DNA of 64,000 nt from Candidatus Bathyarchaeota archaeon RBG_16_48_13. Its GTDB lineage: Archaea > Thermoproteota > Bathyarchaeia > RBG-16-48-13. Below are positions 1 to 64,000 of this stretch, in pieces. Within the stretch, counting starts at the first letter, position 1. Each line of letters starts with the position of its first letter. The DNA lies in the NCBI GenBank assembly GCA_001775995.1, contig MEZH01000007.1:110971-174970 (forward strand), written 5' to 3'. Below the pieces are notes generated by a model. It did no database searches. It saw nothing but the letters and a program-made list of their open reading frames with translations, and was not told where the DNA came from. Position numbers and translations under genes: made by a program.

Positions 1-282
1 CCCGTGAAAAGATCGTCCACCGCTGATTTCATCTAGAGTGGCTGTTGCTGCCGCCGCTACAGCAGGATGAGTAGTATAAGGGTTGATCACGGAAGGACCC
101 AGCTGGACCTTCTTTGTGCGAGAAGCAATAATGGCCAGAGTTTGATAGACATCTCGATAAAGGGCTTCTTGGCCCATCCAAATACTATCCAAACCATTAT
201 GTTCAGCTAGCATTGCAATCTTTGCTATATCTGCAATACTCATGTCATGGGAATAGAGATCGAAACCCAGCCCAATCTTCAA
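1..282 (-). CDS. LLM-class (luciferase-like/Mer family) oxidoreductase, N-terminal part; runs off the window edge
   Basis: Not in ORF track. Hand translation from TTG at 282: MKIGLGFDLYSHDMSIADIAKIAMLAEHNGLDSIWMGQEALYRDVYQTLAIIASRTKKVQLGPSVINPYTTHPAVAAAATATLDEISGGR, matching Mer/LLM family motifs; GAGG SD just upstream. Confidence 0.85.
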   Translation of the reverse strand, partial: MKIGLGFDLYSHDMSIADIAKIAMLAEHNGLDSIWMGQEALYRDVYQTLAIIASRTKKVQLGPSVINPYTTHPAVAAAATATLDEISGGRSFHG

Positions 283-451
283 ACCGACAGCCTCATCACT
301 CAGAAGGCGATTGTGAGCGCTCTTAACTTTTTTCCATGATTGCCAAGAACCGATGTAAAACGACGTGCATCGGCTGTATCTGAAGTGAGTAACTTTATTA
401 TTCTTTAGAATCCATTTTTCTCTCATTCAAGAAGCCCCACAGGGATTAACA

Positions 452-1828
452 ATGAACAGGACACACGTGGTTTCTGAGCTGAAAGGAATCGTGGGAGAAA
501 GTTATGTCTCTGATGATCCCGTAGACCTTCTGGGGTACACCCGGGACTTCGGCGGTGAGCCTGCTCATTGGGCCGAAATAGTCGTTGGACCTAGCTCAAC
601 GGAGGAGATTTCAGAGGTAATGAAGTTAGCCAACCGGGAGAGGGTTCGGGTTACGGTTCGTGGAGGTGGCTCCAGCACGTCAGGCGGTTGTTTAGCCACG
701 TTAGGAGGAATAATACTAGAGACCTTGCGTATGAACAAAATAACAGAGATCGACGAGGATTGCATGACTGTCTCCGTTGAAGCCGGAGTGACTTTCGGGA
801 AGCTGGAGAGTGAGCTTGCCAAGAAGGGGTGGATGATCGGAGTCGTGCCTGAAGGTGGCCTCCCTGGAACCGTCGCGGCAAACATATCAATACCGGGAAT
901 GGGGTTCTTCTCGTCGGCATATGGTTGCCAAGGCGATCAAGTGGTAGGACTGAAAGTGGTACTCCCGTCAGGCGAAGTTTTGCATACAGGGTCTCAGGGT
1001 TATCCCAATGCAAAAAAGCAATTCTGGAGATATGTCTTCGGCCCAGATTTGTCAGGGCTCTTCATAGGATCTGAAGGAACCTTGGGGATCATTGCCGAGG
1101 CAACGCTAAAGATTTACAGAAGACCCGCTGTGATGGGCTTCGAAAAACTCAGTTTTGATGATCTGGACAATGCGGCAAGAGCATCCCATGAGATAACACA
1201 AAAGAAACTTGCGATATACAATCTGATAACCCACGAATCATTTTACAGAGCAGTAGATCCTTACGCCAAGGCTCTTCCGAAAGCCACCATAGACGTGTTT
1301 ATTGCGGGCACCAACTCAGAGGTCGAAGAACGCAGGAAATCAGTTCACGAAATCGCGGAGAAACATCGCGGCATTCTGTTGGGAGGTGAGGATTCGCGGA
1401 AGTATTGGGAGAACCATTTCATCCAGGCAGGAGCTACGTACAAAAATGGCGTGGGACCAATGGTAACCTATATGATACCTTATTCAAGATTTCAGGAATT
1501 CACAGATGTAATGTGGAAGGTAATGCAGAGACATAAGATAAAGAAGTGCTGGATTGGCGCCTTCGACATGGGTAACTGTCTGGAACACTATAATGCAGCT
1601 TTCTATCACGAATATGACCAAGAGGAATACAAGAAAGTCAGAGACGCGGCTGGCGAAATGATGGAGACTGCCTTGAAGATGGGGGGGACACCCTACAGGA
1701 TAGGGTTACAGTGGGCCCCCTATGTGGCTAGAGTCCTGAAGGACACTGAATTCTTCAAGACGACCAAATCCCTGAAGAGACTTTTCGACCCGAATAACAT
1801 TTTGAATAATGGAGTTCTGGGGATATAG
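452..1828 (+). CDS. FAD-binding oxidoreductase (GlcD/D-2-hydroxyacid dehydrogenase-like)
   Basis: RGGGSSTSGG FAD loop, VEAGVT, GSEGTLGII, terminal FDPNNILNNG. Confidence 0.9.
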   Translation: MNRTHVVSELKGIVGESYVSDDPVDLLGYTRDFGGEPAHWAEIVVGPSSTEEISEVMKLANRERVRVTVRGGGSSTSGGCLATLGGIILETLRMNKITEIDEDCMTVSVEAGVTFGKLESELAKKGWMIGVVPEGGLPGTVAANISIPGMGFFSSAYGCQGDQVVGLKVVLPSGEVLHTGSQGYPNAKKQFWRYVFGPDLSGLFIGSEGTLGIIAEATLKIYRRPAVMGFEKLSFDDLDNAARASHEITQKKLAIYNLITHESFYRAVDPYAKALPKATIDVFIAGTNSEVEERRKSVHEIAEKHRGILLGGEDSRKYWENHFIQAGATYKNGVGPMVTYMIPYSRFQEFTDVMWKVMQRHKIKKCWIGAFDMGNCLEHYNAAFYHEYDQEEYKKVRDAAGEMMETALKMGGTPYRIGLQWAPYVARVLKDTEFFKTTKSLKRLFDPNNILNNGVLGI

Positions 1829-1842
1829 GAGAAACCGCGAAT

Positions 1843-2967
1843 ATGTTGGAGAAGTATCATAAGGAACTCTATTCTTGTGTTAGATGCGGCATATGCAGAG
1901 ATTGGGGAGGCTGGAAGGAGGCGACTTTGATTTGCCCCTGGATAAACGTATCCTCAGGTTTTGAAGCAAACTATGCCCGCGGGAGATTGAGACTTGCGCA
2001 AGCTTTTTTGGAAAGATCTCTCCCGGTGACAGAGAGCTTTTTGGAGAAAACTTACCTCTGTAGCTTGTGCGGAAGTTGTGATTCTCATTGCCCCGTAGAG
2101 TTGCCAACGGTCAATATTTTTGAATCCTTCAGGAAAGATCTGGTGGATGCCGGATATCAGCTTGAGAGACATAAGGCTCTGGCTGCAAGATGGCGTGACA
2201 CAGGAAACCCGTACGGGAAGGAAAGAACATTCATTCCTCCGGAGACGAAAGCTGACATCTTGTATTTCGTGGGTTGCACTTCGGCCATTAGCGCCAACGA
2301 GATAGGTATCGCCACCTTGAACATTTTGAAGAGAGCCGGCATAAGGGTTGCAACACTGGGTAACAAAGAACCATGTTGTGGCTCCGTCTTCATTAGAACC
2401 GGTCAAGCGAAGCTGGCCAGACAAGTCGCTGAGAAGACTGTTGAAGCACTGGAATCGGCAAGACCCAAAATGGTTGTCACCGCATGTGCTGGATGCTACA
2501 GAACCATCAAAGAGGACTATCGCCAGCTAGGATTGGAATACGATTTTGAAGTGAGACATTCGACTCAATTTCTTCTGGATCTCATCAAACAGGGAAAACT
2601 AAAAATGAAGAAACTCGATCAACGAATGACCTATCATGACCCGTGTCACCTTGGAAGACACATGAAAGTATACGAAGAACCAAGAGAACTGCTAAATAGC
2701 ATTCCGGGAATACGATTTGTTGAGATGTTGCCCAACAGAGAAAATGCGATGTGCTGCGGAGCTGGGGGTGGGGCCAAGGTAGCCTTCCCTGAGCAAGTCC
2801 TGAACATCGCAATCAACAGGTTGGAACAGGCCAAGGAGACCGGTGCTCAAAGCCTGGTGTCAGCTTGCCCCTTCTGCTACATGACGCTCAAAGATGCTAC
2901 GCATAAGGCGAATTCGGCTATTCGGATATATGACTTGTCCCAAATAATTGAGAAAGCTTCGTCATGA
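1843..2967 (+). CDS. Fe-S/CCG-domain oxidoreductase (GlcF/HdrD-like)
   Basis: CVRCGIC and CSLCGSCDSHCP ferredoxin motifs; two CCG domains (CCGS..CAGC; HDPCHLGR..CCGAGGG..CPFC). Confidence 0.9.
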   Translation: MLEKYHKELYSCVRCGICRDWGGWKEATLICPWINVSSGFEANYARGRLRLAQAFLERSLPVTESFLEKTYLCSLCGSCDSHCPVELPTVNIFESFRKDLVDAGYQLERHKALAARWRDTGNPYGKERTFIPPETKADILYFVGCTSAISANEIGIATLNILKRAGIRVATLGNKEPCCGSVFIRTGQAKLARQVAEKTVEALESARPKMVVTACAGCYRTIKEDYRQLGLEYDFEVRHSTQFLLDLIKQGKLKMKKLDQRMTYHDPCHLGRHMKVYEEPRELLNSIPGIRFVEMLPNRENAMCCGAGGGAKVAFPEQVLNIAINRLEQAKETGAQSLVSACPFCYMTLKDATHKANSAIRIYDLSQIIEKASS

Positions 2968-3280
2968 CTTCGATAAAGTATGTCCATCACAATAGTGAGA
3001 CCATCAAAGGAAAATCGGCCCAGGATGAGATGATTGAGACAGGGGCGATACAGGTAGATATTCTGACCCGATGTCCAAATTGGAGTGCGTGAATTGATGT
3101 TTTTTCGCTAGGCTGAGGGTCTGAAGGATCGTTTCCATGCCAGTCATTCCGGACCAGACTGCGTCGCCTTTTAGGGATAACATAGAATCATTGATATGTC
3201 AATCAAGAGATCATCTCTAATCTTTTAATTATTCATTGGCACCAGGATGGTCGGTAAGCAAGAAGGGGGTGAAACTTGGG

Positions 3281-3910
3281 ATGACTAGCAGGGCCGCCAT
3301 AATCTTGGCGGGTGGGAAAGGCGTGCGCATAGGCAATACGGCAAAGGCATTTCTTCATCTGAATGAAAAGACTTTGATAGAGCTCATGTTGGAAACCATT
3401 CAACCCTTGGTCGATCGCGTAATTGTTGTGATCGGGAGAAATGATTCTATGGAGAAGTTCAGGGAGAAGATCCCCCTATCAATAGATATCTTAAGAGATC
3501 GAGGGAAAAGGGAGGGAACACTTGTAGGACTCTTGAACGGGTTGAATAGATCGGAGTCAGAATATTCCCTTGTGCTTCCCTGCGACTCACCCTTCATCAA
3601 CAAAGAAGTCCTTGAACTCCTCTTTACTGAGGCTTTGGAGGTGGATGCTGCGATTCCGCAGTGGACCAACGGCTTTATTGAGCCCCTTCATTCGGTGTAT
3701 AAGACTGATGAAGCCCGGCAAGGAGCAAGAAGAGCCCTCAAGAACGGAATCAAGGTCTCAGGGATGATAGAGAGGTTGAAGGTTGTCAGGTACGTCCCAA
3801 TAGAAGATATAAGGAAGATCGACAACGAGCTCTTGACATTCACTAACATAAATACATTAGGAGATCTGCGGAAGGCGTTACGTATTTACGCGAGGCTCTT
3901 AGCAAGGTGA
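3281..3910 (+). CDS. mobA: Molybdenum cofactor guanylyltransferase
   Basis: AIILAGGKGVRIG..KAFL, LPCDSPF, EPLHSVY, NINT; ATG 3281 follows a GGGGTGA SD. Confidence 0.85.
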   Translation: MTSRAAIILAGGKGVRIGNTAKAFLHLNEKTLIELMLETIQPLVDRVIVVIGRNDSMEKFREKIPLSIDILRDRGKREGTLVGLLNGLNRSESEYSLVLPCDSPFINKEVLELLFTEALEVDAAIPQWTNGFIEPLHSVYKTDEARQGARRALKNGIKVSGMIERLKVVRYVPIEDIRKIDNELLTFTNINTLGDLRKALRIYARLLAR

Positions 3911-4058
3911 AGAGAGGTCAGATCGATAAGGAAGGGCTTCGCAAAGTCCTTTGATTAGTAACGATCTTCAGGTTTGTGCATGTTTGATTCCCTCAGTGAG
4001 CGTGCCTTTTGAACAAAGATAAGTTTAACTCAACCCCTCGAATAACCTTGAGAAAGGA

Positions 4059-4823
4059 ATGTCACGCATGGAAAGTTGGGTGAACATATTTGGGGATAAG
4101 CCCAGCCTAATGGAGTCGAAGGCTGTTGTAGGGTCACCAGGCCTGAGATCCATAGGAAAGCTAGCGATAGAGTTCATGATAAACCAGCTCAAGCCCAGAT
4201 TGACAGGGGAGTTGCTTTCTCGCTACTTCCCAACTGCCTATCCATTTTCGGCTTCTTATGTTTCCTCGCCCATGTATTTGGGAGAGAGCGGGGTCTTCGT
4301 AGAAGGAACCACAAAAGTTCCTAGAATAGAGTTCTATGTTGAAGAAGAACTGGGGTTAGTATTGGTAAAGGGTTATCAGGCTGACTTCAACGGTCAATAT
4401 GAAGTTGCCAGAGAGGCAGTGAACTTTCTAAAAGAACTCGGCGTAAAGGAGATAATATCCCTAGCTGGTCATGGTCAAGGCGGAAAGGGTGTGCATTGCG
4501 CAGCTACCTCCATGGATAGAGTGAACGCGTTGAAAAGCCAAGGACTGGATACGGGTTACGTGGGACCATTCCTAGGGTTCTCTGGTCTGGTCATAGGCAT
4601 TGGAAAGACTGAAGGAATTGATGGGATATGCCTCTTTGGAAAAACCGAGCCGATCCAAGAAGAACCGGAATTTCCAGATCTACTTGCGGCGAAAACCGTC
4701 TTGGACGCTCTGAAGGTAATACTTAACCTAAACATTGATACTTCTAGCTTGGAGAAGGCAAAATCAGAGGATATTTCGAGAAGCGTAAATTTTGGAGAAC
4801 AGAATGACCGGAGGACTGTATGA
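4059..4823 (+). CDS. PAC2 family proteasome assembly chaperone-like protein (paralog 1)
   Basis: GSPGLRSIGKLA, GFSGLVIG, GICLFGKT, PDLLAAKTVL. Confidence 0.8.
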   Translation: MSRMESWVNIFGDKPSLMESKAVVGSPGLRSIGKLAIEFMINQLKPRLTGELLSRYFPTAYPFSASYVSSPMYLGESGVFVEGTTKVPRIEFYVEEELGLVLVKGYQADFNGQYEVAREAVNFLKELGVKEIISLAGHGQGGKGVHCAATSMDRVNALKSQGLDTGYVGPFLGFSGLVIGIGKTEGIDGICLFGKTEPIQEEPEFPDLLAAKTVLDALKVILNLNIDTSSLEKAKSEDISRSVNFGEQNDRRTV

Positions 4824-5593
4824 TGAAAACAGAGATTAGAATCTTAAAGAGACCCACTCTGAAGGAACCAAGACTTGTGGGTGGCTTGCCAGGAAGCGGA
4901 TACGTAGCTAAACTGGTAGTAGACCACTTGGTGAAAGAGACTAATGCCGAGCTTTTTGCGGAGATTTACTCATATTCTTTTCCACCCCAAGTCATGGTCA
5001 AGGAAGACGGTACTATAGAGCTTATGAAGAACGAACTCTATTTTGCCAAGAACCGGGGGAACGGTGACTTAATCATACTCAACGGAAACGCCCAAGCTGT
5101 TTCCCCGGAGGGTCAATATGAGTTATCCGACAAGGCTTTGGACTTTGTGAAAGAGCTCGGCGTCAAAACCGTGTATATGACAGCTGCTTACATCACAGGG
5201 GAACACGTTAAGAAACCCAAGATCTATGGGACTGCTACTGACCTAGCATCACTGAGAGAGATAGAGAAATTCGGCGTTACCATTATGAAAGAAGGGAGCA
5301 TCACGGGGTCAAATGGCCTGTTATTCGGTCTCGCAAAGCAAAAAGACATGACTGGAATCTGTCTCTTGGGTGAAACCTCCGGCTATATAGTCGATGCAAG
5401 AGCCGCTCAGGTTGTCTTGGAAGTTTTGGCGAAAATGTTGGATTTCAAAGTGGATATGACAAATCTTGAGAATAAAGCCAAGGAGACCGAGAAACTTCTC
5501 AAGAAGGTCGAAGAGATGGAACGACGTGCAATGGAGCAACAGTCTGGATTCAAAGCGCCTCCTATCAAGAAACCCCTTGAGTATATCAGTTAG
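4820..5593 (+). CDS. PAC2 family proteasome assembly chaperone-like protein (paralog 2)
   Basis: GGLPGSGYVAKLVVDHL, GSITGSNGLL, CLLGETSGYIVDARAA; ATGA overlap with paralog 1. Confidence 0.9.
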   Translation: MMKTEIRILKRPTLKEPRLVGGLPGSGYVAKLVVDHLVKETNAELFAEIYSYSFPPQVMVKEDGTIELMKNELYFAKNRGNGDLIILNGNAQAVSPEGQYELSDKALDFVKELGVKTVYMTAAYITGEHVKKPKIYGTATDLASLREIEKFGVTIMKEGSITGSNGLLFGLAKQKDMTGICLLGETSGYIVDARAAQVVLEVLAKMLDFKVDMTNLENKAKETEKLLKKVEEMERRAMEQQSGFKAPPIKKPLEYIS

Positions 5594-5601
5594 AAGAATG
5601 A

Positions 5602-6255
5602 TTAGGCCCTACTTTTCTTTTGCATCAACTCGGCTGCGAGTCTTTGAGCGACCAAGGCATCTGGCGCATATCCGTCTGCGCCGTACTCTGAAGCTATCTC
5701 TTGGTTTAGAGGGGCACCACCAATAATTATTTTTGCCTTGCATCCGGCTTCTCTGAGCCCGGATATTATAGTTTTCATGTTCTCCATAGTTGCAGTCATT
5801 AGAGATGATAGAGCTACAATGTCTGGCTTGTCCCGTTTGACGGATTCAAGAAATCCTTGCAGCCCCACGTCGGTGCCAAGGTCTATGACATTGAATCCCA
5901 CCGATTCTAACATAGTTGCCACAATATTCTTGCCGATATCATGAATGTCTCCCACCACAGTGCCTATTGTTATCACCCCTGAGATTCCGGCGTTCTTCTT
6001 GACTAGTGGTTTCAGAATCTTCATGCTTTCGTGCATTGCTTCTGCTGACATGAGGACCTCCGGGAGATAGTATTCTTTGTTCTTGAAGAGATTTCCAACC
6101 TCTTTCATCCCTTTCATCAAGCCTGCCTGCATCAATTCGTAGGCATCAATGTTTATGGCGATGGCTTCTTGCGAGATCTTAACGGCTTTCTCAGCGTTTC
6201 CTTCTATCACAGATTTTGATAATTCATCAATTAGGGCTTCTTTGATTCTTGTCAA
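5602..6255 (-). CDS. Corrinoid (B12-binding) methyltransferase protein, MtaC/MttC-like
   Basis: Cap domain followed by GDIHDIGKNIV (DxHxxG), LSSLMT and IIGGAP. Confidence 0.92.
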   Translation of the reverse strand: MTRIKEALIDELSKSVIEGNAEKAVKISQEAIAINIDAYELMQAGLMKGMKEVGNLFKNKEYYLPEVLMSAEAMHESMKILKPLVKKNAGISGVITIGTVVGDIHDIGKNIVATMLESVGFNVIDLGTDVGLQGFLESVKRDKPDIVALSSLMTATMENMKTIISGLREAGCKAKIIIGGAPLNQEIASEYGADGYAPDALVAQRLAAELMQKKSRA

Positions 6256-6416
6256 TATGAAACAACCACTAGGGGAGATTTCGATTCTTTCTAGAAGATA
6301 GTTTCGGAAGTTTTATTTTAATCCTCTTCGAGCTGATTTAAATCGTAGCAAATCGTCTCTCTAAGTAATTTCAGGAAAGCCCTAAACATGCTGAACTCTC
6401 AAACTGGTAAGGAGAT

Positions 6417-7445
6417 TTGTTGAAACTGACCAACACGAGTAGGGAGAAAGTCGTTGCGGCATTGCGAAATGAGAAGGGAGAAATTCCTGTGGTACCGTTA
6501 TCGACGGCGCATTCGGCGACATTGCTTAACATAAAGATACCGGCATTGAGAAGAGACACCAAATTGAATGTCGAGTCCCAAGCCAAAGCATGGGAGAGAT
6601 ATGGATACGATGGGATATTTGCCTACTCAGATCTATCGATGTTCTGGGAGAGCATGGGAGGAAGAGTAAAGATCAGCGAGGACGGCTTACCCAGCCAAGA
6701 AAACATGCTTTCTAGGTTGGAAGATGCAGACACCTTGATCTTTCCTGACGTAAAAGAGGAGGGAAATTTGAAGGCAGCTCTAGAAGCCTTGAAGGAACTC
6801 GACAAAAGATTCGGCCGAGAAGTTGCCATCCTGATTGGCACGGTTGGTCCCTTTACATTGGCTGGGGCTCTAAGGGGGATAGACTTCTTTATGATGGACG
6901 TTGTAAAGAAGCCGATTCTAGCCGAGAACCTCCTGAAAAGATGTAGAGATTTCTTGATCGGTTACATGGAAGAGGTAAAGAGAAGTGGAGCACTGATAGT
7001 GCTAATCTCAGATCCCATGGCCTCCTTGATCTCTCCTAGTATGTTCGACAGATTCGCTTTGCCTTATGAGAGAGATGTATTTGAGAAGATAAGAATGCAA
7101 GGAATGTACTCAATATTGCATATTTGCGGCGATGCCACCGCAATATTGCCAAAAATGAAGAAGAGTGGCACAGATTGTCTTTGGCTCGACCAGAAAATAG
7201 ACTTGGGAAACGCACGGAAAATTGTTGGCCAGATATGTCTTATGGGAAACGTGGATCCGGTGTCCACCTTACTACTAGGCACTCCACGAGACGTGAAAAG
7301 AGAAGCTGCTAGATGTATAGAAGGTGCGTCAAATGATTGTGGATTTATTCTTAGTGCGGGATGCGAAATTCCTATGAAGACTCCCCCAGAAAATCTGGCG
7401 GCACTCGTGGAAACAGCTAGAGGTTACACATTGAGGCGGCGATAA
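6417..7445 (+). CDS. Uroporphyrinogen decarboxylase superfamily methyltransferase (MtaA/CmuA-like MT2)
   Basis: GPFTLA, Zn ligands HICG and GCEI, MGNVDP; divergent from the corrinoid gene. Confidence 0.85.
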   Translation: MLKLTNTSREKVVAALRNEKGEIPVVPLSTAHSATLLNIKIPALRRDTKLNVESQAKAWERYGYDGIFAYSDLSMFWESMGGRVKISEDGLPSQENMLSRLEDADTLIFPDVKEEGNLKAALEALKELDKRFGREVAILIGTVGPFTLAGALRGIDFFMMDVVKKPILAENLLKRCRDFLIGYMEEVKRSGALIVLISDPMASLISPSMFDRFALPYERDVFEKIRMQGMYSILHICGDATAILPKMKKSGTDCLWLDQKIDLGNARKIVGQICLMGNVDPVSTLLLGTPRDVKREAARCIEGASNDCGFILSAGCEIPMKTPPENLAALVETARGYTLRRR

Positions 7446-7724
7446 GCTCGGGCGTATGGAAATAGCAGGTTCTTCCAAGTATTGCGTTAGGGTCTGGATT
7501 CAAGACAATGATAAGCGCCCTTACTTTAATGCCAGACTTAAATAACGCCAATAATTCGGATGGCAAAGGGACTACGCTCTGCATTCTGGGGCGATCGAAA
7601 GGTACATAATGATGCCCGAGCCAGACACGTAAGCGCTCTCTAGAAAAGAAGACTAAGAAGAAAAAACAGTGACCATACCTTTTTCGAAATCGAGGAGCCT
7701 TTGAATTCTCTCTTCTCTATTATT

Positions 7725-8237
7725 TCAGACTAGGGAAAAGGCTTTCTCAACTGCGTCTTGCGGGCTATCAGCGCCATGAATTCTGACTCGTTCTCTGTCG
7801 TCAAGATATGTATCTGCAATCTTGTCGGCGGTCCCTCCACTTCCCCTCAAGGCAACTATGGGTTTCGCATCGAAGTAGGCGACACACACTTCGATCATGG
7901 TTCCCACCCCGCCCCCCACAACGATCACCGCATCCGCTGAGTGTGCAGTAATGAAGTCTCGGGTGAAGCCAATCCCTGTCGGAATGACTATGTCGCAGAA
8001 TTCGTTGGCTTGAACCATATCGTCTTGCGGTATTATGCAGACTGTCTGCCCTTTTCCTTCTTTGGCACCCTTGCAAGATGCCTCCATGACCCCACTCAAA
8101 CCGCCTGACACGAGGACAGCACCATGCTCTGCAACCTCCTTGCCAATCTCAAAAGCCAATCTGCTGACATCCTCTGTACAGTGCTCGCCGCTGTACCCCA
8201 CCACTAGTATTTGATTTCTTCTCTTCAAAGCAATCAA
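7725..8237 (-). CDS. TIGR00725 / LOG-family nucleotide-binding protein
   Basis: VSGGLSGVMEASCKGA, GGGVGTMIE, GSGGTAD. Confidence 0.85.
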   Translation of the reverse strand: MIALKRRNQILVVGYSGEHCTEDVSRLAFEIGKEVAEHGAVLVSGGLSGVMEASCKGAKEGKGQTVCIIPQDDMVQANEFCDIVIPTGIGFTRDFITAHSADAVIVVGGGVGTMIEVCVAYFDAKPIVALRGSGGTADKIADTYLDDRERVRIHGADSPQDAVEKAFSLV

Positions 8238-8318
8238 CCAGACTTCGGAACAAACAGTATCCTAAGGGCCCAAAATGCCAGTCGGAGATTTTCAGATGAG
8301 AAGATGCCAACGCAGTTC

Positions 8319-9020
8319 CTATTTCCAGCCCATGTATTTTGTGAGTCTCTTGTTGCCTAAGACATTCTGCTTCATCGCTCTTATTGCACCTTCGATCATG
8401 CTGCCGGGCATCCCCAATAAGATTTCTTCTGGCTTTACCGGAAAGAACTTTCTTGATCCGCCGCATCCAAGACTTAGCACAACTCTATTCTGGTTCGCAA
8501 CGGCAGGGACGATTGCGCATCCTGGCTGATTGGTCAGAATGGGTGTGTCCCCCCCACTCTCATAGGCGATGGAATCCGTCAGGGTCTGAGCTTGCTCGGG
8601 TTTGCATGTGATCAAAATCATATCAGGATATTTCTCGGCTGACTCGAGGGTCTGATAGACCACAAATTTTGCACTTTTTTTCTCCAAAGAGGGAACTCGC
8701 GAGAGGAAATTTTCAAAGGCTTGAGGGGTCATTATTTGGAATTTTGCCATTCCTGTCGCTTCTCTCTTCTTTTGATCTCGGAGCTCTTGTGTTAACTCGT
8801 TTCCCATAGCATACATGCCCATCCAACACAGGGAGTGGTCTTCTGGAGGCGCACAGATGGGCCCATCTCTAGCTTTCCCCCACAGGGCACAAGCTTCGAC
8901 GGGCTTTTCAGATCGCTTAGTACCTTTGGGGCATTTGTCGACAAATGTAATGGCTATGGGTGAACTGGTCAATCCCAAGAGACGAATGATTTCTTTTGAT
9001 GCTTTTTGAAGTGAGTTCAA
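8319..9020 (-). CDS. DUF169 family protein
   Basis: SPIAITF start, Cys pattern (EAC, SLC, PGCA, SLGCGGSR), EILLGMP. Confidence 0.75.
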   Translation of the reverse strand: MNSLQKASKEIIRLLGLTSSPIAITFVDKCPKGTKRSEKPVEACALWGKARDGPICAPPEDHSLCWMGMYAMGNELTQELRDQKKREATGMAKFQIMTPQAFENFLSRVPSLEKKSAKFVVYQTLESAEKYPDMILITCKPEQAQTLTDSIAYESGGDTPILTNQPGCAIVPAVANQNRVVLSLGCGGSRKFFPVKPEEILLGMPGSMIEGAIRAMKQNVLGNKRLTKYMGWK

Positions 9021-9122
9021 CAGAGTATCCTCATCATAGTAGGGTCAAGTGTTTTCAGATAAATGCTTTGTTAAGAGGACACCGGACCGAATGTTGTAGA
9101 TCAATAGAGAATGGATTAGCCT

Positions 9123-11120
9123 TTAAGGTTGATAGAGTATGTTTCCAGTGTTGTCGGTGGGTGAGAGCCCTCTCACATTTTTCAAGGCTTCTTTGAAATC
9201 CTCGGATCTGAGTGTATCCAGAAAAGCTTTCACCGAATTCTTACTCATTCGATCTTTTCTCACGACAAAGTCGTAATTCTCCTGTAGAAGAGGAATAAAA
9301 TCCAGATGATACTGTTCCGCCACGGTCTCTATTCCAAGGCCTACGTCGGCTTTGCCACGCAATATTGCCACAGCCACAGCAGCATGAGATTTTGTTTCAA
9401 TGGAGTAGCCGTTCACAGACGAAGTGAGTTGTTCAAGTGAGAGACCCTGTTGAGAGGCTATTCTGTTCAAGTGAAAATCCAGAAGAATTCTTGTGCCAGA
9501 CCCCGCATTCCTGTTGATCAGGGTGATGTCGTGCCTCAAAAGATCCATGAAACTAGTTATTTTGCGAGGGTTATTTCTGGCCACGATCAGACCTTGCTGA
9601 CGGTTGTAGCCTCTTATTAGAACCGCTTTGTCGTCAACTTCAAAGCGCTTAAGGAATGGCAAATTGTATTCTCCCTTTCCCTCATCCAATAGATGGATGC
9701 CCGACACATCGGCCTCACCTCTTCTTATGGCAGACAAGCCACTGGAGGAACCTGTATTCATTGTCTTGTACAAGATATTGGGGGAGTTTTTCGAGAGGAG
9801 GTTCAGCAGTAAATCGACGCCAACACAGTGACTGCCAATTATCATGAGATCGGCAGGCTTGAGGGTTTCGCTGAAGAGATTCACCTTCACCGTCTCGCCT
9901 TCCTTAAGAAAGCGCCTATTCTCGGGTATCTCAATGAACCCATCAGCCTCGGCCAAGGTTGTTATGGCTCCTGACCCAGTTAGCACCGGATATATCATGT
10001 AGCCTTCTTCATCACACCTGACGATGTTCACTGGAAGATATTCACGTCTTCCTTCAGAAGGATAGATTTTCTGGGCGGTCTTTGCATCAATAATTCTTCT
10101 TCTTTCTTCGGCCATTAGACCAGCCATAGCTCTGATGGTCGGTCTTACAAATATGTCGAAAATCATGAGGGCCGAAGTGGGGTTTCCTGGCAGACCGAAG
10201 AATGGCTTGCCTTTGACCACCCCTATGATGGTGGGTTTGCCAGGCCTCACGGAGACACCATGGACAAGAATCCCCGGTTTTCCGAGCTTGTCCAGTACTT
10301 GATACACCAAGTCACCAATGCCTGCTGAGGTACCACCTGAGGCTATTACGATATCCGCGATTTTGAAACCTTCTCTAATTTTTAGGGTGATATCATCTAG
10401 AGTGTCCCTAGCGATTCCCAGAAATAGTGGTTTGCCGCCGCTTTCGGTCACTGAATCTGATACTGAACGGGCATTGATATCAAAAATCTTTGCATCATCA
10501 AGCTTTTTTCCGGGGGCTATGAGCTCATTACCTGAAGAGAGAATGGCCACTCTGGGCTTCATATAGCAGTCTATGATGGGAATGCCCAAGGCAGCCAGAA
10601 TCCCTGTCTCTCGAGGAGTCAGGAGTGTGCCTTTTCTTAAAATAAGCTCTCCCGCCCTTATGTCTGAACCAGCGGCAATTACGTTCTCGCCAGGACCGAC
10701 AGGGCGGTAGATATTCAACACATCACCCTCTGAATCGGTATACTCGACCATGACCACGGCATTGGCGCCTCTTGGAACCGGAGCCCCAGTTGATATCTCT
10801 ATGGCTTTGCCTCGTTCGACTGAGAGCTTTGTATTCTCACCGACAAATGCTTTTCCGATAATCTTCAATATTGCAGGTTCATCTTCTTCCGCCATGAAAG
10901 TGTCTTCGGCATAGACTGCATATCCATCCATCGTAGCTTTGTCAAAGGGAGGAACATCAATTTTCGCTTCGACATCCTGAGCAAGAACTCGGTTATGAGC
11001 ACATTCAAGAGGCACGATCTCTGTGCCGACTTGAGCGGGAGGGCAGTGCGCGTATAAAAGGCTCTTGGCTGCCTCGACCGTCAGGAGCGTTCTAAAGACT
11101 TTTTGACCCAACTTCGTCAC
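9123..11120 (-). CDS. moeA: Molybdopterin molybdenumtransferase MoeA fused to a PBP-like C-terminal domain
   Basis: PPFDKATMDGYAV, SSGNEL, SGGTSAG, GLPGNPTS, then GSHCVG..GSSSGL..RNAGSGTR PBP-like domain. Confidence 0.93.
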   Translation of the reverse strand: MTKLGQKVFRTLLTVEAAKSLLYAHCPPAQVGTEIVPLECAHNRVLAQDVEAKIDVPPFDKATMDGYAVYAEDTFMAEEDEPAILKIIGKAFVGENTKLSVERGKAIEISTGAPVPRGANAVVMVEYTDSEGDVLNIYRPVGPGENVIAAGSDIRAGELILRKGTLLTPRETGILAALGIPIIDCYMKPRVAILSSGNELIAPGKKLDDAKIFDINARSVSDSVTESGGKPLFLGIARDTLDDITLKIREGFKIADIVIASGGTSAGIGDLVYQVLDKLGKPGILVHGVSVRPGKPTIIGVVKGKPFFGLPGNPTSALMIFDIFVRPTIRAMAGLMAEERRRIIDAKTAQKIYPSEGRREYLPVNIVRCDEEGYMIYPVLTGSGAITTLAEADGFIEIPENRRFLKEGETVKVNLFSETLKPADLMIIGSHCVGVDLLLNLLSKNSPNILYKTMNTGSSSGLSAIRRGEADVSGIHLLDEGKGEYNLPFLKRFEVDDKAVLIRGYNRQQGLIVARNNPRKITSFMDLLRHDITLINRNAGSGTRILLDFHLNRIASQQGLSLEQLTSSVNGYSIETKSHAAVAVAILRGKADVGLGIETVAEQYHLDFIPLLQENYDFVVRKDRMSKNSVKAFLDTLRSEDFKEALKNVRGLSPTDNTGNILYQP

Positions 11121-12381
11121 CCCAAATGCCCCTCAGAATCACTATGTCTACCTCTTCTCCCCGTTCAAATCCTTCTCTATCCTCAGGAATCACTAATAGA
11201 CCGTTGGCTTTGGTTACCGAAGAGAGAATTCCCGCCCCCGCTATCCTTACAGGCTCAGCCAGATATGAGCCACCTGATTTTTTGACAAAAACCCGAACAT
11301 AGTTCCTCATGCCAATTGTTGATGGCACTCTACGAGTGAGACTAGCCCGAATGGTGAGATTTCTAATGCTTTCATCTAATCCGAGCATTCTTCCTATGAT
11401 TCTCCTCACGAAAACGAAGAAGGATATGAAGGCAGCAGCCGGGTTTCCTGGCAACAAAACAACGGGTTTACCGTTAACGGCTGCCAATGCAGTGGGTGAG
11501 CCGGGCTTCATCGAGATCCCATGAACTATGATTCCGGGTTTTCCCATGGATTTCACGACATTAGGTAAATAGTCTTTGGAACCAACTGAGGTTGCTCCTG
11601 TGGTTATGATCATATCTGCTACCCTGCAACCTTGTTCTAATCTTGATCGTATTTCGCCAGGGTCGTCTCTGGCTATTCCCAACATTATGGGATCTGCTCC
11701 CGCCTCCTTTACAGCGGACGAGATAGAATATTTGTTTGAATCAATGATTTTTCCTCGGGGTATATCTTCAGTTGGCTCTACAAGTTCGTTTCCAGTGGAA
11801 AGCACAGCGATTCTAGGTTTTCTCGCGACCATGACCTTCCGTCTGCCGACGGATGCAATGATCCCTATATCTTGGGAACGTAATACAAGTCCTCTCGCCA
11901 AAACTTTCTCGTCTTTCTTAATATCCTCGCCACGCTTCGAGGCATTTCTCCATGGGGTAACAGCGTTGACAGCTTCAATCTTGTCGGCGGATATTTCGTT
12001 CGTGTACTCTAGCATGACAACGGAGTTGGTTCCCTCCGGCAGTGGAGCTCCTGTGAATATTCTTGCTGCCTCAAAATTGTTGACTCTCACTGAAGGAACT
12101 TGCCCCATTTCAGAGGAACCAACAACATCAAAGACCACAGGGTTCGAAGGCGATGCACCATAAGTGTTCTCAGCCTTGAGCGCAAACCCGTCCACAGCTG
12201 CTCTGTCAAAAGGCGGAACGTCAACGGGGGCATATACATCCTCAGATAGGACACGCCCCAAGCTATCCAGTATTGGGATCGATTCTTCTCCCAATTGCCT
12301 GATAGAAACCTCCTTGAAGAAATTGTCGAGTGCCTCATCCACACTCATATATTGTGTGAAGACCTTGGCTTTGGCGTCCAT
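11092..12381 (-). CDS. moeA: Molybdopterin molybdenumtransferase MoeA (second paralog)
   Basis: PPFDRAAVDGFA, STGNEL, MKPGSPT, LPGNPAA. Confidence 0.93.
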   Translation of the reverse strand: MDAKAKVFTQYMSVDEALDNFFKEVSIRQLGEESIPILDSLGRVLSEDVYAPVDVPPFDRAAVDGFALKAENTYGASPSNPVVFDVVGSSEMGQVPSVRVNNFEAARIFTGAPLPEGTNSVVMLEYTNEISADKIEAVNAVTPWRNASKRGEDIKKDEKVLARGLVLRSQDIGIIASVGRRKVMVARKPRIAVLSTGNELVEPTEDIPRGKIIDSNKYSISSAVKEAGADPIMLGIARDDPGEIRSRLEQGCRVADMIITTGATSVGSKDYLPNVVKSMGKPGIIVHGISMKPGSPTALAAVNGKPVVLLPGNPAAAFISFFVFVRRIIGRMLGLDESIRNLTIRASLTRRVPSTIGMRNYVRVFVKKSGGSYLAEPVRIAGAGILSSVTKANGLLVIPEDREGFERGEEVDIVILRGIWGDEVGSKSL

Positions 12382-12488
12382 TATCTATGACCTCTCAGAG
12401 TGGTTTAGCAACAAACAACCCGAAGAAGACCCTAACTATGAAATCTTATTTAGGGATTACCTCATTATATCTCGTTGAGTCGGGCTAT

Positions 12489-12899
12489 ATGTTCAAGAAT
12501 ATCCTGATCCCTGTCGATGGTTCCAGATACGCTGAGAGAGCCATATTGATTGCGGCGGATTTGTCTGAGAAGTACGGTTCTAAGGTTACTGTCATCCATG
12601 TGGCTGTCAAGAAAGTATATCCTCTCGCCGAGACAGCGGTAGTAATTGACACTGAAAAGGAGGGACGCGAAATCCTGAGGAAAAGTGAGGAACAGGCCAA
12701 AGCCCTGCACATGAGTGCGGACTATATGCTCGTTGTCGGCAACCCCGCCGACGAAATTTTGAAGAAGGCGATAGAGATCAAAGCAGATCTCATAGTAATG
12801 GGCAGTAGAGGTCTAAGCGATATAAGGGCCTTTTTCTTGGGGAGCGTTTCTAAGAAGATAAGCCAGAACGCAGAATGCCCAGTATTAATTGTCAAGTAA
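12489..12899 (+). CDS. Universal stress protein (UspA family)
   Basis: MFKNILIPVDGS, MGSRGLS..LGSVS; start moved to ATG 12489. Confidence 0.92.
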   Translation: MFKNILIPVDGSRYAERAILIAADLSEKYGSKVTVIHVAVKKVYPLAETAVVIDTEKEGREILRKSEEQAKALHMSADYMLVVGNPADEILKKAIEIKADLIVMGSRGLSDIRAFFLGSVSKKISQNAECPVLIVK

Positions 12900-12906
12900 A
12901 CTAGGG

Positions 12907-13419
12907 TCAGACTTCCTCAAAGCTCCGATTAGTCAATCCCCTTAGTGCAGGTAATTCGGAAATGAACGTGGCTGAAGAAACCATAAGAATGGAAAATGCT
13001 AACTGACTAGTATCAATATCCAAACGCAGGAACTTGAAGAATATCCAGATCATAGAGAACCCTGTGACTCCCGCAAACAAGCCAAGGAGAAGAGCCCTAA
13101 AGAGGTAGAGCACGAAAAGGAATCTTCTAGACGCACCCAGTTCTGTGAAAAGGGCAGCTTCCTTGTGAACTTCTTTCCGTGCAGAGAGTTTGAATGTCAC
13201 GAGTGCCAAGAACGAAACAAAAATCACAAAGACAGTAACCCATGCGTTGGAAAGGTTCAGGGAATTCTCCAATTGGGGAGAAGCTAGGCTTTCCGAATCT
13301 AGAATGGAATCAACTGAGAGCAAAACTAGAATCAAGAGAGACACCACAGAGGTCAGGCCAACATATTCTACAATAAATCTCCTCTTTCGACCAAACACGA
13401 TTTTTGGGGAAGTGACCAA
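12907..13419 (-). CDS. Small membrane protein resembling a stand-alone FtsX/MacB-type permease C-terminal domain
   Basis: About four hydrophobic segments; ELGASRRFLFVLYLFRALLLG resembles the FtsX-like LGA motif. Confidence 0.5.
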   Translation of the reverse strand: MVTSPKIVFGRKRRFIVEYVGLTSVVSLLILVLLSVDSILDSESLASPQLENSLNLSNAWVTVFVIFVSFLALVTFKLSARKEVHKEAALFTELGASRRFLFVLYLFRALLLGLFAGVTGFSMIWIFFKFLRLDIDTSQLAFSILMVSSATFISELPALRGLTNRSFEEV

Positions 13420-13558
13420 GCTCGTGATTTAGATCCCTTCACACTTTTCTCAAAGATATCTCAACAGGGATTCTTCAGCAAGAATAGGCGATATAGAAAG
13501 ATTAAAGTTGAGACTAATAACATCTACCATTCCAAACAATCCAGAAAGGTTCACTCTG

Positions 13559-14266
13559 ATGGAGATAATGGCGATAGTCACAGATGTGGATGGGACAATA
13601 ACCGATGCTAGATCACGCCTGGAACTGAATGCGGTGAAAGAGATACGGCACCTTGAATCGATGAAGTACCAAGTAATAATCTCAAGTGGACGAACTTTTT
13701 GTCAGATAGCAGCTCTCAGCATCTATCTTGGAACCTCAGGGGTATTGATCTGTGAGAATGGAGGAGTAGTCGGTTTCAAAAATGGAGATATTAGGACCAT
13801 TGGTAAGAGGGAGAACGCTGAAGCAGGTTTAAAGATTCTGAGAGAAAAGCTAGGAGACCTGATCGAGATTAAGGGATTCCGTTCAATGTATCGAATCATC
13901 GATATACCTTTAGAGCGCAACTTCCCTGCCGAGGTCGGAAACATGATTCTACGTGAACAACAAGTTCCTGCCCACATCCTCGACAGCGGAGTAGCTTTAC
14001 ACCTGATAGATAGAAGAGTCAATAAGGGCAGAGGACTCAGAAAGGCCTGCCAGATGATCAAACTGAAGCCAGCCAACGTTGCAACCATTGGAGACAACCT
14101 AAACGACGTTGATATGTTCAAGATAGCTGGATATAGCATAGCGCTTGGCAACGCCCCAGAGGAGGCAAAAAGAAGCTCAAACTATGCCTGTAAAGCTGAA
14201 TATGGGAAGGGATTCCGAGAAGGCATAGCGCACCTATTCAAGGAAGGTATTCTGAAAAAGATTTGA
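13559..14266 (+). CDS. HAD phosphatase, archaeal phosphoglycolate phosphatase-like
   Basis: DVDGT, SSGR, ENGG, NKGRGL, GDNLND. Confidence 0.88.
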   Translation: MEIMAIVTDVDGTITDARSRLELNAVKEIRHLESMKYQVIISSGRTFCQIAALSIYLGTSGVLICENGGVVGFKNGDIRTIGKRENAEAGLKILREKLGDLIEIKGFRSMYRIIDIPLERNFPAEVGNMILREQQVPAHILDSGVALHLIDRRVNKGRGLRKACQMIKLKPANVATIGDNLNDVDMFKIAGYSIALGNAPEEAKRSSNYACKAEYGKGFREGIAHLFKEGILKKI

Positions 14267-14371
14267 TCGGACAATTGCCTTGCTCCCTTCACACGACCGC
14301 GGGGATTTGCATCAGCGTTTTTGCCGAAGTCATTATGATTTGCCAGAAGGCAATGTTGCAGTGCTAGAATA

Positions 14372-15073
14372 TCAGACGCCCTTCCGAGAGGTAACAGCCC
14401 GTGTCATGTCAAGTAACACTATTCTTGGATCCTTAGCTTTTACCAAGCCACTTGCTAAAAGCACACCCTCCGAGCCGAGTCTGAGGGCGGCGGCTACATC
14501 TTCTCCTGAAGTTATCCCAGCGCCACATAGAATGTGGACGCTTTCATTAACGCTCTTGGCAGTCTTGATGGTTCCACTCACCAGTTGGGGCTGAGCCTTT
14601 GAAACCGCGATGCCCGTTCCGATGAGTTGCGGAGGTTCTATTGATATTATCTCCGGCCCGAGGGCGGCCAGCGCAGCGCTGACTGATTCACTGTTCGCGC
14701 ATGCCACGGTCGTCAAGCCAAGCTCTTTAGATATGCGGATGGCTTCTGCTATTTCCGAAATCTTGAGCTGTCTTTCTGAGTGATTTATCAGAGTGCCTGT
14801 AGCCCCAGCCTCCTTGATGGCATCTGGGAGGACGCTTCCTGTGAATCCCCCAAAGGAAATCGGATCGACGTGTTGAGCAAAAATTGGAAGGGTTACCTCT
14901 TCAGCAAGTAATCTGATATCGCAGAATTGCGGGGCTAGGGACACGCAGACGCCTGTCTCGTTATGCACTTCCTCCGCGATCTTTGCGAGTCGTAGAGCAT
15001 TACTTCCAGTAGCTTCGCGATATGCTTTGAAGTTCACCAATATTAATGGATATTTGATTTTTTGGGAGTTCAT
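14372..15073 (-). CDS. tpiA: Triosephosphate isomerase (archaeal type)
   Basis: VNFKAY, NHSER, IEPPQLIGTG, LLASGLVKA. Confidence 0.96.
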   Translation of the reverse strand: MNSQKIKYPLILVNFKAYREATGSNALRLAKIAEEVHNETGVCVSLAPQFCDIRLLAEEVTLPIFAQHVDPISFGGFTGSVLPDAIKEAGATGTLINHSERQLKISEIAEAIRISKELGLTTVACANSESVSAALAALGPEIISIEPPQLIGTGIAVSKAQPQLVSGTIKTAKSVNESVHILCGAGITSGEDVAAALRLGSEGVLLASGLVKAKDPRIVLLDMTRAVTSRKGV

Positions 15074-16167
15074 GACTTGACAAAACGGCCCTTCAGTTTT
15101 TCCAATACTTGAGGCATGGTGGTATACTCCATCTCATCGGGGGGCAACCTGTGCGGCATGAAGGGACCGTGTCTCCTCATATAATCCGCGATTTCGCTGG
15201 CTTTCCGTCTAGTCTCGTCGTAAGCGCGATCGTCAAACATATCCGCCGGTCCGATGAGCTCACCGTCACATAGCTGGAAGCCGAGGGCTACAACTCTTGG
15301 AGGACCATCAAACCTAGTGCATTTAGCATCCTTAACAGAAACTGGCATAATCGGTCCAACATGGCTCCCTCTCATCCAGCCGGCCACCAAATGCGGGAAA
15401 GCGAAAGGCTCCAAAGCTTCTCCAGCAGCGGGAAGACCGTGTTGTACTCGCACGATAGCGACTGGATCATCCTTTCCCACATATTTCCCAGCTATGAGCG
15501 ATAGCCGTTGAGTACTTGCAACGGCGCCGAGAAGGTTGTCAATGTGCCTGTGGATAGATCTTATGACGTATTTGTGCTGTGTTCCTATCAGTGCCAAGAG
15601 GTCGTAGATCTCGGAAGGAGCATGAAGGCGGACCGTGGAACCTTCTTCCACATCCAAGACCTCAAAGTCGAAGCCTCCGTGAAGACTAGGATCAATGATC
15701 AGACCGGCTGTGCAGAATGGATCGGCGAAAATCCGGTATAGCGGAAAATTCCAAGCACCTGGCTCTGTTTTGTCTGCTGCAAAGACTATAAGAGGTTCGC
15801 TTGGTCTTTCCTCGATTTCCATCTCAGCTACACCTGGGCCAAGTCCCTTGACATTTCCAGAGAATGAGTCGGTTAGAAGATCCTGACCAGCTGCGTACAG
15901 ATGCATTTTTTTTGATAGGATAGCAACGTCTTTGAACGTGTCCCACGCAAGTTTATGTATTTCACGGTTGTCTATTCCCTTCCCATGAGTTAGTACCATA
16001 TTTATGTCGTCGCCGCAATTGAAAACATAGAAGTCAGTTATCTGTCCATCTTTCTTGGCTTTGTCCAGCAATTCTTTAGTCAGATCCAATTGCTTTGGGT
16101 GTACAACATGATGACCCGCCAATGATCCCACATCAGCTTTGATAACGCTTAACGAGGTTTTGGCCAA
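15070..16167 (-). CDS. fbp: Bifunctional fructose-1,6-bisphosphate aldolase/phosphatase
   Basis: SVIKADVGS, GDDI, ADKTEPGAWN, GKDDP, GWMRGSH, YTTMP. Confidence 0.96.
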   Translation of the reverse strand: MAKTSLSVIKADVGSLAGHHVVHPKQLDLTKELLDKAKKDGQITDFYVFNCGDDINMVLTHGKGIDNREIHKLAWDTFKDVAILSKKMHLYAAGQDLLTDSFSGNVKGLGPGVAEMEIEERPSEPLIVFAADKTEPGAWNFPLYRIFADPFCTAGLIIDPSLHGGFDFEVLDVEEGSTVRLHAPSEIYDLLALIGTQHKYVIRSIHRHIDNLLGAVASTQRLSLIAGKYVGKDDPVAIVRVQHGLPAAGEALEPFAFPHLVAGWMRGSHVGPIMPVSVKDAKCTRFDGPPRVVALGFQLCDGELIGPADMFDDRAYDETRRKASEIADYMRRHGPFMPHRLPPDEMEYTTMPQVLEKLKGRFVKS

Positions 16168-16327
16168 ATCTTCTCCTCCATTGGTCTTTGTATATTTCGT
16201 TCAGTCTATACAAGTGTTTCGCATATTGATTCGAAAATTCAAGTCTATTCTGAAAAAGATCAGAGAGCAAAGTCCATGTTGACACATATAAACGGGTTCT
16301 GCTAATATCAATAGATGGGTGAAAAAA

Positions 16328-16585
16328 ATGGCAAGTAGGGCTAAACCGAAAGCGAGTTTCCATAAACGCATGGCTGATGGAAATTATCTTGGAATTGCGG
16401 TTTGGCCCGGCAAAACTGAACCGGAAGCTGAGGTCATAGCCATCCAAGTTCGCAGCTTTTACGACGGAAAATGGGAGACATTGGAAAGGATGGCGATCTA
16501 CCGAAATCCTAAGGGGACTTACTCCGCTCTGCCCGAAAGAAGGGAACCCAAAGGGCTGGAAACTCCTGCACCTGAATCGGAATAA
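16328..16585 (+). CDS. Small hypothetical protein
   Basis: GGGTGA SD before ATG 16328; fills the gap between fbp and RLI; protein-like composition. Confidence 0.7.
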   Translation: MASRAKPKASFHKRMADGNYLGIAVWPGKTEPEAEVIAIQVRSFYDGKWETLERMAIYRNPKGTYSALPERREPKGLETPAPESE

Positions 16586-16597
16586 TGCAATCAGTTC

Positions 16598-18406
16598 TTA
16601 GGAGCTTTCACCATCGCCCACGGACGAATAATAGTATTCGCCGATGGACTTCTGCCATGAGTCAAGCTTGCTTCCAGACTTGTTGACCCTCGGTCGGCCA
16701 TTTTGAGGATCTCTTCTGAAGGTTATTCCCAAGTCTTCTAAGAAGATGTTCATGCCTTCTCTCAGATTCATAGGAGAGTTAGCGTGACCCTCAACACCAG
16801 AGTCCCCCGAGAATACCATCACTTTGTCAGAAACATAGTCTGCAACTATAACGTCATGTTCGACCAAGAAGGCTACTGCACCGCGGCTCTCCACGACCCG
16901 TCTCACAACCTTAGCCATCGAGAGCCTTTCTTCGGCATCAAGATAAGCAGATCCTTCATCTATTAGGTAGATTTGAGCCTTTTTCGATAGGCAGGCAGCT
17001 ATCAGGGTTTTCTGAAGCTCGCCGCCAGAGAGCTGCGAGAGAAGATGATCGAAAAGCTTGTTCAACTTTAGAGGCTGAGCTATCTCCGTATTGTAATGAC
17101 TAGAGCTAAAGTCATCTCCAGCTGCGTCTCTCAAGAGTTGTTCGACCGTCGCACGTCTTTCTATTGCCAAATATTGCGGCTTGTGACTTACAACTAGGTT
17201 CTCTTGAACAGGCGCTGTCCCTACGTCGGGTTTATCGAGACCTGCGAGAAGCTTAATGAAAGTTGTCTTTCCTATCCCATTCGGACCGAGAACGCCGATG
17301 ATCTCCCCATCATGTACTTCTCCAGGTGAAATATCGAGTCTGAATCCTTCGAATACCTTCTCCATATGATTCCATCGTAAGAAAATATTCGAGGATTTTA
17401 CCTGGGGTATAGATGGACTTGCGTGGAAAACGATGGGCTCAGAACGAAATCTTACATTGTCATCAGGCAGATAACCGTCCAGATATATATTGATACCCAC
17501 TCGAACGCCATGGGGCTTGGAAATGATTCCATATACTCCTGGTTCACCGTAGAGAACACATATTTGATCAGAAAGGTAGTCGAGTATAGCGAGGTCATGT
17601 TCGGCAACGAAGACGATCTTTCCGTAATCGGCAAGATTTCGTATCTCCTTGGCAACATTGAGACGCTCTCTTATGTCAAGATAGCTGCTGGGCTCATCAA
17701 AGAGATAAACGTCCCCTTCTCTACAGAGTGTAGCCGCAACGGCTACCAGCTGCCTCTCTCCCCCGCTCAAGACATCTATGGTTCTATCCCAGAGTTTTTC
17801 CAGACTAAACTGCCTCGATAGATATTCGAATTTCTTCCTTTCGTCGATCTTACTTAGGAGACCCTTGACCTTGCCAGAAACAACCCTATCGATTTTGTCG
17901 ATGTACTGAGGTTTGTGAATTACTTTAAGGCGTTTTTTGCTCAAATTTTCGAAATATTCTTGGAGGATAGATCCGCGATAGAACCTTATTATTTGAGACC
18001 AGTCGGGGGGGGAAAGATAATCACCTAGATTCGGCTTCAACTCTCCAGAAAGGATTTTGAAGGACGTAGTCTTACCTATTCCATTCTTCCCGAGCAGTCC
18101 CGTGACAGCACCGTGCATGGGCGTCGGTAGACGGAAGAGCTTGAAGGTATTTGGTCCGAACCTGTGGCTGCAATCAGCTTCCAATTCGTTAGGAAGATTG
18201 ATTATGGATATGGCCTTAAAGGGACATTTCCTGATGCATATGCCACAACCAGAGCACAAGCTTTCCACTATTGTTGGGTTCTGCTGCCCTTTATCAAACT
18301 TAATAGCCTCTATTTTACTTCGCACCTTGGGACAGTATTTGTAGCAAACCAAGCCACAGTCTTTGGACCGGCATCTATCTTGATCGAGTACTGCGATTCT
18401 GACCAT
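16598..18406 (-). CDS. rli: Ribosome recycling ATPase ABCE1/RLI
   Basis: N-terminal Fe-S motifs (CRSKDCGLVC..CP; CSGCGICIRKCP) and two ABC domains (GKNGIGKT, GPNGIGKT). Confidence 0.97.
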   Translation of the reverse strand: MVRIAVLDQDRCRSKDCGLVCYKYCPKVRSKIEAIKFDKGQQNPTIVESLCSGCGICIRKCPFKAISIINLPNELEADCSHRFGPNTFKLFRLPTPMHGAVTGLLGKNGIGKTTSFKILSGELKPNLGDYLSPPDWSQIIRFYRGSILQEYFENLSKKRLKVIHKPQYIDKIDRVVSGKVKGLLSKIDERKKFEYLSRQFSLEKLWDRTIDVLSGGERQLVAVAATLCREGDVYLFDEPSSYLDIRERLNVAKEIRNLADYGKIVFVAEHDLAILDYLSDQICVLYGEPGVYGIISKPHGVRVGINIYLDGYLPDDNVRFRSEPIVFHASPSIPQVKSSNIFLRWNHMEKVFEGFRLDISPGEVHDGEIIGVLGPNGIGKTTFIKLLAGLDKPDVGTAPVQENLVVSHKPQYLAIERRATVEQLLRDAAGDDFSSSHYNTEIAQPLKLNKLFDHLLSQLSGGELQKTLIAACLSKKAQIYLIDEGSAYLDAEERLSMAKVVRRVVESRGAVAFLVEHDVIVADYVSDKVMVFSGDSGVEGHANSPMNLREGMNIFLEDLGITFRRDPQNGRPRVNKSGSKLDSWQKSIGEYYYSSVGDGESS

Positions 18407-18516
18407 TTGGTGTCTCTCAATTCAAAAGGATGGATGTACCTATAATTCGAAAGGGCTCTTCAAGAAATGCTTTTTCATAGGATTATCAAAAATAGGACGA
18501 GTTCAGTCTGGATAGG

Positions 18517-18585
18517 TCATTCTTCATCATCGGTGTTCTCGTCGTCGCCCCAGTCCTCGTCGTCGCCCCAGTTCTCGTCTTCCAT
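18517..18585 (-). CDS. Putative 22-aa acidic micropeptide MEDENWGDDEDWGDDENTDDEE
   Basis: ATG preceded by GGGAGGT at 8-nt spacing, TGA stop; below the ORF-track size cutoff. Confidence 0.6.
   Translation of the reverse strand: MEDENWGDDEDWGDDENTDDEE
18538..18572. repeat. 18-bp-period tandem repeat (CTCGTCGTCGCCCCAGT x2)
   Basis: Identical 17-mers at 18538-18554 and 18556-18572; they encode WGDDE twice on the minus strand. Confidence 0.9.
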
Positions 18586-18661
18586 AAGATAATACCTCCC
18601 TCGAGCTCAAGCGAAGAGAACTTAAAGCCCCTTGCCTTTAAGTTTTATGCATACACAAAAA

Positions 18662-19294
18662 CTAGAGGGTATACACCTCAGACTTGCAGTTCCGGCCGTC
18701 TACCTTGATGATTCTATGCTCTCCAGTCTTTTTCCAGCAATATTTCGCATAAAATATCGGGACGTACACAATTCTGATATGATGAATATGAGAATTCACA
18801 ATGATGGAAGCTTCATTCTTTCCCTTGTTATGTAGTCCTCTAAATGTTTCAATGGCCTTTCTCACGCTGACATCCGATTTCAGGAATTCTTCTCTATGTT
18901 CTTCGTAGAAGGTCCTGCTTAACCCTGTGAGAGAATTGAAGGGAGATGGGTCGTCCACTTCTTTGCCAGCCTTGTTAAGTATTAGAACTACATCCATTTC
19001 ATGGAAATCATCTACGCCCGAGGACACGTCCAGTAAAGGTCCATCTTTGCTATTAAGTCGAGACCTCTCGCGGATTTCCTTTGATCCATGAATCAATATA
19101 TATGGTTCGTAATACATTTTGAATTCTGTACAGGTAATTTCATCAGGATCAGGCCTATGAAAAAACTTTAGCCTGCCAAAGGCGTGGGTTTTATGTCTTT
19201 CCGCCTCTTCCCATGCCTTAGTTCGATCGACCTCAGATCGGATAAGGAAGTAGCTGCGTTTCACCCTATCCTGAATCAAGTCAGCTTCACCCAT
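18662..19294 (-). CDS. Hypothetical protein
   Basis: 210-aa ORF 3 nt downstream of the ABC ATPase; no recognisable catalytic motif. Confidence 0.7.
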   Translation of the reverse strand: MGEADLIQDRVKRSYFLIRSEVDRTKAWEEAERHKTHAFGRLKFFHRPDPDEITCTEFKMYYEPYILIHGSKEIRERSRLNSKDGPLLDVSSGVDDFHEMDVVLILNKAGKEVDDPSPFNSLTGLSRTFYEEHREEFLKSDVSVRKAIETFRGLHNKGKNEASIIVNSHIHHIRIVYVPIFYAKYCWKKTGEHRIIKVDGRNCKSEVYTL

Positions 19295-19297
19295 TAT

Positions 19298-20014
19298 TCA
19301 GGATCTCTGTAGGTTTGCAAGAATCTCACGTTGTTCGTCGATCTTAGTGATCTGTCCATTTTCAATTCTAGCTATCTTATTGCTTAATCTAATCACGCGG
19401 ATATCATGGCTCACGCATATCAACGTAACGTGTTGGTTCTTCAACTTCTGGAACAATCTGATTACATTAGCGCCTGTTTCAAGGTCGAGGTTACTCGTTG
19501 GCTCATCGGCCAAGAGCAAAGGAGGACTATTGACCAACGCCCTGGCAATGACCACCATTTGCTTTTCTCCTTCAGAGAGTTCTGATGGAAGATTATTCGC
19601 TTTTCCTTCCAGACCCAGTTCTCTGAGAAGCTGTACAACCTTGCCAGTGCAATCCTCTTTTGAGTAGCCATCGAACATCAAAGGTAAAAAGATGTTTTCT
19701 GCTACAGAAAGATGGCATAATAGTTTGTATTCTTGTGGAATGTATCCTAACGCCTTTCGTCGGAAAGAAGCCGATTGATCCTCATTCATTTGCGTAAAGT
19801 CTTGTCCATCGATTCTTATATAACCTGAAGAAGGTCTCAGAAATCCTCCGATTAAGTTAAGGAGGAGGGTTTTGCCGCTATGACTTGGGCCTACTATGGA
19901 AAACCATTCACCCCGCTTTACATTAAGGTTCATGATCTTTATGTCCAAAGTCTTTACTGTCCCGGAGCGCGTTCTTTCCAACCTTGCTATTTCTACGTGG
20001 ATTGTTTCTCCCAT
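19298..20014 (-). CDS. ABC ATP-binding protein (LolD/MacB-like)
   Basis: Walker A GPSHSGKT, signature LSEGEKQ, LADEPTSNLD, VSHD. Confidence 0.9.
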   Translation of the reverse strand: MGETIHVEIARLERTRSGTVKTLDIKIMNLNVKRGEWFSIVGPSHSGKTLLLNLIGGFLRPSSGYIRIDGQDFTQMNEDQSASFRRKALGYIPQEYKLLCHLSVAENIFLPLMFDGYSKEDCTGKVVQLLRELGLEGKANNLPSELSEGEKQMVVIARALVNSPPLLLADEPTSNLDLETGANVIRLFQKLKNQHVTLICVSHDIRVIRLSNKIARIENGQITKIDEQREILANLQRS

Positions 20015-20115
20015 TTATCGCACCATGTCGTTATTTATTGTGGAATTGCCATGACTTTGTTGAACCAGTTTCTTAATGTGGTGGTCGCCTCATTTCGGAC
20101 ATTGTTTAATAGTAT

Positions 20116-20778
20116 ATGATCCTTATTGATTTAAGGATCAGGATGGCCAACGTCAAGAAGTCAATGAACGCAAATATCATATTCGCTGCAGACATTGTCA
20201 GAAATGGCGGTTTGATAGTTTATCCTACCGACACGGTCTACGGCATTGGCTGTGACCCCTTCAACGAAGGGGCTTTGAGGAGACTAATAAGAGTAAAGGG
20301 GAGGGAAGAAAAGCCGCTTCCAATAATGGCGTCAAACCTGAGAAACGCCAGGAGAGTAGCATCATTCACATCAGCAGAATTGAAACTGGCAAAGCATTTT
20401 TGGCCTGGCGCTTTAACCATAGTTTTGAAAAAAAAGGAGAATCTGCCTTCATTAGTAACTTTCGGACGAGATAAAGTGGGTGTTAGGGTTCCGGCTCATC
20501 CAGTAGCTAGGAGTCTTGCCAAGCTATGTGGTGGACTCTTAATAGGTACAAGTGCCAATTTGTCTGGCATGACGCCCTCTAAGACCGCTGCCGAGGCAAA
20601 CCAACAATTAGGGAAAGAAGTGGATGTCATACTGGACGCTTGCTCAACTGCGGGAGGGGTAAGTTCCACTGTGGTCGAGATGGTAGGATCTAAACCCAAG
20701 ATACTTAGAAGGGGCCCAATAAGTATGGCGGAAATTCGAGGAGTTCTGGACTCTGGTGAAGATCATGGAAGAGTTTAA
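20116..20778 (+). CDS. sua5: L-threonylcarbamoyladenylate synthase (short YrdC/TsaC form)
   Basis: YPTDTVYGIG, KGREEKPL, WPGALT, TSANLSG. Confidence 0.93.
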   Translation: MILIDLRIRMANVKKSMNANIIFAADIVRNGGLIVYPTDTVYGIGCDPFNEGALRRLIRVKGREEKPLPIMASNLRNARRVASFTSAELKLAKHFWPGALTIVLKKKENLPSLVTFGRDKVGVRVPAHPVARSLAKLCGGLLIGTSANLSGMTPSKTAAEANQQLGKEVDVILDACSTAGGVSSTVVEMVGSKPKILRRGPISMAEIRGVLDSGEDHGRV

Positions 20779-21289
20779 CCTCTTGATCGCTACTTCAAGA
20801 GGTAATGAACGAGCCGCGGCGATGGAGACAGTCGCTCTCTTGAGAGGAGTGGGTGACTCCGCAGCTCGGGCCGATAGAATTTCCATTGTTGGCCTAGTCG
20901 TGGCTCAGACTATTCTCTGTCCCTCTGACGCTATTCAGAAATTGCGTTCATTACTGAAAACAAAACCGGAGCTTTTCAGGTATATTCTGAAGATCACACC
21001 CCTTGACTGGGTAGTGCCAACAGATATGGAATCGATAAAGTCAGTCTGTCAAGAAATGGCCACTCACCTTGGAAAGGATGAAACTTTCAGGATTACGGTC
21101 AACAAGAGACATAGCCAACTGTTATCGTCGGAGATCATTGAAGTTGTCGCAGCATCAATTGACAGAAGGGTAAAGCTTGAAAATCCAGATAAAGTAGTTC
21201 TGATCGAGATTCTTGGGCATATAGCCGGCATCTCAGTTATTAGACCTAGAGATGTCTTATCGGTCCTCAAAGAGAGATTCTCTGATTAA
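20765..21289 (+). CDS. Stand-alone THUMP-domain protein
   Basis: ETFRITVNKR, VKLENPDKVVLIEILG; GGTGA SD before ATG 20765. Confidence 0.85.
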   Translation: MEEFNLLIATSRGNERAAAMETVALLRGVGDSAARADRISIVGLVVAQTILCPSDAIQKLRSLLKTKPELFRYILKITPLDWVVPTDMESIKSVCQEMATHLGKDETFRITVNKRHSQLLSSEIIEVVAASIDRRVKLENPDKVVLIEILGHIAGISVIRPRDVLSVLKERFSD

Positions 21290-21849
21290 TGTCTTATTCC
21301 AAGCAGAGCGACACGTTCTATGACTAGTTTCTCAAGAGCTTCAGCACCTTGGGAGGAATAGCTCATTGATTCGAGTTCAGAAGGCGTTATTTCGTAAATT
21401 CTAGAGAGTTCATCTAATCTCTCTTTATTTGACATCTCAGGGTTATCGTCGGTTTTACCTCCTATGAGCTGAACAAGCTTGCGAAAAGTGGCGGCCAGTG
21501 ATGACTTCTCTGCGCCCAGCAGAACCACTGTCACATTCTGCGTTTCAGGCTTCACGCCTACCATTGAAATAGCCTTCTTGATTTGTCTCTGGCCCGAAAC
21601 AAACAAGAGGAACTCTACAGCCAGCCTCTTCGAGATATTGTTCCCGTTCTCGAAGGCTCTCAAGGCATTGACGGCTGAGAAGAGCAAATGCTCAATCCCG
21701 GCTACTGAGCGAGAATCCAAGAATTGGCAGGAGTCTATGTCTTCACGAAAGGGTATTTCATTCATTGTATGTTCAAGTTTTGCATAATCGAAGTTCCTTA
21801 TCCATCCTACCAAGATGTTGATTTTAAAGTGATCAAGATACATTAGCAT
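21286..21849 (-). CDS. cgi121: KEOPS complex subunit Cgi121
   Basis: HLLFSAVNALRAF, VEFLLFVSGQRQIKKAI..GV, ERVALL. Confidence 0.9.
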   Translation of the reverse strand: MLMYLDHFKINILVGWIRNFDYAKLEHTMNEIPFREDIDSCQFLDSRSVAGIEHLLFSAVNALRAFENGNNISKRLAVEFLLFVSGQRQIKKAISMVGVKPETQNVTVVLLGAEKSSLAATFRKLVQLIGGKTDDNPEMSNKERLDELSRIYEITPSELESMSYSSQGAEALEKLVIERVALLGIRH

Positions 21850-21851
21850 TG

Positions 21852-22148
21852 CTATCCACCATGGGCCACCGGTACGAAGACCACTTGGTCACCGCCCTTG
21901 ACTTTTGTTTCAGTGCCATTCTTTGTATTGATCTCCTTTCCGTTGACGACAATTAATGATGGAACTTCATTAGCCTTAGCAGGATCCCTGGAGAAGATGT
22001 AATTTACCTTGATCCCATAATAGGAGTCCAAGCGCGTTATTAGATCAGATACCGTAATGGGATCAACAAGACTTATCTCAAGGAATCTTTCTGGAAGGAA
22101 TTTTGCCAGCACACCCATAAATCCTACTTTCAAGGGATCTTTGTTCAA
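21852..22148 (-). CDS. MoaD/ThiS/SAMP-family ubiquitin-like protein
   Basis: C-terminal VPVAHGG, IVVNGKEI; TTG 22148 with GGAGG 7 nt upstream. Confidence 0.9.
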   Translation of the reverse strand: MNKDPLKVGFMGVLAKFLPERFLEISLVDPITVSDLITRLDSYYGIKVNYIFSRDPAKANEVPSLIVVNGKEINTKNGTETKVKGGDQVVFVPVAHGG

Positions 22149-22162
22149 GAAGAGACCTCCTG

Positions 22163-23026
22163 TTAATCCTCCAGAACACATGTTTCTTCGTCGTATCTCT
22201 TATTCTTGAATCCGCTCCTGAGAGGGGTAAAAGTTGGTCTTCTATTTCTTAGATGATTGACTAACCATGAGTCAGCCTCTTCCACGGATATTGAGATATC
22301 GGTGAGAAGGTCCAATGGAACTTCTATGTTGATAGGGCGGGCGGGAATTATATGGCGGGTAGCTTTGGGAGAAAAAAGTCGGCCAGACTTGGCGACGCCA
22401 ATGACCTCGCTTTTTTTTATTACTGGTGTCATCAAGACCAAATCGACCCCGCCAAGTCGCAGTTTCTTCATGGACTCGAATTCTGTTTCGTATCTGACGG
22501 AGCAACCTTCAGCAACCAACGCTTCCTCTATCAAGTTGATCACATCGTAGGATTCATCTATGCGCTTGATTTCAGACCCCACCGTATACGACTTGTTGTT
22601 GCTGGCTAGAATTGCAGTTATTTCTCTGGCCTTCAGACCATTGAAGGCATCATCTAGTCTTGAAGAAGAAGAAGAATCAATGCCTAGTTCAGTTATTGAT
22701 GCGATCAAGCTCTCAATGGGCTGAGGCGTTCTAAATGTCCGGTACCACGCGGCCAAATCGATTGACGGGTCTGAGTAGTCAATGAGGCAAGCAGAGATCC
22801 TCAGGCAATGGAGATTCTTGAGCGCGGAGACTCTATGCATTCCATCTAATACAACAAGGGAGTTTCTGTCAACCGTAACTGGCTGAGAGAAATAGCCTTG
22901 TTCTCTTATACACCTGGAGAGCTCATTGAGTATGTTGAGACGGGTCTCTTCATGAGGAGCTATCGAACTCATATCGAGGATTCCCAATCCCAGATTCAAA
23001 CCCTTGCATCTAAAGTTCAGGGGCAA
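22163..23026 (-). CDS. serK: ParB/Srx-fold kinase, SerK (free serine kinase)-like
   Basis: PHEE, LDGMHR, WY and GRLFSPKATRHIIP follow the motif order of Thermococcus SerK (PHE, DGHHR, WY, FSPKTTRH), compared from memory. Confidence 0.7.
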   Translation of the reverse strand: MPLNFRCKGLNLGLGILDMSSIAPHEETRLNILNELSRCIREQGYFSQPVTVDRNSLVVLDGMHRVSALKNLHCLRISACLIDYSDPSIDLAAWYRTFRTPQPIESLIASITELGIDSSSSSRLDDAFNGLKAREITAILASNNKSYTVGSEIKRIDESYDVINLIEEALVAEGCSVRYETEFESMKKLRLGGVDLVLMTPVIKKSEVIGVAKSGRLFSPKATRHIIPARPINIEVPLDLLTDISISVEEADSWLVNHLRNRRPTFTPLRSGFKNKRYDEETCVLED

Positions 23027-23031
23027 AGAGA

Positions 23032-23994
23032 TCAGCCTGTTGACAGCACTTTGATTTGCTTGTTGACGTACTTACCATCTAGCAGTTTCAAGGCACCTCT
23101 GAGCGTTGGAGCTGAGGTTGTTCCTTTAGATTGAAGCGTTACAGCTGCGACAGCATTTGCGAAACGTGCTACTTTCTTCAAGGACCATTTCTTGACTAGA
23201 CCATAGATGAACCCTGCATCAAAAGCATCGCCCGCGCCAGTGGTGTCCACTACGGGAACTCTATATGATGGGACATGTATTTCCTCTCCTGCGCAAGTCT
23301 TTATCAGACATCCCATGGGTCCCAATTTAATGACCGCTGTTCCTACTCCCATATCAAGGAGTGCGGATGCTGATTCAGCAGGATCTGCCTTACCGGTTAT
23401 CATTTCGGCCTCCTTTTCATTGGGTAAGAAGAAATCAACGAATTCCAGTAGATTGTTCACACTCCAAAGGCCTTTTACATCCCATGCCACGTCAAAGGTC
23501 GTCACAAGTCCGAGTTCTTTGGCTTTCTTCAATATCTCCTCAGCGGGCTTCCCCTCAAGATCCGGGACCAAGTAGTAGGCACTCAGGTGAAAGATTTTAG
23601 CACTGGGAAATCTCTCAAGAGTTATATCTTCAACTTTGAGGCTAGAGTTGGCGCCTATGTAGTGGATAACGCCTCGTTCCCCTTGGAGGTTGGACGCAAT
23701 CAACGAGACAGAAGTTGGAATCTCACAGAATGATACATTGGAGACATTAATCTTCTTTTTTCTTAAGGAATTCAGCAGGGCTCGTCCAAGTGTATCCCGT
23801 CCGACTTTGCCGATTAGGGCAGTATTTATCCCCAACTTCGTCAGACAGATGGCGAAATTCGCAGCATTTCCACCTATGATCGGTTCTATAGCAGCCCTTG
23901 TTTCAACATGTTCGCCCCATTCAGGGAACATCCTGATATTAGTGGCTATAAAGTCTGCAACGATGTTTCCTACAGCTATGACTTGACTATGCAA
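23032..23994 (-). CDS. PfkB/ribokinase-family carbohydrate kinase
   Basis: GGNAAN, IGKVGRD, VDTTGAGDAF. Confidence 0.92.
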   Translation of the reverse strand: MHSQVIAVGNIVADFIATNIRMFPEWGEHVETRAAIEPIIGGNAANFAICLTKLGINTALIGKVGRDTLGRALLNSLRKKKINVSNVSFCEIPTSVSLIASNLQGERGVIHYIGANSSLKVEDITLERFPSAKIFHLSAYYLVPDLEGKPAEEILKKAKELGLVTTFDVAWDVKGLWSVNNLLEFVDFFLPNEKEAEMITGKADPAESASALLDMGVGTAVIKLGPMGCLIKTCAGEEIHVPSYRVPVVDTTGAGDAFDAGFIYGLVKKWSLKKVARFANAVAAVTLQSKGTTSAPTLRGALKLLDGKYVNKQIKVLSTG

Positions 23995-24020
23995 TTCTCT
24001 CCCTTACATAAGAAGAAGCT

Positions 24021-24239
24021 TCACGCAGACGGCGTTTCCGCACCTTCTTCCTTCATCTCAATCCTCTTGAGTCGTGATATGTAGCCAGCCACTTTGTTTC
24101 TGATCGTTTTTGTGGAACCGATTGCCAGTTCCTCGACAAGACGTTTATTCGTATCGAAATCGGTCGTAAACTTATCATGATGTTTGTTCATCAAATCTTT
24201 TGCCAAGTTCTTAACGGATTCTGTACGGACTTTTCCCAA
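24021..24239 (-). CDS. rps17e: 30S ribosomal protein S17e
   Basis: MGKVRT, DFDTNK, RNKVAGYI. Confidence 0.96.
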   Translation of the reverse strand: MGKVRTESVKNLAKDLMNKHHDKFTTDFDTNKRLVEELAIGSTKTIRNKVAGYISRLKRIEMKEEGAETPSA

Positions 24240-24343
24240 TCGAAAACCTCAGAGTCTAAGTTTTTGTAGAATCATTCCTCATTTGAATAGCCCTTTTTAA
24301 TGTTTGCCTTTTTATAAGGATTGGCTTAACTTATGTACAGAAT

Positions 24344-25132
24344 TCAAAGAAAGAACTCTTGAAAGTTTTCGAATACCTGAGAAAGGACCTCTTCAGCATT
24401 TCTTTGCTTTATTCTAACTATGGTGTCAAGAACATCTGGAATGAATGAAGGAGAGGTTAATCTCCCTTTGAATGGCCCTTTGTAAGGTACAGGACCGTCC
24501 GTCTCTGTCAATATGTGATTGAGAGGCATTGTGGCCACTAGATCTTGGAGATATCTTGCGTAGAGAATTGATGGGCCAACAGATACATAATAGCCTCTTT
24601 CTATTATCTCATGTAGAGAATCTTGGGGGCCACTATACCAATGAAGAAGGACTTTGGGAATATTGTAAGAAGAGAGAACCTTCAAGACTTCTGTGGCGGA
24701 TCCCCTGGAATGCACTATGATCGGAAGATCATGAGATTCCGCAGCCCTCAGCATCTCATTGAATACGGGGAACTGATTTTTGTTTACCTCGCCTTCATTG
24801 AGTCTTCTATCTAGCCCCACTTCTCCTATAGCGACAATCCCACTCAGGTTCTGCTCGATCAAGCTCAAGGTTTTGTCAAGTTCCTGTTCGTCGAGGGAGG
24901 ATACCCTGCTTGGGTGGATACCTATTGCTGCATATGTTCGGGGTGAATACTTGCTGGCAATCTGTAATGTGTCAAGACTGGTTTGGTAATTTTCAGCGCA
25001 TATGACGATAGCTGAGACTCCCGCAGTTTCCGCATCCCTCAGAACAGCTTCAATTGTGCTCTCATAGAGTGGATCATAAAGATGAATATGAACATCGACG
25101 TACCTTTTCTGAACACCGTAATCCAAGACCAA
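24344..25132 (-). CDS. TatD family hydrolase
   Basis: DVHIH, GIHP, IGEVGLD, VHSR, ETDGP. Confidence 0.93.
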   Translation of the reverse strand: MVLDYGVQKRYVDVHIHLYDPLYESTIEAVLRDAETAGVSAIVICAENYQTSLDTLQIASKYSPRTYAAIGIHPSRVSSLDEQELDKTLSLIEQNLSGIVAIGEVGLDRRLNEGEVNKNQFPVFNEMLRAAESHDLPIIVHSRGSATEVLKVLSSYNIPKVLLHWYSGPQDSLHEIIERGYYVSVGPSILYARYLQDLVATMPLNHILTETDGPVPYKGPFKGRLTSPSFIPDVLDTIVRIKQRNAEEVLSQVFENFQEFFL

Positions 25133-25246
25133 AGCTCCTACGTCTTAATCTTTTATGGTCCATTAAGACGGAATAATTGAAAGGTGGCAATATTTTAGAC
25201 TTTTTCCTCAAAAGAGAGTAGTACGCGCTTATTTGTCCCATTAACC

Positions 25247-25254
25247 TTAAATAA
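25247..25254 (+). promoter_or_regulatory. Probable TATA box of the histone gene
   Basis: TTAAATAA about 30 nt upstream of the histone ATG. Confidence 0.45.
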
Positions 25255-25284
25255 TATCTTAACAGAGAAAAATATGGGATTTTC

Positions 25285-25506
25285 ATGGGAGAAGAAGATT
25301 TGCAGTTAGCTCCTATGCACCGGATAATAAAAAAGGCAGGAGCCAAAAGGGTTAGCGAAGATGGCGCGGAAGAGTTGAGAAAGGTCCTTGAAAGGGTTGG
25401 AATAAAGATCTCCAAGGAAGCGATAGATTTCGCAAATCATGCCAAGCGAAAGACCGTGAAGTCTGAAGACATAGAAATCGCAGCCAAGAAAGTCTTGAAA
25501 GAATAG
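25285..25506 (+). CDS. Archaeal histone (HMf-like)
   Basis: LAPMHRIIK, KRVS, HAKRKTVKSEDI. Confidence 0.96.
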   Translation: MGEEDLQLAPMHRIIKKAGAKRVSEDGAEELRKVLERVGIKISKEAIDFANHAKRKTVKSEDIEIAAKKVLKE

Positions 25507-25635
25507 AACGATTAATTCTAATATTATTTTCACTTTTTATCCCTCATGTTCGATACATTATGAATAGGTAGTTCTGATACCAACATTGCTTAACCGTAAT
25601 GCTCATTAATGTGTTCAATTCTTTCCCAAATCTGT

Positions 25636-25753
25636 GCTCCGGTAGTATAGCTCGGTCAAGTATTTTGGCCTCTCGTAATATGTTGGAGAAAGCCAGAAAC
25701 GCGGGTTCAAAAGCGCGGAGTGAAACCGGTTGAAAATCCCGCCCGGAGCACCA
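25636..25753 (+). tRNA. tRNA-Glu(CTC) with two introns (37/38: 25676-25690; 59/60: 25712-25736), CCA encoded
   Basis: Acceptor GCTCCGG/CCGGAGC, anticodon CTC at 25672-25674; T arm GCGGG-TTCAAAT-CCCGC restored after splicing; BHB helices CTCT/GGAG and TTCA/TGAA. Confidence 0.9.
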
Positions 25754-25799
25754 ATTCCAATATGCTAGCATCAACCATTGCCATGATAGAGGTATTGAA

Positions 25800-26396
25800 A
25801 TGGAGATGAAGGGTAAGCCCATAATTGTCGTCACTGGAACTCCAGGTGTCGGAAAGACAGCCGTGTCGAGTTATTTGGCAGCAGGACTGAAAGCAGTTCA
25901 TTTGGATCTGGCAGAGATAGCAAAAAGAAGTGAATTCTATATCGCCAAAGATCCTCAAAGGGAGACATTCATAGTTGACATTGAAAGACTGACCGAAAAT
26001 GTGGAAAGCCGCCTTAAGAATGCCAGTTCGAGAATCGTAGTGTCTGGGCACTACGCTATGGACGTTATCTCACCGAGACATAATGTTAAGGTCTTTGTCT
26101 TAAGGTGCGACCCTCAAGAACTAAAAAAGCGATTGGAAAAAAAGGGGTTTGGTCCTAGGAAAGTCGCAGAAAACGTCCAGGCCGAAATCCTCGACATCTG
26201 TTTCTTCGACGCAGCAGGAGTCTACGGAGAAGACAATGTCTACCAAATTGATGTCACTAAGAAAAACATCGTGGAGGTGTGTGCCGAAATCCAAGATTTG
26301 CTGGAAAACAGAGTAGCGCCTGAGAAAAAGGTCGATTGGTTGGGAGAATTAGAGGCGTTAGGAGTCTTGGATGACTTTTTCCGATTAAAAAGATGA
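25800..26396 (+). CDS. Adenylate kinase AK6/Fap7 family
   Basis: GTPGVGKT, SGHY, ENVQAEILD. Confidence 0.88.
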   Translation: MEMKGKPIIVVTGTPGVGKTAVSSYLAAGLKAVHLDLAEIAKRSEFYIAKDPQRETFIVDIERLTENVESRLKNASSRIVVSGHYAMDVISPRHNVKVFVLRCDPQELKKRLEKKGFGPRKVAENVQAEILDICFFDAAGVYGEDNVYQIDVTKKNIVEVCAEIQDLLENRVAPEKKVDWLGELEALGVLDDFFRLKR

Positions 26397-26400
26397 TGTT

Positions 26401-26622
26401 ATGTACTTTATCTTACCTTGCTACGGGTGTGGAAATCTCCTAATAGTAGAGGAGGAGCAGAAGACTAAGAGGTGCCCTTACTGCAATTGCCTTCTAAATC
26501 TGAGCAAGACCAGAATTCTCAGAAGGGTGTCAACATCTAGAGAAGCATCGAGGATAGTGAGAGAGATGAAATTGGCAAAGGGATGCGTCTCTGATAAAGA
26601 GAATCTCATCGAAAAGGAGTAA
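26401..26622 (+). CDS. Zn-ribbon protein (DUF1922-like)
   Basis: CYGCG..KTKRCPYC. Confidence 0.75.
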   Translation: MYFILPCYGCGNLLIVEEEQKTKRCPYCNCLLNLSKTRILRRVSTSREASRIVREMKLAKGCVSDKENLIEKE

Positions 26623-26703
26623 GAACAGAGATTATTACTGTGTTTATTAAGGTCTTCTTGACTATTGAATCTACAGCTAGCCTAGAAACAGGAGCCATAC
26701 TGC

Positions 26704-27129
26704 ATGTCCGCAATGGTAGGAAGGAAGTTTTTTGATGAACTGGCCGCGCAGATTCAGAAGAGAGTCAATTTAATCACAATAAATGCTAAGAACTATTCGG
26801 GAATTCTTGTTGGTTATGACCAAGAGTCTATGAGTGTATGTCTTGCTGACGCCAAGGACGATGCGGGAAGAATATTCCAAAGACTATTCATCAATGGAAG
26901 AATCATTGCTGAGATACAATCAATGGAAAAAGCATTTGATCTCAAAGGCTTGGCTGACAGACTTGAGAAGTACTTCCCGAAGATGGTGAAGCTTTACGAA
27001 GAGGGCAACGTCATAATGGTCATGAACAAGATAAGGGTGGGTGAGAAAGGTATAATAGAAGGAAGCGGGCCTGCGGCTGAGCGCGTCCAAAGAGTCTATG
27101 AGGAATTCCTGAAGGAACAAACCAAGTAA
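26704..27129 (+). CDS. Lsm/Sm family RNA-binding protein with C-terminal extension (SmAP3-like)
   Basis: Sm1/Sm2 (GILVGYD..LADA..FINGRII) plus Lsm-C domain (GPAAERVQRVYEEF). Confidence 0.88.
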   Translation: MSAMVGRKFFDELAAQIQKRVNLITINAKNYSGILVGYDQESMSVCLADAKDDAGRIFQRLFINGRIIAEIQSMEKAFDLKGLADRLEKYFPKMVKLYEEGNVIMVMNKIRVGEKGIIEGSGPAAERVQRVYEEFLKEQTK

Positions 27130-27211
27130 TCAATGACCCAAGAGATTTCTAACTTTATTGGCAGATGCCTTTTTTGATCTTCTCTTTTGGGTAGTATTCA
27201 GAGGTTCGGAA

Positions 27212-28831
27212 TTGTCTTTTGAAATAGCAGAAAGGGATTTGGCAGGAAGAATCGGCAAACTCAGAACCAAAAGCGGCGAAGTGGAAACCCCTGCCCTGCT
27301 TCCAGTGATAAATCCCTTACTTCAGCCAATCTCCCCCAAGATCCTAAAGGATAGATTCGCGTTCAAAGCGCTGATCACTAATGCGTACATAATTTCAAAG
27401 AACTTAAAGGAAGAAGCTGTTAGTCTCGGAATCCATAGGATTCTTGATTTCGACCGCGTGATAATGACTGACTCGGGAGCATATCAGAATCTCATTTACG
27501 GAAAAGTGGACACGACAGTGGAGGAGATAACAAGATTCCAAGAGGACATAGGGACCGACATAGCTGTGATACTAGATGTGCCAACTGGTTGGAAGACCAC
27601 CAGAGAAAAAGCTGCTTGGTCAGTAGAGGAAACATTGAGACGCGCCCAAAGAACCATCAAGATAAGAAATGACAACGGAATCTTGTGGGTTGGCCCGATA
27701 CAAGGTGGCCGCTATCTGGAACTCGTCACATATTCTGCGAAGAGAATGGGTGAGTTGCCCTTCGATATTTACGCTTTAGGAAGCCCCACTAAGATCATGG
27801 AGCAGTATTTTTTTGATATTCTTGTGGATATGATTTTTGTAACAAAGACAAACTTGCCATTAGATCGACCACTTCACCTTTTTGGAGCGGGTCATCCGTT
27901 GGTTTTCGCCATGGCTGTGGCGTTGGGATGCGATCTTTTTGACTCTGCTGCGTATGCACTTTATGCACGAAATGGAAGATATATGACAGAGTATGGAACA
28001 AGTAGAATCGAAAAGTTGGAATATTTGCCGTGCTCGTGTTCAATATGTTCAAAATATAGCCCTAGCGAAATAAGAGATATGTTTCCGAAGGATAGGGAAA
28101 AGGCATTAGCTGAACACAACATATACCAATGTCAAGCTGAGATACGGCGTATAAAACAATCCATAGTTGAGGGGCGCCTATGGGAACTCCTTGAGTCGAG
28201 GGCAAGAAGTCATCCGACCCTGCTGCAGGCATTTCGAAAATTCGACAAATACTCGACGTATCTTGAGAAAAACACCCCTACTTCAAAAAGAAGAGGGCTC
28301 TTCTATTTTGATTCAAGTGGAATTTCGAGACCTGAGATCGTTCGCCATAGAAGACAGATCTCGGAAAAATATGTGACGCCAGAAGAGAGGAAGTTACTGT
28401 TGTTGCTTCCTCAGACCCTGAATAAGCCGTTTCACACTACAAACGAGTATGGAAGAGTCTTCAAAACCCTTCGGAGTATTGGGAAGCAAGAGTACGAGAA
28501 GACAGAGATATGCGCTTATGCTGTCCCTTTTGGTGTAGTACCTCTCGAGATTGATGAAATCTACCCCTTGTCCCAGTTCGAGGCGACTTCTCCCTTTGAT
28601 GAAGAAAGTGTCAAATATGTTTGTAGCCAAGTGAAGAGCTACATATCGAGCAGAAATTTTACGACGGTCCTATTACACTACGATAGACAGTGGGGAGCGA
28701 ATTTGCTGGAGGCTTGTCGCAAGGCCTGTAAACAGACCGGAAAAGACCTTCTGATTAGCTACAGAGGAAAAAGACCTTGGAGCCGCAAAGCCTTCGAGAA
28801 ATTGGAAGAGGCCTTAAAAAGCATCAAATAG
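27212..28831 (+). CDS. tgtA: Archaeosine tRNA-guanine(15) transglycosylase
   Basis: GRIG..ETPALLPV, MTDSGAYQ, HLFGAG, Zn site CSCSIC..H; TTG 27212 after GAGGT. Confidence 0.93.
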   Translation: MSFEIAERDLAGRIGKLRTKSGEVETPALLPVINPLLQPISPKILKDRFAFKALITNAYIISKNLKEEAVSLGIHRILDFDRVIMTDSGAYQNLIYGKVDTTVEEITRFQEDIGTDIAVILDVPTGWKTTREKAAWSVEETLRRAQRTIKIRNDNGILWVGPIQGGRYLELVTYSAKRMGELPFDIYALGSPTKIMEQYFFDILVDMIFVTKTNLPLDRPLHLFGAGHPLVFAMAVALGCDLFDSAAYALYARNGRYMTEYGTSRIEKLEYLPCSCSICSKYSPSEIRDMFPKDREKALAEHNIYQCQAEIRRIKQSIVEGRLWELLESRARSHPTLLQAFRKFDKYSTYLEKNTPTSKRRGLFYFDSSGISRPEIVRHRRQISEKYVTPEERKLLLLLPQTLNKPFHTTNEYGRVFKTLRSIGKQEYEKTEICAYAVPFGVVPLEIDEIYPLSQFEATSPFDEESVKYVCSQVKSYISSRNFTTVLLHYDRQWGANLLEACRKACKQTGKDLLISYRGKRPWSRKAFEKLEEALKSIK

Positions 28832-28873
28832 AACAAACCTTGAATAATATCAAGTCCCGAGAAACGAGTCCAA

Positions 28874-30178
28874 ATGCGAATCATAGCGGATCTTCATATT
28901 CACAGCAAATTCAGCAGAGCTACAAGTTCCAACATGGAAATCCCAGAAATAGCCCATTACGCCAGATTGAAGGGATTGAATCTAGTTGGAACTGGAGATT
29001 TCACTCACCCAAACTGGATGAGGATTCTCGAAGAAGGCCTGACAAGCGATGAAACAGGTATTCATAAACCTAAGAACGATCCGCAGTCGCCTATTCACTT
29101 CATACTTGGGACAGAAGTAAGCACCATCTTCGAATTCGAAAACACTACGAGGAAAGTTCATCATGTAATACTTACGCCTTCCTTCGGTGTGGCAAAGCAG
29201 ATCATTGAAAGGCTGTCTCATTACGGCGATCTTGTCACTGATGGCAGACCAACACTGAGAATGTCAGCTGCTGAACTTGTTGAGGTGGTTACGCAGATAT
29301 CCTCTGAAAATGAGGTACTACCAGCTCATGCGTGGACTCCCTGGTTCAGCATATTTGGAGCATTTAACGGATTCGACAGACTTGAGGATTGCTATCAAGA
29401 CATGTCTAGCAAGATCCACGCCTTGGAGACAGGTCTCTCTTCGGATCCACCAATGAACTGGAGGATAAGCAGCCTTGATCGTCTGGTCCTAGTTTCGAAC
29501 AGTGACAGCCATAGCCCTTGGCCCTGGCGCATCGGAAGAGAAGCAAACATTTTTGAATTAAATAAGATGGATTATGGGGAGATCTTAGAGGCTTTTCGAG
29601 CGAAAGATAAGAATAAGCTCATGTGTACTATAGAGACAGGCCCAGAATACGGGAAGTATCATTGGACTGGTCATAGGAACTGCAAATTCTCAGTTCCGCC
29701 TCCTGAGGCCATCGCCCTAAATAATATCTGCCCAATCTGTCATAGGAAGTTGACCAAGGGTGTAGATCAGAGAGTTGAAGAACTCGCGGATAGACCTAAG
29801 GGTTACAGACTCAGGTCGTCCGCTGATTATGTCCACCTTCTACCCCTCCATGAAATCATAGCAGCGACCTTGAAGATGGAGGCCCTTTCAAGCCCAAAGA
29901 TTTGGGACATATACAACTCAGCCATTTCGCATTTCAGCGATGAGTACAACATCCTGCTGAATGCGTCAGAGAAGGAGCTGAACGCCGTAATCGATCCTTT
30001 GATAGTCAAGGCGATAATGCGAGTCAGAAACGGGCAAGTTAAGATTGAGCCAGGATATGATGGAGTCTACGGAAAGATTGTCCTAGAGGAAGATGAAGTA
30101 CCAGAAAAGCGAACCAAGAATACGTCAGTAAGGAAAGAAGAACAGATGAAACTGGACGATTATTCTGAAGGAATATAA
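28874..30178 (+). CDS. Endonuclease Q family (PHP domain + Zn finger)
   Basis: ADLHIHSKFSRAT, GTGDFTHP, HAWTPW, ETGLSSDP, NSDSHS, HRNC..CPIC. Confidence 0.92.
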   Translation: MRIIADLHIHSKFSRATSSNMEIPEIAHYARLKGLNLVGTGDFTHPNWMRILEEGLTSDETGIHKPKNDPQSPIHFILGTEVSTIFEFENTTRKVHHVILTPSFGVAKQIIERLSHYGDLVTDGRPTLRMSAAELVEVVTQISSENEVLPAHAWTPWFSIFGAFNGFDRLEDCYQDMSSKIHALETGLSSDPPMNWRISSLDRLVLVSNSDSHSPWPWRIGREANIFELNKMDYGEILEAFRAKDKNKLMCTIETGPEYGKYHWTGHRNCKFSVPPPEAIALNNICPICHRKLTKGVDQRVEELADRPKGYRLRSSADYVHLLPLHEIIAATLKMEALSSPKIWDIYNSAISHFSDEYNILLNASEKELNAVIDPLIVKAIMRVRNGQVKIEPGYDGVYGKIVLEEDEVPEKRTKNTSVRKEEQMKLDDYSEGI

Positions 30179-30240
30179 CGCACCAAAAAAGACTTAATGT
30201 TTGAAACACCATTTAGCCGTGAAGAATGCGCGGTGAAAAC

Positions 30241-30918
30241 ATGAGGAATCTGGGGAAAAGGGTTGACTTTCACACACATACGATTTTCAGTGATGGAGAA
30301 CTTGTGCCGGCCGAACTTGTCAGAAGAGCTTGCAGCATGGGTTTCAAAGCGATAGCAATCACTGACCATGTCGATATATCGAATATTGATTTGGTGATCC
30401 CCAGAATCAAGAGCGTCTCAGAGGAACTGGGCCGCTATTGGGATATTGCAATCATACCAGGCGCTGAATTGACGCATATGCCCCCTGAGACGATACCTAG
30501 ATTGGCAACAAGAGCCCGAGAACTTGGTGCTAGATTCATCGCAGTCCATGGAGAGACATTCATCGAACCAGTTCTCCCAGGTACCAATGAAGCCGCATGT
30601 AGATGTGAAGCCGTTGATATGCTAGCTCACCCAGGTCTGTTAGATAAGCACACAGCCCAACTAGCGAAAAGAAATGACGTTTTTCTTGAATTGACTTCAA
30701 GAAGCGGCCACTCGTTGACCAATGGACTTGTTGCACGTATCGCCGTGGAACACGAAGTGAATCTTTTGGTAAATACTGATACTCATAAACCACTGGACTT
30801 GATCGGCCAGAAGGACGCATTTAGTGTCGCGTTGGGAGCGGGGCTCACTGAGGAAAAGGCTTTGGAGATCGTGAGGGATAACCCTGAGAAGATGCTCAAG
30901 AGAATAGCCTCAAAATAG
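30241..30918 (+). CDS. PHP-family phosphatase (histidinol-phosphatase-like)
   Basis: DFHTHTIFSDG, ITDH, HGET, LAHPG, NTDTH. Confidence 0.9.
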   Translation: MRNLGKRVDFHTHTIFSDGELVPAELVRRACSMGFKAIAITDHVDISNIDLVIPRIKSVSEELGRYWDIAIIPGAELTHMPPETIPRLATRARELGARFIAVHGETFIEPVLPGTNEAACRCEAVDMLAHPGLLDKHTAQLAKRNDVFLELTSRSGHSLTNGLVARIAVEHEVNLLVNTDTHKPLDLIGQKDAFSVALGAGLTEEKALEIVRDNPEKMLKRIASK

Positions 30919-30933
30919 GAAGAAGAGAACAAA

Positions 30934-32313
30934 CTAAAATGGGTTCTGTCTCAGGAATTCTCCATAGCGGATTAGGCATGACAACGCCTTGACGGCTCGT
31001 TCGGGTGTTCGGAATACAGGTATCCCAAGACGGTGCATTTTCATGCTTTCCTCCTTTTCGACATCTCCGCCACCCAAATAGACAACTATGATGGGTTTTT
31101 CCGTAGTTTTCCGAAGGTTTTGGATCATTTCGGTGGCTCCAGGTATAGGGTCCCCGAATATTGTGATGAAAGCATCATAGCTGGGGTTTTTGATCGCTTC
31201 TTTCAGAACGGTCTCATATCTGGGAGAGTCTGCGTCTCCTGTCAAATCCAGGGGATTCTTGAGGATACAACGCGGGGGTATGGACTGAGACAATTGTTGG
31301 AATAGATCATTGTCTAGACTCGGCAGCTTTATACCCTCAGACTCGCACGCGTCGGTAGCTAAGATAGCGGAGCCTCCAGAGGAGGTTACTATCAAAGCCC
31401 GCCTACCTTTCGGCAGTTGCAGATAGGAAAGAGCTTTTGATGCATCATAGAATTCTTCCAGATTATCTACCCTTATGACGCCGGTCTGCCTGAAGGCAGC
31501 CGAGAAAATCTTATCATTACCCGCCAGAGACCTCGTATGAGACATTACTGCTCTGGCCCCGGCTTCAGTCCGCCCTCCTTTTATCATCAGAATTGGTTTC
31601 TTCCTAACTGATTTCCTCGCTATATCCATGAATCTTTTGCCGTCTGAGACGCCTTCTAGGTAGACTGAAATGACTCTGGAGGATGGATCTTCTACGAAGT
31701 ATTCTATGAGGTCCAGTTCGTTGACATCGCCCTTATTTCCGAGGGCTACGAACTTGCTTATTCCTATACCATCATCTTTGGCCCAACACTCTATTGTAGC
31801 GCCTACAGTTCCGCTCTGCGAGATTATTGCAATCGGACCCTTCTCTCTAATCAAAGGCCAACTAGCGCACATGTTAGAATGCGGGTTATTGACGCCCTGG
31901 CAGTTTGGGCCAACTAGACGCATTCCAGATCGCTTAGCTATGTCAATCACATATCTCTGGAGCTCTTCACCTTCTTTCCCAGCTTCTGCAAAGCCTCCGG
32001 AAATTATTATGATCCCCCGGACATTCTTCTTAGCGCATTGTTCCATCACTGATGGAACGAATTTTGAAGGAACTATTATGACAGCCAAATCGATCGGGTC
32101 CGGGACAGCATCCAAAGATGGATAAGCCTTGACTCCCAAGATTTCATCTGCTTTGGGGTTTATGGGAAACAAGGCTTTGCTGTATCCTGCGTCGATAATG
32201 TTCTTCATAACTACGTTGCCGGTCTTGCCCTCTTCTCTTGAAGCACCCACAATAGCGATGGATTTAGGGTCAAATATAGCATCTAGACTTGAACTCATGT
32301 ATTCCATCTCCAA
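30934..32313 (-). CDS. ADP-forming acyl-CoA synthetase alpha subunit
   Basis: IAIVGAS, GPNCQG, SQSG, phospho-His HTRSLAG, NPLDLTGDA. Confidence 0.9.
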   Translation of the reverse strand: MEMEYMSSSLDAIFDPKSIAIVGASREEGKTGNVVMKNIIDAGYSKALFPINPKADEILGVKAYPSLDAVPDPIDLAVIIVPSKFVPSVMEQCAKKNVRGIIIISGGFAEAGKEGEELQRYVIDIAKRSGMRLVGPNCQGVNNPHSNMCASWPLIREKGPIAIISQSGTVGATIECWAKDDGIGISKFVALGNKGDVNELDLIEYFVEDPSSRVISVYLEGVSDGKRFMDIARKSVRKKPILMIKGGRTEAGARAVMSHTRSLAGNDKIFSAAFRQTGVIRVDNLEEFYDASKALSYLQLPKGRRALIVTSSGGSAILATDACESEGIKLPSLDNDLFQQLSQSIPPRCILKNPLDLTGDADSPRYETVLKEAIKNPSYDAFITIFGDPIPGATEMIQNLRKTTEKPIIVVYLGGGDVEKEESMKMHRLGIPVFRTPERAVKALSCLIRYGEFLRQNPF

Positions 32314-32320
32314 ACCTTTC

Positions 32321-32572
32321 TTAGGGTTTAACTTGATGATAACTAATCATGGTATAAACGTTTTTTACGCCTTCTTTGTCCCTCACATAATGAACAAGGG
32401 ATCTGAGATCCTGCAAATTCTTCAATTCAGCCTTGATAATGAGATCGTATTCTCCAGTTATTTCGTATATCTCTTTTACATCCTTCCGAATGCTCAGTTC
32501 ACCATATATTTTTCGGATATTTGGAACCGGCTCGATCTCAATACAGATGAACAAGACAATATTTGTCTCCAA
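32321..32572 (-). CDS. Stand-alone Lrp/AsnC ligand-binding (RAM) domain protein
   Basis: YEITGEYDLIIK; no HTH. Confidence 0.85.
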   Translation of the reverse strand: METNIVLFICIEIEPVPNIRKIYGELSIRKDVKEIYEITGEYDLIIKAELKNLQDLRSLVHYVRDKEGVKNVYTMISYHQVKP

Positions 32573-32592
32573 ATACTTATCACCTCATTTTT

Positions 32593-33021
32593 CTATGAGC
32601 TGGTAATGACCATGGTTTCTGTCCTTTGGACACCTACGATGCTACTCATCTTTTCTGTCAGCAGAGTACGGAGATCCGCTGTATCTTTGGATAATATTTC
32701 CAACACAAAATCGTACCTGCCAGCAACTTCATAGATCTTCTTGACGCATTCCATTCTTCTGAAACTATCTAATGTCCCACGGAGAGTTTTTGGATCGACG
32801 GTCACTCCTATAAGGGCCCTAATACCATACCCTAGCTTTGTGTAATCGACTTGTATGATAAACTTCTCTATTATACCCAATTCTTGCAGCTTTTTTATCC
32901 TATTGCATATAGTCGCTACGCTCACCCCAAACTTTGAGGCTAACTCGCGGTAAGGGACACGACTATCCTTTTCCAGGATATCCAGGAGTTTCAAATCGAT
33001 TTCGTCTAGATCTCGTTCCAT
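32593..33021 (-). CDS. Lrp/AsnC family transcriptional regulator
   Basis: LDEIDLKLL, ELAS..VSVATICNRIKKL HTH, GRYD. Confidence 0.93.
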   Translation of the reverse strand: MERDLDEIDLKLLDILEKDSRVPYRELASKFGVSVATICNRIKKLQELGIIEKFIIQVDYTKLGYGIRALIGVTVDPKTLRGTLDSFRRMECVKKIYEVAGRYDFVLEILSKDTADLRTLLTEKMSSIVGVQRTETMVITSS

Positions 33022-33174
33022 TTTTCTTCTTCCAAGAACCCAATCATTGACAAACGGTTAGAAGTGAACCCCGCCTTTCTTAAATTTTTAGTTATGTATT
33101 GAAAAGACATTAAAATTTTTCTTGAAAACGAGCTCTTTCCGAAAAAATTTAAAAGCAGAAATATTAATGAAAAG

Positions 33175-34536
33175 ATGTCTCAAGAAGGAGAAGATATGAT
33201 GGAACGTTTAACTGAACCAAAGATCGTGGTAACACCACCAGGACCAAGAGCTAAGGGCATAATAGAAAGAGATTCCAAAGCGCTATCACAATCATTGACA
33301 AGGACATCTCCTCTCGTGGGCGTAGAGACTGAGGACGTCTGGGTCAAAGATATAGACGGCAATGTGTACTTGGACATGGGTTGTGGCATAGCAGTGACAA
33401 ATGTGGGTCACCGTCACCCAGAAGTCATTGCGGCGGTTAAGAAACAATTGGATATCTGCGATCATGTAAATAGCTGCGATTACTATACATTGCCTCAGAT
33501 AGAGTACGCGGAGAAGCTATTTCCTCTCATCCCTTGGAAAGGACAAAAAAGAATATTCTATGCGAACAGCGGAACCGAAGCCGTAGAGTGTGCGATCAAG
33601 TTAGCGAAATGGCACACGAAACGATACTATTTCATAGGATTCATAGGGGGATTCCACGGGAGGACTATGGGTGCACTATCGTTCACCACAACGAGTACGT
33701 CAGCAAGAAAGTATTTTGACCCCCTGATGCCAGGGGTGTATCATACGCCTTACGCCTATTGCTATCGATGCTCCTTCAAACAATCGTATCCTGATTGCGG
33801 ATTGTGGTGCTTAGGGTTCATTGAGGACGTCATAATGAAAAAAATGGTTAGCCCACAAGAAGTTGCAGGCATATTGGTAGAATCAATACAAGGTGCAGGT
33901 GGTTATATAGTTCCACCGAATGAGTTTTTGCCAGGTCTTAAGAAAATATGCGAAAAGAATGGGATACTCTACATAGATGATGAGGTCCAATCAGGATTTG
34001 GCCGCACCGGAAAAATGTGGGCATGCGAACACTGGGGAATAGAGCCCGATGTCATATGTATGTCGAAAGCCATAGCAAATGGTCTGCCGATGGGCGCGTG
34101 TGTAGCAAGGGCAGAAGTCATGGATTGGGAGGGAAATGCCCATGAAAACACGCTTGGTGGAAACCCAATAGTTGTATCAGCTGCTATAGCCGTCTTAGAA
34201 ATAATGAAGAAACAGGGTCTGTTGGAAAATGCAACAAGAGTGGGGAAATATCTTATGAAAACATTGAAGGAGCTGATGGCCCGCCACGAGATAATAGGAG
34301 ATGTGAGAGGAAAAGGACTGATGGTAGGGATAGAGCTAGTTAAGGATCGAAAGACAAAGGTGCCTGCAACAAAAGAGAGAGATGAGATAATAGACGAAGC
34401 ATTCAAGAGAGGACTATTGCTACTGGGCGCTGGACCTTGCAGTTTGCGTTTGGCACCGCCATTGACCCTCACTGAGGGGCACGTGGACAAGGCAATAGAA
34501 ATAGTCGAAGGAGTCATTAAGAAAGTGGAGAGATAG
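33175..34536 (+). CDS. Class III PLP aminotransferase (ornithine/4-aminobutyrate omega-aminotransferase-like)
   Basis: NSGTEA, FHGRT, DEVQSGFGRTG, PLP Lys in SKAIANG, NTLGGNP. Confidence 0.92.
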   Translation: MSQEGEDMMERLTEPKIVVTPPGPRAKGIIERDSKALSQSLTRTSPLVGVETEDVWVKDIDGNVYLDMGCGIAVTNVGHRHPEVIAAVKKQLDICDHVNSCDYYTLPQIEYAEKLFPLIPWKGQKRIFYANSGTEAVECAIKLAKWHTKRYYFIGFIGGFHGRTMGALSFTTTSTSARKYFDPLMPGVYHTPYAYCYRCSFKQSYPDCGLWCLGFIEDVIMKKMVSPQEVAGILVESIQGAGGYIVPPNEFLPGLKKICEKNGILYIDDEVQSGFGRTGKMWACEHWGIEPDVICMSKAIANGLPMGACVARAEVMDWEGNAHENTLGGNPIVVSAAIAVLEIMKKQGLLENATRVGKYLMKTLKELMARHEIIGDVRGKGLMVGIELVKDRKTKVPATKERDEIIDEAFKRGLLLLGAGPCSLRLAPPLTLTEGHVDKAIEIVEGVIKKVER

Positions 34537-34547
34537 AAGTAACTCTC

Positions 34548-34554
34548 TTTTTTT
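34548..34554 (+). terminator. Oligo-T tract, probable intrinsic terminator of the aminotransferase gene
   Basis: T7 run 11 nt after the stop codon, at a convergent junction. Confidence 0.4.
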
Positions 34555-35007
34555 CTATTTCTTTTTGGTCTGTAAACGAGTCAAGGCTTCTTTTGCCACT
34601 CTCTTGCCGAAACTCTTGCAATCATCTATCAGAAGGAAGGAGTCAACAGGAACCCTAGCCAAGCCTGGCTCTATTACATCCATCTCGAAAGCTCTCAAGG
34701 CTAGCGTCATGATTTCCACAGCTCCTCCACCCCACCCATAAGATCCAAATGTAGATCCCACTTTGCCCTTGAGATCCTCTTTTCCCAGGGTATCCAAGAA
34801 GTTGCGCATCTTGGTCGACAAAGTACCGTAGTTGGTTGGTGTGCCGAAGAGAATTATGCTATGTTTGGCCAAATCTGTCTTGGTTGTCTGATCAACCTTT
34901 TTGAGGGTGACCCTTGATCCCGCATCTTCAGCTCCTTCGGCAATGGCCTTCGCCATTTTCTCCGTGCTGCCAAAACGGCTGTCATACACAATAAGCATAT
35001 TTTCCAA
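34555..35007 (-). CDS. Flavodoxin-like protein
   Basis: YDSRFGSTEKMA, GTPTNYG, FGSYGWGGG. Confidence 0.9.
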   Translation of the reverse strand: MENMLIVYDSRFGSTEKMAKAIAEGAEDAGSRVTLKKVDQTTKTDLAKHSIILFGTPTNYGTLSTKMRNFLDTLGKEDLKGKVGSTFGSYGWGGGAVEIMTLALRAFEMDVIEPGLARVPVDSFLLIDDCKSFGKRVAKEALTRLQTKKK

Positions 35008-35119
35008 GTCAATTACCTCAATATGTGTTATCGTACTTTTATTGCTCTATATTCTTATATTCATTCTTCTTAAACTCTTTGAAAAGACTCTGCACTTATC
35101 TTAGAGGAGATGACCAGAG

Positions 35120-35767
35120 ATGGAGATCATGAAAGAAGTACACCTTATGAAGAAAGGTGCGGAAGCGGATATCTATTTGGGGGTGTGGTTCGGTAGAGAG
35201 TCCGTGGCCAAGTGCAGGGTCAAGAAGAAATACAGAGTTCCTAAATTGGATTTGGCTCTCAGAACCTCCAGGACTGTTCAAGAAGCTCAACTAATCCACG
35301 AGGCAAAGAAAGCGGGAGTTCCAACCCCCACCTTGTTTTTCATCGATCAGCCAGGAGCAACATTAATCATGGAATTTGTAAAAGGAGAAAAAATCAAAGA
35401 TATGATCGAAAGAATGCGATATGAGACAGCACGTGAGGTCTTCCTGAAAGTGGGCAAAGACATAGCGATGCTTCATAGAGCAGGGATAATTCATGGTGAC
35501 CTAACGACCTCAAATATGATACTGACAAGAGGAGAACAGGTAGTGTTCATAGATTTTGGCTTGGGAAGCCGTTCTGAGAAGGTCGAGGATAAGGGAGTGG
35601 ACCTACATTTGCTCAAGAGAGCACTTCAAAGTACGCACCACAAAAGGGCTGACGACTGTTTCCAAAGCGTTTTGGAAGGGTACCGACATATGGCAAGCGA
35701 TACATCTTCGGAAGTTATTGAAAGAGCATATGAAATAGAAAGGAGAGGTCGTTACGCAATCCGCTAA
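35120..35767 (+). CDS. bud32: KEOPS kinase Bud32
   Basis: KGAEA, IIHGDLTTSN, IDFGL, VDLHLLKR, RRGRY. Confidence 0.95.
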   Translation: MEIMKEVHLMKKGAEADIYLGVWFGRESVAKCRVKKKYRVPKLDLALRTSRTVQEAQLIHEAKKAGVPTPTLFFIDQPGATLIMEFVKGEKIKDMIERMRYETAREVFLKVGKDIAMLHRAGIIHGDLTTSNMILTRGEQVVFIDFGLGSRSEKVEDKGVDLHLLKRALQSTHHKRADDCFQSVLEGYRHMASDTSSEVIERAYEIERRGRYAIR

Positions 35768-36323
35768 GACCGTATACTTCGCTACTACGAATGTGAATAA
35801 GTTTCACGAGGCAAAGTCTGCCCTTTCAGAAATGAAGATTAGGGTTCTAATGTTGAAGAAGAGAAAGATCGAAATTCAAGCTGACAAGATAGAAGAAGTG
35901 GTCAAAAGAAGCGCTCTTTGGATTACTGAAAAAGATGCTCGCCCCATCATCGTTGAGGACGCGGGGTTCTTCATACGAGCAATGGATGGTTTCCCAGGTC
36001 CCTACTCTTCCTATGTCTACAGGAAGATTGGTCTGGTTGGAATTTTGAAGTTACTTGATCATTCCACCAATCGAGTGGCGGAATTCCGTTCCGCGGTTGC
36101 CTTCTGCAACCATGGCGATCTCATCAGGATATTCACGAGCTGTATCGGTGGAACAGTAGCCTATGAGAAGAGAGGGACCGAAGGCTTCGGTTTTGATCCC
36201 ATATTTATTCCACACGGTGAGAACAGGACATTTGCCGAGATGACCATTGAGGAAAAGAATCGCAGATCACACAGAGCCAAGGCCCTCGAGGAATTCGCGA
36301 AGTGGTATCTGAGAAATTACTGA
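35754..36323 (+). CDS. rdgB: Non-canonical purine NTP pyrophosphatase (RdgB/HAM1); start proposed at ACG 35754
   Basis: VEDAG, FPGPYS, GFGFDPIF, SHRAKAL. The N-terminal motif VYFATTNVNK begins upstream of the first GTG (35793); the start position is inferred. Confidence 0.9.
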   Translation, partial: TQSAKTVYFATTNVNKFHEAKSALSEMKIRVLMLKKRKIEIQADKIEEVVKRSALWITEKDARPIIVEDAGFFIRAMDGFPGPYSSYVYRKIGLVGILKLLDHSTNRVAEFRSAVAFCNHGDLIRIFTSCIGGTVAYEKRGTEGFGFDPIFIPHGENRTFAEMTIEEKNRRSHRAKALEEFAKWYLRNY

Positions 36324-36510
36324 TTTGATGCATCAAATCACCTAGACTCTTCAGAAGCGTCCCAATGGATTTCTAGAGCCAAAGCTGCAGTTATTACGCC
36401 CAACGAATAGTGTGATCAGAAGGCCTCGCAGATGTTCTCTTAGATATTGATGATTGATCTCCAAGCCAGAATATGATAACATACTCTTGATGTTTTAATT
36501 CTGCTAGGTT

Positions 36511-36882
36511 CTAGATCATAATCTTCCTGAGCTTCTCCAATTCCTTCAGAGTCTCTGCGAACTCTTTCCTCGTTTCATAAATGGTCAGAGGTTTCTTCTT
36601 GAATTTGGATTCAAGAAGACCCGCCGTTATCATAGCTGCGCCGATTACATCAGATATCTCAGTTGGCTCGGGGAAAAGTATCAGAGAGGTGCCTATTTTT
36701 ATGAGTTTTGATTTCTCGTCCATCGTTTCAGGTTTTCCAGACATTTTGTTCAGAGAGGTAGTCATTTTGGAGAGGCCGTTTTGAGTCTTGCCAAATTCCT
36801 CTAGAGTTTTGGCCCTCTCGTCTAGGGAAGCCGTTATTTTTCTTATGTTTTCCTTTTTTACCTCTTGATTCAAATGAAACAC
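36511..36882 (-). CDS. Hypothetical protein with one hydrophobic hairpin
   Basis: 123-aa ORF; LIKIGTSLILFPEPTEISDVIGAAMITAGLL. Confidence 0.6.
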   Translation of the reverse strand: MFHLNQEVKKENIRKITASLDERAKTLEEFGKTQNGLSKMTTSLNKMSGKPETMDEKSKLIKIGTSLILFPEPTEISDVIGAAMITAGLLESKFKKKPLTIYETRKEFAETLKELEKLRKIMI

Positions 36883-37314
36883 CGCCCGGCAGAATGATTT
36901 CGAATATAGAGGGTTGCGATCATATTAAAGACTTACTGCAAATGAGCACTCTCCAATGGAAGCTCTCGGCAGAGGAATTGAGGTTCACTCCATTTTTCTG
37001 GAACACTTGTAAAAATGCCAACATGATAGGGGGAGCTGACAAAAGACAGAAAATGGTCAGTCTATCTCGATATCATTCCCGTTGATTTTGCTGATACTAT
37101 CTATAATTGGTAATGGATGGATCCTCGGTACAAACCTCTCGCTTGTGCCAACAAAGAACAACAGGGAATGGATGATCAATAAGGTCTTGAATCGAATTCA
37201 TTCTAACTCCGTATGACATTATTGACGTCACATTGTAGATTATATTTAAAGACTCATCGGACTCATTGTTCTATCTGCAGAAGGTCACTTGAACATGAAT
37301 ACTCTGGGATAACT

Positions 37315-38307
37315 ATGAAAGATGGTATCTCAACTTGCATTGGAATTGAGTCCACCGCTCATACGTTTGGCGTCAGCGTGGTTTCTTCATCAGGCAAGAT
37401 CTTTTGCGATGTCAAGAAAACATACAAACCCCCTCCTGGAAAAGGAATTCATCCACGAGAGGCAGCTCAGCATCATGGCTTGCATGCTGGGGAGATTTTG
37501 TCCAGCGCAATGGAGGAATACGGAGAAAAGCTTGATCTAGTCGACGCGGTCGCATTTTCAATGGGCCCTGGTCTGGGACCGTGTCTCCGCACAGGGGCGA
37601 CTGTTGCTAGAACACTTGCTCATAGATTGGAGAAACCTTTAACGCCGGTCCATCATGCCATAGCACATTTGGAGATAGGCAAGTTGGTCACAGGAGCAGT
37701 TGATCCACTCGCTATCTTGGTCAGTGGTGGTCACACAAACATCACCGCTTTTTCCGATCATTTCTGGCGGATCTATGGCGAGACGGAGGACATTACTCTA
37801 GGAAACCTCATAGATGGTTTCGCCAGGCAGGCAGGAATGTCTTCTCCCGGTGGCCCGATGATAGAAGAATTTGCCAAGAAAAGCAAGAACTACATTGATC
37901 TACCATACGTCGTGAAGGGAAATGATGTTTCATACTCAGGTCTGTTGACCGCGCTCTCCGGAAAGCTCGCGGAAGGAGAAGAACTTGCGGATCTCTGCTA
38001 CAGCTTGCAGGAAGTTGCCTTCGCGATGTTGACGGAGGCGGCTGAAAGAGCCCTAGCTCATACTGAGAAGAAAGAGGTCTTACTGGCAGGCGGGGTAGCT
38101 GCCAACCTTCGCCTCCAAGAAATGGTGAAGCAGATATCAGAAGACCATGAAGCCCAGTTTTTTGCAGTACCATTGAGATTCAGCGGAGATTGTGGAGCTC
38201 AGATAGCTTGGACGGGTTTACAGCTAAATGCGCGGGGAGTAGAGATCGAGATTGAGAAGAGCTTTGTGAAGCCCCGATGGCGCATGGATTCAGTTTATAT
38301 CCCATGA
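37315..38307 (+). CDS. kae1: tRNA N6-threonylcarbamoyltransferase Kae1
   Basis: IGIESTAHT, HPREAA, HHAIAH, LVSGGHT, GGVAAN, GDCGAQIA; start moved to ATG 37315. Confidence 0.96.
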   Translation: MKDGISTCIGIESTAHTFGVSVVSSSGKIFCDVKKTYKPPPGKGIHPREAAQHHGLHAGEILSSAMEEYGEKLDLVDAVAFSMGPGLGPCLRTGATVARTLAHRLEKPLTPVHHAIAHLEIGKLVTGAVDPLAILVSGGHTNITAFSDHFWRIYGETEDITLGNLIDGFARQAGMSSPGGPMIEEFAKKSKNYIDLPYVVKGNDVSYSGLLTALSGKLAEGEELADLCYSLQEVAFAMLTEAAERALAHTEKKEVLLAGGVAANLRLQEMVKQISEDHEAQFFAVPLRFSGDCGAQIAWTGLQLNARGVEIEIEKSFVKPRWRMDSVYIP

Positions 38308-38398
38308 GACACCATTCTGTCAACCTTAAAATATAGGTGAATTGAATATTTTTGAAGCGATTCTCGAGCAAAAGTGGGAATCATTCGAGAGAAACCTC

Positions 38399-40195
38399 AT
38401 GTCTTCAGAACTTAGACAGCCTATAGTCTGCGTCCTGGGGCACGTGGACAGTGGAAAGACATCTCTTCTAGATAAGATTAGAGGTACCGCTGTGGCCTCG
38501 CGAGAAGCTGGTGGGATTACACAGCATATAGGCGCAAGTTTTTTTCCTTTGGCAACTTTGGAAAAAATATCCGGAACCATTTCAGCCAAGACGAAAATGG
38601 AGATTAAGATCCCAGGTCTGTTAGTCATAGACACGCCAGGCCATCAAAGTTTCTTGAATCTAAGGAAAAGGGGGGGCTCCGTTGCCGATATAGCTATTGT
38701 AGTTGTGGATGCAATGAAGGGATTTGAAATTCAGACCTACGAAAGCATTGACATACTAAGAGCTAAGAAGACACCTTTCATTGTGGCAGCCAATAAGATT
38801 GACCAGATCAACGGTTGGAAATCCCTTGGAAATACGTCGATTCTCAGATCTCTCAGACAAGAGGAACCCTATGTTGTCAAAGACCTTGATGGAAAACTAT
38901 ACGCTATCATGGGGACCTTGTCCAGATTAGGCTTTAAGTCGGAAAGATTTGATAGGATCACTGATTTTGCCAGAAACGTGGCTATTGTTCCTGTGAGCGC
39001 TAAGAGTGGCGAAGGCATAGCAGAGTTGGTCACCGTTCTGATAGGGTTGACTCAACAATTCCTCCAAGAAACCCTGACAATCTTGGAAGGACCGGCAAAG
39101 GGCAGTATACTTGAGGTCAAAGAAGAACCTGGATTAGGTCTCACATTAAACGCAATAATATACGATGGGACTCTGCATGAGGGAGATCAGATTGTTGTTG
39201 CTGGAAGAGACAAGGCAATAGTAACAAGAGTCAGGGCGATCTTTCTGCCTAAACCATTGGACGAGATTAGGGATCCTACTGATAGATTCGCGTCAATAAG
39301 GGAAATTCACGCGGCTGCTGGGGTCAAAATAGCTGCTCCCGGACTGGAAGATGTGGTGACTGGTTCTCCGATCTACGCTGTCCCCAAAAACCGAACACCC
39401 GAAGAATTCGCAAAAATTGTTACAGATGAAATCAGCGGGCTTCGCATAAAGACCGATAAGATGGGCATCATTTTGAAAGCTGATGCTCTGGGCTCCCTAG
39501 AAGCTCTTACATGGGAACTCGAAAACAACGGTGTCACCGTGAGGCTCGCTGATGTGGGAGATATTTCAAGGAGGGATGTGATACAGGCCGCTACCGTCAA
39601 AAGAAAGGTGGCAACTCAGGGAGTTGTACTGGCGTTCAATGTGAAAATTCTTCCAGATGCTGCTGAAGAGGCGAGAAAGTCTGGGGTTCCGATTTTTAAA
39701 AATAATGTGATTTATCATCTCATAGAAGACTATTTGGATTTCGCAAAAGAAGAACAGAGGGCTAAAGTGAAGAAGGAGTTGGGAGCCCTTCTAAGGCCGG
39801 CAAAGATTAGAATTATGCCAGGTTTCATAATTCGAAGAAACAACCCTGCCATAGTAGGCATAGAAGTCGTGAGTGGGAAGATACGACAGAAAACGAAGCT
39901 GTTGGACAGCGATGGCAAGGAGATAGGTCAGATCCTTCAGATCCAAGACAAAGGTCAAGCTATCGCCGAGGCCGGGGAAAAGATGCAGGTAGCAATCTCC
40001 ATCGATGATCCTACAGTCGGACGTCAGATCTTTGAGGGCGATACTCTTTACGTTGATGTCCCAGAGAGCCATGTTAAGGACTTACTCCAGACCTATAGGA
40101 CTGAGATCACAGAAAATGAGATAAAGACTCTGGAGGAGCTCATTCAGATAAAGAGGAGAGAGAGACCACTTTGGGCTTTTGGGTCTACTCTATGA
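38399..40195 (+). CDS. infB: Translation initiation factor aIF5B (IF-2)
   Basis: LRQPIV..GHVDSGKT, GGITQHIGA, DTPGH, NKID. Confidence 0.97.
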   Translation: MSSELRQPIVCVLGHVDSGKTSLLDKIRGTAVASREAGGITQHIGASFFPLATLEKISGTISAKTKMEIKIPGLLVIDTPGHQSFLNLRKRGGSVADIAIVVVDAMKGFEIQTYESIDILRAKKTPFIVAANKIDQINGWKSLGNTSILRSLRQEEPYVVKDLDGKLYAIMGTLSRLGFKSERFDRITDFARNVAIVPVSAKSGEGIAELVTVLIGLTQQFLQETLTILEGPAKGSILEVKEEPGLGLTLNAIIYDGTLHEGDQIVVAGRDKAIVTRVRAIFLPKPLDEIRDPTDRFASIREIHAAAGVKIAAPGLEDVVTGSPIYAVPKNRTPEEFAKIVTDEISGLRIKTDKMGIILKADALGSLEALTWELENNGVTVRLADVGDISRRDVIQAATVKRKVATQGVVLAFNVKILPDAAEEARKSGVPIFKNNVIYHLIEDYLDFAKEEQRAKVKKELGALLRPAKIRIMPGFIIRRNNPAIVGIEVVSGKIRQKTKLLDSDGKEIGQILQIQDKGQAIAEAGEKMQVAISIDDPTVGRQIFEGDTLYVDVPESHVKDLLQTYRTEITENEIKTLEELIQIKRRERPLWAFGSTL

Positions 40196-40830
40196 GGTGG
40201 TCCGCAATTTGATCGAAGATAACGGCTGATACTAGAGAATATGATATGAATAGATCTCTTTGAGTAACGCCAACTTAGGTTCTCCGATCAGAAATCTGCA
40301 TTGCCTTCTCAATGCGTCTTCTTTCTTCTTCTGGAGAGGAAAAAAGCGCCTTTTTCATAATCCTGAGATCTCGGCTCAGAAGCCGCCAAAAATATCGAAT
40401 AAGCGCGTAAATTAGTTGAAATGCCCTGAGAGCTGGAATCTGTCGTTCAGAAGATGATGGAACGGAAAACCGGAGCGTTCTGTAGGTCATAACCGAATTC
40501 AATCAAGATGAAGGAGAATTCCGAATGCAGAATCCGGCGCATCGGTTAGGGAAAATAACTTCTTGTAAAATGCGCAATGGGCGAGGAAAAGAGGAAGCAA
40601 ACTGAATTGCCAGACATCGGGAAGAAGTGGTTCGTGTCAGCATTGCATTTTTTGTTTCAAACAAAAGATGCCGGTGCGTCGTCTTTTTTTGAATCATCGG
40701 ACCTTATTTTGGCGAAAGTCGTAGGAGGCTTCCAGAAATGGCGTTGGAATTCGCATCCACATATTCTAACTTGCCGAAAGAAAAATGATTTGAAAGAATA
40801 AACTCTGATCTGAAGTCAGAATACTCTGTT

Positions 40831-41484
40831 TCATCGGGCACTTCTTACGGCTTCGACGAATTTCCGTGCATTTTCGGCTATCAGGTCGAATTTACCCTCG
40901 GCTACGGCTTTTGAGTCCACGAGGCTGGTGCCTACCGCTACAGCATCAGCGCCGGCTCTAATGAATTCAGGAGTATTCTCCAGTGTAACTCCGCCTGTTG
41001 GTACCAGACCGACTTGGGGTAGCGGTGCTTTCACAGCTTTGATGTATTTCGGGCCACCTATGGAATCTACTGGGAAGACCTTTACCAGATCTGCTCCTGA
41101 TTCCCATGCAGTAAGGATTTCAGTGGGCGTCATAGTCCCGGGGATCACCGGAATGCTGTATCGCCTACAGATTCTTATCACATCCGGGTTCAGGCATGGC
41201 GTCACCACGAATTTAGCCCCGGCAAGCATGGAAGCTCGGGCAGTCTCAGCGTCTAGAACCGTGCCAGCACCTAGCAGGACCTCGCTAAATTCTCGGGTGA
41301 CCTTTTCAATCACACTGATGGCATTTGGGACGGTCATGGTGACCTCCAGAATCTTGACACCGCCCTTATTGATGGCCTCGGCAACTTTCAAAGCGTCATC
41401 TGCGGACTTTGTTCTAATGATTGGCACAATGCCTATTTCAAGGATTCTTTGAAGAACCCCTAAATTCTCTCTCATATATCTCAT
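40831..41484 (-). CDS. eda: KDPG/KHG aldolase (bacterial Eda type)
   Basis: LEVTM, GAGTVL, PGTMTPTE, VKVFP, PTGGV. Confidence 0.93.
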   Translation of the reverse strand: MRYMRENLGVLQRILEIGIVPIIRTKSADDALKVAEAINKGGVKILEVTMTVPNAISVIEKVTREFSEVLLGAGTVLDAETARASMLAGAKFVVTPCLNPDVIRICRRYSIPVIPGTMTPTEILTAWESGADLVKVFPVDSIGGPKYIKAVKAPLPQVGLVPTGGVTLENTPEFIRAGADAVAVGTSLVDSKAVAEGKFDLIAENARKFVEAVRSAR

Positions 41485-41490
41485 ACCGCC

Positions 41491-42471
41491 CTAACGTTGA
41501 ATTTTGAAGTCAGTAGCTCTTATTTGCTTCGTGACTTCCTCTTCTGTGAACCAACTAAAGTCGCCAGGTACGCTGTGACATAAGGCTGCCAAGGCGTCAC
41601 CATAGTCTATTGCTTTCCTTATGTCGCCCGTCAGATATCCGTAAATAAAACCTGCAGTGTATGCGTCTCCGGTGCCGACCCGATCAATGATTTCTAATGG
41701 ATAGGTTTTTCCTCTGAGAAACGTTTTCCCATCGAGAACCATGCTACTCCATGTCCCAGTAAGAACTGTGGGGACCTCCCGAAGAGTCAATGCCACCGTA
41801 GAAAAGCCAAAGCTGTCCCTCAGTTTTTGCGCTACCTCTTCATAGGCGCCCTTCATTCCATATACATCTTCCGTATCAAACTGTGTAGTTATCAATATGT
41901 CAACTTTGTCGAAAATCTTTGCAAAGCATTCTCTAGCTTTCTCTGGCGACCAGAGTTTCTTACGGTAATTTAGATCGAAGCTAATCTTGCAACCCATTTC
42001 CTTTGCCATCTTGACGGCCTCTACAGTAGCTTCCGCACAACTTTCACTCAAGGCTGGAGTTATGCCGCTTGTATGGAAAAGCCTTGTTCCGTCCAATATT
42101 TTGTCCCATTTTACATTTCCGGGCTTTAATCGGCTAATCGCGGAATCCTTGCGGTCGTAAATGACTTGACTCGCTCGTGGAGTTGCCCCGAATTCTAGAA
42201 AGTATACGCCAACTCTTCCCTCATCAACCCAGAATATGTTCGAAACATCTACCCCATGTTCCCGTCCTTTGTTTGCGACCATTCTTCCCAAGGGGCTTCT
42301 GGGTAGACTCGAAACCCAAGCCGTCTTCAGTCCCAACCTGCTGACACCTACGGCTGAGTTCAATTCACTTCCGCCTATAGTGACATCAAAACTGTTGGTC
42401 TGTTCCAAGCGCAAGAAATCAGGTGGAGCCAACCTTAGCATGGCTTCTCCGAAGGTCACCACATCATACAT
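41491..42471 (-). CDS. kdgK: PfkB sugar kinase, 2-keto-3-deoxygluconate kinase-like
   Basis: FGEAMLRL, GGSELN, YDRKDSA, DLNYRKKLW, DRVGTGDA; adjacent to eda. Confidence 0.85.
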   Translation of the reverse strand: MYDVVTFGEAMLRLAPPDFLRLEQTNSFDVTIGGSELNSAVGVSRLGLKTAWVSSLPRSPLGRMVANKGREHGVDVSNIFWVDEGRVGVYFLEFGATPRASQVIYDRKDSAISRLKPGNVKWDKILDGTRLFHTSGITPALSESCAEATVEAVKMAKEMGCKISFDLNYRKKLWSPEKARECFAKIFDKVDILITTQFDTEDVYGMKGAYEEVAQKLRDSFGFSTVALTLREVPTVLTGTWSSMVLDGKTFLRGKTYPLEIIDRVGTGDAYTAGFIYGYLTGDIRKAIDYGDALAALCHSVPGDFSWFTEEEVTKQIRATDFKIQR

Positions 42472-42628
42472 CGTATTGCCTCCGAAAAGACAAGTTCTAT
42501 AGCTGACGCAAAACTATTAAAAGTTTCCAGCATTCTATGATGGAGGTTCATCCTCGGAAATTTGACAATCTTGGTGAGAAGATTTATCTGCGAAATTACC
42601 AAGTCACTAGTTAGAAGGAGAAGAGATT

Positions 42629-43015
42629 GTGTTTAAAGGGATAGAGCATTTTGCGATAGCAGCAAAGAACACTGATCTGCTGGCGCAATGGTATTGTGAA
42701 AATCTTGGGTTCAGAATTGCCCACAAGAACGAGAAAAAACCTCCAACATACTTCATAAGAGGCGAAGAGGGGAGCATGCTCGAGATCATTCCTGCCAACG
42801 AAAAACTCAAACAACTACAAGATCTGGCAGACGCTGGACCAAGGCACGTTGCGATCTCTGTGAATGACTTCGATAAGGCGTATAACCACCTGAGATCGAG
42901 GGGGACGAATTTCCTTGGCGAACCCAGAGATGCTAGTGGCGGTGTTAGAGTAGTCTTCTTCATGGACGCTGAGCAGAACATAATTCATCTGATCTCTAGA
43001 CCTAACCCAATATGA
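42629..43015 (+). CDS. VOC (glyoxalase-like) family protein
   Basis: IEHFAI, HVAISV, FFMDAEQNIIHL. Confidence 0.85.
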   Translation: MFKGIEHFAIAAKNTDLLAQWYCENLGFRIAHKNEKKPPTYFIRGEEGSMLEIIPANEKLKQLQDLADAGPRHVAISVNDFDKAYNHLRSRGTNFLGEPRDASGGVRVVFFMDAEQNIIHLISRPNPI

Positions 43016-43161
43016 GCAGAAGGATCTACAATATCATAGAAAGGGAGTTGCGTTTCCAATTCAGTTCTCATGTTCGCTGTCATTCGTGAAGAGACGTTAC
43101 AAAAAATGTTAATAGGAACCATCTATTCGCTAATAAGGTACATCCAAACCGAGGGAAGCAA

Positions 43162-43539
43162 GTGCCTAAGTTCAAAATTATAGTTTCAGATCCTAAAACA
43201 GGGAAATCGCAAGTCATTGAATTAGAAGGATCAAACGCTCAGCCTCTAGTAGGAAAGAAGATTAGAGAGGAGATTGACGGGTCAATAGTGGCCATACCCA
43301 ATGCCAGACTGCTGATTACAGGCGGAAGTGACAAAGACGGCATACCAATGCGACCAGACATCCAAGGAGGCGTAAAAATCAGGACGATACTGAGCAGTGG
43401 CCAAGGTTATCACCCCAAGGAAAAGGGGCAAAGAAGAAGAAAACTGATTCGAGGAAATGTGATAACGGATGAAACTTACCAGATAAACTTGAAGATCTTA
43501 GACAAAGCACCATCTCCCAAGAAAGAAAAAGCAAAATGA
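43162..43539 (+). CDS. rps6e: 30S ribosomal protein S6e
   Basis: FKIIVSDPKTG, ITGGSDKDG. Confidence 0.96.
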   Translation: MPKFKIIVSDPKTGKSQVIELEGSNAQPLVGKKIREEIDGSIVAIPNARLLITGGSDKDGIPMRPDIQGGVKIRTILSSGQGYHPKEKGQRRRKLIRGNVITDETYQINLKILDKAPSPKKEKAK

Positions 43540-43552
43540 ATGGAGAATCCGT

Positions 43553-44794
43553 TTGAGGAATTTCAAGCTCCCTAGACAGCCCGAGATCAACATCGGAACC
43601 GCGGGTCATGTGGACCACGGCAAGACCACGTTGATTCAATCCCTTACCGGAATTTGGGCGTCAAGCCACAGTGAGGAGCTTAGAAGGGGAATTACGATAA
43701 AGGTGGGCTACGCTGACGCGGGTATATTCAAATGTAAAGGGTGTCCCCCACCTAGGTGCTACACAACTGATCCGAGATGCCCTGAGTGTGCCACGGAAGC
43801 TGAGTTTCTCAGAGCGGTGAGCTTCGTGGATTGCCCAGGTCATGAGATTCTAATGACCACGATGCTCTCAGGAGCGGCCGTTATGGATGGTGCAATTCTC
43901 GTAATATCTGCTAACGAGACTTGCCCTATGCCACAGACCCGGGAGCACCTTGCGGCTTTGGAAATCACGGGCATAAAGAGAATGATTATCGCCCAGAATA
44001 AAATTGACATAGTCGGCAGAGAAAGAGCCCTGAAGAGTTACCAAGAAATAACGAAGTTCGTCAAGGGAACAATCGCCGAAAATGCCCCAATTATCCCGAT
44101 TTCCTCCCAGAACAAAGTTAACATTGATTTATTAATTGAGAACATAGAGAGGGTTGTCCCTACTCCAAAGCGAGATCCCAACAAGCCACCTTACATGTAT
44201 ATAGTAAGGTCATTCGACGTGAATAAGCCAGGAACTCTTATAGAGAATATAAGCGGTGGTATAATCGGAGGTTCCATAGCGCAGGGTGCCTTTGAAGTGG
44301 GAGACAGCATAGAGTTGTCCCCAGGGAACAAAATTGAGAAGGCCGGCAAGACAATTTACGAGGCCCTCGAGACAAAGGTAACAAGTCTATATGCTGGTGG
44401 AGAGTCGGTCTCCAAAGCAACTTGTGGGGGACTCGTCGGAATAGGAACGACACTCGATCCGGCCCTGACAAAGGCGGATGGTTTAGTCGGGAACATTGCT
44501 GGAACTCCAGGTAGTCTGCCACCAGTCTTTGAACAAATAGCTCTAGAAACGCATCTATTTGAGGAAGCAATAGGTACATCTGGACTTACCAAAGTAGACA
44601 AGATAAGGGTCGGTGAAACTTTGGTATTGAATGTTGGAACTGCGGTGACTGTGGCAATTGTGAACGAATCAAGAGGAGATCATGTAAGAGTCACCTTGAA
44701 GAGACCAATATGCACCCAAACCGGTTCAAGAGTTGCTCTGAGCAGAAAAATCGCTGACAGATGGCGACTCATAGGGTACGGTTTGCTACATTAG
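43553..44794 (+). CDS. eif2g: Translation initiation factor aIF2 gamma subunit
   Basis: QPEINIGTAGHVDHGKT, EELRRGITI, DCPGHE, QNKID. Confidence 0.97.
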   Translation: MRNFKLPRQPEINIGTAGHVDHGKTTLIQSLTGIWASSHSEELRRGITIKVGYADAGIFKCKGCPPPRCYTTDPRCPECATEAEFLRAVSFVDCPGHEILMTTMLSGAAVMDGAILVISANETCPMPQTREHLAALEITGIKRMIIAQNKIDIVGRERALKSYQEITKFVKGTIAENAPIIPISSQNKVNIDLLIENIERVVPTPKRDPNKPPYMYIVRSFDVNKPGTLIENISGGIIGGSIAQGAFEVGDSIELSPGNKIEKAGKTIYEALETKVTSLYAGGESVSKATCGGLVGIGTTLDPALTKADGLVGNIAGTPGSLPPVFEQIALETHLFEEAIGTSGLTKVDKIRVGETLVLNVGTAVTVAIVNESRGDHVRVTLKRPICTQTGSRVALSRKIADRWRLIGYGLLH

Positions 44795-44807
44795 AAAAGG
44801 TCTTGTT

Positions 44808-45206
44808 GTGATAAAGCTAATTTTTGACACCAACTTTCTATTTCTTCCAGCGAGATTTCATATTGACGTTCTTGCCGAATGCGCGGCTCTCCTAGGCGAG
44901 AGAGTGGATCCCTTATTGATCTCACAAGTTCGTTTGGAATTGGATAGGATGGCCTCAGGCAGATCTGTAAAAAGAGGCATGGAGGCATCGTTAGCCTCAG
45001 AATACGCGAAACGCCTTAGGTTCGTTACTGTTGAATCAGGCCCCAAAGAGGGAACCGACGATGTGATATCAAGACTGGCCGCGGAGTGGCGATGCGTTGT
45101 TGCTACTAATGACAGTGAATTGAAAAAAAGGCTAAGGGATATAAGTGTCCCGGTTATTTATCTGAGAGAAAGGTCTAGATTGGAGCTTATTGGAGGAAGG
45201 AAATAG
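44808..45206 (+). CDS. PIN-domain protein (Fcf1-like)
   Basis: DTNFL, TDD, VATND; conserved position after eif2g. Confidence 0.88.
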   Translation: MIKLIFDTNFLFLPARFHIDVLAECAALLGERVDPLLISQVRLELDRMASGRSVKRGMEASLASEYAKRLRFVTVESGPKEGTDDVISRLAAEWRCVVATNDSELKKRLRDISVPVIYLRERSRLELIGGRK

Positions 45207-45235
45207 CTCCGATAGAAGAACTTGGAGTTGATGAT

Positions 45236-45841
45236 TTGTTTAAATTGATTAGCTTGGAGGATACGGTTAGGATACCACCTGACAGATTTGGTCAACAAAT
45301 AGATCAAGTGGCCTTCGATCAGCTCAAATCGAAGTACGAAGGCGTCTCAAATGAAGAAATAGGGCATTTCATAACAGTGACTGATATTCAGATAAATCCT
45401 GTGGGCAAGATAATACCGGGTGACGGAGCAACTTACCACAAAGCTCTCTTCACTTTGCTAACATTTTATCCACAGATACAGGAGATTATTGAAGGAGAAG
45501 TAGTTGAGATAGAGGATTTTGGAGCTTTCATCAGAATAGGTCCCGTAGATGCGCTTCTTCACGTATCACAGATAATAAATGATTTTGTTCACTATGACGA
45601 AAAACAGGCCGTGCTCATCGGAAAAGAGACTCAAAGAGCCTTGAAGCAAGGCGACAAAGTGCGAGTTAGAGTTACAGCAGCATCATTCAGCAAAGGAGGG
45701 GCAAGCGGAAAGATTGGCGTAACCATGAGACAGCCCTTCCTTGGAAAACTTGAGTGGATTGATGAAGACGTCAAGAATTTGAAGAAAGCCAAGGCTTCTC
45801 GCGAGAAGGAAAGGATCAAGAGGGAGAGAGATGAGAGTTGA
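45236..45841 (+). CDS. rpoE1: RNA polymerase subunit Rpo7 (E')
   Basis: VRIPP, FGAFIRIGPVDALLHVSQI, TMRQPFLG. Confidence 0.96.
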   Translation: MFKLISLEDTVRIPPDRFGQQIDQVAFDQLKSKYEGVSNEEIGHFITVTDIQINPVGKIIPGDGATYHKALFTLLTFYPQIQEIIEGEVVEIEDFGAFIRIGPVDALLHVSQIINDFVHYDEKQAVLIGKETQRALKQGDKVRVRVTAASFSKGGASGKIGVTMRQPFLGKLEWIDEDVKNLKKAKASREKERIKRERDES

Positions 45842-46023
45842 CTGACAAAGCGTGCAGAGCTTGTCATACTATCTCCGCAGGGCCCGTATGCCCCAATTGC
45901 AAAGCCACAAATCTCAGTAGTGATTGGACTGGAATGGTCTACATCATAGATGCTGAAGGATCTGTCATCGCAGAGAAGATGGGAGTAATTAAGAAGGGAA
46001 AGTACGCGTTGCGGGTCAGGTAA
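45838..46023 (+). CDS. spt4: Transcription elongation factor Spt4 (RpoE'')
   Basis: ACRAC..CPNC, W.G, GKYALRVR. Confidence 0.95.
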   Translation: MTDKACRACHTISAGPVCPNCKATNLSSDWTGMVYIIDAEGSVIAEKMGVIKKGKYALRVR

Positions 46024-46565
46024 TGGAAGACCGGGTTCTCACAGATACTCTAAGGAGAAGACTGCAAAAACCCCTCGGCACATTAATCAAGGAATCTCCA
46101 GCTCACAGCATGCGATACCTCGGACGCCTTTTTCAAGAAAAGAAACCTAAGAGAATAGTTGCTGTGGGAGATTTTGTATCGGAGAAAATATACGGGGCGG
46201 GCTTAAGGGTGAATCTGTATATAGTGGACAACAAAATCAGACGCAGAGCAATAGAACCACTCAGAATAGCAGCCGATGTAGTCCTTGAAACCAATAATCC
46301 TCCAGGTACAATCTCCCGACAATCTCATGAAGTAGTGAAGAAAGCATTGAAAATCGACGGCACGTCAAAGATCGTTGTGACCGGTGAAGAGGATCTTCTG
46401 ACCCTTTTGGCGATACTTTATTCACCGAATGGTTCTTTGATAATCTATGGACAACCAAAAGTGGGCTTAGTAGTAGTTGAGGCTGATCAAAATCGAAAAA
46501 CTGAAGCGAAGAAAATAATTGAGAGCATGATAAAGGCACAACCGAAGGCGGAAGAGGTTAGTTAG
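46023..46565 (+). CDS. GTP-dependent dephospho-CoA kinase (DUF359)
   Basis: VGDFVS, VDNKIRR, NPPGTI, GEEDLL, YGQP. Confidence 0.9.
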
Positions 46566-46894
46566 TCTTTTCTATCGCTCTTTACATAGTCTGTAAAGCC
46601 GCATGATCCACAGGACCATCTTGGAACAGGCACTTTGTGAAGTGCCATAATGTTCCCGCATCTAGAGCACTTCTTATTCTTTAGAGTTGCCTTGTTCTTG
46701 GAATAGTCGACTTCGTACAGGCTGCCTATCTTTTTCTCCTTCTTCTTCTTTTTTTCAACTTTTCCTACGGGTTTCTTCTGCACCTTCTCAGGTGCCTTCG
46801 CTCCCTCGACTTTCTCTGTTTTTTCGATTTTTGCAGCAGCCTCAGGCTTCTTGGAAGGCTTTTCAGGGGGTTTTTCAGTCTTTTCCGCCGGCAT
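46562..46894 (-). CDS. rps27ae: 30S ribosomal protein S27ae with K/E/P-rich N-terminal extension
   Basis: CSRCG..MALH..R.SCGSC Zn ribbon. Confidence 0.92.
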
Positions 46895-46922
46895 TTATAT
46901 CAGTTCCTTATCTCGACGTTAA

Positions 46923-47297
46923 CTAGATTTTCGGTTTTTCTACCTTATCTTTGGGTTTCACTTTGTCCTTTGAGGCTTCCTTCCCTTTTGTCGAAGTCTC
47001 CTTTTTCTTCTTTTTCTCGGAGGGATTGCCTCGCGCCTTAATATGATTTGGAACTATTAGCATTACCCTCTTCTGGTCTTTATAGATCTGTACGTCACAT
47101 TGCGTTGAATTTTGCCCAGTTAGGGATCCAATCTTTGTCACGAGAATGAACTCGGTCCCAACGCCCAACTGAGCCGCAAGCTTGGCCTGCAAGTCTGCTC
47201 TCTTTGGAGTCCCTTCGCCTTCATGGGTTACCAGGACTTTCAGATCTCTCCTATCGAGGAGTCTGTTTGGTGTGTCTTCGACTATTTTGATATCCAA
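46923..47297 (-). CDS. rps24e: 30S ribosomal protein S24e
   Basis: NRLLDRR, H.GEGTPKR; adjacent to S27ae. Confidence 0.9.
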   Translation of the reverse strand: MDIKIVEDTPNRLLDRRDLKVLVTHEGEGTPKRADLQAKLAAQLGVGTEFILVTKIGSLTGQNSTQCDVQIYKDQKRVMLIVPNHIKARGNPSEKKKKKETSTKGKEASKDKVKPKDKVEKPKI

Positions 47298-47364
47298 AGA
47301 AGGTCACTTCTTGATTGAAGATGATACACAGCTTGCTTTCAATAATTTAATCTTTTCCCGATGA

Positions 47365-47820
47365 TTATGATAAAAGATATTTCTTTTCAGTAGGCTTTTC
47401 ATAACTGATCAGCTCTTGAGACAAGAAGAAAATCCGAGTCTCCCTATTTGCACTCTCTTGACTGTCTGAAGCATGGATTACGTTGTCTTTCGCTATTTGA
47501 GCGTAGTCAGCTCTTATGGTTCCTGGCTCAGCTTTTCCAGGGTCGGTGGCGCCGATCATCTTACGTATCTGGTTCACGACATCCACGCCTTCCACAACCA
47601 TGAGAACCACTGGACCAGATGTAACGTGATCTACAATGGAGTCGAAGAATGCTTTGCCCTTGTGCATCATATACAATTCTTCAGCTTCTTTCTTTTCCAT
47701 CTTGTGCAATTTGGCTGCACTTATTAAGAATCCTTTCTTCTCTATCCTGGAGACAATCTCGCCAATTAATCCTCTCATTACTGTTTCTGGTTTCAAAAAT
47801 ATGAAAGTCCGTTCCAACAA
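47365..47820 (-). CDS. ndk: Nucleoside diphosphate kinase
   Basis: ERTFIFLKP, PGTIRADY, NVIHASDS. Confidence 0.96.
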   Translation of the reverse strand: MLERTFIFLKPETVMRGLIGEIVSRIEKKGFLISAAKLHKMEKKEAEELYMMHKGKAFFDSIVDHVTSGPVVLMVVEGVDVVNQIRKMIGATDPGKAEPGTIRADYAQIAKDNVIHASDSQESANRETRIFFLSQELISYEKPTEKKYLLS

Positions 47821-47826
47821 GGGAAT

Positions 47827-48018
47827 CTAGACCTTCTCTTCCTTTCTGTAGTATGAGGTCCACTTCAGTTTCCTTGGATCTCTCTTAAGTTTCAGCAAAC
47901 ACTTGTTACATTTGCTGGAACAAAACCAGAAAATAGCACCGTCATTCTTGACGTACATTGATCCAGTGCCGCTAGGAAATTCATTTCCACAAAAAGAGCA
48001 GCGATGAGCCTTAGGCAT
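47827..48018 (-). CDS. rpl24e: 50S ribosomal protein L24e
   Basis: CSFCG, FCSSKC, RDPRKLKWT. Confidence 0.96.
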   Translation of the reverse strand: MPKAHRCSFCGNEFPSGTGSMYVKNDGAIFWFCSSKCNKCLLKLKRDPRKLKWTSYYRKEEKV

Positions 48019-48038
48019 TTCGCGTGATCCCCCATTAT

Positions 48039-48260
48039 TTAGCGGATCTTCTTAGCTTCTCTCTCTGTTTCTCTGAGCATCAGTATGTCGTTTGTTCGAA
48101 CGGGCCCCTTGACATTCCTTGTTATAATCCGTCCTTTGTCTCGACCTTCCATGATGCGCACCCTGACTTGACTGACTTCGCCGGTAACGCCTGTCCTACC
48201 TATGACTTGGATCACTTCCGCAGGAGTCGCAGCTGAGATCTCTTTCTCCGAGGAACTCAT
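48039..48260 (-). CDS. rps28e: 30S ribosomal protein S28e
   Basis: [16 protein letters not shown]. Confidence 0.97.
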
Positions 48261-48276
48261 AGATTACTCTCACCTG

Positions 48277-48648
48277 CTATTTCTTCAAAGCCTCTAGGCG
48301 AGTCGCAATCTCTTCTATCAAAGCTGCTGAGTTGCCAGGTTCTACAATGCACGCCGAAGCTGCAGGAACGTCTATACCTATTGAGGAACCAAGCTGATTC
48401 TTGTCTGGAACGTATATGTAGCCTATTTTCCTCTCCTCACATAATAGTGGGAGATGCGCCACGACTTCCGGTGGTTCAGCATTCTCGGCTATCACGACGA
48501 GTTTCGCAATTCCTCGTTCCACGGCCTTGGTTGTTTCATTGGTTCCTTTCCTTATCTTTCCTGTGTCTCGAGCTATCTGAAGAGCTTCATAGGCCGCTTC
48601 TGCCAATTCCTTTGGCACATTAATCTTTACGTAGAACGGTTTAGACAT
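48277..48648 (-). CDS. rpl7ae: 50S ribosomal protein L7Ae
   Basis: [21 protein letters not shown]. Confidence 0.97.
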
Positions 48649-48778
48649 GGGCCTCTCCTCCCTTTTAATGCTGGAAGATGGAATGAACTACTTCTACTTA
48701 TGAATGTTTCGCCTTTCTTACTTCAAGAATGAGGTTGAACAGGAACTTCCGACCAAGCTAGGAATCGGGTTGGGATTC

Positions 48779-50524
48779 TCAGTTGTGGGAAAAGAAGGCA
48801 TCAATTTCATGGTCTTTCTTGTCTATTCTGACGAAACCGAATCTAATGAATTGAATTACCGTTCCTACATCTAGCTTGGTGCACTGTAATTCGGCCAAAC
48901 CTTCTTTCGTGGTGCCGTCAGGCATTAATACACGAGCAGGAAATGTATCTTCTAATTGTAACCATTGAAGTAGCGGTGCGCTCAGACCCTTGGCATCTCG
49001 GTGATCAGTACTGTGGTAAACACATTGAACACCTCTTTCACCAGACTTCATTACTCTCAGATTACAGAGGTCGATTAGCCTAACGTATTTTGATTCTTCC
49101 AGAAGCTTCAGATCTTCCCTAGAAACCAGCAGAGTAACGCTCTTGTCAGGTTCCGGGGTTATGCTGAATCTCTTGAACCCGCGAGCTGAAAAGTCTGGAT
49201 GTCTGGGAATTTCATTTTCGATTTTCCCGGGCATATTGATGATGGTCAGATTCACAGGGTCGCTTACGAAGATATACCTATCTGATAACGGATCGACTAG
49301 TTTCTTGTTTAAAGCATATAAATTGTCCAAAGGAACAGTTACCTCGGATAGACTCAAGCCGAATTCCAGAACGAATTCCCTCAATGCTTCAGGTCTTATA
49401 CCTCTTCTCCTGAGTGATTGCATACTCCAAGTCTGTGGATCATCCCATCCAGAGTAGATTTTGTTCTCGATCATCCGTCTAGCCTTGGTCTTGCTAAGTT
49501 TGGCCCCAGATATCTGAAGAAGACCATGGTGAATTATCTCAGGCTTACTCCATCCGAAAAGGTTCCACAAGAAAATTTCCATCATGTCCTCGATGACTAG
49601 ATCCTTACCTCTCAGGATATGGGTTATTCCCAAGAGATGATCATCTATGGCCCAAGAGAATTCTAACATTGGCCATACTATATACCGGTCACCGACTCGT
49701 GGATGGACGCGTCGAGATACTCTCAGAAGTACTCTGTCCCTGAATGCAGGATTAGGATGTTTCATGTCTGTCTTTAACCTGACCACTGCTTCTCCTTCAT
49801 CGTAAAATCCGCCGAGCATCTTGTCCCATCCGTCAAGATTAGTCTCCCTGCTCGAATTTCGACAAGAGCATTCATCCCCTAGTCCTCGATTTCGGCGAAG
49901 CGTCTCAGCTTCACACAGGCAAACATATGCAAGATTTCTTTCGAGAAGTATTCTGGCCCATTCATAGAAGAAGGAGATGCGGTCAGATTTGTACACTATC
50001 TTGTCTACATTGACACCCAACCAGTCCAAGCCATCTTTTATCAGATCATAAGCTTCTGGAACAATATTCTTCTCAACAGAGCCTATAGTGTCATCATAAG
50101 CCAGTATGAGTTCTCCTCTGTAGCGCTTCACATATTCGTCGTTCAAGATCGCCATCCGCGCATTTCCTATGTGAAGCGGACCGGATGGATATGGAGCGAG
50201 CCTCATAACAATCTTGGAATACATATCAGCATTTGGCAACGCAGGGAGTGTCTTGACCTCCTTCTCTTTCTTCTTTTGTTCCAAGAGCTTGGGCGCGAGT
50301 CTTGATAATTCTTTCAATCGATCTTCTTGTGACATGTTATTTACGGTGACAACCGTTTCCTCAGCGATCTTCTTCATTTCTTCCGCCGGGATGGCGCCTC
50401 CAGTTTCAGCCATTAAACGTCCATGGACAGCTTCAGCTCTGGCTTTGCCCCCAAACTTTGCAGCGTTGGCTAAGGCGTATATGTAAGCATTTTTTCGTAT
50501 TGTATCTAGGTCACTGATGCTCGT
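48779..50524 (-). CDS. gltX: Glutamate--tRNA ligase; start proposed at ACG 50524
   Basis: RLAPYPSGPLHIG (HIGH), RGKDL, LSKT (KMSKS-like). In-frame upstream segment IRKNAYIYALANAAKFGGKA resembles the archaeal GluRS N-terminus; the start position is inferred. Confidence 0.93.
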   Translation of the reverse strand, partial: TSISDLDTIRKNAYIYALANAAKFGGKARAEAVHGRLMAETGGAIPAEEMKKIAEETVVTVNNMSQEDRLKELSRLAPKLLEQKKKEKEVKTLPALPNADMYSKIVMRLAPYPSGPLHIGNARMAILNDEYVKRYRGELILAYDDTIGSVEKNIVPEAYDLIKDGLDWLGVNVDKIVYKSDRISFFYEWARILLERNLAYVCLCEAETLRRNRGLGDECSCRNSSRETNLDGWDKMLGGFYDEGEAVVRLKTDMKHPNPAFRDRVLLRVSRRVHPRVGDRYIVWPMLEFSWAIDDHLLGITHILRGKDLVIEDMMEIFLWNLFGWSKPEIIHHGLLQISGAKLSKTKARRMIENKIYSGWDDPQTWSMQSLRRRGIRPEALREFVLEFGLSLSEVTVPLDNLYALNKKLVDPLSDRYIFVSDPVNLTIINMPGKIENEIPRHPDFSARGFKRFSITPEPDKSVTLLVSREDLKLLEESKYVRLIDLCNLRVMKSGERGVQCVYHSTDHRDAKGLSAPLLQWLQLEDTFPARVLMPDGTTKEGLAELQCTKLDVGTVIQFIRFGFVRIDKKDHEIDAFFSHN

Positions 50525-50530
50525 TCGACG

Positions 50531-50535
50531 TCACC
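50531..50535 (-). promoter_or_regulatory. SD sequence GGTGA 6 nt before the proposed ACG start of gltX
   Basis: Minus strand reads AAAAGGTGA-CGTCGA-ACG-AGC. Confidence 0.6.
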
Positions 50536-50552
50536 TTTTGAAGTGCCAGCAA

Positions 50553-51545
50553 CTATTTTCCACGATCTAGGAAGAAATCCACTAGTGCTTCGAGCAATTC
50601 TCTTTCATCGTGGTTCTCGAATATGGAGAGACTCTCTTTTGCTATGAATCCGTATCCAACAGCTACATGTCGGGCATAGTCAATCGAACCAATGGATCTG
50701 AAGAGATCGATAGCTGTACGGATCTCGTCCTGAGTTGAGTTTCTGTTCTTTAGTAAGCACATGATCGCTTTTCTTTGGTTCTCGTCGCTGTTGGCCAAGG
50801 CATGTGTTACTATCAGGGTCTTCTTTCCTTCCCTTAGGTCACTTCCGACTGGCTTCCCTAATGACTTGCCTTCAGCTGTTATGCCCAAGATGTCGTCTAT
50901 GATTTGAAAAGCTATCCCTGCATTGAAGCCATATGATCCCAGGTGTTCCACCTCTGCGTCAGTGCCTTTCCCAGCTATTGCACCTGCCTGAGCTGCCGCT
51001 TTGAAGAGAGCTGCGGTTTTCCCTCCTACCATTTCTATGTATTCTTTCTCGGTCACCCCAATCTTGTCTTCGTACATCATATCCAGAGTCTGTCCTTCGC
51101 ACACCATGACGGCGGCCTCGGTTAGTTTCTTCAAGATCTCGATTAGATCTGCTTTTTCAATTCCACTCGCTAGAGCAACCTCAAAGACCTTAGCGAACAA
51201 AAGATCTCCCGCTGTTATCGCAACGGGTTCTCCAAAACTGACGTGGACTGTTGGGATACCTCTTCGTCGATCATCCTTGTCCATGATGTCGTCGTGGATC
51301 AGCGTGAAATTATGAAACAATTCCACGGCTGCGGCTATTCTGAGCGCGTTGTCCTCTTGTCCCCCCACAACCCTGCAAGATTCAAAAACAAGGAGAGGCC
51401 GAAGCCGCTTTCCTCCAGCTCTTAGGAGGTGACTGGCTGCATCATATAGTGTTCTCGGTTCTCTTTCAGTTCCAAGAGTGGCAAGAATCACTGGGTCGAT
51501 TTTCCTTGAGAGACGCTCAATTTCTGAAACGACATTCTTGCTCAA
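50553..51545 (-). CDS. Geranylgeranyl diphosphate synthase (polyprenyl synthetase)
   Basis: GGKRLRP, LIHDDIMD..RRG, FQIIDD, GKKT. Confidence 0.95.
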   Translation of the reverse strand: MSKNVVSEIERLSRKIDPVILATLGTEREPRTLYDAASHLLRAGGKRLRPLLVFESCRVVGGQEDNALRIAAAVELFHNFTLIHDDIMDKDDRRRGIPTVHVSFGEPVAITAGDLLFAKVFEVALASGIEKADLIEILKKLTEAAVMVCEGQTLDMMYEDKIGVTEKEYIEMVGGKTAALFKAAAQAGAIAGKGTDAEVEHLGSYGFNAGIAFQIIDDILGITAEGKSLGKPVGSDLREGKKTLIVTHALANSDENQRKAIMCLLKNRNSTQDEIRTAIDLFRSIGSIDYARHVAVGYGFIAKESLSIFENHDERELLEALVDFFLDRGK

Positions 51546-51548
51546 ATC

Positions 51549-52649
51549 TCAAGCCCTCGATCTATAAGATTCGATTCCGATACCGCGCGATTTCATGTAT
51601 TCCGCGGTTTTACCAGTGATAACTAAGGGCGCCATTCTCAGGTCCTCCAGATTCCTTGCTCCAACCAAAAACATTGTAGTTTGCAGTTCTTGAATCATGT
51701 AAGATAGTTCTCCCATTAGTGCCTCTTTGCCTTTCAAAGCGTATCTCAGAAGCGGAAGAGCCATACCAACGGCATCTGCTCCCAAAGCTATGGCCTTGGC
51801 GATTTCTTGTCCGTTTCGAATTCCCCCTGAAGCAACAGCCGTGATACCGGTGGCTGACTTGACCTCGATTAAACTTATTGCCGTTGGTATGCCCCAGTCC
51901 CAAAATGACAAGCCGAGTCTCTTATGTATGTCATCGTTAGCCTCTTCAGCACGGTAGTATTCAACAGCTGCCCAACTTGTTCCGCCTCCTCCTGCCACGT
52001 CAATCCCTCTCACTCCAGCTTTTTCAAGAATCCGTGCGACCTCCTTTGATATTCCCGAACCGACCTCTTTGGCTATGACCGGAACATGCAATCTAGAAGT
52101 TAATCTACGGATTGCTGAGATACAACCTCGAAATTCTGGTTCTCCCTCTATCTGAACTGCTTCTTGCAGAGGATTCAGGTGAATGGCCAAGGCATTGGCG
52201 GATATCATCTCGATGGCCTTCTCAGCCTCCTCAATCTTGTATCCTTTCGCAATCTGAGAGGCTCCCAAGTTTGCGATTAGAAGAGTATTTGGAGCCTTCT
52301 CTCTAGCAATTCGGTAAGTATATTCTAGTGAAGGATTCTCTAAAGCGGCTCTTTGGCTTCCCAATCCTAGGCCTATTCTCAGCTCTTCGGCAGTTTCTGC
52401 CAAGATTGAATTCAACTTGGCAGCCTCCGAAGCTCCTCCGCTAATTGCCTCTATCATGATAGGCGCTTTCAGTTTTACTCCAAAGAGAGTCGTGTCCAAC
52501 TGGACATCGCTCAAGTCAATTTCGGGCAACGCATTATGGACTAGGTGAATATCCCCAAAGCAATTAGTGATATTTCTTGCTTGAACGTCTTTTCTTGAAC
52601 AAATTTCGATATGGCTGATCTTTCTCTTTTCGATTTTTCTTTCGACCAA
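51549..52649 (-). CDS. fni: Type 2 isopentenyl-diphosphate isomerase
   Basis: RKISHI, GSQRAA, HLNPLQEAVQ, KEVGSG, GGTSW. Confidence 0.96.
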   Translation of the reverse strand: MVERKIEKRKISHIEICSRKDVQARNITNCFGDIHLVHNALPEIDLSDVQLDTTLFGVKLKAPIMIEAISGGASEAAKLNSILAETAEELRIGLGLGSQRAALENPSLEYTYRIAREKAPNTLLIANLGASQIAKGYKIEEAEKAIEMISANALAIHLNPLQEAVQIEGEPEFRGCISAIRRLTSRLHVPVIAKEVGSGISKEVARILEKAGVRGIDVAGGGGTSWAAVEYYRAEEANDDIHKRLGLSFWDWGIPTAISLIEVKSATGITAVASGGIRNGQEIAKAIALGADAVGMALPLLRYALKGKEALMGELSYMIQELQTTMFLVGARNLEDLRMAPLVITGKTAEYMKSRGIGIESYRSRA

Positions 52650-52661
52650 TATACCGATCTC

Positions 52662-53462
52662 CTAGAGTAGTACGGTACCGATGACGGCCTCGCCTCTAAG
52701 AGCCTTAAGTATCCTCTTAGGTTTCAAGGCGTTTACAAGGATAGCTTCGGCGCCATTTCTCAGTGCCGGAATAAGCTCTTGAAGTTTTCCTCCCATCCCA
52801 CCTGTGACGTCTATTATGTCGGAACGCACATCTAGATTCTTGATACAGCTTCTCTGTTTGGATAGATTCACTCGGTGGAGTAGATTTGAGTTAGGATCGG
52901 TCCTAGGGTTTGACGCATATAGGCCGTCCACGTCAATGCCCATTACTATTCTAGTGGCTCCGAGCTTAATGGATAGGTACGATACTATTTGATCTCCCGA
53001 GAGAACGGTGAATCCAATTTCCCGATCAAACGAGATGTCTCCATAGAGAACTGGAACCAATTCTAGTTGCTGGATATCAAGAACTGCGTCCATGTTCAGC
53101 CAGTCTATTCGACCGCCTTTCGTAACAAAGCAAGAAGAAGGCTGAACTGGAAATGCTGGAACGCCCGCCTCTATCAAAGAGGTCATGACAATGTGATTCA
53201 ATCTGAGCATAGAGAGATGTGTTTTTGCGAGGCCGTAGAGTTGACTGGAGTCTCTGTAACCCTGTTTTATTGAGTACTCTTTGGCGATAGGATGCCCAAA
53301 GGAACCGCCGCCATGAACTATTATCAAAGGTTTGATGTTAGACTTTGCTATTTCTCTGGCCAACCTCCGAATAGTCTTTAAGGCATAAGTGAACGGTTTA
53401 TCCTTCTTGGTTATTACTGAGCCGCCAAGTTTTAGTATTGTGAGATTCATGGAATTAGGCAA
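52662..53462 (-). CDS. ipk: Isopentenyl phosphate kinase
   Basis: LKLGGSVITKK, HGGGSFGH, SGD, DVTGGM. Confidence 0.93.
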   Translation of the reverse strand: MPNSMNLTILKLGGSVITKKDKPFTYALKTIRRLAREIAKSNIKPLIIVHGGGSFGHPIAKEYSIKQGYRDSSQLYGLAKTHLSMLRLNHIVMTSLIEAGVPAFPVQPSSCFVTKGGRIDWLNMDAVLDIQQLELVPVLYGDISFDREIGFTVLSGDQIVSYLSIKLGATRIVMGIDVDGLYASNPRTDPNSNLLHRVNLSKQRSCIKNLDVRSDIIDVTGGMGGKLQELIPALRNGAEAILVNALKPKRILKALRGEAVIGTVLL

Positions 53463-53622
53463 GTCTTCATCCCTCCGTCAAATAATTCAGCTATTATTTA
53501 TGATTCATTCCTCTCGCACTATATTGGTGTGAATTCGAAAAATGCATCTGAGATCGTGACTGACAAATAGTGCCCTCTTGCATAAGCAAGCATATTGTAA
53601 GAACTCATCTCCATGACGTAGG

Positions 53623-54012
53623 TCAGTGCTGGAAAATATTGACGACTCCATCTGTTATTCGGATTAGATCGCCAGTCTTTATCTTTGAGATGTCTATCTT
53701 ATCGACGCATGGTATTTCTGATATGATAGCACCAACGGCGATCACGGTCTCGCATTCTTTGTTTATGATTCCAGCTGGAGCCATGCGGTTCTTTTTCATG
53801 CGATAAAGAGTATAAGATCCTACGGTTGAGCCTTTTCCAGTTGGGAAGACGATAATTTTGCTTTTTATGCTTTTGCCATGCAGTTCATGCCCTTTCTCAA
53901 TTATTTCGCTGGTATTCGGATCTACTCCGCCATAGAATGAAATTGGCTGGGAAGTCACCAAAGCCTCTCCTTCACCAGTCCCTTTGAAAATGATTCTTCC
54001 CCTCAGTTCCAT
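53623..54012 (-). CDS. Aconitase X swivel subunit (DUF126; phosphomevalonate dehydratase small subunit-like)
   Basis: ISFYGGVD, GKGSTVGSY; start moved to ATG 54012. Confidence 0.9.
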   Translation of the reverse strand: MELRGRIIFKGTGEGEALVTSQPISFYGGVDPNTSEIIEKGHELHGKSIKSKIIVFPTGKGSTVGSYTLYRMKKNRMAPAGIINKECETVIAVGAIISEIPCVDKIDISKIKTGDLIRITDGVVNIFQH

Positions 54013-55199
54013 TTTCCGCTCACCGCAGCCTCTATGCATTGTCTTAAACTGCCCATTCTTGTGGCCATCTTGTTTTGTCTTGAGTAGAAGCAGCCTTTGG
54101 CAGAGGTTGTTGCAACTGATTTGAATCGGCCCTTTAGTGGGGCTACAGCCATGCAAGTATCGCAAGCGAATTTTCCTCCGGCCTTCTCGATGATTTCGGT
54201 GTATCCTCTCTTGTCAGCGACTTGTTTCACCAGTCGCGAAGTAGCCACCCAGAACTCCGTACTGAGAGAGATTCTCCTATCTTTCAGTAACTCGGCAATC
54301 TCAGCAATTTCTTTTATCGAGCAATGGGGACAACCTATGCAGACCAGCTCGATATCCGTGACTGGGTCATTGATTTCTTCATATGCTTCCTTAAGGTCAT
54401 TTTCTTCTATCGTGACCTTTTCTTTCGGAGGCGATTGAGTTTCGGACCCCGGCGTTATGTCCTTAATATAAAAGAGCGGTTGCGCTCCATAGGTCACTAC
54501 CGAGGCGCAGAAAGATTTCAGCTCGTCCACTTCTGCATCTTTTATGCCCGTGATGTAGGGTATTCTGTTTTCGGCTTTCTTGCCGATACTGTAGCCGAGA
54601 GCACCCCAATCTGACTGCGTTTTCAAAATGACATTCACTTGCACATAAATATTTGGCGCTCGGTTCTCGTCCAAGTGTAAACCGTATGCGGGCGTCATGC
54701 CAACGAAAGCTGCGGCGAGAGCTGATGGCCCGCCTTCTCGGTTGGTCCTAGCCCCAATGACAGAGTTGGCGAAAGTGACAGCAGACGACTCAGACCAGGC
54801 GATATGTTCTCCATATCTTGGAAGATTGCCTATGAAATATGGCGTGCAAGTGCAAGATGTTATTATCCCCATTTTCCTGAAAGCGTCTATTACTAGATTC
54901 TGTTTTACGGCGAACTCATCACTAATCCCGAGGGTCCTCCAATTCTCCAGATCCATTCCAGCAGGGTTTAAAGTCGTGAGCACTTTGACCTTGCCGTCTT
55001 TTGCCAATTCATTCAGAAATTCTAAACCTGCATCTCCAAGGTTATGATAGGACACGCCTGCCACTTGGACTGACCCTACTCTAATGAGCTTATCTGCTCC
55101 ATAGATGTCTCCAAGGGCGACCAGAATCTCCATGGATTTTCTTACTGCATAACCTTCTTCGCCACTGAGCATTCTCTGTTCTCTTTCTGTTAGGTACAT
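54003..55199 (-). CDS. Aconitase X catalytic subunit (DUF521; phosphomevalonate dehydratase large subunit-like)
   Basis: MYLT..Q.ML.G, CTCTPY, ESSA, TNREGG, GCPHCS, DTC. Confidence 0.92.
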   Translation of the reverse strand: MYLTEREQRMLSGEEGYAVRKSMEILVALGDIYGADKLIRVGSVQVAGVSYHNLGDAGLEFLNELAKDGKVKVLTTLNPAGMDLENWRTLGISDEFAVKQNLVIDAFRKMGIITSCTCTPYFIGNLPRYGEHIAWSESSAVTFANSVIGARTNREGGPSALAAAFVGMTPAYGLHLDENRAPNIYVQVNVILKTQSDWGALGYSIGKKAENRIPYITGIKDAEVDELKSFCASVVTYGAQPLFYIKDITPGSETQSPPKEKVTIEENDLKEAYEEINDPVTDIELVCIGCPHCSIKEIAEIAELLKDRRISLSTEFWVATSRLVKQVADKRGYTEIIEKAGGKFACDTCMAVAPLKGRFKSVATTSAKGCFYSRQNKMATRMGSLRQCIEAAVSGKWN

Positions 55200-55204
55200 G
55201 AAAA

Positions 55205-56512
55205 TCACGTGAATCTTTCAATCTCAACTTCTCGGTATTTTTCCTTCGTGAAACCTTTGTCCGTTTTCCCGAAAGGAATTGTAGCGTCTATCCCCATCTT
55301 GCAGGTAGTTGCCTTTCTTCCTTCAGCCAAATCTCCGGAAGGATCAAGCGATGACCCGGGCTGTTTCGGAAATATGAAGGCGTTCTTGTCTGCCTGAAAT
55401 CGCGTGGCGACAGCCCATTCAACGTCATGTGGATCGTATATATCTATGTCCCCATCCACAATGACGCAGTGTTTCAATGATTTGTGGCCTTCGAAGGCTG
55501 CAACAATTGCCCTTCGTCCATCTTCGGCGTTTTGCTTCTTTATCTGGATGACAGCATGGAGCCAGCTACACCCTCCAGGGGTGATATAGACGTCCTTGCA
55601 TCGGCAAACCTTGTCAACCTCATTAAAGATGGTAGGCTCTTTGGGCATGCCCATCAGGAATTTATGTTCGTTCCTTCCCGCAAGTATTGTCTGGTAGAAC
55701 GGTCTTTCCCGGTGAGTCACACATTTTATTTCTATTACTGGTTGCTGTCGGACCTTGTCCAAGGTTCCAGTTAGGTCTAAGAATGGCCCCTCAGAGGCTT
55801 TTTCTTTCGTTATTCTGCCTTCCAGAACGATCTCACATTCTTTTGGCACCTCAAGGTCCAAGGTCTTACATTTCACCAACGGGGTATCTTCTAGCGCATT
55901 AGCCATTCCCAACTCATCGATACCCTTCGGCAACGATGTTGCAGCCGCCAGGAGAACCGCCGTTGAGTTGCCTATGCATATCGCAATATCTAGCTCACCC
56001 TCGGCCCTGTTGAGAGCTGTGTCTGTACCTCGATCTTCAACGATGCGGGCCAGTAATTTATCGGGACCAAAAAGCATGAGTCTATGGAAACTCATGTTCC
56101 TGCCCAATTCTGCGTCTTTCACTATTGATACAGCTGAGGCGATATATTTCCCGCCGTCTTTTTCGGTGTATCTCATTATTGGCAATCTTGTAAGATCAAC
56201 AGTTCTTTCCACTACTTCCTGGCACTCACCTTTGTCCACAATTCGCGGGGGCGAGGGATTTCTCAGAGCGCTAGATAATTTGTGCAGTAGTTGTTCTTTT
56301 CTGATTGACAATGATCGAGAGATGAGTTCCTTGGAGGAGACGAGACCAGCTACTACAGGTACGCGTGATTCTTTCACATTCTCGAAAAGTACTGGTTTTT
56401 CGCCAAGGGCGTTTATGATTCCTGCCAGTTCGTATTCCGTTGAAACCTGTCGGGTTATTCTTCTTAGCTCTCCAGCTTTGTCGAGTTGCTCTAGGAAACT
56501 TCTGAAACCCAA
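55205..56512 (-). CDS. UbiD-family decarboxylase (anhydromevalonate phosphate decarboxylase-like)
   Basis: EIVLEG, EGPF.D.TG, VDGDID, WAVATR, KMGIDAT; adjacent to the AcnX pair and mvk. Confidence 0.88.
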   Translation of the reverse strand: MGFRSFLEQLDKAGELRRITRQVSTEYELAGIINALGEKPVLFENVKESRVPVVAGLVSSKELISRSLSIRKEQLLHKLSSALRNPSPPRIVDKGECQEVVERTVDLTRLPIMRYTEKDGGKYIASAVSIVKDAELGRNMSFHRLMLFGPDKLLARIVEDRGTDTALNRAEGELDIAICIGNSTAVLLAAATSLPKGIDELGMANALEDTPLVKCKTLDLEVPKECEIVLEGRITKEKASEGPFLDLTGTLDKVRQQPVIEIKCVTHRERPFYQTILAGRNEHKFLMGMPKEPTIFNEVDKVCRCKDVYITPGGCSWLHAVIQIKKQNAEDGRRAIVAAFEGHKSLKHCVIVDGDIDIYDPHDVEWAVATRFQADKNAFIFPKQPGSSLDPSGDLAEGRKATTCKMGIDATIPFGKTDKGFTKEKYREVEIERFT

Positions 56513-56551
56513 ATAAGGTTCATCCTTGTTTGTTATTGGTTCACGTTTTCC

Positions 56552-57496
56552 TTAAATCTTTTCGACACCAATCTTTGTGCGTAATACTTCAAATCCAGCA
56601 TCCTCAATTGCCTTTGCAACTTTGTCCTGGAGCTTTTTTGTCGGCGTCAGAGCTGTCATGCAGCCTCCACCACCGCCACCTGTTACCTTTGCTCCAAAGG
56701 AGCCTTCTTTCCTAGCTAAATTGACCAGAAAATCCAGTTCCTTGCAGGATACACCAATCTCTTGGAGCAGGCGGTGATTCTCGTTCATTAGAGTCCCTAC
56801 TTGCATCATATCAAACTCCTCGAGGGCTTTTCTTCCCGAAAATGCTAAGTCTTCAGCATTTTTGAATAGGGGATCATATTTTCTCGGATTGCTTTTTTTT
56901 CTCGTTGCCACACCAGCAACCATTTCTTTGGTGTTAGCGACGATTCCCGTGTTGCCTATGATGATTTCAACCGGTCTTCTAATGCTTATTCTTTCGATGG
57001 TGTTCGGACCCTCCTCCATATTCTTCCTAAACCATAGTAGGCCGCCATAGGTTGCGGCCGTATTGTCAATTCCTGAAGGAGTTCCTGCGTAGGCTTTTTC
57101 AGCCTCATACGCAATCTCGTTGATCCTTTCATCGGATAGATCTTTTCCAAATTCTCCTGCAATGGCGCGGGCAATCGCAACACTACTTGCTGCAGAGGCC
57201 CCAAGCCCGCTGAAACCTGGAAGATTTCCCCCTAAAGAGATATTCAATGAAACCGTTTTTGGGTCAATCTCCATCGCCTCCAGTATTCTTTCTATAGACT
57301 CGAGCTGTTGAAGCTTTTTTTCTTCGGCGTAACACTTTGCGCCTTTGCGCCTATCCTTTATAGTAATCCCTTTTCCAGTCCTACGCACTTCCGCGTCAGC
57401 AGTTGAATCAATCGCAGAGACAATTCCCGGAACGCCGTGAACTACAAAATGTTCTCCAAATAGAATGACCTTGCCAAAGCCTGACCCTCTTCTCAT
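56552..57496 (-). CDS. mvk: Mevalonate kinase
   Basis: GKVILFGEH, GLGASAA, PSGID, AKVTGGGGGGC. Confidence 0.93.
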   Translation of the reverse strand: MRRGSGFGKVILFGEHFVVHGVPGIVSAIDSTADAEVRRTGKGITIKDRRKGAKCYAEEKKLQQLESIERILEAMEIDPKTVSLNISLGGNLPGFSGLGASAASSVAIARAIAGEFGKDLSDERINEIAYEAEKAYAGTPSGIDNTAATYGGLLWFRKNMEEGPNTIERISIRRPVEIIIGNTGIVANTKEMVAGVATRKKSNPRKYDPLFKNAEDLAFSGRKALEEFDMMQVGTLMNENHRLLQEIGVSCKELDFLVNLARKEGSFGAKVTGGGGGGCMTALTPTKKLQDKVAKAIEDAGFEVLRTKIGVEKI

Positions 57497-57836
57497 TCAA
57501 GCCACCCTGAAATGGTGACTATTGCTGAAATTGAATAAAAGTATTCGTTGCTAGGGAATGTAGCAATTTCAGTGCTTTTACCGTAGAAAACGGCATCTAC
57601 TCAAAACAAATAAGTATGCATTATCTTGAAAATACTGCCGAAAGGCAAAGGCCCAAAGGTCGTGCGAAGGTGCCAGAGCTACTGACCCAAGCAAGGGCAA
57701 TCGTTCAAGCTGATTGATAACATGACGTTGCAGGGTTCTTTCATTCGCTAGATGGTAGATCCATCTCGATTGCCAATTTTCGGGTATCAGAGGGACTTCG
57801 ATAGATGAATCCGTAAGAGCTGGATAGGGACCGATT

Positions 57837-58535
57837 TCACTCCATATCCGGTTCGGCCGTTACACCTACGTCAGCCAATTTCGTCTCAAAATCGTCTATC
57901 GTGGCAGTAATGTTGGCGTCCTGTTGGAGTTCGCCCCTTTCACGAAGTATTTGGCGGGCCAAAAGCCAATATACAGTCGCCAAGGCTCTTCTGCCTTTGT
58001 TGTTGGCAGGTATTACGTAATCTACCCCAGAAAAATCGTTCTCCGTATCACAGATTGCAACTATAGGTTTGCCCACGAGTATGCCTTCTTTCACTGCCTG
58101 TCTGTCGGCCTTCGGGTCGGTCACGATTATTACTTGAGGCTCTACATATGTAGGATAAGCTGGATTTGAAAAGACACCGGGCATGAAACGACCAATTATC
58201 GAACGGGTACCTACAGTTTCGCAGAATTTCTTCACCGGAGTCTTCCCATATAGTCTAGCTGATATAACTACAACTTCGGAAGGGTTGAATTGGGCAATAA
58301 ACTTGGCTGCAATCTTGATCCTTTCATCAGTCTTCTTAACGTCCAACACGTATAGTCCGTCCGGACGAATCCTATAAATGAAGGGTTCCATATCAGAGGT
58401 TTTTATCCGAGTTCCTATATGGATGCCCGCTGACAGAAGTACATCTATCGGAAGAAGAAGGGATACTCCTTCAGCCAATGCCTCTTCTTCGGTTTTCTCA
58501 ACATTCGGAACGGTTTTTTCTTCGCCATTCGACAT
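57837..58535 (-). CDS. rps2: 30S ribosomal protein S2
   Basis: SAGIHIGT, GRFMPG, PANNKGR. Confidence 0.97.
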   Translation of the reverse strand: MSNGEEKTVPNVEKTEEEALAEGVSLLLPIDVLLSAGIHIGTRIKTSDMEPFIYRIRPDGLYVLDVKKTDERIKIAAKFIAQFNPSEVVVISARLYGKTPVKKFCETVGTRSIIGRFMPGVFSNPAYPTYVEPQVIIVTDPKADRQAVKEGILVGKPIVAICDTENDFSGVDYVIPANNKGRRALATVYWLLARQILRERGELQQDANITATIDDFETKLADVGVTAEPDME

Positions 58536-58547
58536 TATCTAGACCCT

Positions 58548-59810
58548 CTACATGTATTCTCTGAAATCGCAAATTCTCGCTCGCTTACCCAACAGCTTCT
58601 CGATCCTAACCAGCTCATTCACTTTTGTGGCTCGCTCCCCGCCTACAACGCCGAGTTTGATCAGTGGGGTTCCAAAAGCTACGGCAATATGTGTCAAGTG
58701 ACTGTCATTAGTTTCTCCTGATCGGTGGGATGCAACAGGAATGAATCCATGGCGTTTTGCCATTTTGGTTGTCTTAAAGGCATCTGTTAGTGTACCAATC
58801 TGATTTGGTTTTATGATTATGGCATTTCCTGAACCCTTTTCGATCCCTCGAAGAAGTCGGCTAACGTTAGACGTATAGAGATCATCTCCGCAGATTAGAC
58901 AATCCTTGGTTTTCCGCGTGAGCTCAGCAAAACCGCCAAAGTCTTCTTCGTGAAGTGGATCTTCGGCGTACACCAGTTTGTATTCTCTTATCAGATTCTG
59001 GATGAAATCTATCTGTTCCTCTTCGGTAAATTTTTTGCCATCTCTTGGGTACAAGTATTTTCTTTGATGAGGGTCCCAAAGGGAAGAAGCCGCCACATCC
59101 ACGCCCATTCCAATCTTCATTCCAGATTCTTCCGATACAGAGGCGCAAGCATCAGAGACTATGCTTAATGCTTCTTCGTTGTCAATGTTTGGGGCCCATC
59201 CTCCTTCGTCGCCCTTCCCGCCAGTGAAGTTGGAGTCTCTTTTTCCTAGAATCACTCCCACCTTCCTATGGACATCTATATTGGCCATAGCCGCATCTAG
59301 AAATGAAGGCGCGTTTAGAGTTACAACCAGGATCTCTTGTATGTCTGGAGCCTTCTTGCCAGCATGTTTCCCACCGCCTAATACGTTGCCTAAGGGTTGT
59401 GGCAGATCCGTAACCAGAGATCCAGAAAGGTGATAAAAAAGGGGCATTTCGATGGAATTTGCGGCAGCAGATGCTGCCGCAACTGATATGGCATAGGCTG
59501 TATTCCCACCTATCCTACTGAAGTCAGTTGTGCCATCGACATCGTGTAGGGTTTGGTCGATGAGTTCTTGTTCATCAGCATCCTTTCCAAGTAAGGCAGG
59601 GGCCACGATCTTTTCGACTTGGTCTATCGCTCCTTGGACACTGTTATTAGGATAAGATTTGACCTCGAACTTCCCTTTGCTAGCTCCCGAAGGCGCTGAA
59701 GCTATTCCCAATCCCCCCTCAGTGGATATGGTTGCTTCAAGTGTAGGCTCGCCTCGACCATTGAATATCATCTGAGCTCTCACATCGAAGATCTTGGTAA
59801 GAGAATTCAT
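58548..59810 (-). CDS. eno: Enolase
   Basis: PSGAS, GDEGG, EDP, GDDL, KPNQIGT, SHRSGET. Confidence 0.96.
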
Positions 59811-60037
59811 TGAAGTTCCCTTTCGATCTTCTTCGCTCTTGCTGCTTCAGGGAATTTCAATAGCTCATCCACTAACTCGACATGAGCGAGAAGCATCCTT
59901 CTGCAACAATAGCGTTTCAGGCCAATATCTTCGAAGACTTTCTGAGGATCTTCGCCCGAGTCCACTCGACTCTTGAACTCGTCCCATTTGTCAGCAACGA
60001 GGTTTCCGCAGGTAAAACATCTAATGGGTATGATCAC
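59807..60037 (-). CDS. rpoN: RNA polymerase subunit Rpo10 (N)
   Basis: [17 protein letters not shown]; GTG 60037 after GAGGT. Confidence 0.97.
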
Positions 60038-60047
60038 CGCAATACCT

Positions 60048-60461
60048 CTATCTATAGGATTTCTGTTTTCTTCGTCTGGCTCCGGGTCCACCGAATTTCT
60101 TGGGTTCGATTCTTCGAGGGTCTCCTGCCAACATTGTCCTATCGTAGCTCAGGAAGCTTTCTTTCACCGCTGAACTCTTAGTCCACTCTACGATTCCTCT
60201 AGCGATGGCCATTCTTGCCGCCTCTGCTTGCCCCATAAACCCTCCGCCTTCGACATTTACGTCTATGTTGAGATTCTTCCAAGCTTCGCCCGACAGCATT
60301 AATGGCTCCACAATCTTGGATTTAGCCAAGGCAGGCTGATATATCTCCGCAGGTATTCCGTTTATTCTTATTCTTCCGGTTCCAATCTTTAGCGTAGCCC
60401 TCGCAATAGCAGCTTTTCTCTTTCCGCTCGTTAGGATCACTCGTTTTTTCTGAGTAGGCAT
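60048..60461 (-). CDS. rps9: 30S ribosomal protein S9
   Basis: [18 protein letters not shown]. Confidence 0.97.
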
Positions 60462-60470
60462 AGAATCACC

Positions 60471-60914
60471 TTATTCTCTCCAGCTCAATTCCCGGGAAAG
60501 ATTACCCACGGTCATATGAGGCTTGTTGATGTCGGTCAGTTTCGCTTCAGGTATTGTCATGCAAGTTTGTTCTTCGAATTCCTTCGGTCTGCCCACATAG
60601 ACACGTAGCCTTCTGTAGGCTTCCCTTCCTCGGGATTTCTTCCAAGGGAGCATTCCTCTTATTGCTCTTCTTATTATCCTATCTGGAGTTCTGTAGTGGA
60701 ACGGCCCTCGCCAAGGTGTAGCATGAGTTATGATCTTCATGCTTTCCTTCTTGGAATTGATTATGTATCTTTTGCCACCCGAAATGACAACCTTCTCAGC
60801 GTTTATCATGACTACAGTCTCGCCTGAAAGAAGGAGCTTAGCTATGTATGTAGCAGCTCTACCCAGGATTAAACCGTCCCCATCGATTCCGGTAATCTTG
60901 ATGTTGTCCGTCAT
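60471..60914 (-). CDS. rpl13: 50S ribosomal protein L13
   Basis: LILGRAA, NAEK, RGMLPWK. Confidence 0.96.
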   Translation of the reverse strand: MTDNIKITGIDGDGLILGRAATYIAKLLLSGETVVMINAEKVVISGGKRYIINSKKESMKIITHATPWRGPFHYRTPDRIIRRAIRGMLPWKKSRGREAYRRLRVYVGRPKEFEEQTCMTIPEAKLTDINKPHMTVGNLSRELSWRE

Positions 60915-60921
60915 GTAAAGT

Positions 60922-61284
60922 TCAACCTATGATTTTTATGTCTGAGTCACTTTGCTTCAGCGCGAAAAGCTCCGGGAGGGTGTAACATCTGCCTCCGGAT
61001 TCCAGAATCTTTCTGGTGGCTTCTGTAGAAAAGGAGAGAGCCCCGATTGTAACTGGATGATTTAGAGCACCTGCCCCTAGCACCTTACCTGGCACCACGA
61101 CAGTCTCGCCATCTTTTGAAAATCTATTGATCCTGTTCAGATTGATTGCGCGACGGCTTCGTTTAGATTTGTTGATCTGGTCTGCGATCACAAGCCATAG
61201 ATTGGAGTCTGTCTCCTTGGCTGCTTTTTTCAAGAACCGAATTAGTTCTCTCAGTTCCTGACTCTCAAACTCACTTCGGGTCAT
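60922..61284 (-). CDS. rpl18e: 50S ribosomal protein L18e
   Basis: INLNRINR, VVPGKVLG. Confidence 0.95.
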   Translation of the reverse strand: MTRSEFESQELRELIRFLKKAAKETDSNLWLVIADQINKSKRSRRAINLNRINRFSKDGETVVVPGKVLGAGALNHPVTIGALSFSTEATRKILESGGRCYTLPELFALKQSDSDIKIIG

Positions 61285-62102
61285 TCTGGGTCCTCCTTGA
61301 GGGAAAGCAAATCCACAAAATCCTCGGATTTCTTCGCTAGAATCCTTGAGGCTTCGGTTAGGAGTCGCTCCATCGAAAGACTACCGTTTGACTCTATCTG
61401 GAATATAAAGACATTCTGTTCCGGTTCTACCTCAATTCCTGCCACTTCTTTCGGGCATGACTTTACACAATCGCCGCAAAGGTCGCAAACAACAACGTTT
61501 TCAATCAAAAGTTTCTTGCCCTTGACCTGCAAAACTCTCTTTGAGCAAGCTTCCACGCACTCACCACAGGCATCACACGTTTTGGTGTTGACCGATATCT
61601 TAGGATAGTAACGGTATGTGCAAGCTGAAACTGGTTGCCATTTTGCATAATCCTTTCCTATGCCAAGTTGCGCATATGCCTCCAATTTGACCTTCTGGTC
61701 AGAGGCAAGTTTCAGTATTGGAATCTCCCCCGAAACCGGAATTATGCCAGGATTATCAGATTTCAATTCGTTTGAGTATACGGTTCTTACACCTTCTGTG
61801 GCCTCAACATCGAAAGTCATGGTGACCCTACACTTGGAGCAACCAAGCTCACTCTTACAGGTACAGTCTTTCGGTAGAACGTAAGAATCCAGATCAGTCT
61901 TGAGAGGGATCAACCCTAGTCGATGAGCTAGCATTTCATCATACATGGATGAGGTGTTCTCTATGATGATTACATGGTCAATTGCCATCACCGGGACTTC
62001 CGAGATCATTATTCTTCTAAGGGCATTTACGAAGGCCGTAGGAACACCACGAAGAACTAGCAGTACGGATGTCTCCGTTTTTTGTAGGATTTCTATTTCC
62101 AA
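61281..62102 (-). CDS. rpoD: RNA polymerase subunit Rpo3 (D) with ferredoxin-like insert
   Basis: NALRR, DEMLAHRLGLIPL, AKWQP; CDACGECVEAC and CDLCGDCVKSC. Confidence 0.97.
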   Translation of the reverse strand: MEIEILQKTETSVLLVLRGVPTAFVNALRRIMISEVPVMAIDHVIIIENTSSMYDEMLAHRLGLIPLKTDLDSYVLPKDCTCKSELGCSKCRVTMTFDVEATEGVRTVYSNELKSDNPGIIPVSGEIPILKLASDQKVKLEAYAQLGIGKDYAKWQPVSACTYRYYPKISVNTKTCDACGECVEACSKRVLQVKGKKLLIENVVVCDLCGDCVKSCPKEVAGIEVEPEQNVFIFQIESNGSLSMERLLTEASRILAKKSEDFVDLLSLKEDPE

Positions 62103-62129
62103 GAATCTTATACCATCCCAAGTGGTTCG

Positions 62130-62528
62130 CTAGACCCTTCTTCCTCTTCTTCCGCCGGGTCTTCTTGTGCCATCGTGAGGAATTGGAGTTACTTCTTCTA
62201 TTCTACCTATTCTCAACCCGGCTCGAGCAAGAGCCCTGATAGCTGCTTGGGCGCCTGGCCCAGGTGTTTTCGGTCCAACTCCTCCAGGAGCTCTGACCTT
62301 GATATGGATGGCAGTAATTCCTTTGTCTTTGGCTATTTGGGAGGCGTGAGACGCTGCTTGCATTGCTGCATATGGGGATGATTCGAAACGATCGGCTTTG
62401 ACGAACATGCCGCCTGAGCATCTGGCGATAGTCTCAGCCCCAGTAATATCAGTCATGTGTATTATGGTGTTATTGTAGGAACTGAAAACGTGGGCCACGG
62501 CCCACTTCTCTTGTTTTTTCTCAGCCAA
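62130..62528 (-). CDS. rps11: 30S ribosomal protein S11
   Basis: [26 protein letters not shown]. Confidence 0.98.
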
Positions 62529-62534
62529 CTCGAA

Positions 62535-63107
62535 TTACCTCCTGCGAAAACGTTCTCTCTCCATTCTGGGCGGGGCAGGTGCAGGCCGGACCCTTGGGGC
62601 CACGTGAATAGGATGTTCAGGTGCCCTCAACCGACTTAAGGAGCTGTAAGCCACGGCCTTCTCATCTTCCTTTGAAACAAGATAACTCGGAGAGGTTACT
62701 ACTTTGCGCCCTATGCTTATATGCCCGTGATTTATCAGCTGCCGAGACTGATTCAATGATATGGCCAACCCAAGTTTGAAGACTTGGGTTTGGAGCCTCC
62801 TTTCCAGAATGTTTTCCAAGGTGAGATCAAGGACGTTGTCGAGTGTTGCGTTTTCTGGAACAATCGCCAGATTGCCAAGCCTACCTAGAAGCTCTCCCTC
62901 GGAGTTCTTCCGATCCTCGGGAGATTTTGATAGAAGGGATCGGGCTTTTTCTCTGAATTGTGAGAGAGCTGTTCGATGGCGCCATATCTCTCTTTTGTTT
63001 CTCAGACCGAATTCTCCGAGGGTTCTGAGATCGGTGTCCAGAAGGTCTTTGCGCCATCTATATCTTGGAGTTACGAATTTCTTTCTTTGTTTCTTAGGGT
63101 CGCCCAA
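62535..63107 (-). CDS. rps4: 30S ribosomal protein S4
   Basis: MGDP, GLRNKREIW, LERRLQT, HGHI. Confidence 0.97.
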   Translation of the reverse strand: MGDPKKQRKKFVTPRYRWRKDLLDTDLRTLGEFGLRNKREIWRHRTALSQFREKARSLLSKSPEDRKNSEGELLGRLGNLAIVPENATLDNVLDLTLENILERRLQTQVFKLGLAISLNQSRQLINHGHISIGRKVVTSPSYLVSKEDEKAVAYSSLSRLRAPEHPIHVAPRVRPAPAPPRMERERFRRR

Positions 63108-63110
63108 ATC

Positions 63111-63611
63111 CTACTCTCCCTTCTTTGCTTCTTTTCCGCCCTCTCTTGCCAGAGCGGCCGTCTTGAGCATTTGCTTCTTGACGCCTACGACCCTTCCAGA
63201 TCTTCCAGTGGTCTTGGTTCTCTGACCCCTGACCTTGAGCCCGAGAGAATGGCGAATGCCCTTCCAACTTTTCATGTTTTTCATAAAGTCTATGTCAGAT
63301 TTAAGCCGCAGAGTAAGGTCCGGGCCTATCAGATGAATATTATGGCCAGTCTCAAGATCCTTACGACGATTCACCAGAAAAGCAGGAATCCCTTTATCAG
63401 TAGGATTTCGCAAGAATTCCTCAATTTTCTCAATATTATCTTCTGTCAGGTACCCCAATCGCATGTTAGGGTCCAGACCCATCGATTTCAGTGATGCTTG
63501 GGCCAGATTAACATTTACTCCTTTAACTCTACTCAGACCGTAGAGGAGTTTTCTGGAACCATCCAAGTCAGTTCCAAAGATGCGTACTATATGACGATAA
63601 GATTCAGACAC
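63111..63611 (-). CDS. rps13: 30S ribosomal protein S13
   Basis: YRHIVRIFGTDLDG, GLKVRGQRT; start moved to GTG 63611. Confidence 0.97.
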   Translation of the reverse strand: MSESYRHIVRIFGTDLDGSRKLLYGLSRVKGVNVNLAQASLKSMGLDPNMRLGYLTEDNIEKIEEFLRNPTDKGIPAFLVNRRKDLETGHNIHLIGPDLTLRLKSDIDFMKNMKSWKGIRHSLGLKVRGQRTKTTGRSGRVVGVKKQMLKTAALAREGGKEAKKGE

Positions 63612-63812
63612 TGAGAACCTGCTCCTTCTCCTATATGCCATCCCTGTTTTATATATTGCCTGTCTTTCGCGTGCAGAGATAACGAGTTTCATCAGCCTCA
63701 TATTAAAGTTATCGCCAAAGTGACCATTCGGAAAGCGCTTTTGACTGGGCATTCAGAACATACGAATATTATGATATGTCAGGTCGAGCTCACATATGGC
63801 ACTCGAATGGTT

Positions 63813-63920
63813 TGGCGCCGGGAGTGGGATTTGAACCCACGTGCCCCGGAGGGGGCACAGGCTTTCCAGGCTTGAGCTGTTAACTTTTATCTGCTCCCTA
63901 CCAGACTAGGAGACCCCGGC
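63813..63920 (-). tRNA. tRNA-Ser(GGA) with a 19-nt non-canonical intron at 29/30 (63872-63890), CCA encoded
   Basis: Acceptor GCCGGGG/TCCCGGC, long variable arm, anticodon GGA at 63865-63867; stem CAGGC/GCCTG restored after splicing; central helix GAGC/GCTC. Confidence 0.9.
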
Positions 63921-64000
63921 ATGTATTAGTTACTAGTTCTCAACTTTCCTCTCAGGACCAAGTATTTCTGGGTTTCCGAAGATCTTCGTCGGCGGTTTTG

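What the first reader, a model, noticed from the sequence alone, without database searches (positions are those of the whole stretch)
50414..50535. Essential gltX also lacks a canonical start: SD-spaced ACG, suggesting systematic ACG initiation or C-to-U start-codon editing
Seen: 37 in-frame codons upstream of ATG 50413 encode (T)SISDLDTIRKNAYIYALANAAKFGGKARAEAVHGRL, resembling the conserved archaeal GluRS N-terminus. There is no ATG/GTG/TTG before the in-frame TGA, and GGTGA lies 6 nt before ACG 50524. Both ACG sites in the window have CGT just upstream (CGTCGA-ACG, CGTT-ACG). Many ribosomal/translation genes here start with TTG or GTG (S17e, S4, S11, S24e, S6e, S13, rpoN). Inference: unusually permissive initiation, or mRNA editing as in plant organelles, which I do not know from archaeal mRNA. 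Two cases cannot establish a system.
Basis: partly seen in the sequence, partly recalled or inferred. Interest (0 to 1): 0.75.

Follow-up and report, generated by a model that had tools for sequence, protein, structure and literature searches.

The report
ACG start codons in an archaeon
An uncultured archaeon's essential glutamyl-tRNA synthetase gene, and at least four other core genes, have ACG behind a ribosome-binding site exactly where relatives have the ATG start; the ACG is kept across related species, so this lineage very probably starts some proteins at ACG, which standard gene finders do not allow.

Summary
On the minus strand, gltX reads TGA (inside GGTGA), CGT CGA, then ACG at 50524. 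Thirty-six conserved GluRS codons follow before the first ATG/GTG/TTG, at 50413.

The ACG is not a base-call error. Four other assemblies carry the same GGTGA-CGTCGA-ACG, one of them from a relative only 87% identical. A third species-level relative has ATG at exactly that codon. Codons 2-37 evolve under the same purifying selection as the rest of the gene.

Four more genes show SD-spaced ACG at the homologues' N-terminus: pheT, uS12, thrC and rdgB. The pheT ACG is conserved in an 85%-identical relative. CTG and ATC/ATT starts also occur (rtcA, UPF0201, PEBP, yfcE, hflX, dph5).

The best reading is direct near-cognate initiation by Met-tRNAi, positioned by the SD, in a lineage with relaxed start selection. 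C-to-U editing is not supported: no shared cis motif, no deaminase found, and no edit-type deviation at 281 conserved columns other than the pheT start codon. It remains unexcluded without RNA data.

aIF1 was not found, but the MAG is only 75% complete.

This scan has noted ACG/ATH starts before, in Asgard genomes. This genome looks TACK/Bathyarchaeia-like.

The parts
48779..50524 (-). gltX (archaeal glutamate--tRNA ligase). 581 codons counted from the ACG, plus the stop codon.
   Evidence: NCBIfam PRK04156 E=3.7e-186, residues 8-581 aligned to profile 4-567. An 89%-identical relative, P0001, is 581 aa and starts MSISDLD at the same codon.
50522..50524 (-). ACG, the proposed initiation codon of gltX.
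   Evidence: It aligns column for column with the ATG of relative L028. It is identical in L031, L032, L034 and L033.
50531..50535 (-). Shine-Dalgarno GGTGA. Its TGA (50533-50531) is also the in-frame stop that closes the gltX frame upstream.
   Evidence: GGAGGTGAT-type 5-mers are 3.5-4.7-fold enriched upstream of starts. The aligned spacing of 6 nt is the modal class for ATG genes. The SD is conserved in all six aligned contigs.
50414..50521 (-). 36 codons of conserved GluRS N-terminus (SISDLDTIRKNAYIYALANAAKFGGKARAEAVHGRL) lying upstream of the first canonical start.
   Evidence: Homology to relatives. pN/pS is 0.15-0.36 between species-level lineages, against 0.17-0.18 for the rest of the gene, with no indels and no stops.
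50411..50413 (-). First canonical in-frame start (ATG, Met38). This is the start that ATG/GTG/TTG-only gene callers use, giving 544 aa.
   Evidence: Cluster members P0125, P0126 and P0128 were called at 544 aa.
50516..50518 (-). ATC (codon 3), the alternative near-cognate start. It is the first start codon allowed by NCBI table 11.
   Evidence: the ORF listing with table-11 starts gives 579 aa from this ATC. The NCBI record of the sister MAG has a 579-aa protein (P0124). The aligned SD spacing of 12 nt is rare, seen in 2 ATG genes against 25 at spacing 6.
50498..50500 (-). ATA (codon 9), which matches the start of the 573-aa NCBI-sourced protein on this contig.
   Evidence: P0123 is 573 aa and lies on the 323,270-bp contig. 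This ATA is 30 nt from the SD.
50553..51545 (-). Upstream polyprenyl synthase gene. Its TAG stop (50555-50553) lies 28 nt before the ACG, and no promoter-like element was seen in the spacer by reading, so gltX is probably an operon-internal cistron.
   Evidence: (Pfam polyprenyl_synt on the orthologous gene).
35754..36323 (+). rdgB/HAM1 (XTP/dITP diphosphatase). This is the second ACG-start gene in the window, with its ACG at 35754-35756.
   Evidence: PRK14821 profile positions 2-182 align from 5 residues after the ACG, and the first canonical start (GTG) lies 13 codons downstream, inside the conserved VYFATTN motif.
35741..35749 (+). SD-like AGGAGAGGT upstream of the rdgB ACG, inside the 3' end of the upstream gene.
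   Evidence: the ACG lies 14 nt before the end of the upstream gene.

Best explanation
gltX is translated from the ACG at 50524 by ordinary near-cognate initiation.

Proposed mechanism:
- The gene is an internal cistron of an fni-idsA-gltX transcript.
- The 30S subunit is placed by pairing of GGTGA with the 16S 3' end, which puts the ACG in the P site at the optimal 6-nt spacing.
- Met-tRNAi (anticodon CAU, a normal archaeal initiator) pairs with ACG despite a central C:A mismatch. The protein therefore begins Met-Ser-Ile-Ser...

This is a habit of the lineage and not a single accident. At least five core genes use an SD-spaced ACG (gltX, pheT, rpsL/uS12, thrC, rdgB). Others use CTG or ATC/ATT. 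Together these make up roughly 1-2% of the genes assessed.

What is shown and what is inferred:
- Shown: the DNA is real, the ACG is conserved across species, the N-terminus is under coding constraint, the SD geometry fits, and the pattern recurs in other genes.
- Inferred: the ACG itself is decoded without editing, by Met-tRNAi. The lineage tolerates this because start-codon proofreading is relaxed. Loss of aIF1 may be the cause, but that rests only on not finding the gene in an incomplete genome.
For: 1. The DNA is real and the ACG is old.
- GGTGA-CGTCGA-ACG is identical in the window and in four other contigs: L031 (a second NCBI MAG with 5 mismatches in 16.9 kb), L032 (JGI), L034 (ENA), and L033 (JGI, only 87% nt identity, pS 0.37).
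- L028 (89.6% identity) has ATG at exactly that codon behind the same SD.
- The 67%-identical P0004 also starts with M at that codon.

2. The N-terminus is translated. pN/pS for codons 2-37 is 0.15-0.36, against 0.17-0.18 for the rest of the gene, with no indels or stops. Profile and relatives cover this region.

3. The SD geometry fits ACG. Its aligned spacing is 6 nt, the modal class for ATG genes (25 genes). ATC sits at spacing 12 (2 genes).

4. The pattern recurs genome-wide.
- Among in-frame codons between the upstream stop and the first canonical start, ACG is the codon most often preceded by an SD 5-mer: 6/71 against 124/5639 for all others, OR 4.1, p=0.005.
- The sister codons ACA, ACC and ACT give 7/236.
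- NCBIfam profiles place the family N-terminus at the ACG for pheT (profile 2 at the next residue), uS12 (profile 3 at the next residue), thrC (profile 3 at the ACG) and rdgB.
- 93% of 57 PheT homologues have Met in the column of the ACG.

5. The pheT ACG, with GAGGTGA-GCAT, is conserved in two assemblies of an 85%-identical relative. The 94%, 88% and 85% relatives were all called 18 residues short.

6. Other near-cognate starts are needed: CTG for rtcA, UPF0201 and PEBP, and ATC/ATT for yfcE, hflX and dph5.

7. The initiator tRNA is normal, with A1-U72, three G-C pairs in the anticodon stem and anticodon CAU. tRNA-Thr(CGU) is an ordinary elongator.

8. aIF1/SUI1 was not found with two HMMs or by tblastn, and it is not beside TFB, where 4 of 6 relatives carry it. 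aIF1A and aIF2 alpha and beta were detected by family search. An aIF2-gamma-like gene lies on the 99.97%-identical sister contig that aligns to this region.
Against: - There is no RNA, ribosome-profiling or N-terminal peptide evidence.
- ATC at codon 3 is conserved in all six contigs and cannot be excluded as the real start. pheT has an ATT at codon 4 counted from the ACG, and thrC has an ATA directly before its ACG.
- The genome-wide SD enrichment is modest and rests on six sites. Two of these, an rpoL-containing ORF and a nitroreductase, are not backed by homology.
- From my own knowledge, ACG is a very poor initiator in E. coli.
- The aIF1 absence rests on a 75%-complete MAG. Two high-quality relatives also lack a SUI1 match and still have canonical gltX starts.
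Confidence: 0.68

Rival explanations
On this view the ACG is only a decayed former start codon.
For: - Table 11 permits ATC and ATA but not ACG.
- The NCBI-sourced proteins P0124 (579 aa) and P0123 (573 aa) match these two starts.
- ATC is conserved in all six contigs.
- ATH starts seem to be needed for yfcE and hflX in this genome.
Against: - The two NCBI-sourced lengths disagree for identical DNA, which suggests the starts were chosen among the allowed codons and not from evidence.
- SD spacing to ATC is 12 nt (2 ATG genes, against 25 at 6 nt), and to ATA it is 30 nt.
- uS12 has no ATH codon between its SD and its conserved N-terminus, and rdgB has none between the upstream stop and its conserved N-terminus. 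An SD-spaced ACG is the common denominator of all five genes.
- A relative has ATG exactly at the ACG codon.
Confidence: 0.15
2. C-to-U mRNA editing converts ACG to AUG (and perhaps CUG to UUG) before translation, as in plant organelles.
For: - ACG and CTG, the two commonest non-canonical starts here, would both become canonical after a C-to-U change.
- ACG/ATG interchange between close relatives is the pattern seen at plant organelle start-codon editing sites (PMC12548569).
Against: - The ACG sites share no sequence motif beyond the SD.
- No dCMP/cytidine-deaminase-fold (PF00383) or DYW deaminase was found in the assembly. The DYW control search matched in none of the 14 control genomes, so that negative carries little weight.
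- At 163 GluRS and 118 PheT columns conserved at 90% or more, none of the 14 deviations is C-to-U-correctable except the pheT start codon itself. An editing system confined to start codons would have no precedent.
- yfcE has only ATC, AAG or ATA available.
- To my knowledge and in the searches run, mRNA editing has not been reported in archaea.
Confidence: 0.06
3. The ACG marks damage and not function. Either it is an assembly or base-call error for ATG, or it is a real start-codon loss, with GluRS now made as an N-terminally truncated protein from Met 50413 or the gene decaying.
For: - ATG/GTG/TTG-only gene callers report 544-aa or 564-aa proteins.
- The genome is a 75%-complete MAG and contains at least one frameshifted gene.
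Against: - Five independent assemblies from NCBI, JGI and ENA carry the ACG, including an 87%-identical species.
- Codons 2-37 are as constrained as the rest of the gene.
- GluRS is a single-copy essential enzyme here: one genome-wide match with no internal stops.
- The same pattern occurs in pheT, uS12, thrC and rdgB.
Confidence: 0.04
4. Recoding from another frame. Examples are initiation at the GTG inside GGTGA (a 7-codon +1-frame ORF, GTG ACG TCG AAC GAG CAT CAG TGA) followed by a frameshift, or stop read-through and frameshift from the upstream idsA gene.
For: The GTG at 50534 and the idsA frame are both +1 relative to gltX, and the short ORF overlaps the gltX start.
Against: - In L033 the idsA stop is TGA instead of TAG, and the spacer is 2 nt shorter. 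The frame relation to idsA is therefore not conserved, yet the ACG geometry is.
- I saw no slippery motif by reading, and the GTG has no SD of its own.
- The relative with ATG starts in the gltX frame at the ACG position.
Confidence: 0.02

Closest known systems
Near-cognate ACG/CUG initiation in eukaryotes and their viruses (AAV VP2, Sendai virus C', yeast ALA1 tandem ACG; eIF1-controlled stringency). The examples are from my own knowledge; the role of eIF1/aIF1 is described in PMC6237735 and PMC4705826.
   Same: - Met-tRNAi reads ACG despite a middle-position mismatch.
- The ranking of the starts validated here (ACG and CTG commonest, ATH fewer, AAG/AGG none) resembles the eukaryotic hierarchy CUG and ACG > AUH >> AAG/AGG, which I cite from my own knowledge.
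- The machinery (aIF1A, aIF2, initiator tRNA) is of the eukaryote-like type.
   Different: - Here the codon is positioned by a Shine-Dalgarno duplex in polycistronic mRNAs, not by scanning with Kozak context.
- It is the only start of essential housekeeping genes, not an alternative isoform start.
Conserved non-canonical starts of essential bacterial genes: Deinococcus dnaA (ATC) and rpsL (CTG), and infC ATT/ATA (PMC2830850).
   Same: - Core genes, including ribosomal protein S12, keep a non-ATG/GTG/TTG start across related species.
- Gene callers mis-annotate these genes.
   Different: - Those cases use CTG or ATH, all allowed by NCBI table 11, and the Deinococcus ones have peptide proof.
- ACG is not in table 11, and no prokaryotic ACG main start turned up in the literature searches.
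ACG-to-AUG start-codon creation by C-to-U RNA editing in plant organelles (PMC12548569).
   Same: - The genomic ACG sits at the start position of conserved genes.
- ATG and ACG interchange among relatives.
   Different: - No PPR/DYW or other deaminase was found.
- There are no internal edit-type deviations at conserved residues.
- There is no shared cis element beyond the SD.
Near-cognate start codons noted earlier by this scan in Asgard archaea (e1-5592645, e1-5612372, e1-5562791 and others). These are AI notes, not publications.
   Same: - SD-positioned ACG/ATH starts on ordinary genes.
- They are conserved between species, affect about 1-7% of genes, and cause gene callers to truncate the proteins.
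   Different: - This genome looks TACK/Bathyarchaeia-like by its best named hits.
- ACG and CTG dominate here, whereas ATT/ATA dominate in the Asgard notes.
- In those genomes aIF1 is present and itself starts at a weak codon. Here aIF1 was not found at all.
Near-cognate putative initiation sites in Haloferax volcanii harringtonine ribosome profiling (PMC7261190).
   Same: It is experimental evidence that archaeal ribosomes may initiate at near-cognate codons: about 30% of the putative alternative sites.
   Different: Those were alternative or internal sites that the authors set aside as possible false positives. None was the main start of an essential gene, and ACG is not named in the main text.

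Membership tests
Archaeal glutamate--tRNA ligase (NCBIfam PRK04156 / TIGR00463) | Full-length match above the curated cut-off, including the N-terminal segment | tested here: met
   620 bits against a cut-off of 516. Residues 8-581 align to profile 4-567.
SD-directed near-cognate (non-AUG/GUG/UUG) initiation | No canonical start is available upstream of a conserved, constrained N-terminus | tested here: met
SD-directed near-cognate (non-AUG/GUG/UUG) initiation | A near-cognate codon sits at the SD spacing used by canonical starts and at the homologues' Met position | tested here: met
   The spacing of 6 nt is the modal class. A relative has ATG at the same codon. For pheT, 93% of homologues have Met in the column of the ACG.
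SD-directed near-cognate (non-AUG/GUG/UUG) initiation | The codon is real and evolutionarily retained, not an error | tested here: met
   Five assemblies and two species-level lineages for gltX. Two assemblies of an 85%-identical relative for pheT.
SD-directed near-cognate (non-AUG/GUG/UUG) initiation | The protein N-terminus or the initiating ribosome is mapped to that codon | not testable with these tools
C-to-U start-codon RNA editing (plant-organelle type) | A cytidine deaminase or editing factor is encoded | tested here: not met
   PF00383 and PF14432 gave no match in the 75%-complete assembly. The DYW control matched in none of the 14 control genomes, so that half is weak.
C-to-U start-codon RNA editing (plant-organelle type) | Edit-type (C-to-U-correctable) deviations occur at conserved internal codons | tested here: not met
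   0 of 13 internal deviations at 281 conserved columns of GluRS and PheT.
C-to-U start-codon RNA editing (plant-organelle type) | The RNA differs from the DNA at the site | not testable with these tools
Relaxed start-codon stringency through loss of aIF1 (archaeal counterpart of eukaryotic Sui- phenotypes) | aIF1/SUI1 is truly absent from the genome | tested here: inconclusive
   - No match with PF01253, NF002096 or tblastn using six relatives' proteins.
- The gene is not beside TFB, where 4 of 6 relatives have it.
- The MAG is only 75% complete, and 6 of 30 relatives also gave no match.

The most novel reading that the evidence does not exclude
This archaeal lineage has lost the start-codon proofreading factor aIF1. 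It would then be a natural relaxed-stringency ('Sui-like') organism, in which SD-positioned ACG, CUG and AUH codons initiate well enough to serve essential genes over evolutionary time. If true, aIF1 is dispensable in nature, and the start-codon repertoire of archaea depends on the lineage and on the initiation-factor set.
Probability: 0.2. Interest if true: 0.8.

Novelty: new variant of a known kind. Interest (0 to 1): 0.62.

Why it matters
- Annotation. ACG is not an allowed start in NCBI table 11 or in common gene finders. In this lineage GluRS, PheRS-beta, ribosomal protein uS12, threonine synthase and RdgB are therefore truncated or given arbitrary starts. The database holds GluRS versions of 544, 564, 573 and 579 aa for this species group. 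The 573-aa and 579-aa versions come from DNA that is identical over the aligned start region. uS12 is recorded as 131 aa, 14 residues short.
- Biology. A conserved ACG start on essential genes would show that archaeal initiation can work at a codon with a central mismatch when a strong SD positions it. It also gives a natural system for asking what sets start-codon stringency (aIF1, aIF2, SD strength).
- Breadth. Together with this scan's earlier Asgard notes, it suggests near-cognate initiation is wider among uncultured archaea than the AUG/GUG/UUG textbook set (PMC7531240).

Tried and rejected
Independent assemblies were used instead.
- The metagenome-contig scan returned only a C-terminal fragment and an unrelated hit. 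The exact look-up of the 544-aa product found nothing. Several relatives' contigs had no retrievable DNA.
- Searching the sister MAG for aIF1 through the locus handle was not possible.
- Screening by coding potential of the stop-to-first-start gap. Among the 30 top-scoring genes not already examined, the 16 with a family match included 13 where the canonical start is adequate and one frameshift-split gene. Only the PEBP gene, and doubtfully HycI, need a non-canonical start. This screen is a poor predictor. It also shows that non-canonical starts are a small minority.
- SD-linked near-cognate candidates rejected by profile alignment, because a canonical start suffices: RecJ, an ArgE/DapE deacylase, RpoE and a Rad50-like ORF (the last judged by eye). 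GdhA stays ambiguous.
- The 'CGT upstream' motif is not shared by the other ACG sites.
- A dedicated ACG-reading initiator tRNA is ruled out for the assembled part. tRNA-Thr(CGU) is an ordinary elongator, and the only initiator-like tRNA has anticodon CAU.
- Fusion or frameshift from idsA, or from the GTG inside the SD, is rejected because the spacer length and the stop codon differ in L033.
- Coupling to the upstream stop. 6 of 11 non-canonical starts lie within -20 to +31 nt of the upstream gene end, against 28% genome-wide. This is suggestive and not significant.
- The uS12 search found no 85-95% relatives, so it adds nothing on conservation of that ACG.
Full report
**1. The observation**

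Read on the minus strand, the region is ...GAAAA TAG TTGCTGGCACTTCAAAAGGTGA CGT CGA ACG AGC ATC AGT GAC CTA GAT ACA ATA CGA ... CGT TTA ATG GCT.
- The gltX frame is closed by the TGA at 50533-50531, which lies inside GGTGA.
- The ACG is at 50524-50522 and the first ATG/GTG/TTG is the ATG at 50413.
- The translated product from the ACG (581 aa) matches the archaeal GluRS equivalog PRK04156 at 620 bits. Profile position 4 aligns to residue 8.
- All 19 GTDB relatives fetched have the same N-terminal motif behind an ATG, TTG or GTG.

**2. The ACG is real and old**

The window is C7:110971-174970 of an 848-kb, 16-contig MAG that is 75% complete and has no same-family relative among species representatives. 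The large protein collection holds much closer relatives.

DNA could be fetched for five of their contigs.

| Contig | Source | gltX nt identity to window | Codon at the ACG position |
|---|---|---|---|
| L031 | second NCBI MAG (5 mismatches in 16.9 kb) | 99.9% | ACG |
| L032 | JGI | 98.7% | ACG |
| L034 | ENA | 98.7% | ACG |
| L033 | JGI | 87.2% | ACG |
| L028 | ENA | 89.6% | ATG |

- All four ACG contigs read GGTGA-CGTCGA-ACG. L028 reads GGTGA-CGCTGA-ATG, with its ATG in the same alignment column, and its protein begins MSISDLD.
- A 67%-identical homologue of the same length (581 aa) also begins with Met there.
- The ACG is therefore a start codon that changed by one transition. It has either persisted through species-level divergence (pS 0.37 between the window and L033) or arisen twice.
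- Codons 2-37 have pN/pS of 0.15-0.36, like the rest of the gene (0.17-0.18), with no indel or stop. They are still translated.

This removes sequencing error and truncation at Met38 as serious explanations.

**3. Which codon starts the protein**

- The genome uses a GGAGGTGAT-type SD.
- For ATG genes, the aligned spacing between the SD and the start peaks at 4-7 nt. Spacing 6 has 25 genes and spacing 12 has 2.
- The ACG sits at spacing 6, the ATC (codon 3) at 12, and the ATA (codon 9) at 30.
- NCBI table 11 allows ATC and ATA but not ACG.
- The NCBI-sourced proteins for this contig and the sister MAG are 573 aa (matching an ATA start) and 579 aa (matching an ATC start), although the two DNAs are identical over the aligned start region. 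This suggests the starts were chosen among allowed codons and not from evidence.

**4. Is it systematic?**

I built a dicodon coding model and selected 801 ORFs. I then tallied every in-frame codon between the upstream stop and the first canonical start.
- ACG is the codon most often preceded by an SD 5-mer at spacing 3-8: 6/86 overall.
- After dropping the three codons next to the canonical start, the figure is 6/71 against 124/5639 for all other codons (OR 4.1, p=0.005).
- ACA, ACC and ACT together give 7/236.

The six SD-linked sites are gltX, pheT, thrC, uS12, an rpoL-containing ORF and a nitroreductase.

NCBIfam profiles place the family N-terminus at the ACG in four further genes:
- pheT: profile position 2 at the residue after the ACG.
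- uS12: profile position 3 at the residue after the ACG.
- thrC: profile position 3 at the ACG.
- rdgB: the profile starts five residues after the ACG.

In each of these, the first canonical start would delete 13-18 conserved residues. The rpoL and nitroreductase cases are not supported by homology.

Further support comes from pheT.
- In a 57-sequence PheT alignment, the column of the ACG is Met in 93% of sequences.
- The 94%, 88% and 85% relatives were all called 18 residues short.
- DNA of the 85% relative, from two assemblies, keeps GAGGTGA-GCAT-ACG. One of those assemblies comes from the same sample as the ATG-bearing L028.

Other near-cognate starts are needed for rtcA (CTG at the profile N-terminus), UPF0201 (CTG), a PEBP/YbhB protein (CTG), yfcE (ATC or AAG), hflX (ATC) and dph5 (ATT or CTG). 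By contrast, of the 30 further top gap-score genes, 16 had a family match. Of these, 13 are satisfied by a canonical start and one is a frameshift-split gene. Non-canonical starts therefore make up about 1-2% of genes, and ACG is the commonest of them.

**5. Mechanism**

- The initiator tRNA (C1:107898-107989) has A1-U72, three G-C pairs at the base of the anticodon stem and anticodon CAU. tRNA-Thr(CGU) is an ordinary elongator. No special decoder is visible.
- Editing finds no support. The ACG sites share nothing but the SD. No CDA-fold or DYW deaminase was found (the DYW control matched in none of the 14 control genomes). Among 281 columns conserved at 90% or more in GluRS and PheT, the 14 deviations of this genome include no Pro/Leu, Ser/Phe, Thr/Ile, Arg/Cys or His/Tyr type change. 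The only C-to-U-correctable one is the pheT ACG itself.
- Fusion or frameshift models fail because L033 has a different idsA stop codon and a spacer 2 nt shorter, while the SD-ACG geometry is kept.
- The remaining and simplest model is direct near-cognate initiation on an SD-positioned ACG. The starts validated here (ACG and CTG, then ATH, with no AAG or AGG) rank as they do in eukaryotic-type initiation, according to my own knowledge of that hierarchy.

A possible cause is loss of proofreading.
- aIF1 destabilises archaeal initiation complexes on non-AUG codons (PMC6237735, discussion citing S. solfataricus work).
- SUI1 was not found here with PF01253, NF002096 or tblastn. It is also not next to TFB, where four of six relatives carry it.
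- aIF1A and aIF2 alpha and beta were detected by family search. An aIF2-gamma-like gene lies on the 99.97%-identical sister contig that aligns to this region.
- With 75% completeness, and 6 of 30 relatives also lacking a match, this is only a lead.

**6. What is known**

- Reviews state that archaea use AUG, GUG and UUG (PMC7531240).
- Haloferax ribosome profiling saw near-cognate putative sites but set them aside (PMC7261190).
- Deinococcus has proteomically proven ATC (dnaA) and CTG (rpsL) starts that are conserved in the group (PMC2830850).
- ACG starts are known from eukaryotes and viruses, and, through editing, from plant organelles (PMC12548569).
- My searches found no report of ACG as the main start of prokaryotic genes.
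- This scan has noted SD-positioned ACG/ATH starts before, on other DNA from Asgard archaea. The best named hits of this genome's uS12 and PheT are Bathyarchaeia, Hecatellales and Methanomethylicia, so this looks like a different, TACK-type lineage with a different mix of codons (ACG and CTG).

**7. Verdict**

The editing half is unsupported but not excluded without RNA data.
- The finding is a new variant of a known kind, namely near-cognate initiation.
- It has immediate annotation consequences and a testable link to aIF1.

Noticed in passing
G000 C1:12561-13959 (outside the window): An amidohydrolase (chlorohydrolase/deaminase family) is split into two overlapping ORFs in different frames. 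The second ORF aligns only to profile positions 95-430, so this is a frameshift: a pseudogene, an assembly indel or recoding.
   Followed up: partly
window 48779-50524; proteins P0123, P0124, P0125-P0128: Public records give GluRS of this species group four different lengths (544, 564, 573 and 579 aa). The 573-aa and 579-aa versions come from DNA that is identical over the aligned start region. None uses the ACG.
   Followed up: yes
G000 C7:207978-208412 (33 kb beyond the window end): uS12 is on record as a 131-aa protein (P0192), 14 residues short. Its ACG lies about 30 nt downstream of a TTATATAAA TATA-like box, so this mRNA may have a very short leader or none, unlike the operon-internal gltX and pheT cases.
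   Followed up: partly
G000 C4:59000-62300: aIF1/SUI1 was not found anywhere in the assembly. The TFB neighbourhood, where four of six relatives carry SUI1, is contiguous here and holds an FtsJ-like methyltransferase, a winged-helix gene, TFB and SRP19 (my reading of the ORF translations), with no SUI1 remnant.
   Followed up: partly
L004 (G020:C155) compared with L002/L003 (G022, G007): In another family of the same order, one genome has an Ile codon (…ERRIISLDDD) where two sister genomes have the gltX ATG (…ERRTMSLDDD). A TTG lies two codons downstream. This may be another start-codon turnover.
   Followed up: no
whole genome G000: Most of the 27 predicted tRNA genes carry introns, including both tRNA-Met(CAU) genes. 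TTG is very common as the first available start (255 of 796 genes).
   Followed up: partly
window 50511-50534, minus strand: A 7-codon ORF (GTG ACG TCG AAC GAG CAT CAG TGA) starts at the GTG inside the SD and overlaps the gltX start in the +1 frame. It is conserved only because the surrounding sequence is, and there is no evidence that it is used.
   Followed up: partly
G000 C7:236438-237745 (hflX) and C1:70333-71034 (yfcE): Both genes have conserved N-termini with no canonical start and no ACG or CTG available. ATC (or AAG) is the only near-cognate option. Both starts lie 3 to about 30 nt downstream of the upstream gene's stop.
   Followed up: partly
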